Source of the DNA: Erysipelotrichaceae bacterium OH741_COT-311
GTDB taxonomy: Bacteria > Bacillota_I > Bacilli_A > Erysipelotrichales > Erysipelotrichaceae
DNA: 32,000 nt
Reading direction: 5' to 3'
NCBI GenBank assembly: GCA_003858585.1
Contig: RQZE01000003.1
Span: 120,001-152,000 of the forward strand
The first letter of the stretch is position 1; each line of letters begins with the position of its first letter. A model generated the notes under the pieces. That model ran no database searches and had not been told where the DNA came from. It was given only the letters and a program-made list of their open reading frames with translations. Both the position numbers and the translations under genes were made by a program. Below are positions 1 to 32,000 of this stretch, in pieces.

Positions 1-1
1 T

Positions 2-313
2 TTGCATGAAGTATATCCATTTAAACATTACATTTATACATTATATAAAAATTACGATAAAACCAACGCACGTAAAGTAATGCAGTTTATTACTAAGAAT
101 AAGATTGATGTGGTTACAAGTAATCTTTATGGGAAACAAGCTATGATTACTTCAGAAATAAAACGACAAATTAACTTAGATCGCACAACAAAGGCGTCGA
201 TGGCAGTGTTTTTACATACGATTAATAACCTTGAAGAAGCTAAAAAATACATAGAAGAAGGATATAAAGGTATGTATAGTGATGGATTAAGTGAAGCGGA
301 TATGAAGGAATAG
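2..313 (+). CDS. 3' end of a gene entering from upstream (C-terminal ~103 aa); possibly a glycerophosphodiester phosphodiesterase-family C-terminus
   Basis: Frame is open from the window edge to TAG at 311-313. The TTG at position 2 is an edge artefact, not a real start. The tail 'VFLHTINNLEEAKKYIEEGYKGMYSD' resembles the WTvN...GvdgiiTD end of GDPD domains (by eye only). Confidence 0.35.
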   Translation: MHEVYPFKHYIYTLYKNYDKTNARKVMQFITKNKIDVVTSNLYGKQAMITSEIKRQINLDRTTKASMAVFLHTINNLEEAKKYIEEGYKGMYSDGLSEADMKE

Positions 314-321
314 GTGATTGT

Positions 322-1275
322 ATGAATGTATATGATTTCGATAAAACCATCTATGATGGAGATAGTACCATAGATTTTTATGTGTTTAATGTAAAAAAAG
401 ACTTACGTTTACTTCGTTTTTTTCCTAAGCAACTCTTTGGTCTTTTTAAGTATTTAGTATTAGGTGCAAGTAAAGAAACATTTAAAGAAGACTTTTATTG
501 TTACTTAAAAGCGATTGATGTCAATACACGTGTGAAAGAGTTTTGGTCTTTGCATCAAAATAAGATCAAAACGTTTTATTGGAAGCAAAAGAAAGAGGAT
601 GATGTCATTATCAGTGCTTCATCTGAATTTTTATTAAAACCTGTTATAGAAGTGTTAAAGGTACGTCTTATCGCATCCAAAAATAATCCTAAGACCGGAA
701 AATTTGAGGGATTGAATTGCTATGGAAAGGAAAAAGTCCACCGTTTCCATCAAGAATATCAAGAAACGATAGATGAATTTTATTCAGATTCTTTCAGCGA
801 TTTACCAATGAGTCAGTTAGCTATAAAAAGCTATATCGTTAAAAAAGAAGAAATTATACCTTGGGATGAGTATAAACCAAGTACCATTTCAAAGTGTAAG
901 CAGATGTTTTTTTCCAAACAATTTATACAATTCCTGTTCATAGGTGTTATTAATACCATCAATGGCATTGCGTTTTCCTACTTATATTCTTTGTTTTTAA
1001 ATCCTAATATTGCTTTTATCTTTGGGTATCTTACTTCTTTAGGAATTGCCTATGTTTTAAATAGTACCTTAGTTTTTAAGCATTCATTATCTTTTCAAAC
1101 ATTAACAAAATTTGCGATTTCTTATATTCCTAATTTTATAATTCAAAATTTAGTAGTACTATTAGTATATAATGTTCTACATTTCCATAAATTGATTGCG
1201 TATGGTCTTGCGGCAATCTTGGGTATTCCTATTACATTTATCTTTCTTAAAATTTTTGCATTTAAAAAGCATTAG
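322..1275 (+). CDS. HAD-IB-type hydrolase domain fused to a GtrA-family 4-TM domain
   Basis: The N-terminus carries HAD motif I, 'DFDKTIYDGDS' (DxDxT). Later motifs are 'ISASSEF', 'YGKEKV' and 'YSDSFSDLPM'. The C-terminal ~120 aa has four hydrophobic helices with a GtrA-like pattern ('FIQFLFIGVINTINGIAFSYL...'). ATG follows an 'aggtgattgt' RBS-like stretch. Confidence 0.75.
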   Translation: MNVYDFDKTIYDGDSTIDFYVFNVKKDLRLLRFFPKQLFGLFKYLVLGASKETFKEDFYCYLKAIDVNTRVKEFWSLHQNKIKTFYWKQKKEDDVIISASSEFLLKPVIEVLKVRLIASKNNPKTGKFEGLNCYGKEKVHRFHQEYQETIDEFYSDSFSDLPMSQLAIKSYIVKKEEIIPWDEYKPSTISKCKQMFFSKQFIQFLFIGVINTINGIAFSYLYSLFLNPNIAFIFGYLTSLGIAYVLNSTLVFKHSLSFQTLTKFAISYIPNFIIQNLVVLLVYNVLHFHKLIAYGLAAILGIPITFIFLKIFAFKKH

Positions 1276-1284
1276 GAGGTTATT

Positions 1285-2211
1285 ATGTTGTTATCGATAA
1301 TTGTTCCCTGTTATAACGAAGAACAAGTTGTAGCTTTGTTTTATCAAGAAGCCATTAAGCATATTTTAGCTTGTAACATGGACTATGAAATTCTTTTTGT
1401 TAATGATGGCTCTAAAGATCAAACACTACAAGAGTGTCTGAAATTAAAAGAAAAAGATCCTCATATTGTTGTTGTTGATTTCAGTCGCAACTTTGGAAAA
1501 GAAGCGGCGATGCTTGCCGGTCTAAGGGAGGCAAAAGGGGACTATGTAGTAATTATGGATAGTGATTTACAAGATCCTCCTTCTCTTTTACCTCAAATGG
1601 TAAATCTTTTAAATAGTGATACTTGTGACAGTGTGGCAACGTATCGAGTAAATCGTAAAGGTGAACCTTTGATTCGTTCGTTTTTTGCACGTTCTTTTTA
1701 CAAGCTCATTAATAAGTTTACAGAAGTAGAGATCGTAGATGGAGCACGTGATTATCGTATGATGAAACGTCAAATGGTCAATGCAATTATTGATTTACCG
1801 GAATATCAACGTTTTTCAAAAGGTATTTTTACGTGGGTTGGCTTTCGCAGTCAATACTTAGAATATGAAAATATTCAGCGGGTGGCAGGGGAAACCAAAT
1901 GGAGTTTCTTTAAGTTGGTGAAGTATGCCATTGAAGGTATTGTTGCTTATACAACAGCACCACTTCGTCTTGCGACAGTGATAGGTATCTTAATGTCCAT
2001 TGTAGGCTTTAGCTTTATGTTGTTCATTGTTATAAAGGCTATTTTCTTTGGAGATCCTGTAGCTGGCTATCCTTCTATGATTGTAGTTATTTCTTTAATT
2101 GGTGGTATCCAATTATTGGTGTTAGGGGTATTGGGAGAATATTTAGCGAAGACTTATATGGAAACAAAACGTAGACCAAACTATATTATTAAGAAAAGGT
2201 ACGATGAATGA
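1285..2211 (+). CDS. Family 2 glycosyltransferase, polyprenyl-phosphate sugar synthase type (GtrB/CsbB/ArnC-like)
   Basis: 'LSIIVPCYNEE' N-terminus, 'DSDLQDPP' (DxD) motif and two C-terminal TM helices, as in GtrB/CsbB. AGGAGG RBS at 1274-1279. Confidence 0.85.
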   Translation: MLLSIIVPCYNEEQVVALFYQEAIKHILACNMDYEILFVNDGSKDQTLQECLKLKEKDPHIVVVDFSRNFGKEAAMLAGLREAKGDYVVIMDSDLQDPPSLLPQMVNLLNSDTCDSVATYRVNRKGEPLIRSFFARSFYKLINKFTEVEIVDGARDYRMMKRQMVNAIIDLPEYQRFSKGIFTWVGFRSQYLEYENIQRVAGETKWSFFKLVKYAIEGIVAYTTAPLRLATVIGILMSIVGFSFMLFIVIKAIFFGDPVAGYPSMIVVISLIGGIQLLVLGVLGEYLAKTYMETKRRPNYIIKKRYDE

Positions 2212-3869
2212 AACTATTGATTTCTTTGCTATATCCTATATTTATCCTTGTCATTATGGGTGGTATTTTATACCATCAACGCATGCATAAACATTTTAAA
2301 TGGTTTGTTTTCTTAAATGGGATTTTTGCTTTTGTTTTATTGGTATTTACATATTTCTATTTTAAATTTGAAGATACCATTTATTTTTGGGATTCAAGTG
2401 GACAATGGAGCAACGCTATTTATACATTGGATGCGTATCATTATTCATTAGATGGTCTGTTTTATGAGTTATATCAAAGTATGCTACATACTGAATATTC
2501 AAAGTTACCAGCTTTTTTCTTATTATTTCCATTGCATCAATTTGGCACTGAATTTCGCCATTTTGCTTTTGCAATGGTGTTAGTATTTGCCATCCCCGCA
2601 TGTTTTCTTCTAACCGCTTTTGTTTATCAATATCATCATGAAAAGATGAGTAAATGGCATTTGGTATCACTGGTAAGTCTTGTTTATTTAAGCAGTCCTA
2701 TTTTATTTTCCATGTTGGAAGGAGAAAGTGGGGCAGCCGGTATTGTATTTATTCTTTTGTTTTATTGGCTTTTTGCAAGCTATCGCTATGAGCGTTTTGA
2801 ACTGCTTAAAAACATTGCACTGGTAGGTTGTATTCTGATTTTAGTTTTTTTACGTCGATGGTATATCTTTTGGGTTATTAGCTATTTTTTTACGACGTTT
2901 CTGTTTCAATGTTATGTAGCTTATCGTAAAAAGAAATTTCCTTTATGGCTCATAGTAAACTATGCTTTTATTACTTTTACGGTACTTGTTTGTTTGTGGC
3001 TGTTTTTTAAAGAGTTTGTAATTATGATTACTACGGCAAACTATGTGGACGCCTATGTAGCTTATCGCATTAGTCTGTTGAATCAACTACAACATACACT
3101 AGGATTTTATGGTTTAGGTTACCTAGTTTTAGTTATAATTGGGATATATTGGATTTATAAATCAAAAAGCAAGTATGGGTTTCTACCATTTCACATTGTA
3201 TTTACCTACGCAATTTTTTTGATTGTAGATCGTTTTGATACCCATCATTATTATGTAATTACCATTGAACTTTTATTATTGATAATAACCGCCATCTTAA
3301 GGATGGATAAGAAATGGCAACATGGTTTCATGACTGTAGTAATTAGTTTTCTCTTTCTTACAAAATTAGTCTTACCATTTCCAAATCTTTTGGCAGGAAC
3401 AATTACAAATGCACCTGAAGTACGTAAGGATAAGGAAACCATTATTGCAATGGTAAAGGATATGAATCAGATTGTACAAGATGATTCCATTTATATCTTG
3501 GCGAGTTCGTTGCTATATAATAATCAAACATTTCAAAATGTCATGTTACCTCAAAAGATGTCTTCCATGAAGAATATGCTGGCAGTAGCACACATCGATC
3601 AAAGAGATGGCTTTCCACTTGTAGTCTTTGATGCAGATTACATACTCTTGGTTAGTCCACATCAAATTCATAAAGAAGAAAAGTATCAAAAAGTCATTAT
3701 TAAATTAAGCGAAGCTTTACAAACTATGGCAAGGGATCATTATCAACTTGTAAAAACATATAAAATTGATGAAACAAGCTTTACATTGGTAAAAAAAATC
3801 AAAGAGTTTACCTTGCAACAACAACAATCTATTATTGATTTTGTTGAAATTGAGCCAATATTGAAATAA
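2208..3869 (+). CDS. Polytopic (about 12-13 TM) membrane protein with a C-terminal soluble domain; probable GT-C-fold glycosyltransferase partner of the GT2
   Basis: 4-nt ATGA overlap with the upstream GT2 gene. Many hydrophobic helices, an acidic/aromatic first external loop ('FEDTIYFWDSSGQW') and a ~170-aa non-membrane C-terminus. The family call rests on architecture and context, not on recognised motifs. Confidence 0.55.
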   Translation: MKLLISLLYPIFILVIMGGILYHQRMHKHFKWFVFLNGIFAFVLLVFTYFYFKFEDTIYFWDSSGQWSNAIYTLDAYHYSLDGLFYELYQSMLHTEYSKLPAFFLLFPLHQFGTEFRHFAFAMVLVFAIPACFLLTAFVYQYHHEKMSKWHLVSLVSLVYLSSPILFSMLEGESGAAGIVFILLFYWLFASYRYERFELLKNIALVGCILILVFLRRWYIFWVISYFFTTFLFQCYVAYRKKKFPLWLIVNYAFITFTVLVCLWLFFKEFVIMITTANYVDAYVAYRISLLNQLQHTLGFYGLGYLVLVIIGIYWIYKSKSKYGFLPFHIVFTYAIFLIVDRFDTHHYYVITIELLLLIITAILRMDKKWQHGFMTVVISFLFLTKLVLPFPNLLAGTITNAPEVRKDKETIIAMVKDMNQIVQDDSIYILASSLLYNNQTFQNVMLPQKMSSMKNMLAVAHIDQRDGFPLVVFDADYILLVSPHQIHKEEKYQKVIIKLSEALQTMARDHYQLVKTYKIDETSFTLVKKIKEFTLQQQQSIIDFVEIEPILK

Positions 3870-3884
3870 AATGTTGCTTAAACG

Positions 3885-3913
3885 TTGAAACATGAATTTA
3901 ATAGGCATATAAT
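3885..3913 (+). promoter_or_regulatory. Sigma-A type promoter for pduL (TTGAAA-17 nt-TATAAT)
   Basis: TTGAAA at 3885-3890, a 17-nt spacer, then TATAAT at 3908-3913. The GGGGGAGG RBS and ATG 3938 follow. Confidence 0.65.
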
Positions 3914-3937
3914 ATTTTTCATGGGGGAGGAAATGTT

Positions 3938-4507
3938 ATGGAAAAAATTTTAGTCGAAATTTCTGCTAGACATATTCATTTATGCCAGGAACATTTAGAC
4001 ATCCTTTTTGGAAAAGATTATCAACTGACAAAGAAAAAAGAATTATCACAACCTGGGCAATATGCAGCCGAAGAGAAAGTTATAGTAAGGGGTCCTAAAA
4101 GTGAACTGAAGGTTACGGTTTTAGGTCCACTTAGAAAACATACTCAACTTGAAATTTCATTGACAGAAGCGCGTACCTTGGGTGTAAAAGCATTAATTCG
4201 TGAATCTGGGAATATTGCCGGTACTACAGGCATTGAAATTATTGGTCCAAATGGTAGTGTTACCATTGAAGAAGGTGTGATTGCTGCAAAGCGTCATATT
4301 CACATGACACCGGAAGATGCGAAAAACTATGGTGTTGAAAATGGTGATTTAGTAAGTGTTAAAATTGAAACAGAGGATCGTTCATTAACGTTCTCAGATA
4401 CGGTAATACGAGTTTCTGATAAATTCGCGTTGGCTATGCATATTGATACCGATGAAGCTAATGCTGCTGGATTTTCCGGGACAACAATGGGTGTATTAAT
4501 CAAATAA
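3938..4507 (+). CDS. pduL: Phosphate propanoyl/acetyl-transferase, PduL type
   Basis: Duplicated PduL signature: 'EISARHIHL' near the N-terminus and 'AAKRHIHMTPEDA' in the second half, plus 'MHIDTDEANAAG'. The length of 189 aa is typical of the PduL core without an encapsulation peptide. Confidence 0.85.
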   Translation: MEKILVEISARHIHLCQEHLDILFGKDYQLTKKKELSQPGQYAAEEKVIVRGPKSELKVTVLGPLRKHTQLEISLTEARTLGVKALIRESGNIAGTTGIEIIGPNGSVTIEEGVIAAKRHIHMTPEDAKNYGVENGDLVSVKIETEDRSLTFSDTVIRVSDKFALAMHIDTDEANAAGFSGTTMGVLIK

Positions 4508-4531
4508 AACTTCAAATTTTGAAGTTTTTTT
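4505..4531 (+). terminator. Rho-independent terminator after pduL
   Basis: Inverted repeat 'aaaacttcaaa/tttgaagtttt' followed by a T-run. Confidence 0.7.
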
Positions 4532-4636
4532 AATTTCCAGCTAGTTTCATAATGTATTCTTTTATATAATGTACATAAGATGCTTGTAAAGCGCTTTCGT
4601 TTCATCAAACAGAAGAAGTGAAAGGATGGTATAAAG

Positions 4637-5809
4637 ATGAGTACGTTTGATACAAAAATCTGTCGTAAAAGAACAAAGTCCATTAAATATGAATGGGCAA
4701 TGAAAATGGCAGGAGAAGATGTAATTCCGTTGTGGATTGCAGATATGGATTTTGCCATTTCCCCTATTATTGAAGAAGCATTAAAAAAACGTTTAGATCA
4801 TCCAATTTTTGGGTATCAACAGGTGGAAGAAGATATTTTCGATAATATGATAGCTTGGTTTAAACAAAGACATCATTATTATTTAAAGAAAGAAGATTTA
4901 ATTTTAACGGTAGGTGTTCTCCCTTCACTTTCCTTAGCAATTCGTATGCTTAGTGAAAAAGGCGATAAAGTGATAATACCGACTCCAGCCTATCAACCTT
5001 TTATCACCAAGACTACCATCAATGAGCGGATTCCATTAACCACTGCTATGAAGTTAGTGAATCATCGTTATACCATTGATTTTGATGATTTAGAGAAACA
5101 AATGGATGAAACGGTAAAACTCTTTATCTTATGCAATCCTCATAATCCAAGTGGAACATTATATACCAAAGAGGAATTACAAGAAATTGTTGATTTTTGT
5201 AAGAAACACCAACTTTATATTATTTCAGATGAAATACATTGTGATTTCATAGGAAAAGACCAACAGTTTTATCCAATTATGGATATTGATGAGTATAGCC
5301 GTAGTCATACCGTTGCATTAACTTCTGTTGGTAAAACGTTTAACTTAGCCGGTATTAAGATTGCTACGGTTATTATTAAAGATCCTAAACTTCATGAAGC
5401 TTACGCAAAGGCTGTAAAGCAAATAGGTTTAGATGAAATTAATATTTTTGCCTATGAGGCGTATAAAGCAGCCTATAGTTTTGAAAATAGTCAATGGTTT
5501 GATCAGGAACTGGCGTATATTCAAGCAAATAAAGCATTTGTAAAAGAATATATCAAAGAACATATGCCTAAGGTTTATGTAAATGATTCACAAAGTACAT
5601 ATTTGCTTTGGTTAAATTTTAACCCTTTAAAGATTGATGATATTCATAGTATTTTACTGAAAGAAGCAAAGGTAATGTTTGTACGTGGGAATTTCTTTGG
5701 GGAAGAGTATGACGGGTATGAGCGTATCAATTTAGCTAGTCCAAGAGAGTGTTTGCAAGAAGCGATGCACCGTATTAGTAAAGTTTTGAAAAAATATAAT
5801 AATATTTAG
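4637..5809 (+). CDS. patB: PLP-dependent C-S lyase / aminotransferase of the MalY/PatB class (cystathionine beta-lyase-like)
   Basis: N-terminal 'R..T.S.KYEW...VIPLWIADMDF' hallmark, 'CNPHNPSG', and the PLP-lysine context 'SVGKTFNLAG'. Confidence 0.8.
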   Translation: MSTFDTKICRKRTKSIKYEWAMKMAGEDVIPLWIADMDFAISPIIEEALKKRLDHPIFGYQQVEEDIFDNMIAWFKQRHHYYLKKEDLILTVGVLPSLSLAIRMLSEKGDKVIIPTPAYQPFITKTTINERIPLTTAMKLVNHRYTIDFDDLEKQMDETVKLFILCNPHNPSGTLYTKEELQEIVDFCKKHQLYIISDEIHCDFIGKDQQFYPIMDIDEYSRSHTVALTSVGKTFNLAGIKIATVIIKDPKLHEAYAKAVKQIGLDEINIFAYEAYKAAYSFENSQWFDQELAYIQANKAFVKEYIKEHMPKVYVNDSQSTYLLWLNFNPLKIDDIHSILLKEAKVMFVRGNFFGEEYDGYERINLASPRECLQEAMHRISKVLKKYNNI

Positions 5810-5838
5810 TAAAATCTGAATAAAAGTTGAATCAGATA

Positions 5839-5867
5839 TTGCAATTCTTAAACATACACAAGATAAT
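5839..5867 (+). promoter_or_regulatory. Candidate promoter (TTGCAA-17 nt-GATAAT)
   Basis: TTGCAA at 5839-5844, a 17-nt spacer, then GATAAT at 5862-5867, upstream of the AAGGAGGAG RBS and ATG 5889. Confidence 0.4.
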
Positions 5868-5888
5868 TTATAAAGGAGGAGATCAAAT

Positions 5889-6791
5889 ATGGAACCAGTA
5901 TTAGTTATTTTAGCAGCAGGAATGGGCAGTCGCTATGGAGGGTTAAAACAAATTGATACCGTAGGTAGCAATGGGGAGTCAATTATTGATTTTTCTATTT
6001 ATGATGCCATTCGTGCAGGCTTTAAAAAAGTTGTATTAATCATTCGTAAGGAGCATGAAGAAGCATTCAAACGTAATCTTACCGATAAAATTTCTAGTAA
6101 AATTCAAGTGGAATTTGCTTATCAAGATTTATATGATATTCCAGATGTAATTAAGGTACCGGAAGGCAGAGAAAAACCATGGGGAACAACGCATGCGCTA
6201 TTGGCTTGTAGAGAGATTGTTAAAGAACCATTTATGATTTGTAATGCAGATGATTACTATGGACCTCAAGCTTTTGAAACTATGTATCAATTCTTAAAGC
6301 ATGAAGTAAAAGATCATTATTATGGTATGGTTGGTTATGTTTTAGAAAATACACTTACGGAAAACGGAACTGTTACAAGAGGATTTTGCCAACAAGAACA
6401 TGGGCTTTTAACAAGTATTAAAGAAGTGGCTAAGATTAGAAAAAATGTACAAGGAGCAGAGTATCTTGAAGAAGAACAATGGTTACAAGCACCACAGAAT
6501 ACACTGACGTCTATGAACTTCTGGGGATTTACGCCAAAGATTTTTGAAAATTGTAAGGCAATCTTTGAAACATTCTTGAAAGAACAAGTTTCAGAAAATC
6601 CAATGAAAGCTGAACATGTCTTACCAACGGCGGTGGGAGACTTAATAAAAGCGAATGTATGTCAAGTAAAGGTTATGGCATCAAAAGAAAAATGGTTTGG
6701 TGTTACCTATCAAGAAGATAAGCCAAGTGTGGTTGCTAATCTTGCATCGTATAAAGAACAAGGTTTGTATCCATTTGATTTGTGGGCATAA
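5889..6791 (+). CDS. Sugar-phosphate nucleotidyltransferase family protein (GT-A/NTP_transferase fold); substrate unknown
   Basis: N-terminal 'ILAAGMGSRYGGLKQ' nucleotide-binding loop and 'CNADDYYG'. No motif allows a substrate call. Confidence 0.7.
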   Translation: MEPVLVILAAGMGSRYGGLKQIDTVGSNGESIIDFSIYDAIRAGFKKVVLIIRKEHEEAFKRNLTDKISSKIQVEFAYQDLYDIPDVIKVPEGREKPWGTTHALLACREIVKEPFMICNADDYYGPQAFETMYQFLKHEVKDHYYGMVGYVLENTLTENGTVTRGFCQQEHGLLTSIKEVAKIRKNVQGAEYLEEEQWLQAPQNTLTSMNFWGFTPKIFENCKAIFETFLKEQVSENPMKAEHVLPTAVGDLIKANVCQVKVMASKEKWFGVTYQEDKPSVVANLASYKEQGLYPFDLWA

Positions 6792-6806
6792 AAGAATGAA
6801 AACATT

Positions 6807-6847
6807 AAAAAACACCTCTGTATTATAATGATACAGAGGTGTTTTTT
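6807..6847. terminator. Bidirectional rho-independent terminator shared by convergent genes
   Basis: 17-nt arms 'aaaaaacacctctgtat' / 'atacagaggtgtttttt' with a 7-nt loop, A-run on one side and T-run on the other. It overlaps the TraB-family stop codon. Confidence 0.85.
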
Positions 6848-8009
6848 ATTTTAAGTTTAGTAAGGTTTTAATTAATTCACTACCACCTAAAAACGTAGCA
6901 ACGGTACTAAAGATATTTGCCATAATCACAACCAATAGAATATGGGTAACTTTATTGTTGTAAAAGCCTTTAAACGAATTTACATCTTCACTTAAAGATT
7001 CAAAATCTTTTACTTGTGGTTTTCTTAAATAAGCCTCACTAATGCCTGCAAACCATCCTGCTGCAAGCAATGGACTAAGTGAAGTAATCGGTGCCATGAT
7101 AAACGCAAATAAAATGGATAAGATATGCCCTTTCGCAAGCAATACACCAAAGGCGGATAAGGTACCATTGTAAAGAGTCCAAGTAAATAATTGTTTTACT
7201 CCAATGGAAGTATCTGCATGAAACGATATGGCCAATATCGCAAGAATACTGATAGGGATAAGCCAACCCAAGGCTTTTGAAATCCATGATTTTTTAGGGA
7301 TAGACTCTAATTGTGTAAGATCATACTCTTCATAGATGTAGCGTTTGATACCGGGTTGATGGGCAGCGCCAACTACAGCGACAATTTTTTTGCCTTCTGA
7401 TTGCTTAATCTTCATGGCTAAATATTGATCACGCTCATCTACAAGAACCGTTTTTACTATTGGAAATTGCTTTCCGATGTCATTTAGTGCGGTCTCTAAC
7501 ATATCACTTTGTTTTAGTTGCTCAATTTCTTCTTCACTAATTGATTCCTCTTCAAAGACACTGGTAAATAAACTAGCAATTAATTTCATTTTGGCAAAGA
7601 AACTATGTTTTGCCCAAATACGTTTTAATGTAATGTTAACATTACGATCGACAAGGGATAAAGGAATATTCTTTATCTCACTCATAGTAATGGCTTGTAA
7701 CATTTCACCGCCACTGGTCGCATCTAGACTTTTTGCCACACGTTTTTGAAAGGAAGATAAAATAATGGTAATGAAAAGGAGCCCAACCTTTTTTTCTTTT
7801 ATAATGCTAAGGATGTCTTGATTTTTATATTGTTTCGGATTTAAAATGCTGTCATATCTTTTTTGATCAAGCTCGATGGCAATGCAATCCGGGTTTACTT
7901 CTTCAATGACTTCTTTTACTTGTTGTGCACTGATATTTGAGACATGGGCAGTGCCAACTAAGTAAATTTCCTTGTCATTTACAAGGAGTTTCTCGTATTT
8001 TTGATTCAT
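6846..8009 (-). CDS. TraB/GumN family protein with a C-terminal membrane domain
   Basis: 'IYLVGTAHVSNISAQQVKEVIEEVNPDCIAIELD' is the TraB-family N-terminal signature. 'VVGAAHQPGI' is present, followed by 4-5 C-terminal TM helices. Confidence 0.8.
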   Translation of the reverse strand: MNQKYEKLLVNDKEIYLVGTAHVSNISAQQVKEVIEEVNPDCIAIELDQKRYDSILNPKQYKNQDILSIIKEKKVGLLFITIILSSFQKRVAKSLDATSGGEMLQAITMSEIKNIPLSLVDRNVNITLKRIWAKHSFFAKMKLIASLFTSVFEEESISEEEIEQLKQSDMLETALNDIGKQFPIVKTVLVDERDQYLAMKIKQSEGKKIVAVVGAAHQPGIKRYIYEEYDLTQLESIPKKSWISKALGWLIPISILAILAISFHADTSIGVKQLFTWTLYNGTLSAFGVLLAKGHILSILFAFIMAPITSLSPLLAAGWFAGISEAYLRKPQVKDFESLSEDVNSFKGFYNNKVTHILLVVIMANIFSTVATFLGGSELIKTLLNLK

Positions 8010-8072
8010 AAATAGCCTCCTAATTTCTTAATTTTATATGAAAAAAGTAGATTGGTCTAGTTAAAAGATAAT

Positions 8073-8100
8073 TTAATTCATACTTTGAATATGTTATAAT
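8073..8100 (+). promoter_or_regulatory. Candidate extended -10 promoter for the cdaA operon
   Basis: 'TGTTATAAT' at 8092-8100 with a weak -35 'TTAATT' at 8073-8078. It leaves a very short leader before GGAGG at 8110-8114. Confidence 0.4.
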
Positions 8101-8124
8101 GTTACTCATGGAGGATTGTATTCA

Positions 8125-9312
8125 ATGACAGACTATAGTGTAAATCTTACCATCCAAACGATTTGGAATGTATCCCGCATTTTTTTAGATGTTTTAATCA
8201 TGTGGTTTTTAATATATTATGTAATTAAATTTGTTCGTAACAATGCACGTACCATTCAGATTTTTAAAGGAATTGTGTTTATTATTATCATTAATGGTTT
8301 AGCGAAAATCTTAGGTTTAGGTACGGTGGAATGGTTGTCAAACATGGTTGTCAGCTGGGGCTTTTTAGCTGTTATTATTATCTTTGTGCCGGAAATTCGT
8401 AGTGTATTAGAAAAACTTGGAAAGAGTAATGTTTTTTCAAAGATTACAACCTTATCAGGGAATGAAAAAGAACACCTTGTGGATGAAATTGTAAAAGCGA
8501 GTATGATTTTATCAAGACAACATACAGGAGCTTTAATCTGTATTGAACAAGGACAATCCTTACAAGATTATGTAAAAACAGGTATTATTTTAAATTCTGT
8601 AGTATCAACCGAATTAATTACTTCTTTATTTGTAACAAGTACACCCCTTCATGATGGGGCAGTGATTATTCAAGGGAACAAAATTGCTTGTGCAAGCGCC
8701 TATTTTCCGCCAACCAATTTAGAACTTCCTTCCAAATATGGTTCAAGACATCGTGCTGCCATTGGTATGAGTGAGATTACGGATTCTGTGACCATTGTAA
8801 TATCTGAAGAAACAGGAAGTATTTCGATTGCAGATGGTGGCAAGATTATTACGGTAAATCGTAAAGAATTGCGTAATTACTTAATGCGTGTCATCTGTAA
8901 TGAAGAAACAGAATTGAAATACAAAGAAGAACAACATAGTGAATTTGTTGTATTAGACAGTCCGGATGTTGTAGTAGAAAAGAAACAAGATAAGAGTAGT
9001 TTCTTTAATAAATTTACAATTCGTCGTCAAAACAAAAAAGTAAAACCGGAAAAACAAGTAGAAGTTATAGAAGAAAATATACAAGAACTTCAAAATAAAG
9101 AAGAAGAAATCTTTAAGGAACTGGAAGAAGAAGAAAATAATATCAAGTTACCTGATAAACGTAAATTTACTTCTTTTGAAGATATTGTGAAACAAGATGA
9201 TGATTTTAGTTATTTGAATTTAGATGGAGATTTAGAAATTCTAGAAATTTCTACGAAAGATGAACCAATCTCACCAAATAATCAAGAAGATGGAGGTGAA
9301 CAAAATGGTTAA
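8125..9312 (+). CDS. cdaA: Diadenylate cyclase CdaA (3 TM + DAC domain) with a long low-complexity C-terminal extension
   Basis: DAC motifs 'HTGALICIE', 'PLHDGAVII', 'GSRHRAAIGMSE' and 'VISEETGSISIA'. ATG 8125 lies 10 nt after GGAGG, so it is preferred over the TTG at 8116 used in the ORF track. Confidence 0.9.
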   Translation: MTDYSVNLTIQTIWNVSRIFLDVLIMWFLIYYVIKFVRNNARTIQIFKGIVFIIIINGLAKILGLGTVEWLSNMVVSWGFLAVIIIFVPEIRSVLEKLGKSNVFSKITTLSGNEKEHLVDEIVKASMILSRQHTGALICIEQGQSLQDYVKTGIILNSVVSTELITSLFVTSTPLHDGAVIIQGNKIACASAYFPPTNLELPSKYGSRHRAAIGMSEITDSVTIVISEETGSISIADGGKIITVNRKELRNYLMRVICNEETELKYKEEQHSEFVVLDSPDVVVEKKQDKSSFFNKFTIRRQNKKVKPEKQVEVIEENIQELQNKEEEIFKELEEEENNIKLPDKRKFTSFEDIVKQDDDFSYLNLDGDLEILEISTKDEPISPNNQEDGGEQNG

Positions 9313-10702
9313 AGATAAAAATAAAATGAATAATGATTCTGAAGTAAAATTAGAACTGGCGAATCGCATTGCGCAACAAAGTAAGCGTGTAAGTACAACT
9401 TATCAAAACTTTGAAGCGGGTATCTTTAAAATCTTCCGTACGATTAGTACGCTGATTGATCGAATTTTATTTAATTCTAAGTACAGTATTTTAGTATCTT
9501 TAGGCTTAGCGATTTTATTTTATATATCAATTAACTTTAATTCAGACAATTCTCTTTTTTCACGTACGACAATCAATGCCAAAGAACTTTATAATATTAA
9601 AGTAAATGCTTCGTATAACGTGGAAAGCTTTGAATTATCCGGCTTGCCTACAACAGCCAATATTACTATTATTGGTGATGCCAGTGATGTCATTACCGCA
9701 AGTAATAAATCTGGATATGTCTTAGCCGATTTAGATGGTCTTGTAGAAGGAAAACATGTGGTTAAGTTAAAAGCAGTAGGGTTTGGAGATAATGTCAATG
9801 TGAAGGTGGATCCAAGTAATGCCTATGTAACTTTAAAGAAAAAGACAACTCGTCAATTTGATTTAAGTTATGATTTTATTAATACGGATAAATTAAATAA
9901 TATTTATATTTTAGGGAAACCTGAATTTGAAAATAGTAAAGTAAATGTTCGTGCTTCTCAAGATACATTAGATAACATTTCCCTTGTAAAAGCGTTGATT
10001 GATGTAACAGGTGTGGATGGCAACTTTACAAAAGCAGCTAAATTAGTTGCGTATGATTCAAGTGGTAACATTGTAAATGCGGATATTGTGCCGGAAACGG
10101 TAAATGTAAGTGTTTCAGTTACTTCTCCAAGCAAGACAGTACCAATTGTCTTAAAGACAACCGGAGAATTACCGGAGGGTATGTCTATTGATTCTATTAC
10201 GATGGATAATCAAACGGTAACGATTTATGCAAGTGATACGGTTTTAAATAAAGTAGAGAAAGTAACGGTTGAATTAGATGCATCAACCTTGAATAAGGAT
10301 ACAAAGATTGTTCAACCGATTGTACTTCCTACCGGTGTTAATAGTTCAACGATTACAAAAGTAAACTTAGACATTAAGCTTGGACAAACAACATCAAAAG
10401 AAATTGAACATGTTGATATCATGTATATTAATAATGTCAATAAATTATCACTTTCGGTATTAAATAATCAGACAACCGTAACGGTGATTGCCTATGGTAC
10501 CGAAGCGAATTTAGCACAGCTTACAAAAGATGATATCAACGCCTACATTGATTTACAAAATGCCCAAGCAGGTGTTACGGAAGATATTCCAATCTATGTA
10601 GATCAAAATTCAACATCGTTTGTAAAATATGTCTTAAAACAAAATAAACTAAACGTTACGTACAGTGATGGAAGTACAAAAGAGGATAAAAAAGATGAGT
10701 AA
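9305..10702 (+). CDS. cdaR: CdaA regulatory protein CdaR (YbbR-domain repeats, N-terminal TM anchor)
   Basis: Sits between cdaA and glmM. One TM helix ('ILVSLGLAILFYISI') is followed by repeated ~90-aa beta-rich YbbR-like modules. ATG 9305 lies 8 nt after GGAGG 9292-9296 and overlaps the cdaA stop. Confidence 0.8.
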   Translation: MVKDKNKMNNDSEVKLELANRIAQQSKRVSTTYQNFEAGIFKIFRTISTLIDRILFNSKYSILVSLGLAILFYISINFNSDNSLFSRTTINAKELYNIKVNASYNVESFELSGLPTTANITIIGDASDVITASNKSGYVLADLDGLVEGKHVVKLKAVGFGDNVNVKVDPSNAYVTLKKKTTRQFDLSYDFINTDKLNNIYILGKPEFENSKVNVRASQDTLDNISLVKALIDVTGVDGNFTKAAKLVAYDSSGNIVNADIVPETVNVSVSVTSPSKTVPIVLKTTGELPEGMSIDSITMDNQTVTIYASDTVLNKVEKVTVELDASTLNKDTKIVQPIVLPTGVNSSTITKVNLDIKLGQTTSKEIEHVDIMYINNVNKLSLSVLNNQTTVTVIAYGTEANLAQLTKDDINAYIDLQNAQAGVTEDIPIYVDQNSTSFVKYVLKQNKLNVTYSDGSTKEDKKDE

Positions 10703-12029
10703 ATACTTTGGAACGGATGGAATACGAGGAAAGGCTAATGTAACGTTAACCGTTGAAACAGCCTTTAAAATCGGTCGTTATTTAGGTTATCATTTTAGTA
10801 AAGAAAAAAAAGCCCATATTGTTATTGGTAAGGATACACGTTTATCAAGTAGTATGTTTGAGTGTGCCATTGCCTCAGGAGCAAGTAGTAGTGGTTGTGA
10901 TGTTTCTTTGGTTGGATATTGTCCAACACCGACGATTGCCTATTTAACCAAAAATATGCATTTTGATTGTGGGGTTATGATTAGTGCGAGTCATAATCCA
11001 TACTATGATAATGGAATTAAGATTTTTTCAAGTGAAGGAATTAAAATTGATGCGCATCTTGAAGAATTAATCGAAGCTTATATTGATGATGAAGTAAGTC
11101 TTGAATATGCTTCAGGAAATGCGATTGGTAAAATTGAGACGTATAAGGAAGGCTTACAACACTATTTAGATTGGTTAGCTTCTTTATTTCCAATGGATTT
11201 ATCAAATTTTCATATTGCGATTGACTGTGCCAATGGTTCAAGTACGACTACAGCACTTCAACTTTTAACACGTCTACATGCGAATTGTCATGTCATAAAT
11301 CATGAACCAAATGGCATTAATATCAATGAAGGTTGCGGTTCTACACATCCAGAAGCTTTATGTAAACTTGTAAAAGAAGGTAAGTATGACTTAGGCTTAG
11401 CATTTGATGGAGATGCGGACCGTCTTATTGCGGTTAATGAAGATGGGCAACTCATTGATGGTGATTACATTTTATACATCTGTGGTAAGTTTTTAAAAGA
11501 GAATGATGCTTTAGAAAACAATACGGTTGTCACAACAGTAATGGCTAATCTTGGTTTCTTTAAGGCGATGGAGCGTTTACAAATTGATACAAAGTCAACA
11601 AAAGTTGGTGACAAGTATGTCTATGACTGTATGGTAAAAGAACACTTCACTTTAGGTGGAGAACAATCCGGACATATTATTTTTTCAAACCATGCGACAA
11701 CGGGGGATGGTTTATTAACAGCTTTAAAACTCATTGAAGTGATGCATAAAACATCAAAGTCTTTAAAGACATTATCCGAAGGCTTAAAGATTTATCCACA
11801 ATTATTGGTAAATGTTCCTGTTAAAGATAAAGAAGTGGTGCTACATGATGAAGATGTAGCGAAAGAAATTAAAGATGTTACATTAAAATTGAAGGATAAT
11901 GGTCGTATTTTAGTTCGACCAAGTGGTACAGAACCATTAATTCGTGTTATGGTAGAAGCAGAAACAGAAGAATTATGTCATCATTATGTTTATCAAGTTG
12001 TTGATTTAATCAAACAAAAGAATTTATAA
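10695..12029 (+). CDS. glmM: Phosphoglucosamine mutase
   Basis: 'KYFGTDGIRG', the active-site 'SASHNPYYDNGIK', 'FDGDADR', 'GGEQSGH' and 'RPSGTEP'. The start is set at the 'MSKYFGTDG' ATG rather than the upstream in-frame ATG at 10665. Confidence 0.93.
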   Translation: MSKYFGTDGIRGKANVTLTVETAFKIGRYLGYHFSKEKKAHIVIGKDTRLSSSMFECAIASGASSSGCDVSLVGYCPTPTIAYLTKNMHFDCGVMISASHNPYYDNGIKIFSSEGIKIDAHLEELIEAYIDDEVSLEYASGNAIGKIETYKEGLQHYLDWLASLFPMDLSNFHIAIDCANGSSTTTALQLLTRLHANCHVINHEPNGININEGCGSTHPEALCKLVKEGKYDLGLAFDGDADRLIAVNEDGQLIDGDYILYICGKFLKENDALENNTVVTTVMANLGFFKAMERLQIDTKSTKVGDKYVYDCMVKEHFTLGGEQSGHIIFSNHATTGDGLLTALKLIEVMHKTSKSLKTLSEGLKIYPQLLVNVPVKDKEVVLHDEDVAKEIKDVTLKLKDNGRILVRPSGTEPLIRVMVEAETEELCHHYVYQVVDLIKQKNL

Positions 12030-12054
12030 AAGATGGCTTGCCATCTTTTTGTTT
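12028..12054 (+). terminator. Rho-independent terminator after glmM
   Basis: 'aaaagatgg-cttg-ccatctttt' hairpin followed by a T-rich run. Confidence 0.75.
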
Positions 12055-12081
12055 CAAAGTAAAAGGTAGGAGGTATGTACA

Positions 12082-12741
12082 TTGAAAAAAGTCATTAATA
12101 TTGTAGAGGATGAAAAAGATTTAAATGAATTAGTAAAGAGTTATTTGGAAAAAGAGGGCTATGAAGTAAATTCTTACTTATATTATGAAGATGCTTTGGC
12201 GAGTATTGAAAATCCAAATGTTCATCTATGGATTTTGGATATTATGCTAGATGATAAGAGTGGGTTTGATTTAATTGAGCGTATTCGTCAATATTCAAGT
12301 GATATACCTGTTATTTTTATGTCGGCTCGTGATAAAGAGTTTGATCGAATTATAGGGCTTGAAAAAGGAAGTGATGATTACATCACAAAGCCTTTTTCAC
12401 CTAAAGAATTGGTTCTTCGAGTTAATAATTTAATAAAACGTAGTTATAAAAGTATTGATAATAATCTTGAAGTTTATGGTTATGTGATTGATGAAGCTCA
12501 ACGTAAAGTATTGCATAATAATGAACCTGTAGATTTAACAACCAAAGAATTCGATTTATTGATGTTGTTTGTTAAAAATAAAGGAACGGCATTTTTAAGA
12601 GATAAGATTTTAGAAGAAGTGTGGGATAAAAATTATTTTGGATCCGATCGTGTTGTTGATGATACCTTAAGAAGATTAAGAAAGAAAATGCCAAACTTAG
12701 TTATACATACAATTTATGGCTTTGGCTATCGTCTAGGCTAA
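12082..12741 (+). CDS. OmpR/PhoB-family response regulator
   Basis: REC domain ('IVEDE', 'LDIMLDD', 'MSARD', 'DDYITKPF') plus a winged-helix C-terminus ('LTTKEFDLLMLF...GYRL'). TTG start lies 8 nt after GGAGG. Confidence 0.88.
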   Translation: MKKVINIVEDEKDLNELVKSYLEKEGYEVNSYLYYEDALASIENPNVHLWILDIMLDDKSGFDLIERIRQYSSDIPVIFMSARDKEFDRIIGLEKGSDDYITKPFSPKELVLRVNNLIKRSYKSIDNNLEVYGYVIDEAQRKVLHNNEPVDLTTKEFDLLMLFVKNKGTAFLRDKILEEVWDKNYFGSDRVVDDTLRRLRKKMPNLVIHTIYGFGYRLG

Positions 12742-14090
12742 TGAAACGTTTTCGTATTTGGTTAAAAGAATTATCACTAGCTCAACAATTATTTGCAATT
12801 GTCTTTTTTGTTGTGACTATTTTTACGGTTTTTTTATTTGTGTTCTTAGCAAATAATGTGGATGTATTTGTAAATAATCAAATGTATAGTGTGATACAGC
12901 GATCACAAGATAATTTGTTAAAGTATTATGTGAAACCGGAGAATGTAAGAGATATTAATAAAATTGATGATGTTGGAGTATATCACATTCTATATGAAAA
13001 AAACAGTCGTATTTTTAAGGTGAATGATACATCTATTTTAAATGATGAATTGATTGTACAAATTGAAGAAGTTATTAATAACATGAATACGACTCGATAT
13101 CAAGGTTCTTTGTATATAGATAAAGAAAAAACATTATTTATTTTTCGTGAGTTTGATATAGATAAATATTTAGTATCCGGATTAAATAATAATTTTCGTA
13201 AAGAATTTCGTTTAGCCCTTTTAAGCAGTATTATTAATTTAAATGTTTGGGTCATTATTATTTTATTTTCTAGTATCATGGTATGGTTGTTATTTTTAAT
13301 TCATCCGCTAAATTTAATACGTGCATATATTGAAAAAATTAAAGATGGACAAGAAGCAACTCTTAAAATTGATCGAAATGATGAAATTGGAGAGGTTGCT
13401 AAGGCATTGGTAATTATGCAGGATGAATTAAAAAGACAAGAAATTGTCAAAGAAGAAATGATACATAATATTTCACATGATTTAAAAACACCTATTGCAA
13501 CAATTAAATCTTATGGAGAAAGCATTAAAGACGGTATCTATCCTTATGGTAATTTAGAAACAAGCGTAGATGTTATTATTGAGCATGCCAATCGACTGGA
13601 AAAGAAAGTTTATAGTTTGTTGATGTTAAATCGCATGGAGTACTTAATGGAAAATACAGCTCAACAAACAACGGTCAACATGAAAGAGGTAACTGAAAAA
13701 GTGGTGATGGCAATCAAAATGATTAAACCTTCGATTAACATTACCATGGATCTAAAAGATGTTTATTTTTATGGGGATGAGGAACCTTGGCGTATAGTTG
13801 TTGAAAATTTATTAGATAATGCTTTACGATATTCAAAAAGTATCATTCATATTACTTTAAATGAAGAAGGATTAGCAATCTATAATGATGGAAGTACTTT
13901 AAGTCAAGACCTCCAAAAATCAATCTTCAAACCATATGAAAAAGGTGTAGGTGGACAATTTGGTTTAGGATTATCTATTGTTAGAAAAGTATGTATGAAT
14001 TACCACTATCAAGTTATTGGCGAAAATGTCAATAATGGTGTGGTGTTTAGAATCTATGAAACTAATGCTACAGGAAGAAAAAAAATTTAA
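12741..14090 (+). CDS. Sensor histidine kinase (2 TM, HAMP, HisKA, HATPase_c)
   Basis: H-box 'HNISHDLKTPIATI', N-box 'ENLLDNALRYS', 'YNDG' and 'GLGLSIV'. TAATG overlap with the response-regulator gene. Confidence 0.88.
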   Translation: MKRFRIWLKELSLAQQLFAIVFFVVTIFTVFLFVFLANNVDVFVNNQMYSVIQRSQDNLLKYYVKPENVRDINKIDDVGVYHILYEKNSRIFKVNDTSILNDELIVQIEEVINNMNTTRYQGSLYIDKEKTLFIFREFDIDKYLVSGLNNNFRKEFRLALLSSIINLNVWVIIILFSSIMVWLLFLIHPLNLIRAYIEKIKDGQEATLKIDRNDEIGEVAKALVIMQDELKRQEIVKEEMIHNISHDLKTPIATIKSYGESIKDGIYPYGNLETSVDVIIEHANRLEKKVYSLLMLNRMEYLMENTAQQTTVNMKEVTEKVVMAIKMIKPSINITMDLKDVYFYGDEEPWRIVVENLLDNALRYSKSIIHITLNEEGLAIYNDGSTLSQDLQKSIFKPYEKGVGGQFGLGLSIVRKVCMNYHYQVIGENVNNGVVFRIYETNATGRKKI

Positions 14091-14102
14091 TAATCTTATA
14101 AG

Positions 14103-14130
14103 AAAAGACATATGCTATGTTTTTTCTTTT
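14103..14130 (+). terminator. Weak AT-rich rho-independent terminator candidate
   Basis: 'aaaagacata-tgc-tatgtttttt' (contains one G-U pair) followed by a T-rich tract. Confidence 0.4.
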
Positions 14131-14148
14131 TATTTTTATGAAATAAAC

Positions 14149-14177
14149 TAGACAAAAACAAATAGGATTGATATATT
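14149..14177 (+). promoter_or_regulatory. Candidate promoter for the 14226-17788 signalling operon (TAGACA-17 nt-TATATT)
   Basis: Hexamers at 14149-14154 and 14172-14177 with a 17-nt spacer. Only a partial match to the consensus. Confidence 0.3.
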
Positions 14178-14225
14178 AAAGAAAATAAACAAACATAAAT
14201 ATCGACCTTTATAAGGGGGATCATC

Positions 14226-15902
14226 ATGTATATTAGTAAAAAAACCATAAAAACGAATATCATCATCCTAGGGTGTATTCTTTTTTGTGGGTGTTTACAT
14301 CTGATTGGTTATTATGTTGATCAAATTCCCTTTTCTGAAAACAATGTTATTTTTATGGTATATAGCTTTGGTATGTTACTTTGGATTATGCAAATTCAAA
14401 GAAGAATCATCCACCAAAAAGCGAAGTTATATCTATTATTAACAGCGATTTTTATGATACTTTGGATGTTGCTTAGAACGATAAAATACATCTATGTACC
14501 AAGTGATCACATCGTGCATCGTTATATTTGGTATGCTTATCATCCACTTATGATGAGTATGATTCTTTTTGATTTATTTGCAGTCTTACACACCGGAAAA
14601 CAAGAACAGCAAGCCATTGATGCAAAATGGTATGGTTTATATGTACCGACAATAGGATTCATCTTAATGTTTTTTAGCAATGATTTTCATCAATTAGCTT
14701 TTCGTTTTCATGATCCAATCGGTTGGACATCAACTAAAATGAGCTATGGGATCATCTACTATCTTGCACAAGGCTATATTTTATCTTTGTTCTTACTGAC
14801 TATGTTCATTGTCTTTCTGCGCTGTCTTGTAAAAGGAAGACGTAAATTTATATGGATTCCTATGATACCCATTAGTGTCGGTATTTTATATGCCGTAAGT
14901 TATGTTACGAAAAGTAATGTATTAAAATACTTATTAATTGCCTATAAACCGGCAGAAATGTCTTGTATTGTAATTGGTTTATTTACAGAAGCCTTAATTT
15001 TAACACGTCTATTACCATCGAATGATAACTATGAACAGTTTTGGAAATTATCTTCAATGAAAGCTGGGATTTTAGATCAGGATGGTAATCTCTATATTCA
15101 ATCACCGGGAGTATCAAATATTGATAAAAAATACATTTATAAGGCACAAATTGAAATGGTTTATTTAACCAAGGATATTGTGTTAAAGAGTAAACGTATG
15201 TTTCAAGGTTATTTGTTTTGGCAAAAAAATGTTGCGCAGTTTCATTTCTTAAATCATAAATTAAAACAATTAAAAGATAGTATTTTAGAAGAAAATGAAG
15301 TAATTGCAGCAGAAAATCAAATGAAAGAACAACACGCTCATATTAAAAATCAAAGAGAACTCTATGATTCCATTTGCAATAAAGTAAAACCTCAAGTGCA
15401 TAAGATTTCCATGTTATTAAACAGTATTCCAAAAGAGGAAGAAGCATTTTGTAATAGTATGAAACTAGCTTGTATACATAATGTATACATCAAACGATAT
15501 ACGAATTTAATGTTGTTGTATGAAAAAGATAAGTATCATTATTTTGAAGAATTGAAACTTGCTTTTATTGAATCATTAGATTACTTAACGATGGTAAACA
15601 TAGAAACGTATTTACAATGGGATGTAAACAAGCAACAGAAAACAACCTATGGCTTATGTTTGTATGAACTCTTTCAACAAATGGTTGAAGAAGCCCTTGA
15701 TACACTTACTGCTATCTTACTGCATGTAAAAGCAGAAGACGATTACATTCTTTTTGAACTTCAGATTGCCAATCCCAGGGCATATTTTTCTCAAGAAGAC
15801 TTACAAAAACGCTTAGGAGACTTTGTTACAGTAAAAACCAGTTACCAAGAAGATATTTATTACTTAACTATGGAATTACCAATGCAAGGAGGTAATGTAT
15901 GA
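14226..15902 (+). CDS. ~8-TM receptor-like protein with a degenerate histidine-kinase-like C-terminus (pseudo-HK; Tyr at the predicted phospho-acceptor position)
   Basis: Residues ~10-260 contain 7-8 hydrophobic helices. A coiled-coil follows, then 'KNQRELYDSICNK', which aligns by eye to 'EAKIKVHDDIGRS' of the next gene. 'MVEEALDTLTAI' aligns to the N-box 'LLESLTNTVRHA'. No G1/G2 boxes are present. GGGGGA RBS. 4-nt ATGA overlap with the downstream HK. Confidence 0.6.
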   Translation: MYISKKTIKTNIIILGCILFCGCLHLIGYYVDQIPFSENNVIFMVYSFGMLLWIMQIQRRIIHQKAKLYLLLTAIFMILWMLLRTIKYIYVPSDHIVHRYIWYAYHPLMMSMILFDLFAVLHTGKQEQQAIDAKWYGLYVPTIGFILMFFSNDFHQLAFRFHDPIGWTSTKMSYGIIYYLAQGYILSLFLLTMFIVFLRCLVKGRRKFIWIPMIPISVGILYAVSYVTKSNVLKYLLIAYKPAEMSCIVIGLFTEALILTRLLPSNDNYEQFWKLSSMKAGILDQDGNLYIQSPGVSNIDKKYIYKAQIEMVYLTKDIVLKSKRMFQGYLFWQKNVAQFHFLNHKLKQLKDSILEENEVIAAENQMKEQHAHIKNQRELYDSICNKVKPQVHKISMLLNSIPKEEEAFCNSMKLACIHNVYIKRYTNLMLLYEKDKYHYFEELKLAFIESLDYLTMVNIETYLQWDVNKQQKTTYGLCLYELFQQMVEEALDTLTAILLHVKAEDDYILFELQIANPRAYFSQEDLQKRLGDFVTVKTSYQEDIYYLTMELPMQGGNV

Positions 15903-17155
15903 GTAACATCTCCTTGACACATATCTTTATCCTTAGTAGTACTATGTTAGTATTAATGATTTCATCCATTTATCTAACATTATTAACCAAACGACTAGAA
16001 AAAGAACGCTGGTTATTTTATAGTTCTATTATACTTTTAGTTGTGATGATGGTACTGTCACAATCCTTTGCAGATTATGATTATTATCGCTTAGTACATA
16101 AAGAAAGATTCTTTTCTTCCTTCATCACGTTTATGTCCTTAGAAGACATTTATGTAATTCTTGTAGTATTACTACTTGCACAAGTGTATATTGCTAATAT
16201 GTATCGATTAAAGAAGAAAGTTTATATGCCGGATCAAGTAATTTATGAAGGTTTTAATCATTTTCCGGAAGGAATATGCTTTGCAGATAAGAGTGGTATG
16301 CCAATGTTAGTGAATCATCAAATGCAAAACATCATTTATAATCTATTTTGCGTACCAATGGTCAATATGAACGAGTTAAAACAACGTTTTAAACAAGGAC
16401 AAATAGTAGAAGGGTGCAGTGTCATGGATATGGGGGAATACTACATTGTACATGTTTTCGAAGAAGTCTATAGTATTCGTTATCTCACTTTAAATAATAT
16501 TACTGAAGTAACAGCGACTAAAATTACGCAAGAATATCATTTACTTCAAGAGTTAGAAATAACAAATCAAAAGTTAATCGAAACCAATCAGCGTTTAAAA
16601 GACTTTAATCAAAAAGTAGAACAATATGTAAGAGAAAAAGAAATCTTAGAAGCTAAAATTAAAGTGCATGATGATATAGGAAGATCCTTGTTGGCATTTC
16701 GCAGTTACTTAAATAAGACAACGAAAGATCGTAATGAATTACTTAAATTATGGAATCAAAGTATTCATTTAATGAAAGACGAAAGACAGGAACAAGAAAA
16801 TCTTGATAATTATCAACATGTTATAAAGATGGCAAAGCGATTGGGAGTGCATTTAGAAGTCAATGGGAAACAACCAAGTCATAAAAATGCAAGACGTATT
16901 TTAAGTCTATTACTATTAGAATCCCTTACAAATACCGTAAGACATGCGCATGGAGATTGTATTTATGCTGATATTGTGGAACAAGCAGGTTCCTATTGCA
17001 TTAAGGTATCTAATAATGGCATTCAACCAACCAAACCAATTCAAGAAAAAGGTGGCTTATTAAACCTTAGAAAAATGATTGAGCTACATCACGGAAGCAT
17101 GGAAATAAAACAAAAGCCTAATTTTACTATCCATGTTCATCTTATGAAGGAGTAA
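15899..17155 (+). CDS. Sensor histidine kinase, HisKA_3/NarL-partner type (3 TM, PAS-like region, coiled coil, DHp, HATPase_c)
   Basis: 'KVHDDIGRSL' H-box (His257, CAT 16667-16669), N-box 'ESLTNTVRHA', 'SNNG' and 'EKGGLLNL'. The PAS-like region is 'FPEGICFADKSGMPMLVNHQM'. Confidence 0.82.
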   Translation: MSNISLTHIFILSSTMLVLMISSIYLTLLTKRLEKERWLFYSSIILLVVMMVLSQSFADYDYYRLVHKERFFSSFITFMSLEDIYVILVVLLLAQVYIANMYRLKKKVYMPDQVIYEGFNHFPEGICFADKSGMPMLVNHQMQNIIYNLFCVPMVNMNELKQRFKQGQIVEGCSVMDMGEYYIVHVFEEVYSIRYLTLNNITEVTATKITQEYHLLQELEITNQKLIETNQRLKDFNQKVEQYVREKEILEAKIKVHDDIGRSLLAFRSYLNKTTKDRNELLKLWNQSIHLMKDERQEQENLDNYQHVIKMAKRLGVHLEVNGKQPSHKNARRILSLLLLESLTNTVRHAHGDCIYADIVEQAGSYCIKVSNNGIQPTKPIQEKGGLLNLRKMIELHHGSMEIKQKPNFTIHVHLMKE

Positions 17156-17158
17156 ACA

Positions 17159-17788
17159 ATGAAAAAAACAAGAGTCATGATTGTTGATGATCAATATGTA
17201 CCTAGAGAACTGTTTCGTATGTATGTGGAATACAGTGAACGTTATGAATTAGCGGTAGTTATCAGTTCAGCGGCATTTGCTTTAGCTTATTTATTGGATG
17301 AAAATGTGGATTTAATTATTATGGATATTTTAATGAACGATGGATCAAATGGATTGGATGTTGCTTATCGCATTAAACAAACCTATCCTAAAATCAAGAT
17401 TATTGCCGTAACCAGTATGTTTGAAGAAAGTTGGGTTAAAAAGGCTAAAAAAATAGGGATTGACAGCTTTTGGTACAAAGAAGCCGAAAAGGAAACAATT
17501 TTATCAATTATGGATCAAACGATGGAGGGGAAGCACGTTTATCCTACTTATAAACCGAAAATTAAATTAGGGTATATTGATTCGGGTAAACTTACGGAGC
17601 GTGAAATGGAAGTTTTAAGAGCTATGACTGCAGGGGCAACCAATACACAAATCGCTTTAAAACTGAACATGAAAGAAAACACGGTAAAAACCCATATTAA
17701 GCACATGATGGAAAAAACAGGGTGTGAAAACCGTACACAACTTGCCATACGTGCCAGGGTGGCAGGCATTGTTGTTGATAAAGAATAA
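17159..17788 (+). CDS. LuxR/NarL-family response regulator
   Basis: REC domain ('IVDDQ', 'DLIIMDILM', 'AVTS') plus a LuxR HTH ('LTEREMEVLRAMTAGATNTQIALKLNMKENTVKTHIKHMMEK'). AAGGAG RBS. Confidence 0.9.
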   Translation: MKKTRVMIVDDQYVPRELFRMYVEYSERYELAVVISSAAFALAYLLDENVDLIIMDILMNDGSNGLDVAYRIKQTYPKIKIIAVTSMFEESWVKKAKKIGIDSFWYKEAEKETILSIMDQTMEGKHVYPTYKPKIKLGYIDSGKLTEREMEVLRAMTAGATNTQIALKLNMKENTVKTHIKHMMEKTGCENRTQLAIRARVAGIVVDKE

Positions 17789-17816
17789 ATTCACAGGAAA
17801 ACCTGTGAATTTTTTC
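17788..17816 (+). terminator. Rho-independent terminator after the response-regulator gene
   Basis: 'aattcacagg-aaaa-cctgtgaatt' perfect 10-bp stem followed by a T-run. Confidence 0.85.
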
Positions 17817-17934
17817 TTGGAAACTATACCAATCTACTACTTTTGGGTGATGTGAAAAAATTAGAAAAGGATACAATAAAGGTATAAGATACTATCTTAA
17901 TGAAATAAAAACAAGCAGAAAAGGAGGACTGGAA

Positions 17935-20802
17935 ATGAATAGGATAAAAAGCAACAAAGCAATCAAAATACTCTTAATCTTCATGATGTTTATTGCACTG
18001 TTACCAACCAACATCATTAAGCTACATGCACAGGAAGAATACAACCTTACTATTATTGGTTTGGATAAAACGGAAACTGTCAAAGTGAAGGAAGGCACAA
18101 GAAGGGAAGCAACGGTTGTTGTGTACGAAGATGATCAAGCGTTTAGTCACTGGGAAGTAGTCAGTGGCGGCCCTATTGTATTTGAAAAAGGTACAACAGA
18201 ACCTTGGAATTTTTTTGTCATGCCATCCAATGATGTCGTGATTAAAGCGGTCTATGTACAAGGATATTCTATAAAAATGGAAGGCGGATGCGGACATATT
18301 CGCCCCTATAATATATCATTCTATTTGGCTATACGTGAAATAATGGCAAATGCCAATCGTAAGGTAGTAATATGGTACAAAACCGATTCAGAAGGCAAAG
18401 AATTCAGTCATTGGGAAGTCATTCGTGGCGGAATTACCTTAGAGAATACCCATGTCGAGCGTACGTCATTTATTATGCCGGAAAATGATGTTGTGATTAA
18501 ATGCGTTGAAAAAGGTGGTGAAACCTATAGTATTACGATAGAGGATGGATATGCCGTAAATCATACTACGGGTGTTACTGCTAGTGAAGCGTTACCGGGG
18601 CATGAGATAAAGATTTATTCTCGTACATATCAGGAAGGAATGGTTTTTGATCACTGGGAAGTCATTGATGGCGGGATTACTTTGGGTGATGTAAACGATT
18701 CAATAACGTCATTTATCATGCCGGGAAATGATGTCATCTTAAAAGCTCATCATGTTAAGGGACATAAAATTCAAATAGAAAATGGATATAAATACAACAC
18801 AACTATTAAAACGTGGTTTGAAAAATCCGGTAACAAGGTATATATAGAGGTAGGTTCACTACCTTTAGGAAAAGTTTTTAGTCATTGGGAAGTCGTCAGT
18901 GGAAGTGTTACTTTGGATGATGCAAACGATTCAATGACGTCATTTATCATGCCGGATGGGGATGTAAATATTAAGGCAGTTCTTATTGATGAAAAGCATA
19001 GCATTTTGGTAGATGGTGGATATGCTTATTACGAAGGTAGTTTAGTTACAGAAGCCGCTTCGGATCAAATTATAGATATAATAGCGGCATCGCCTTCAAG
19101 TGGGAAACTGTTCAGTCACTGGGAAGTGGTTAGCGGAAACATTAAGATTGCACAACCGGGCAGAAGAAAAACACACTTTACAATGGCAAAGGAAGATGTA
19201 AGTGTAAAGGCGATATTTAAAGATTCTTACAATATTGATGTTGAAGGTGGAACATCAAGTGTAGATTCTGTAGATACCACTTCTACAATTGCCGGAAAAC
19301 AGGTGTACATTACCGTTAATAATATTCCAAAAGGGCAGGCGTTCAGTCATTGGGAAGTCGTCGGTGGAAGTATAACATTAGATAATCCATATAGCACTAC
19401 TACATTTTTCACTATGCCGGAAGAAGATGTAAGTGTCAAAGCGGTGTTTGAAAAGGGAATTGATGTTGAAGTAATCGGTGGCTTTGCACAATTGGATGGC
19501 TATGAAATCACACAGGCATTAAAAAATCAAACAATATCTATTCGTGCCGATGCACCGCCTTTAGATAAAGAATTTGCTTATTGGGTGGTTCATGATGGTG
19601 GCATTGTTGTAAACGATTCTACCAAACCTGTGACATCTTTTGATATGGGGGATAAAAAAGTACGCATTGAAGCGGTTTATACGGATACCTACAAGGTTAA
19701 TGTATTACCCGGAACAAATGGTAGTGTTGTTGCCGATAAGGTAAATAATGTGTTACCCGGCGAAACGATTGGTTTAGTAGTAACTGCGGATAGCGGGTAT
19801 GTTTTAGATGAATTAGTTGTCAAAGATAGTAGTAATCGTATCGTTCCGTTAGTGCATACATATTTTGTGATGCCTGCTTCTGATGTTGAAGTAAAGGCAA
19901 CCTTTAAACCTAAAGATCCGATTACCTTTGATTTATCGACAAAAGTAATTGATGGTCATGGCAGTATTTCAAAAGGGAAAAAAGATCTTCCGTTAAATAG
20001 CATCGAAACGATTACTTTTATGCCTGTTGCAAATTATGAAATTGATTATGTAACGGTAAATGGCATCGTGGTTGTTGTCTCGGGTAATGTCTATAATCTT
20101 ACAATGGATTCAGATAAACATGTAGAGGTAAAGTATAAAAAGATTGGTAGTGCCTCTACTCCTCAACCTACAACCGTTAATCTTACAACAAAGGTGTTAA
20201 GTGGTAAGGGTGATGTTTCGAAAGGTATGGAAAATGTTCCGTTAAATTCCACTGAAACGATTACCTTTACACCGGAGGTTGGATTTGAAATAGAAAAGGT
20301 AACCGTTAACGGAGTTGAGGTTACTGTTGTAGGAAATAGCTATCATCTTACAATGGATTCTGATAAACATGTGGAAGTTAGTTATAAAGATGTTCGTCCG
20401 ATACACTATATTTCTTATAATTTAAATGGTGGAACTTTACAAGGAAAAACAGGGCAAGTGGCGATTTTAGTTAGAGAAGGAGAGACAATTAAGCTTCCGG
20501 CTGCTCCATATAAACCGGGTTATCGTTTTAGTTATTGGAAAGGATCTAAATATTATCCTGGTGATAATTATGTAGTACGAAGTGGTCATACTTTTACAGC
20601 ACAATGGGAAAAATTATCTTTAGAACCTATCAATAATTCAACGATGATTGTAAATCCAAGTAACGAAGTTACACATGTAAAGGTTAAAATACCTAAGACA
20701 AAGGATACAACACAATCATCGCTATGGCTTATGATGATGGTGATGTCTCTTGTCGGTTTGTTTGGTTTTTATTCCTTAAACAAGAAACGAGAGCATAGAT
20801 AA
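17935..20802 (+). CDS. Large secreted/cell-surface repeat protein (InlB B-repeat / Listeria-Bacteroides-repeat-like modules) with a C-terminal sorting-like anchor
   Basis: Signal peptide 'MNRIKSNKAIKILLIFMMFIALLPTNIIKLHA/QEE'. About 10 tandem 77-87-aa modules, 7 of them with '(F/Y)(S/D/A)(H/Y)W(E/V)V..G...(x)..T.F.MP..DV..KA'. One 'GY.FSYW...TAQWE' Listeria-Bacteroides-type repeat. The C-terminus has 'IPKTKD', a hydrophobic helix and 'NKKREHR'. AAAGGAGG RBS. Confidence 0.85.
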   Translation: MNRIKSNKAIKILLIFMMFIALLPTNIIKLHAQEEYNLTIIGLDKTETVKVKEGTRREATVVVYEDDQAFSHWEVVSGGPIVFEKGTTEPWNFFVMPSNDVVIKAVYVQGYSIKMEGGCGHIRPYNISFYLAIREIMANANRKVVIWYKTDSEGKEFSHWEVIRGGITLENTHVERTSFIMPENDVVIKCVEKGGETYSITIEDGYAVNHTTGVTASEALPGHEIKIYSRTYQEGMVFDHWEVIDGGITLGDVNDSITSFIMPGNDVILKAHHVKGHKIQIENGYKYNTTIKTWFEKSGNKVYIEVGSLPLGKVFSHWEVVSGSVTLDDANDSMTSFIMPDGDVNIKAVLIDEKHSILVDGGYAYYEGSLVTEAASDQIIDIIAASPSSGKLFSHWEVVSGNIKIAQPGRRKTHFTMAKEDVSVKAIFKDSYNIDVEGGTSSVDSVDTTSTIAGKQVYITVNNIPKGQAFSHWEVVGGSITLDNPYSTTTFFTMPEEDVSVKAVFEKGIDVEVIGGFAQLDGYEITQALKNQTISIRADAPPLDKEFAYWVVHDGGIVVNDSTKPVTSFDMGDKKVRIEAVYTDTYKVNVLPGTNGSVVADKVNNVLPGETIGLVVTADSGYVLDELVVKDSSNRIVPLVHTYFVMPASDVEVKATFKPKDPITFDLSTKVIDGHGSISKGKKDLPLNSIETITFMPVANYEIDYVTVNGIVVVVSGNVYNLTMDSDKHVEVKYKKIGSASTPQPTTVNLTTKVLSGKGDVSKGMENVPLNSTETITFTPEVGFEIEKVTVNGVEVTVVGNSYHLTMDSDKHVEVSYKDVRPIHYISYNLNGGTLQGKTGQVAILVREGETIKLPAAPYKPGYRFSYWKGSKYYPGDNYVVRSGHTFTAQWEKLSLEPINNSTMIVNPSNEVTHVKVKIPKTKDTTQSSLWLMMMVMSLVGLFGFYSLNKKREHR
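18037..20391 (+). repeat. In-frame tandem array of ~10 divergent 231-261-nt coding modules inside the surface-protein gene
   Basis: The HWEV/YWVV motif recurs at residues 72, 159, 240, 317, 395, 472 and 549. Three further modules lack that motif. The last two (res 666-737 and 748-818) are clearly paralogous: '...PLNS.ETITF.P...EI..VTVNG..V.V.GN.Y.LTMDSDKHVEV.YK'. Confidence 0.8.
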
Positions 20803-20807
20803 AGGAA

Positions 20808-20833
20808 GGAAGAAGAATTCTTCTTCCTTTTTT
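20808..20833 (+). terminator. Rho-independent terminator after the surface-protein gene
   Basis: Perfect palindrome 'ggaagaagaa/ttcttcttcc' followed by T6. Confidence 0.85.
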
Positions 20834-20872
20834 ATGTTACACTATAGATAACTATAGGATAGAGGTTTTAGT

Positions 20873-21660
20873 ATGATTGATGAATTAGCGTGTAAAATTA
20901 TGCAACCGGATATGATTTTAGATGAAGAATTAGAGTTTATGATGGAAAATATCGGACATGAAAATCCAAGAATACGGGATGACCTCATTTATGGGTTATT
21001 TTGTATAGGGTTTGAAAAAGAATTGTTTTCTAAAGAGCAAGTAGAATCCATGATTAAGTATTTATTTGATCACAATATATTGTTAAAAGATATAGAAACG
21101 AAAGCAATACATTCAACTTTGGTAAGAAGTTATGGTGCGTTGTTATGGTCATTGATTCTTTTTTATGACAATGAAAATATCAGGTTCTTCTACAGGAGGA
21201 AAGAGAAAAGATTTTTTCGTTAGCTCTTTGTTATGTTGCAAATGAAGAAGATCATACAGGATATGTAAAGCCTTATGGATGGGTACATACCATTGCTCAT
21301 GCTTCTGAGTTGTTGCTTTCTATTGTGAAACATCAACAAATGAGAGAGTTTATGGTGGAAGAGGTGTTGAAGAGTATTTATGAGATGTTTATTAAACAAA
21401 TGGAAATCTTTCGTGATAAAGAAGAGAAAAGAATTGGTTTGGTAGTTTTAGAAATGCTTAAAAGAAAACAATTATCTATCGTACAATTGAAAGAATGGAT
21501 TGATCAATTTAAGGAATATTATGCTTCTGATCGTCTTTTAGAAGTTAAGGATTTTCGTAGTAAAGAGAATGTTGTAAATATGTTAAACTACATGTTATTG
21601 TTTATAGAAACAGAAACTCTGGAGTTAAAAGAAAGTATAAAGGAATTTAATAGAATTTAA
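20873..21660 (+). pseudogene. DUF2785-like protein gene disrupted by a frameshift (two 116-aa ORFs in the track are halves of one gene)
   Basis: ORF1 ends at TAG 21221-21223. The frame of ORF2 is already open from 21175 and reads '..QVLLQEEREKIFSLALCYVANEEDHTGYVKPYGWVHTIAHASELLLSIVKH..', continuous with ORF2. 'GWVHTIAHASEL' matches my recollection of the DUF2785 'GWaHs.AH.aD.l' motif. The shift must lie at about 21172-21181 (an A4 run). Confidence 0.6.
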
Positions 21661-21683
21661 AAAGTGTAAGAATACACTGAGCT

Positions 21684-22287
21684 TGTAAGATAAAAGTAGA
21701 CATACTTAAGAAAGAATATCCGATAACAGAGTTATGTAGAGTTATGGGTGTGAATAGAACAGGATATTACAAATGGTTATCCGGAAAAGGAATAAAAAAT
21801 AAATATGAAAAAGACAGAGGGATGTTGATACCATTACTTGAGCTTGCTCATCAAAAGCATAGGTCTTATATTCAGAAATGAAACAGGCTGGCAGTTTTTC
21901 GATATGACGGTAATAAAGTATAAAAGTAAAAGATATGAACGGACATATCTACTTGATACATTTAATAATGAAATAATTTCAAATATATCACCGGTATTAT
22001 TGGAGATAGACGACCATAGTTTAATTGTCTAAAAGATTTAATAGAAAAAACAAAAAAACAGAAAGAACCTGTCATTTTACACACCGACAAGGGTTTGGTC
22101 TATTCCTTTGTGGATGAAAAAAGAAATATATTCTGAGGGATGGTACCAACGTTATGAGATTGAAGAATATGTGGATTATTACAACAACATAAGAGTGGCT
22201 TATGCGTTAAACTACAAAAGCCCAATCCGGTTTAAAACGGAATTGGGCTATCAGTAACTTTTTTACTTTGTCTACTTTTTGTTGACA
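21684..22287 (+). mobile_element. Degenerate IS3-family insertion-sequence remnant, copy 1 (OrfA deleted, OrfB fragmented)
   Basis: Imperfect terminal inverted repeats: 'TGTAAGATAAAAGTAGACA' at 21684 against the reverse complement of 'TGTCTACTTTTTGTTGACA' ending at 22287. Fragments of an IS3 OrfB are present: 'ITELCRVMGVNRTGYYKWL' (HTH_21-like), 'WQFFDMTVI...TYLLDTFNNEII' (DDE region), 'ILHTDKG' and 'YVDYYNNIR..YALNYKSPIRF'. Stops and frame breaks run throughout, and ~600 bp is far shorter than an intact IS3 element. Confidence 0.75.
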
Positions 22288-22478
22288 CGTTCCATTTTTT
22301 ATATTTTTTTTTACAACAATCTTCTTAATCTTATCAATCATTGTTTCTTTACTTGTTTGACTAAAATACATTCCTATATTATATTTTACCCCATTTACAA
22401 CTTTTTGGACTCTAATTTGATTATTTTTCTCTGTAAATGTTCTGTTTTTATTTTCATACTTTCCGTCCTTTTTACAAT

Positions 22479-22512
22479 AAAAAAAGCAACTAGATTTTTT
22501 ATTTCTAATTGC
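22479..22512 (-). terminator. Rho-independent terminator downstream of fic (minus strand)
   Basis: On the minus strand: 'gcaattaga-aataaaaaa-tctagttgc' hairpin followed by T7. It lies 29 nt after the fic stop codon. Confidence 0.7.
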
Positions 22513-22540
22513 TTTAAATGGTTTCTATTAAATTTTGTTT

Positions 22541-23689
22541 TTACAACGCTGTTCCCTCAGATAAAATATCTACGTATTTTTTATAAACATATTGCCTATA
22601 TCTTTTTTTATCTTCTACAAGTTCTAATATTCTCATATCTCTTAAATTGTCTAGTAGTTTATTTGCTGTAGGTTTACTAACACCTAGTAGATTTCTTATA
22701 TCTTCCATTTCAATAAAAGGATGCTTTAAAATATAATCATATATTAAAAGTATATTTGAAATATTACCATTAGAAAAACTACGAATTTTTTCTGTGTCTT
22801 TCTTTTTAAGTTCAATAATTTTTTGTATGGAAGTTACTGCATCTTGGGAAATTTCACAAACACCATTTATAAAAAATTTCACCCATTTTTCAAATTCTCC
22901 TTTAATACGAACATTGTTTAAAAGTTCATAGTATCTATTTCTATTCTTCTTAAAAAAATAACTCAAATAAAGAATAGGATAATTTATCAATCCTTGCTCT
23001 TTTAAATACAATATAATAAGAAGTCTTCCGATTCTTCCATTTCCATCTAGGAATGGATGTATCGTTTCAAACTGATAGTGTATTAAAGATATTTTGATTA
23101 GATTTGAAATATCGCTATTTTCGTGTATATATTTTTCTAAATCACTTAAACAACTGTCCATTTCATCTGGTGCTGGTGGGATAAAACTTGCATTTTTTAG
23201 AGTTGACCCTGCGTGTCCAATCCAATTTTGAGATTTTCTAAATTCCCCGGGCATTTTCTCATCACCTCTAGTATTACATAAAAGGACTGAATGTGTTTCT
23301 TTCATTAGCCTCATACATAATGGTAATTCATTCAATCTTTTAAAGGCATAGTTCGTTGCCTTTATATAATTTACAATTTCTTCCGTATCTTTTATTTTCT
23401 CATTAACTCTATCTTTTTGTAGAACATCAATAAGAGATGCTTGAGTTCCCTCTATTTGCGAACTAATAACTGCCTCCTTTTGAACATACATAGATACAAA
23501 AAGATCCATATCCGGTAATGTTATTGCCATACCATCCAATCGCCCAAGTAGTAAGTATGCTTTATTTATTAAAGTATTTATTTCTGTATCAATATTTAAT
23601 TTTATATTTTTTAAGTTATGGGGTATAAAACATTCGTAATCACTCTGCATTCTTTTTAATTGTCCTGCTCTATTATTTTCTAGTTTCAA
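22541..23689 (-). CDS. fic: Fic-family protein (class II: N-terminal inhibitory helix, Fic core, C-terminal winged-helix-like domain); predicted AMPylase
   Basis: Canonical active-site motif 'HPFLDGNGRIGR' (nt 23024-23059). Inhibitory motif (S/T)xxxE(G/N) is 'SSQIEG' (nt 23447-23464). TTG start lies 6 nt after a GGAGG RBS. The C-terminal 'LLGVSKPTANKLLDNL' is HTH-like. Confidence 0.88.
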   Translation of the reverse strand: MKLENNRAGQLKRMQSDYECFIPHNLKNIKLNIDTEINTLINKAYLLLGRLDGMAITLPDMDLFVSMYVQKEAVISSQIEGTQASLIDVLQKDRVNEKIKDTEEIVNYIKATNYAFKRLNELPLCMRLMKETHSVLLCNTRGDEKMPGEFRKSQNWIGHAGSTLKNASFIPPAPDEMDSCLSDLEKYIHENSDISNLIKISLIHYQFETIHPFLDGNGRIGRLLIILYLKEQGLINYPILYLSYFFKKNRNRYYELLNNVRIKGEFEKWVKFFINGVCEISQDAVTSIQKIIELKKKDTEKIRSFSNGNISNILLIYDYILKHPFIEMEDIRNLLGVSKPTANKLLDNLRDMRILELVEDKKRYRQYVYKKYVDILSEGTAL

Positions 23690-23727
23690 AATATACCTCC
23701 TAAGTTAAATCTATTTTATTTAGAACT

Positions 23728-23756
23728 ATTATATCAGTTTTAAGTAAAATTTTCAA
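23728..23756 (-). promoter_or_regulatory. Consensus sigma-A promoter for fic (TTGAAA-17 nt-TATAAT on the minus strand)
   Basis: Minus strand reads 'TTGAAAattttacttaaaactgaTATAAT'. The -35 is at 23751-23756 and the -10 at 23728-23733, about 30 nt upstream of the RBS. Confidence 0.7.
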
Positions 23757-23810
23757 AGAAATACTTTACTTAAAATATAACTTATTCTTCTAAGTTAAAT
23801 TTTATTTACT

Positions 23811-23841
23811 AAAAAAGCAATTAGATTTTTTTTCTAATTGC
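23811..23841 (-). terminator. Rho-independent terminator upstream of the fic promoter (minus strand), a near-copy of the one at 22479-22512
   Basis: On the minus strand: 'gcaattaga-aaaaaaa-tctaattgc' perfect 9-bp stem followed by T6. Confidence 0.7.
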
Positions 23842-23954
23842 CTTTACTCGTTTATTAGATACTGTGCTTTATTTAGTGTTTCTTTACTTTGTACTTTTCT
23901 TCTATCTACTTCTACTACTTTAAGGGGTAAACACATTTCAATTATCCTTAGATC

Positions 23955-24653
23955 TATACTAAAAAAGTAGATATACTAAAAAAGTATGCCTACTTTTTTA
24001 TGATAAAGTTTTCTGGGAGGTAAATTTATGAGAAGAGAAAAAGGTGGAGAATCTGCTTTAAATCCTGAAAAGTTACATCCGAGCAATCAATATGCAGCAA
24101 TTAGAAGTAGTAAATCATTAACAGAAGTTGAACGATTAAAAAAGGGTATATGGAAAAGGAAATAAATCGATATGAAAAAGACAGAGAGCTGTTGATACCA
24201 TTACTTAAGGTTGCTCATCAAAAGCATAGGTCTTATGGTTAGAAATGAAACAGGCTGGCAGTTTTTCGATATGACGGTAATAAAGCACAAAAGTAAAAGA
24301 CATGAATGGACATATCTACTTGATACATTTAATAATGAAATAATTTCAAATATATCACCGGTATCATTAAAGATAGACGACCATAGTTTAATTGTCTAAA
24401 AGATTTAATAGAAAAAATAAAGGAACAGAAAGAACCTGTCATTTTACACACCGACAAGGTTTGGTCTATTCCTTTGTGGATGAAAAAAGAAATATATTCT
24501 GAGGGATGGTACCAACGTTATGAGATTGACGAGTATGTGGATTATTACAACAACATAAGACCGACTTATGCGTTAAACTACAAAAGCCCAATCCGGTTTA
24601 AAACGGAATTGGGCTATCAGTAACTTTTTTACTTTGTCTACTTTTTGTTGACA
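23955..24653 (+). mobile_element. Degenerate IS3-family remnant, copy 2 (retains an OrfA tail and slippery site; lacks the HTH_21 segment; same fragmented OrfB as copy 1)
   Basis: The left end has 'AAAAGTAGATATACT', similar to the copy-1 IRL core. A 45-aa ORF (24028-24165) ends in '..LTEVERLKKGIWKRK' and contains A AAA AAG (24138-24144). From ~24150 to 24653 it is collinear with 21783-22287 of copy 1, with about two dozen substitutions and one 1-nt indel by eye. The right end 'TGTCTACTTTTTGTTGACA' is identical. The left boundary is approximate. Confidence 0.7.
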
Positions 24654-24670
24654 AATCAAATAATACACCT

Positions 24671-25561
24671 TTATTTTTTAATGACTTCACTTAATGCGGC
24701 AACCGTTGCTGAGATATCTTGTAATTGACTTGGGATAATCAGTTTTGTAGAACTGCTTGCACCAATCTTTTCAAGTGCTTCATAACCCTTTAAAGTAATA
24801 AATGCATTGGTTGGGTTGGATTGATTAATCAATTCAATCCCTCGAGCTTGTGCTTGATATACACGTTCTAAAGCGGCAGCTTCCCCTTCAGCCTTAGCAA
24901 TCGTTGCTTCTTTTTCAGCGATGGCACGAAGAATTGTAGCTTCTTTTGCACCTTCAGCTGTTAAGATAGCAGCACGTTTTTCCCCTTCAGCTTGTAAAAT
25001 CTTTTCACGACGTTCACGTTCCGCACGCATTTGTTTTTCCATTGATTCTTGAATATCACGTGGCGGAATGATGTTTTTAAGTTCGACACGTCCTACTTTT
25101 ACACCCCAAGGGTCTGTAGCTTCATCTAAGATAGAACGCATTTGCGTATTAATTAAATCTCTTGATGTTAATGTTTCATCCAATTCCAAATCTCCAATGA
25201 TATTACGAAGAGTTGTCGCTGTTAAGTTTTCAATCGCACTAATTGGACGTTCTACACCATAAGTATATAATTTAGGGTCTGTAATTTGAAAATATACAAC
25301 TGTATCAATCATCATTGTAACGTTATCTTTTGTAATAACCGGTTGAGGAGCAAAGTCTTTTACAACTTCTTTTAATGTTACACGATTTGCAACGCGATCA
25401 ATGAATGGAACAACAATATGCAAGCCTGTATGCCATGTTGCATGATAAGCTCCAACACGCTCAACAACATAAGCGGTAGCTTGAGGCACAATACGTACGC
25501 AATAAGCTAATGTAATGGCAATCACTAAAAATACCACACCAAAAATAATAAATTCTACCAT
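24671..25561 (-). CDS. SPFH/band-7 (stomatin/prohibitin-like) membrane protein
   Basis: N-terminal TM helix, then 'RIVPQATAYVVERVGAYH...', 'PQPVITKDNVTMMIDTVVYFQITDP' and an Ala/Glu-rich coiled-coil C-terminus. Paired with the upstream NfeD gene. Confidence 0.88.
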   Translation of the reverse strand: MVEFIIFGVVFLVIAITLAYCVRIVPQATAYVVERVGAYHATWHTGLHIVVPFIDRVANRVTLKEVVKDFAPQPVITKDNVTMMIDTVVYFQITDPKLYTYGVERPISAIENLTATTLRNIIGDLELDETLTSRDLINTQMRSILDEATDPWGVKVGRVELKNIIPPRDIQESMEKQMRAERERREKILQAEGEKRAAILTAEGAKEATILRAIAEKEATIAKAEGEAAALERVYQAQARGIELINQSNPTNAFITLKGYEALEKIGASSSTKLIIPSQLQDISATVAALSEVIKK

Positions 25562-25571
25562 AAGTTCTCCT

Positions 25572-26006
25572 TTACTTTTCTATTTTTCTTACGATTAATT
25601 TTACACCATCAATGGCTAATACTTCAACTAAATTTCCTTCTTCAATGGTCGTATTATCTACAGACTTTATATTCCAGATAACACCATTGATTTTCACTTC
25701 ACCAAGTTCTTGAAAAGTAGTCTGTTTTATCACCGTTGTAATAGCTCCAATGACACGATCGGCATTGGTATGAACGACATTACCACGTAAATAATCCTGT
25801 GCTATAGGACGAATAAATAACAGTGAAAGAATCGATAAAACAAAGAAAAAAACCACTTGTATCAAGAAGGATACATGCAACTGATTTGCTACTAAAGCTC
25901 CAATTGCTCCAATTGTAAACCAAATACTCACTAAACTGCTTAAGGTAATTATTTCTAAAAATAAAGAACCTATTAGCACAATAATCCATAACCAAAAATA
26001 TTGCAT
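25572..26006 (-). CDS. NfeD-family membrane protein
   Basis: Three N-terminal TM helices plus a C-terminal OB-like domain ('GEVKINGVIWNIKS...VEVLAIDGVKLIV'). It lies directly upstream of the SPFH gene with a 10-nt gap. Confidence 0.82.
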   Translation of the reverse strand: MQYFWLWIIVLIGSLFLEIITLSSLVSIWFTIGAIGALVANQLHVSFLIQVVFFFVLSILSLLFIRPIAQDYLRGNVVHTNADRVIGAITTVIKQTTFQELGEVKINGVIWNIKSVDNTTIEEGNLVEVLAIDGVKLIVRKIEK

Positions 26007-26018
26007 ACATTATCCTTT

Positions 26019-26384
26019 CTATAATTGTTTATTTAAATCAACAATTAACATCTTATTCACTTCATCATAATTTACAGTAAACTTCTCACCATTTAAAGGC
26101 TTTTTCAATAATTTACTAATATCATCGATAACAGCTTTATTCGAAATCCTGAGATACCCTTTTCCATGAGATATTTTATGAATGTGATTCAAGTTTACAA
26201 GTTTTAAATCAATCTCTTCTTTTGTAACTGGTTTAATCGCAACCAATAAGCTCTTACTATCAATACCAATCTGGCACCATCGTACTTCATCTAAGTAATA
26301 GGCTGCATTATTGTTTAATGTAATGTTATTGGCATACAATGTACAGATTGCAGTATAAGCGCTACCTTTTGTCCATTCAAACAT
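26019..26384 (-). CDS. Hypothetical protein (~121 aa), first gene of the NfeD-SPFH operon
   Basis: ORF with an AGGTGG RBS 7 nt before ATG 26384; the TTG one codon upstream is used by the track. There is a 12-nt gap to the NfeD start. No family recognised. Confidence 0.55.
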   Translation of the reverse strand: MFEWTKGSAYTAICTLYANNITLNNNAAYYLDEVRWCQIGIDSKSLLVAIKPVTKEEIDLKLVNLNHIHKISHGKGYLRISNKAVIDDISKLLKKPLNGEKFTVNYDEVNKMLIVDLNKQL

Positions 26385-26406
26385 CAAGCCACCACCTTTC
26401 TATTCC

Positions 26407-26434
26407 ATTATAGCATAATCTTATTTTTCTTCAA
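26407..26434 (-). promoter_or_regulatory. Promoter for the hypothetical-nfeD-SPFH operon (TTGAAG-16 nt-TGcTATAAT on the minus strand)
   Basis: Minus strand reads 'TTGAAGaaaaataagattaTGCTATAAT'. The -35 is at 26429-26434 and the -10 at 26407-26412, with an extended TG. Confidence 0.55.
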
Positions 26435-26509
26435 CATAATATTTTTATTATTAATCCTAGACATGAACTTTCTTTAAAATTCATATATAATAATAAAGTA
26501 GGTGGAAAA

Positions 26510-27271
26510 ATGAGTACAATACAGATTAAAGACTTAAATATTTACTATGAAGTAAAAGGGAATAAAAAACAAAGTGTAATTCTATTGCATGGATGGGGGC
26601 AAAACACGACAATGATGCAAGCTATTCAAGAAGGACTACATCCGTATTTTACGGTGTACAATTTAGACTTTCCTGGCTTTGGAAAAAGCGATCCGTTAAA
26701 ACAAGCATGGTCAACCATAGATTATACCGATTTTTTAGCGAAATTCATTAATGCCCTTAACATTCAAAATCCGATTTTAATTGGACACTCTTTTGGCTGT
26801 CGAATTGCCCTTCGCTATGCCAGTCAATATCCTGTTTATAAAATGGTTTTAACAGGGGCTGCCGGATTAAAGCCAAAACGTGGATTTGACTACTATGTAA
26901 AAGTTACAACGTATAAACTGTTAAAACAAATGTTCAAGTTACCATTTCTTGCCAAGTATAAAGAAAGCATGCAAAGCAAATTTGGAAGCACTGACTATAA
27001 AAATGCCAGTCCAATTTTAAGGGAAACTTTAGTGAAGGTTGTAAATGAAGACATAAAACCACTTTTAAAAGACATCCAAGCGGAAACCTTGTTGGTCTTT
27101 GGAAGTCATGATCAGGCAACTCCACTATGGATGGGTAAAGTCATGGAAAAAACGATGCCTAATGCGACTTTAATCGTCTTTGAACAAGATGATCACTATG
27201 CCTATTTTCATCAAGCACAACGTTTTAATCTAGTGTTAGAAGCATTTTTAAAGGAGGACATCCATGATTAA
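26510..27271 (+). CDS. Alpha/beta-fold hydrolase
   Basis: 'LLHGWGQN' oxyanion region, the nucleophile elbow 'GHSFGC', 'GSHDQATP' and 'DDHYAYFH'. Its 3' end overlaps the next gene by 8 nt. Confidence 0.8.
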   Translation: MSTIQIKDLNIYYEVKGNKKQSVILLHGWGQNTTMMQAIQEGLHPYFTVYNLDFPGFGKSDPLKQAWSTIDYTDFLAKFINALNIQNPILIGHSFGCRIALRYASQYPVYKMVLTGAAGLKPKRGFDYYVKVTTYKLLKQMFKLPFLAKYKESMQSKFGSTDYKNASPILRETLVKVVNEDIKPLLKDIQAETLLVFGSHDQATPLWMGKVMEKTMPNATLIVFEQDDHYAYFHQAQRFNLVLEAFLKEDIHD

Positions 27272-28829
27272 GTATATTGTATATCCATTGATTCTTAGTT
27301 TGTTCGTGTTAAATCTTAAAAAAGCGTTACACATGTTTCAACAAAATCGTTATGAATTTGATCGCTATACCAATTGGTTATTTCAACAGATTAAGGTCAA
27401 TGTAAAAAATATTCTACTCCTATTGCTTACCATCTTTTTTCTAATCGCAAGCTATTGGTTACAACCCTACAGTATTCTTGCCTTATCAACGATATTGGCA
27501 ATTCTTAATGTGGTGATTTATCATCAAGAAAAGAAAAAAGACTACATTAAACCACTGCACTATACCAATCGTGTAAAACGTCAATGGGTGTTTTTACTGT
27601 TCGTGTTTCTTGGTGCTTCTATATGGATTTATGCCCAAAGTGAGCTTGTTCTTTATGTGTTTAGTGCAAGTGCCTTACTTTTACCCTGGTTATGTATCTA
27701 TGCTTTGATTCTGTTAGAGCCGATTGAAAACTATGTTAAAGGACGTTTTAAAACGAAAGCAAAAAAGAAATTACAAGCGCAAACAGCATTAAAAATAATC
27801 GGTATTACCGGATCTTATGGTAAAACAAGTAGTAAGAATATCTTACAAGCAATTTTATCCGAACAATATTACTCGTTAATGACTCCGGCTTCTTTTAATA
27901 CACCGATGGGTATTACAAGAACGGTTCATGAATATTTAAAGCCAACACATGAAGTATTTATTTGTGAAATGGGTGCCGATCGTGTGGGTGATATTAAAGA
28001 ATTAATGCAGTTTGTCCAACCTCAATATGGTGTTGTAACTTCAATTGGTCCACAACATTTAAATACTTTTAAAACAATGGAAAATATCATTCAAGAAAAG
28101 ATGCAGATGATTGAATGTTTACCAAAGGATGGAGTAGGGGTTCTTAACTATGACAATGCATATATCAAAAATTATAAAATTAGTAATACTTGTCGCATCC
28201 TTACCATTGCCATTGAAGAAAGTGAAGTAGATTATCAAGCAATAAACATACAATATACACCGTTAGGAACTACCTTCGATGTAAAAAGTAAAGATGGCAT
28301 AGAAAATTATGAAACAAGACTGTTAGGTAAACATAACATTATGAATATCTTAGTTGCGATTGCATTAGCCAAAGAGTTTGGTATTACAAGTCAACAGCTA
28401 CAACATGCGATTCGTATGTGTCCTTACATCCAACATCGTTTAGAATTAAAGAACATAAATGGCTATACCTTTATTGACAATGCCTTTAACTCCAATCCAA
28501 GTGGAGCCAAGATGTCATTAGAAGTATTAAGTAGAATGCCAAATCGTCGCTTTATTATTACACCGGGCTTCATTGACTTAGGTAGTCTTCAAGAAGAAGC
28601 GAATTATGAATTTGGCTATGCGATGAAAGATAAGGTCGATGTGGTTATCTTAGTTGGAAAACATCAAACAAGACCCATTTATCAAGGGTTACAAGCAAGC
28701 AACTTTGATTTACAACAGGTTCATGTTGTGGATAAAGTGGTGGAAGCCTTCCAGTTAGTATATCGCTTAGCGGATAAAACCGATACCATCTTACTGGAAA
28801 ATGATTTACCGGATGCCTTTAATCATTAA
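27264..28829 (+). CDS. murF: Mur-ligase family protein, MurF-like (UDP-MurNAc-tripeptide--D-Ala-D-Ala ligase) with an N-terminal ~5-TM membrane domain
   Basis: P-loop 'IGITGSYGKTSSKNIL' at residue ~180, 'ICEMGADRVGDI', 'TSIGPQHL', 'GKHNIMN', 'HRLE' and 'IDNAFNSNPSGAKMSLEVL' (MurF 'DDsYNANP'-like). The first ~165 aa form five hydrophobic helices in place of the usual soluble N-domain. Confidence 0.7.
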   Translation: MIKYIVYPLILSLFVLNLKKALHMFQQNRYEFDRYTNWLFQQIKVNVKNILLLLLTIFFLIASYWLQPYSILALSTILAILNVVIYHQEKKKDYIKPLHYTNRVKRQWVFLLFVFLGASIWIYAQSELVLYVFSASALLLPWLCIYALILLEPIENYVKGRFKTKAKKKLQAQTALKIIGITGSYGKTSSKNILQAILSEQYYSLMTPASFNTPMGITRTVHEYLKPTHEVFICEMGADRVGDIKELMQFVQPQYGVVTSIGPQHLNTFKTMENIIQEKMQMIECLPKDGVGVLNYDNAYIKNYKISNTCRILTIAIEESEVDYQAINIQYTPLGTTFDVKSKDGIENYETRLLGKHNIMNILVAIALAKEFGITSQQLQHAIRMCPYIQHRLELKNINGYTFIDNAFNSNPSGAKMSLEVLSRMPNRRFIITPGFIDLGSLQEEANYEFGYAMKDKVDVVILVGKHQTRPIYQGLQASNFDLQQVHVVDKVVEAFQLVYRLADKTDTILLENDLPDAFNH

Positions 28830-28857
28830 AAAATGTTGAATTACTTCAACATTTTTT
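28828..28857. terminator. Bidirectional terminator between the murF-like gene and the AI-2E transporter gene
   Basis: 'aaaaaatgttgaa-ttac-ttcaacatttttt'. It overlaps the last codons of the minus-strand gene. Confidence 0.8.
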
Positions 28858-30033
28858 AATGACTTCATTATCGACAATTTGAATCCCTTTTCGCTTTAAT
28901 CTTGCATGAATATATTCAGAGCCAATGGTATAGATACAAGCTGTTAATGGAACTGCAATCAACATCCCAATCACCCCTAACATACTACCAAAGATAAAGA
29001 TGGAAACCAAGGTCCAAAGAGGGGGCAAGCCAACAGATTTACCTACTACACGTGGATAGATAACACTATTTTCAAATTGTTGAACAACTTGATAACCAAT
29101 TACAAACCAAACCGATTGCAATGGATTTAAAGAAAGAATTAAGATGGCACCAATCATCATTGCTAGTGTTGCACCGAAGACCGGTACCAAAGACAATACT
29201 GAGGTAATGGAAGCAATTAAAATAGCAAAAGGCATATTTAGAATAATCATCATTAAGTAAATAAGGCCACCGATAATTATCGCTTCCACCAATTGCCCGG
29301 ATACAAAACTTGTAAAAATATCATTACAGATGCGACTGACACGTAATACTTCCGTAAGAGGCTTATATGGAATGATGGCAGCCATAACCTTCTTTATTTG
29401 CACAATGAGCAATTCTTTCGAACTCAATAAGTATAAACTAAACATAAATGCTAAAAACCATGTCGCTAAAACACCGGTAAACTGCGAAAAGATATTTACG
29501 ATAGAAACACCGGCATCTGAAACAATGTTGGTTGTATTTTTTAAGATGTTATTGATGTCTAAACCGGATTTACTTAGAAATTGATTGATCGAATTGGTAT
29601 CAAAATTCAAGTCAATTTCTTCCAATTTAAAGAAAGCTAAAATACTATCAATGTTTTTAAGTAAGCTATCAATATAATTTCCTAAGTTTACAATTAATAC
29701 ATAAACACTGTTAATTAATTGTGGAATAATGATATATCCAAAAAAGATAATAATAGTAAATGTTAAAATAACAGTAAAGAAAATGGAAATTCCACGCAGT
29801 AAATTGGTATTTTTAATATAGTTACCTAAAAAAGCTTCAATCTTTTTTAAAGGGATATTTAACACATAGGCAAAGCCAATTGCAATGGTTAAAGGTGTAA
29901 AATAATTTAAATACTTAGCAATAAAATTCCATACCTGTTTATATTGAAAAACAAAAAACGTTAATAAAATGGCGTATGTAATCAATATAATCCAAGGCTT
30001 TAGTCTTGATAATTGTTCCTTTAAATCTTTCAT
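28846..30033 (-). CDS. AI-2E family transporter (PerM/UPF0118)
   Basis: ~8 TM helices and a conserved C-terminal region, 'QQFENSVIYPRVVGKSVGLPPLWTLVSIFIFG..GVIGMLIAVPL'. Confidence 0.85.
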   Translation of the reverse strand: MKDLKEQLSRLKPWIILITYAILLTFFVFQYKQVWNFIAKYLNYFTPLTIAIGFAYVLNIPLKKIEAFLGNYIKNTNLLRGISIFFTVILTFTIIIFFGYIIIPQLINSVYVLIVNLGNYIDSLLKNIDSILAFFKLEEIDLNFDTNSINQFLSKSGLDINNILKNTTNIVSDAGVSIVNIFSQFTGVLATWFLAFMFSLYLLSSKELLIVQIKKVMAAIIPYKPLTEVLRVSRICNDIFTSFVSGQLVEAIIIGGLIYLMMIILNMPFAILIASITSVLSLVPVFGATLAMMIGAILILSLNPLQSVWFVIGYQVVQQFENSVIYPRVVGKSVGLPPLWTLVSIFIFGSMLGVIGMLIAVPLTACIYTIGSEYIHARLKRKGIQIVDNEVIKKC

Positions 30034-30127
30034 AGTAAGGTCCTCTGGTCATAATGTACAACAATTAAAGATAAAATGCAATATTTATAAAAATGTGATA
30101 AGCTTATAGAGATTAATGGAGGTTCTT

Positions 30128-31300
30128 ATGAGTATCAATGTCGCTATATTTTTTGGTGGTGAATCCGTTGAACATGAAATCAGCATTATTACTGCCAATC
30201 AAGCACTTCATGCATTAAATAAAGAAACATATCAAGTTATGCCTGTGTATGTAGCTAAAAATCGTCAGTTATATACAGGGGAAGAATTATACAATTTAGA
30301 AAACTATAAAGACTTAAATAGTTTAGTATCAAAATTAAAACAAATCACGATATATAAAGTAGATAGTCAAGTGCATATTTATCCGGTAAAACGAAATCTA
30401 TTTCAGCATAAACCACTATTTACCATTGATGTAGCTTTTCCAATTATGCATGGAACTAATGGAGAAGATGGTACCATCCAAGGCTTCTTAGAAATGTTAA
30501 AGATTCCTTATGTAGGATGTGATGTCATTGCTGCATCAGCCGGACAGGATAAAGTCATTATGAAACATGTCTTTGAAAATTCAAATTTACCGGTGATTCC
30601 ATGGTTTTGGCTTTACGGTCATCATTACATGAAAGATGAAATTTACTACAATCAAAAAGCGATGGACTTAGGTTTTCCTGTTATTGTAAAACCGGCTTCT
30701 TTAGGTTCAAGTGTTGGAATTGAATTTGCTTATGATAAGGATGGTTTAAAACAAGCGATTTTAAACGCAAGTAAATACGATAGTAAATTAGTCATTGAAA
30801 AAGCATTAAGTGATTTTAAAGAAATTAATTGTTCTGTATTAGGGAATCGTTATGCAGCCCAAAGCAGTGAATTGGAATTGATTGTTCAAGATGGTTTTTT
30901 AGATTACGATGGCAAATATGGGCAAGGTAGTAAAGGCATGGTTGCGGCAAAGCGTATTGTTCCGGCACCACTTAATGAAAATGAAAGTAAATATATTAAA
31001 GATTTAGCGTTGGATACGTTTATGGCACTTGGAGCCAGTGGTGTATGTCGTATTGATTTTATGAAGGATGAAGTTACCAAGCAAATCTATGTCAATGAAA
31101 TTAATACCATTCCAGGCTCACTTGCTTATTATTTATGGAGTCCGGTAGGTCTATCGTTTGAACAGTTATTGGAAAAACTTATTCATATTGCGATTGATAA
31201 TTATCGTGCAAAAGAAAAGATGACATTTTCATTTGAAACTAACGTCTTAGCTAACTTTGATAGAAAAGGTATCAAAGGAAGCAAGGGTATAAAACAATAA
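30128..31300 (+). CDS. ddl: D-alanine--D-alanine ligase
   Basis: 'VAIFFGGESVEHEISIITA', 'PIMHGTNGEDGTIQGFLE', 'VKPASLGSSVGI' and 'RIDFM....IYVNEINTIPG'. ATG 30128 follows GGAGG 30118-30122; the track uses the in-frame ATG at 30116. Confidence 0.92.
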   Translation: MSINVAIFFGGESVEHEISIITANQALHALNKETYQVMPVYVAKNRQLYTGEELYNLENYKDLNSLVSKLKQITIYKVDSQVHIYPVKRNLFQHKPLFTIDVAFPIMHGTNGEDGTIQGFLEMLKIPYVGCDVIAASAGQDKVIMKHVFENSNLPVIPWFWLYGHHYMKDEIYYNQKAMDLGFPVIVKPASLGSSVGIEFAYDKDGLKQAILNASKYDSKLVIEKALSDFKEINCSVLGNRYAAQSSELELIVQDGFLDYDGKYGQGSKGMVAAKRIVPAPLNENESKYIKDLALDTFMALGASGVCRIDFMKDEVTKQIYVNEINTIPGSLAYYLWSPVGLSFEQLLEKLIHIAIDNYRAKEKMTFSFETNVLANFDRKGIKGSKGIKQ

Positions 31301-31326
31301 TCATTGTGTGATAAGGAGGAAAAAGA

Positions 31327-32000
31327 TATGGCAACACCACACATTCAAGCAGAAAAAGGGCAAATCGCAAAGATTGTATTAATGCCCGGTGATCCGTTAC
31401 GTGCAAAATTTATCGCAGAAACATTTTTAGAAAATCCTGTTTTATTCAATACTGTTCGTAATATGTTTGGTTATACAGGAACTTATAAAGGAATACCGGT
31501 ATCGGTAATGGGTTCTGGTATGGGTATGCCAAGTATCGGAATTTACTCTTATGAACTTTATACAAAATATGATGTAGAAATCATCATTCGTATCGGATCT
31601 GCCGGAGCTTATACGGAAGATTTAAAAGTATATGATGTCGTATTGGCAAATGGTGCATATTCAGAATCAACGTATGCACTTACACAATCTGGATATGATA
31701 AAGATATTACTTATCCAAGCACTTCTTTAAATGAAGCCATTGTAAAGGCAGCGAATCGCTTAGAAATTCCGCTTCATCAATCGTTAATTCATTCTTCTGA
31801 TGTATTTTATCGTCAAAGCAGTGACTATTTAAAAGATATTGTTGCAAAAGGGTGCTTAGTAGTAGAAATGGAAAGCTTTGCATTATTCCATAATGCAAGT
31901 GTTTTAAAGAAACAAGCAGCGTGCTTATTGACCATTTCTGATTCTTTTGTAAGTGAATTTGCAACAACAGCCCAAGAGCGTCAAAATAGCTTTACAAACA
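31327..32000 (+). CDS. deoD: Purine nucleoside phosphorylase, DeoD type (3' end beyond the window)
   Basis: Absent from the ORF track because no stop lies in the window. AAGGAGG RBS, ATG 31327, translation 'MATPHIQAEKGQIAKIVLMPGDPLRAKFIAE...GMGMPSIGIYSYEL...RIGSAGA...VEMESFALF' is typical of DeoD. Confidence 0.88.

Follow-up and report, generated by a model that had tools for sequence, protein, structure and literature searches.

A conserved membrane protein with a predicted, catalytically degenerate histidine kinase fold encoded next to an intact DesK-class kinase

Analysis of a 32,000-nucleotide stretch of contig RQZE01000003.1 from Erysipelotrichaceae bacterium OH741_COT-311 (the window) raised the question of what a membrane protein that resembles an inactive histidine kinase does directly upstream of a kinase that appears to be active. 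The gene for this protein (14226..15902, + strand, 558 amino acids) is present as given in the original prediction, which had described its product as an eight-helix receptor joined to a histidine kinase-like module with tyrosine in place of the phospho-acceptor histidine. The open reading frame, the conservation of its family and an AlphaFold (AF2) model support its assignment as a membrane pseudo-histidine-kinase. The motifs that had been aligned by eye in the original prediction were found in both proteins: RELYDSI (residues 377-383), EEALD (488-492) and IANP (514-517) in the pseudo-kinase, and KVHDDIG (255-261), ESLTN (341-345) and SNNG (371-374) in the product of the next gene.

Organization and conservation of the three-gene unit

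The pseudo-kinase gene is followed by genes for a sensor histidine kinase of 418 amino acids (15899..17155, + strand) and a NarL/LuxR-type response regulator with a REC domain and a GerE helix-turn-helix (17159..17788, + strand). The regulator was classified by Pfam (Response_reg, 2e-17; GerE, 2e-18) and NCBIfam (NarL-like). Reading of the sequence confirmed the predicted ATGA stop/start overlap between the pseudo-kinase and kinase genes (15899-15902, + strand) and revealed an AAGGAGG Shine-Dalgarno sequence within the 3' end of the pseudo-kinase gene (15886-15892, + strand). The 135-nt gap 5' of the operon holds a promoter-like site, TAGACA-17-TATATT with a TG extension (14149..14177, + strand), which is a match by consensus scan alone (10 of 12 positions) and says nothing on function. 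A terminator-like hairpin with an 11-bp stem and a T-run (17787..17812, + strand, consensus scan) lies directly 3' of the regulator gene and closes the three-gene unit.

The sensor kinase was recognized by its invariant motifs, by profile matches to proteins in the Protein Data Bank (PDB) and by its AF2 model. Invariant residues in the partner family are H257, D258, G261, E341, N345, N372, G374, G385 and G386. The PDB profile search matched DosT (5.4e-10), DesK (4.2e-9), VraS (1e-7) and also DevS, and Pfam HATPase_c scored 25.4 bits, slightly below its cut-off of 26.4. The model (pLDDT 83) contains three transmembrane helices with the N terminus outside and small outside loops, followed by PAS, DHp and CA domains. 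With its H-, N-, G1- and G2-boxes, the partner is an intact kinase of the DesK (HisKA_3) class. It has a PAS domain of its own and might sense unaided.

The pseudo-kinase family is large; clustering at 50% identity gave at least 1,635 clusters with E < 1e-30. In this study, conservation was counted in 155 family members, and columns and spacings were counted per locus in 74 genome loci. A kinase of the partner family was located directly downstream in 78 of 79 pseudo-kinase loci, and a LuxR-type regulator was third in 69 of 72. These loci span Tissierellia, Clostridia and Erysipelotrichia and include one Coriobacteriia genome. The reverse check gave the same picture, each of three distant partner kinases having a family member of 561-563 amino acids directly upstream. 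The triad of pseudo-kinase, kinase and regulator is near-obligate. Among the 56 related loci with a usable longest-ORF start, 31 share the 4-nt overlap between the pseudo-kinase and kinase genes. A search of the family loci for a conserved adjacent regulon found none that could suggest the signal; the neighbors vary by lineage and include an InlB-repeat surface protein in the window and Big_2/fn3 proteins, helicases and solute-binding proteins elsewhere. One protein of 961 amino acids (P0224), apparently a fusion of pseudo-kinase and kinase, was rejected as evidence of interaction on topological grounds, because the kinase has three transmembrane helices with the N terminus outside and joining it to a cytoplasmic C terminus would leave its kinase domain in the wrong place. 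P0224 more likely stems from a 1-nt error at the ATGA overlap.

Membrane domain and predicted fold of the cytoplasmic half

The AlphaFold monomer model of the pseudo-kinase (pLDDT 80.6) contains eight transmembrane helices, a PAS-like domain, a DHp-like hairpin and a CA-like alpha/beta domain. The eight membrane helices proposed originally are all there (residues 5-30, 38-59, 64-89, 96-121, 133-150, 176-202, 210-228 and 242-259). They make up a membrane domain of the HisKA_7TM type (residues 1-259; 14226..15002, + strand), as judged from the model, from PF16927 in homologs and from loop charge. The lysine plus arginine content of successive loops, taken family-wide, was 1.6, 0.4, 2.1, 0.2 and 2.6, followed by an acidic loop and again 2.6; this positive-inside alternation indicates that both the N and the C terminus are inside. 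The window protein itself gave no Pfam match to PF16927 at E <= 1. HisKA_7TM was matched by 11 of 14 homologs (best E 5e-10) and is flagged by precomputed database annotation in 5 of 15. Judged from these profile matches, HisKA_7TM membership applies to the family and not to the window sequence individually.

The outer end of TM5 carries a motif, T-N-D-x-H-x-x-x-F-x-F (residues 151-161; 14676..14708, + strand), that is near-invariant in the family (N152 in 155 of 155 members, H155 in 154, F159 in 153 and D153 in 141). The outer end of TM4 is conserved as well (W102, 150/155; Y103, 154/155). The TM5 motif and residues R99, W102, Y103, Y105 and Y106 of TM4 form a putative extracytoplasmic sensing pocket, which the predicted topology would place on the outside of the membrane. 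H155, on the outer membrane face, is the sole conserved histidine in the whole protein across the 155 members.

The cytoplasmic half was compared with known kinases by sequence and by structure. Scans with Pfam and NCBIfam detected no kinase domain in the pseudo-kinase and no match anywhere in its cytoplasmic part. BLASTP against the adjoining kinase gave a best E of 3.2, in a region other than that of the original alignment, and a sequence-profile search of the PDB, DivL (4q20) included, returned 0 matches at E <= 10. A profile-profile alignment of the kind proposed with the original prediction was run with hhalign against the partner-kinase family; it extended end to end and was not significant (P = 0.0035, probability 3.8%). 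A Foldseek search with the model yielded 67 PDB matches at E <= 1e-3, almost all of them histidine kinases or kinase-like proteins. Among the 50 matches listed, the only exceptions were three entries of plant phytochrome A, and the kinases and kinase-like proteins included YF1, ThkA, VicK, SrrB, ChpT, DesK, AgrC, DivL and RetS (7n0e). The histidine kinase-like module of the original prediction was thus recovered by fold and missed by every sequence search. Because no sequence method reached significance, the kinase homology rests on the predicted structure. According to the model, the protein would have the fold of the histidine kinase superfamily, in which a helical-hairpin DHp domain is followed by an alpha/beta CA domain.

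The membrane domain is followed by a small beta-rich PAS-like domain (residues 269-335; 15030..15230, + strand), with modeled strands at 279-284, 289-292, 318-325 and 328-335. This domain closes with W-x-x-D-I-S/T, the junction motif to the signaling helix, and its end is well conserved (G328, 154/155; W332, 147/155; aspartate at position 335, 139/155). In the window protein, position 335 is asparagine. A continuous helix of 63 residues (337-399; 15234..15422, + strand, AF2) then comprises the signaling helix and DHp-like helix 1. Helix 210-272 in the model of the partner kinase has the same length, a match that is compatible with an in-register hetero-bundle and may be coincidental. The length of the signaling helix is invariant in both proteins, with 45 residues between position 335 (consensus aspartate) and Y380 in 74 of 74 loci for the pseudo-kinase and 47 residues in 73 of 74 for the kinase.

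DHp-like helix 2 (residues 405-435; 15438..15530, + strand), assigned from the model and family conservation, has 31 residues, compared with 21 in the partner model. It contains the strongest cytoplasmic motif of the family, Y421-I-K423-R424-x-S-N427-L (15486-15509), in which K423 and R424 are present in 155 of 155 members, N427 in 151 and Y421 in 146. Hairpin geometry would put R424 level with Y380, each being 22 residues off the loop center. A reading of helix 405-435, with its K-R-x-S-N-L, as a degenerate AgrC-type H-box was rejected on the order of secondary structure elements, since these match the partner one to one with 337-399 in the place of helix 1 and 405-435 in that of helix 2.

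Phospho-acceptor and nucleotide-binding positions

Analysis of columns 330 to 558 in the 155 family members revealed no conserved histidine, and every column had at most 15. The original prediction had warned that a histidine near the tyrosine could restore the acceptor under a shifted alignment. This concern was not borne out, as His370, His372 and His392 occur in 4, 11 and 2 of the 155 members, respectively. Tyr380 (TAT, 15363..15365, + strand), in contrast to these rare neighboring histidines, is tyrosine in 147 of 155 members, and the next residue is aspartate or glutamate in 119.

Tyr380 had been placed opposite His257 of the partner (CAT, 16667-16669), and both codon positions were correct. 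This pairing came out first in the global hhalign alignment and again when the profiles were scanned ungapped (z = 3.7 in the core window and 2.9 in the wide window). A local hhalign alignment of the DHp regions preferred Lys367 opposite His257, and an ungapped count of helix length from the D-I-S/T motif at the PAS end pointed to residue 384, which is alanine, serine or threonine in the family. Tyr380 is therefore the most probable equivalent of the phospho-acceptor, with residues 384 and 367 as alternatives; the residue equivalence cannot be fixed by sequence alone. Whichever register is taken, the candidate acceptor position lacks a conserved histidine, which is present at positions 380, 384 and 367 in 1, 2 and 1 of 155 members. 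The alignments support the view that tyrosine predominates where the histidine most probably used to be. Across the 74 genome loci, the Tyr380 column holds tyrosine in 58, arginine in 10, phenylalanine in 5 and glutamine in 1. Given these replacements, the hydroxyl group cannot be essential.

The CA-like alpha/beta domain (residues 437-552; 15534..15881, + strand), delimited by model and alignment, has the same order of secondary structure elements as the CA domain of the partner in the AF2 models and carries no nucleotide-binding motifs. The original prediction had matched the N-box asparagine of the kinase to an aspartate. The lack of a conserved asparagine was confirmed, but both hhalign and the position at the helix end map Asn345 to Gln485 and not to Asp492; position 485 is glutamate, alanine, aspartate, arginine or threonine in the family. 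The proposed correspondence of SNNG to IANP held, and no DxGxG (G1) is found in the pseudo-kinase. The G2 box is absent as predicted, with no glycine pair ahead of helix 523-530. The segment from the strand to this helix has 7 residues versus 13 in the partner, which shortens the lid by about 6 residues. Position 515 is acidic in 90 of 155 members, and E449 is present in all 155.

Aligned with functional kinases, the protein has no conserved acceptor histidine, no N-box asparagine and neither G1 nor G2. The kinase fold, the lack of a conserved histidine and the degenerate nucleotide pocket together identify it as a pseudo-kinase. The retention of K423, R424 and E449 (each 155/155), N427 (151/155) and Y380 (147/155) suggests purifying selection on a non-catalytic surface.

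Comparison with known systems and proposed role

To our knowledge, pseudo-histidine-kinases are known from a handful of cases (DivL, RocA, RetS and FasC), each through genetics in one organism. DivL of Caulobacter crescentus has a kinase fold with tyrosine at the phospho-acceptor site, is inactive both as a kinase and as a phosphatase, and regulates another kinase, CckA; its PAS domains help to recognize DivK~P, and ATP analogs are bound only weakly (PMC4211667). The DivL-like label of the original prediction may fit the window protein in its kinase fold and in the tyrosine at the probable histidine site, but not as a statement of family membership, for which the PDB profile search with 4q20 gave 0 matches at E <= 10. 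On this result, DivL is best regarded as an analog and not a relative. DivL is alphaproteobacterial and senses DivK~P, whereas the window family replaces tyrosine by arginine or phenylalanine in some clades and combines a polytopic membrane domain with one small PAS-like domain. The kinase that accompanies the window protein is of the DesK/HisKA_3 class and not of the HisKA class, and the regulator is of the NarL type. DivL is not known to share an operon with CckA.

Closer precedents than DivL come from Streptococcus, in RocA and FasBC. RocA of S. pyogenes is a pseudokinase with six transmembrane helices that binds and modulates the kinase CovS and keeps a dispensable DHp histidine, H246 (PMC7028121). 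By description, RocA and the window protein share a Bacillota origin, a polytopic membrane N terminus, a DHp-like region and a CA domain without key residues. In contrast to the window family, RocA is encoded apart from covRS, is about 100 residues shorter and has no described PAS-like domain. The partner system of RocA is OmpR-type, not NarL-type. FasB, FasC and FasA are encoded in an operon of two kinase-like proteins with six transmembrane helices and a regulator, and a pseudokinase role has been proposed for one of the two; the sensor and the histidine come from FasC, the kinase domain comes from FasB, and each has DHp and HATPase domains (PMC12675982). The window operon likewise combines two membrane kinase-like genes with one response regulator. 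The division of labor differs, since the partner keeps both histidine and ATP site and the pseudo-kinase has neither, and the kinase is of the DesK/HisKA_3 class with a LuxR-type regulator.

RetS is a proteobacterial hybrid kinase whose motifs are intact and whose sensor domain is periplasmic, and it is unlinked to gacS. In RetS-GacS of Pseudomonas aeruginosa, one kinase is controlled by direct contact at the DHp level with another protein of kinase fold. This pair is cited in PMC12675982, as is LiaF as an accessory protein. As in LiaF-LiaS-LiaR and VraT-VraS-VraR, a membrane accessory gene of Firmicutes lies here directly 5' of genes for a HisKA_3 kinase with few transmembrane helices and a NarL-type regulator. 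LiaF and VraT are not known to be kinase-fold proteins. The window protein differs from them in having a full PAS-DHp-CA-shaped cytoplasmic part, in which Pfam and NCBIfam scans gave no match that would indicate LiaF or VraT homology. PF16927 is defined as an N-terminal region of histidine kinases; the window family joins this region to a catalytically dead output and, unlike HisKA_7TM kinases, delegates catalysis to a separate gene. The original suggestion of novelty for Bacillota was overstated in view of RocA and FasBCA; the novelty lies in this particular family and in an operon arrangement that is both obligate and coupled in translation.

We consider it probable that the 558-amino-acid protein serves a three-component system as the subunit that senses the signal, has no catalytic role of its own and acts through the adjoining kinase. 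A signal would be detected by the eight-helix HisKA_7TM-type domain with its conserved outer-face pocket, and the resulting conformational change would be relayed through the PAS-like domain and the rigid 63-residue signaling helix to the DHp/CA module. This kinase-shaped module would neither bind ATP nor accept phosphate. It would contact the co-translated DesK-class kinase, most plausibly by a helix bundle (DHp or signaling helix), by transmembrane association or by both, and the contact would set how far the partner acts as a kinase or as a phosphatase on the NarL/LuxR-type regulator. That the two proteins touch, through which surface they do so and which way information passes between them are the parts of this model that we infer. 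A sensor role is supported by the near-invariant N152, H155, W102 and Y103 and by the helix spacing that is invariant in 74 of 74 loci. Partnership with the kinase is supported by the linkage of the triad, by the ATGA overlap with its internal Shine-Dalgarno sequence and by the RocA-CovS and FasB-FasC precedents. Relay from the pseudo-kinase is supported by the partner being a complete HisKA_3 kinase with only three transmembrane helices and small outside loops.

The form of this partnership and the need for sensing were considered against other readings. As a sub-case of the sensing-subunit explanation, modeled on FasB-FasC, the pseudo-kinase may replace one protomer in an obligate asymmetric heterodimer, a 1:1 bundle in which the sole CA domain of the partner phosphorylates its own His257. 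FasB and FasC hetero- but do not homodimerize in two-hybrid assays (PMC12675982), translational coupling favors 1:1 synthesis, and both helices measure 63 residues from PAS end to hairpin with invariant spacing in both proteins. However, the unequal second DHp helices (31 versus 21 residues) and the weak resemblance of the two DHp regions at profile level make this arrangement rather unlikely. Slightly less credit was given to a feedback sensor of the DivL type, whose dead DHp domain would bind the phosphorylated LuxR-type regulator or another receiver and report its state to the kinase. Tyrosine predominates at the probable histidine site with a conserved aspartate next to it, as at Y550 of DivL, the polar patch of Y380/D381 and K423/R424/N427 lies at one level of the hairpin, and DivL (4q20) is among the Foldseek matches. 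Against this stand the substitution of arginine or phenylalanine for tyrosine in 15 of 74 loci, the lack of sequence relation to DivL in the PDB profile search and the location of the best-conserved residues outside the DHp region, which are on the extracytoplasmic face of the eight-helix domain and point to sensing from outside.

Tight operon coupling and a degenerate catalytic core would also be expected of a structural accessory that serves only membrane insertion, stability or localization of the kinase. Such a passive scaffold is improbable, because it would not be expected to conserve the transmission chain of outer pocket, PAS-like domain, D-I-S/T junction and indel-free signaling helix. 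Least likely of all is cryptic catalysis, in which Tyr380 or another residue would be phosphorylated by the protein itself or by the CA domain of the partner and would join phosphotransfer. In favor of this reading, the tyrosine is kept by 95% of the representative set, an acidic residue comes after it, and position 515 is acidic in 90 of 155 members. The column is arginine, phenylalanine or glutamine in 16 of 74 genome loci, however, and the protein has no N-box asparagine, no glycine-rich boxes, a shortened lid and no conserved cytoplasmic histidine; the tyrosine of DivL is no functional acceptor either (PMC4211667).

A bolder extension of the sensing-subunit explanation, which we regard as doubtful, is that an eight-helix pseudo-kinase receptor and a minimal DesK-like kinase, as obligately separate polypeptides, form an in-register hetero-bundle in which the Tyr/Asp-Lys/Arg-Asn patch is a new regulatory site. 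If this were true, the patch at the level of the former phospho-acceptor could dock the CA domain of the partner or the phosphorylated regulator. It would also reveal a general and previously unrecognized sensor-kinase design, with one dead and one live protomer, across thousands of Bacillota lineages from gut and mouth.

The family described here is annotated as "hypothetical protein," and no Pfam model covers its cytoplasmic half. Censuses of two-component systems that rely on His-box and ATPase models miss such proteins, and the family adds a missing class. It is a whole family of dead kinases, each tied to a live one by a single shared operon layout, and it defines a conserved outer-face pocket as the putative sensing site. 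Its occurrence in human- and animal-associated Clostridia, Tissierellia and Erysipelotrichia offers a large natural data set on the control of a live protomer by a dead one. These results point to a widespread three-part signaling switch in gut and oral Firmicutes.

Organization and conservation of the three-gene module

Re-reading of the sequence confirmed all coordinates and motifs quoted in the original prediction. The pseudo-kinase ORF (14226..15902, +; 558 amino acids [aa]) is followed by the partner kinase ORF (15899..17155, +; 418 aa), which starts within the pseudo-kinase stop codon (ATGA) and is preceded, at a distance of 7 nucleotides (nt), by an AAGGAGG of its own. A third ORF (17159..17788, +), 3 nt after the partner kinase gene, encodes a NarL/LuxR-type regulator. 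The three genes are preceded by a promoter-like site (14149-14177) and followed by a terminator-like hairpin (17787-17812). Databases label the pseudo-kinase "hypothetical protein"; its 90%-identity cluster contains RRC93709.1 ("hypothetical protein," Erysipelotrichaceae bacterium OH741_COT-311). The window has a G+C content of 32%, and no Rfam family reached the gathering score anywhere in it (1-32000).

A classical two-component pair (12082-14090, +) lies directly upstream of the module at a distance of 135 nt. Its OmpR-type regulator (Response_reg and Trans_reg_C; 12082-12741, +) and HAMP-HisKA-HATPase_c kinase (12741-14090, +) have one base in common, 12741, at which the regulator ORF ends and the kinase ORF starts. 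Directly past the module terminator, a gene (17935-20802, +) encodes a protein of 955 aa that might be among the regulator's targets. It contains four or more divergent InlB B-repeat domains (Flg_new_2, E 2e-55) and a single Listeria-Bacteroides repeat, and its C terminus carries a hydrophobic anchor segment. The genes neighboring the module differ in other lineages and are not conserved.

Conservation of the module was analyzed in the window itself, in species-representative genomes (80 loci) and in metagenomes (5 loci). A partner-family kinase was found directly downstream of the pseudo-kinase in 78 of the 79 loci with enough sequence, the one exception being a split ORF, and the regulator came next in 69/72 loci. 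The 4-nt overlap was present in 31 of 56 scorable pairs. In the reverse direction, each of three distant partner kinases had a 561- to 563-aa family member directly upstream (hmmsearch E values, 1e-185 to 1e-208). The linkage is nearly obligate. Hosts belong to the Tissierellia (Peptoniphilus, Anaerococcus, Murdochiella), the Clostridia (Oscillospiraceae, Lachnospiraceae, Acutalibacteraceae, Christensenellales) and the Erysipelotrichia (Allobaculum, Solobacterium), plus one Coriobacteriia genome.

One partner kinase, in the complete genome of Allobaculum mucilyticum (NZ_CP078089.1; locus L021, 6677-7995), is broken into two ORFs of 280 and 177 aa beside an intact pseudo-kinase and regulator; either it is a pseudogene or the sequence contains an error. 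The pseudo-kinase gene is split in a similar manner at loci L005 and L020. Some genomes carry two module copies (L044, 257-2623 and 4950-6656; L066 and L067 in the same MAG). At L044, a standard module is closely preceded by a family member of 788 aa that has a kinase and a regulator of its own. These duplicates suggest paralogues diversified for different signals. Several Clostridia loci have a DUF6935-match gene 3' of the regulator, encoding a 166-aa protein (L088, 6053-6553; L090, 6080-6580) or a 505-aa Big_2 protein (L001, 9806-11323); at L086, some 700 nt past the regulator, there is a 166-aa ORF that carries no annotation. This gene may be a recurrent regulon member.

Predicted fold and loss of catalytic residues

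Sequence methods gave no signal for kinase homology in the cytoplasmic half of the pseudo-kinase. Pfam and NCBIfam had no match there, BLASTP against the neighboring kinase yielded only E = 3.2, and the family profile found no PDB sequence at E ≤ 10. The profile-profile alignment (hhalign) against the partner family, which pairs Y380 with H257, gave P = 0.0035 and a probability of 3.8%. The by-eye alignment of the original prediction is therefore statistically not above chance.

Kinase likeness was instead supported by the predicted fold. The AlphaFold model (14 homologues as input; pLDDT, 80.6) places eight membrane helices at residues 5-259. Next come a small PAS-like domain rich in beta structure (269-335), one unbroken helix (337-399), a loop, a 31-residue return helix (405-435) and an alpha/beta domain (437-552). 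A Foldseek search of the PDB returned 67 matches at E ≤ 1e-3; the best 50 of these were histidine kinases or kinase-fold proteins, except three plant phytochrome A entries, and the matches listed include YF1, ThkA, VicK, SrrB, ChpT, DesK, AgrC, DivL, RetS and BceS. The model thus predicts a cytoplasmic half that is kinase-like in fold. Eleven of 14 homologues have an N-terminal domain of the HisKA_7TM type, and loop charges alternate as expected of an eight-helix N-in, C-in topology.

The partner family profile matched DosT, DesK, DevS and VraS in the PDB, and H257, D258, G261, E341, N345, N372, G374, G385 and G386 are invariant in the family. These results identify the partner as a complete HisKA_3-class kinase, with three transmembrane (TM) helices, an external N terminus and a cytoplasmic PAS domain in addition. 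Its model (pLDDT, 83) shows the same order as the pseudo-kinase, with PAS (112-208), helix 210-272, helix 278-298 and then alpha-beta-alpha-beta-beta-alpha-beta-beta. The 961-aa metagenomic representative P0224 appears to be an end-to-end fusion of pseudo-kinase and partner kinase; a true fusion is topologically implausible given the N-out, three-TM kinase, and P0224 therefore probably results from a frameshift at the ATGA overlap.

An exhaustive profile search for the pseudo-kinase family retrieved 3,035 representatives at E ≤ 1e-3, including 1,635 below 1e-30; the top 150 are mostly about 520 to 580 aa long and cover most of the profile. Among 155 aligned members, every column from 330 to 558 contains at most 15 His. 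At the positions of His370, His372 and His392 in the window protein, 4, 11 and 2 members have His, confirming the missing phospho-acceptor. The sole conserved His, H155 (154/155), is located at the outer end of TM5. No conserved Asn was found among the 155 members in the helix equivalent to the N box (473-490). The predicted loss of this Asn stands, but its assignment to Asp492 does not, since both hhalign and the position of the helix end put partner N345 opposite Gln485. The strand ending in N372-N-G374 in the partner ends in I-A-N-P (514-517), and the following segment has 7 residues (13 in the partner) and no Gly pair, in agreement with the proposed dead ATP site. The family is CATALYTICALLY dead, the acceptor His being absent and the ATP site dead in all of it.

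The residue at the former phospho-acceptor position

Tyr380 is most probably the equivalent of H257, give or take one helical turn. Global hhalign places the two opposite each other, and this register ranked first in an ungapped profile scan (z = 3.7 in the core window and 2.9 over 25 residues). The consensus n-R-L-Y-D-x-I-A also resembles i-x-V-H-D-D-V-G of the partner. However, the hhalign pairing costs two compensating 4-residue gaps within one helix. The helices carrying Y380 (337-399; 15234-15422) and H257 (210-272; 16526-16714), which run from the PAS end to the hairpin, are both exactly 63 residues long, as a shared hetero-coiled-coil might explain. An ungapped count of 49 residues, begun at the D-(I/V)-(S/T) motif that ends the PAS domain, leads to H257 in the partner and to residue 384 in the pseudo-kinase, an Ala/Ser/Thr position one turn below Tyr380, and a local alignment of the DHp region favors Lys367.

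Conservation of Tyr380 is high among the 155 representatives (Tyr in 147, followed by Asp/Glu in 119) but incomplete in the 74 scored genome loci (Y58, R10, F5, Q1). The family can thus do without the Tyr hydroxyl, which makes tyrosine phosphorylation an unlikely mechanism; cryptic phosphorylation of any kind is scarcely credible. The observation underlying the original prediction is confirmed, with the N-box mapping corrected and the Tyr380 equivalence not fixed; its interpretation is partly supported.

Proposed mode of action and relation to known systems

DivL carries Tyr550, lacks kinase and phosphatase activity and senses DivK~P (PMC4211667). The label "DivL-like" does not hold as kinship: the family profile detected no sequence similarity in the PDB, and the partner kinase and gene context are of the DesK/NarL type. 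DivL is a functional analogue, not a relative, and sensing of a phosphorylated regulator in its manner is unlikely here. The general idea is not new in Bacillota, where RocA, a 6-TM pseudokinase, interacts with CovS (PMC7028121) and the FasBCA operon encodes a regulator and two 6-TM kinase-like proteins, which associate with each other and one of which is proposed to be a pseudokinase (PMC12675982). The novelty claim survives for this particular family, on which full-text literature searches found no paper. It differs from RocA and FasBCA in its HisKA_7TM sensor, its DesK/NarL class, its fixed and translationally coupled operon, its size and breadth, and in that one protein lacks the His and ATP motifs altogether while the other keeps all.

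The pseudo-kinase probably acts as a non-catalytic sensor subunit in a three-component system, controlling the adjacent kinase through direct contact. The analysis shows the predicted fold, the lost catalysis, the intact partner and the linkage; we infer the contact and the direction of signaling. Contact could occur through a hetero-bundle of DHp and signaling helices or through lateral TM association, as has been proposed for RocA, LiaF and other accessory proteins. The hetero-bundle is favored by the equal helix lengths and the FasB/FasC precedent. A strictly heterodimeric kinase, a sub-case of this sensing-subunit model, has a small chance of being correct, and a passive scaffold is very unlikely.

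The outer ends of two membrane helices carry clusters of near-invariant residues, in TM4 R99, W102, Y103, Y105 and Y106 and in TM5 T151, N152, D153, H155, F159 and F161. The PAS-like domain ends in W-x-x-D-I-S/T, exactly 45 residues from Y380 in 74/74 loci, and signaling-helix lengths hardly vary from locus to locus in either protein. Cytoplasmic conservation peaks in helix 2 (K423 and R424, 155/155; N427, 151; Y421, 146) and in the next helix (E449, 155/155; E442). By hairpin geometry, R424 would lie level with Y380, both being 22 residues away from the center of the loop. The conserved outer ends, helix 2 and the fixed 45-residue spacing indicate that selection acts on the whole path between an outer pocket and the dead DHp, as expected for a sensor and unlike a decaying gene.
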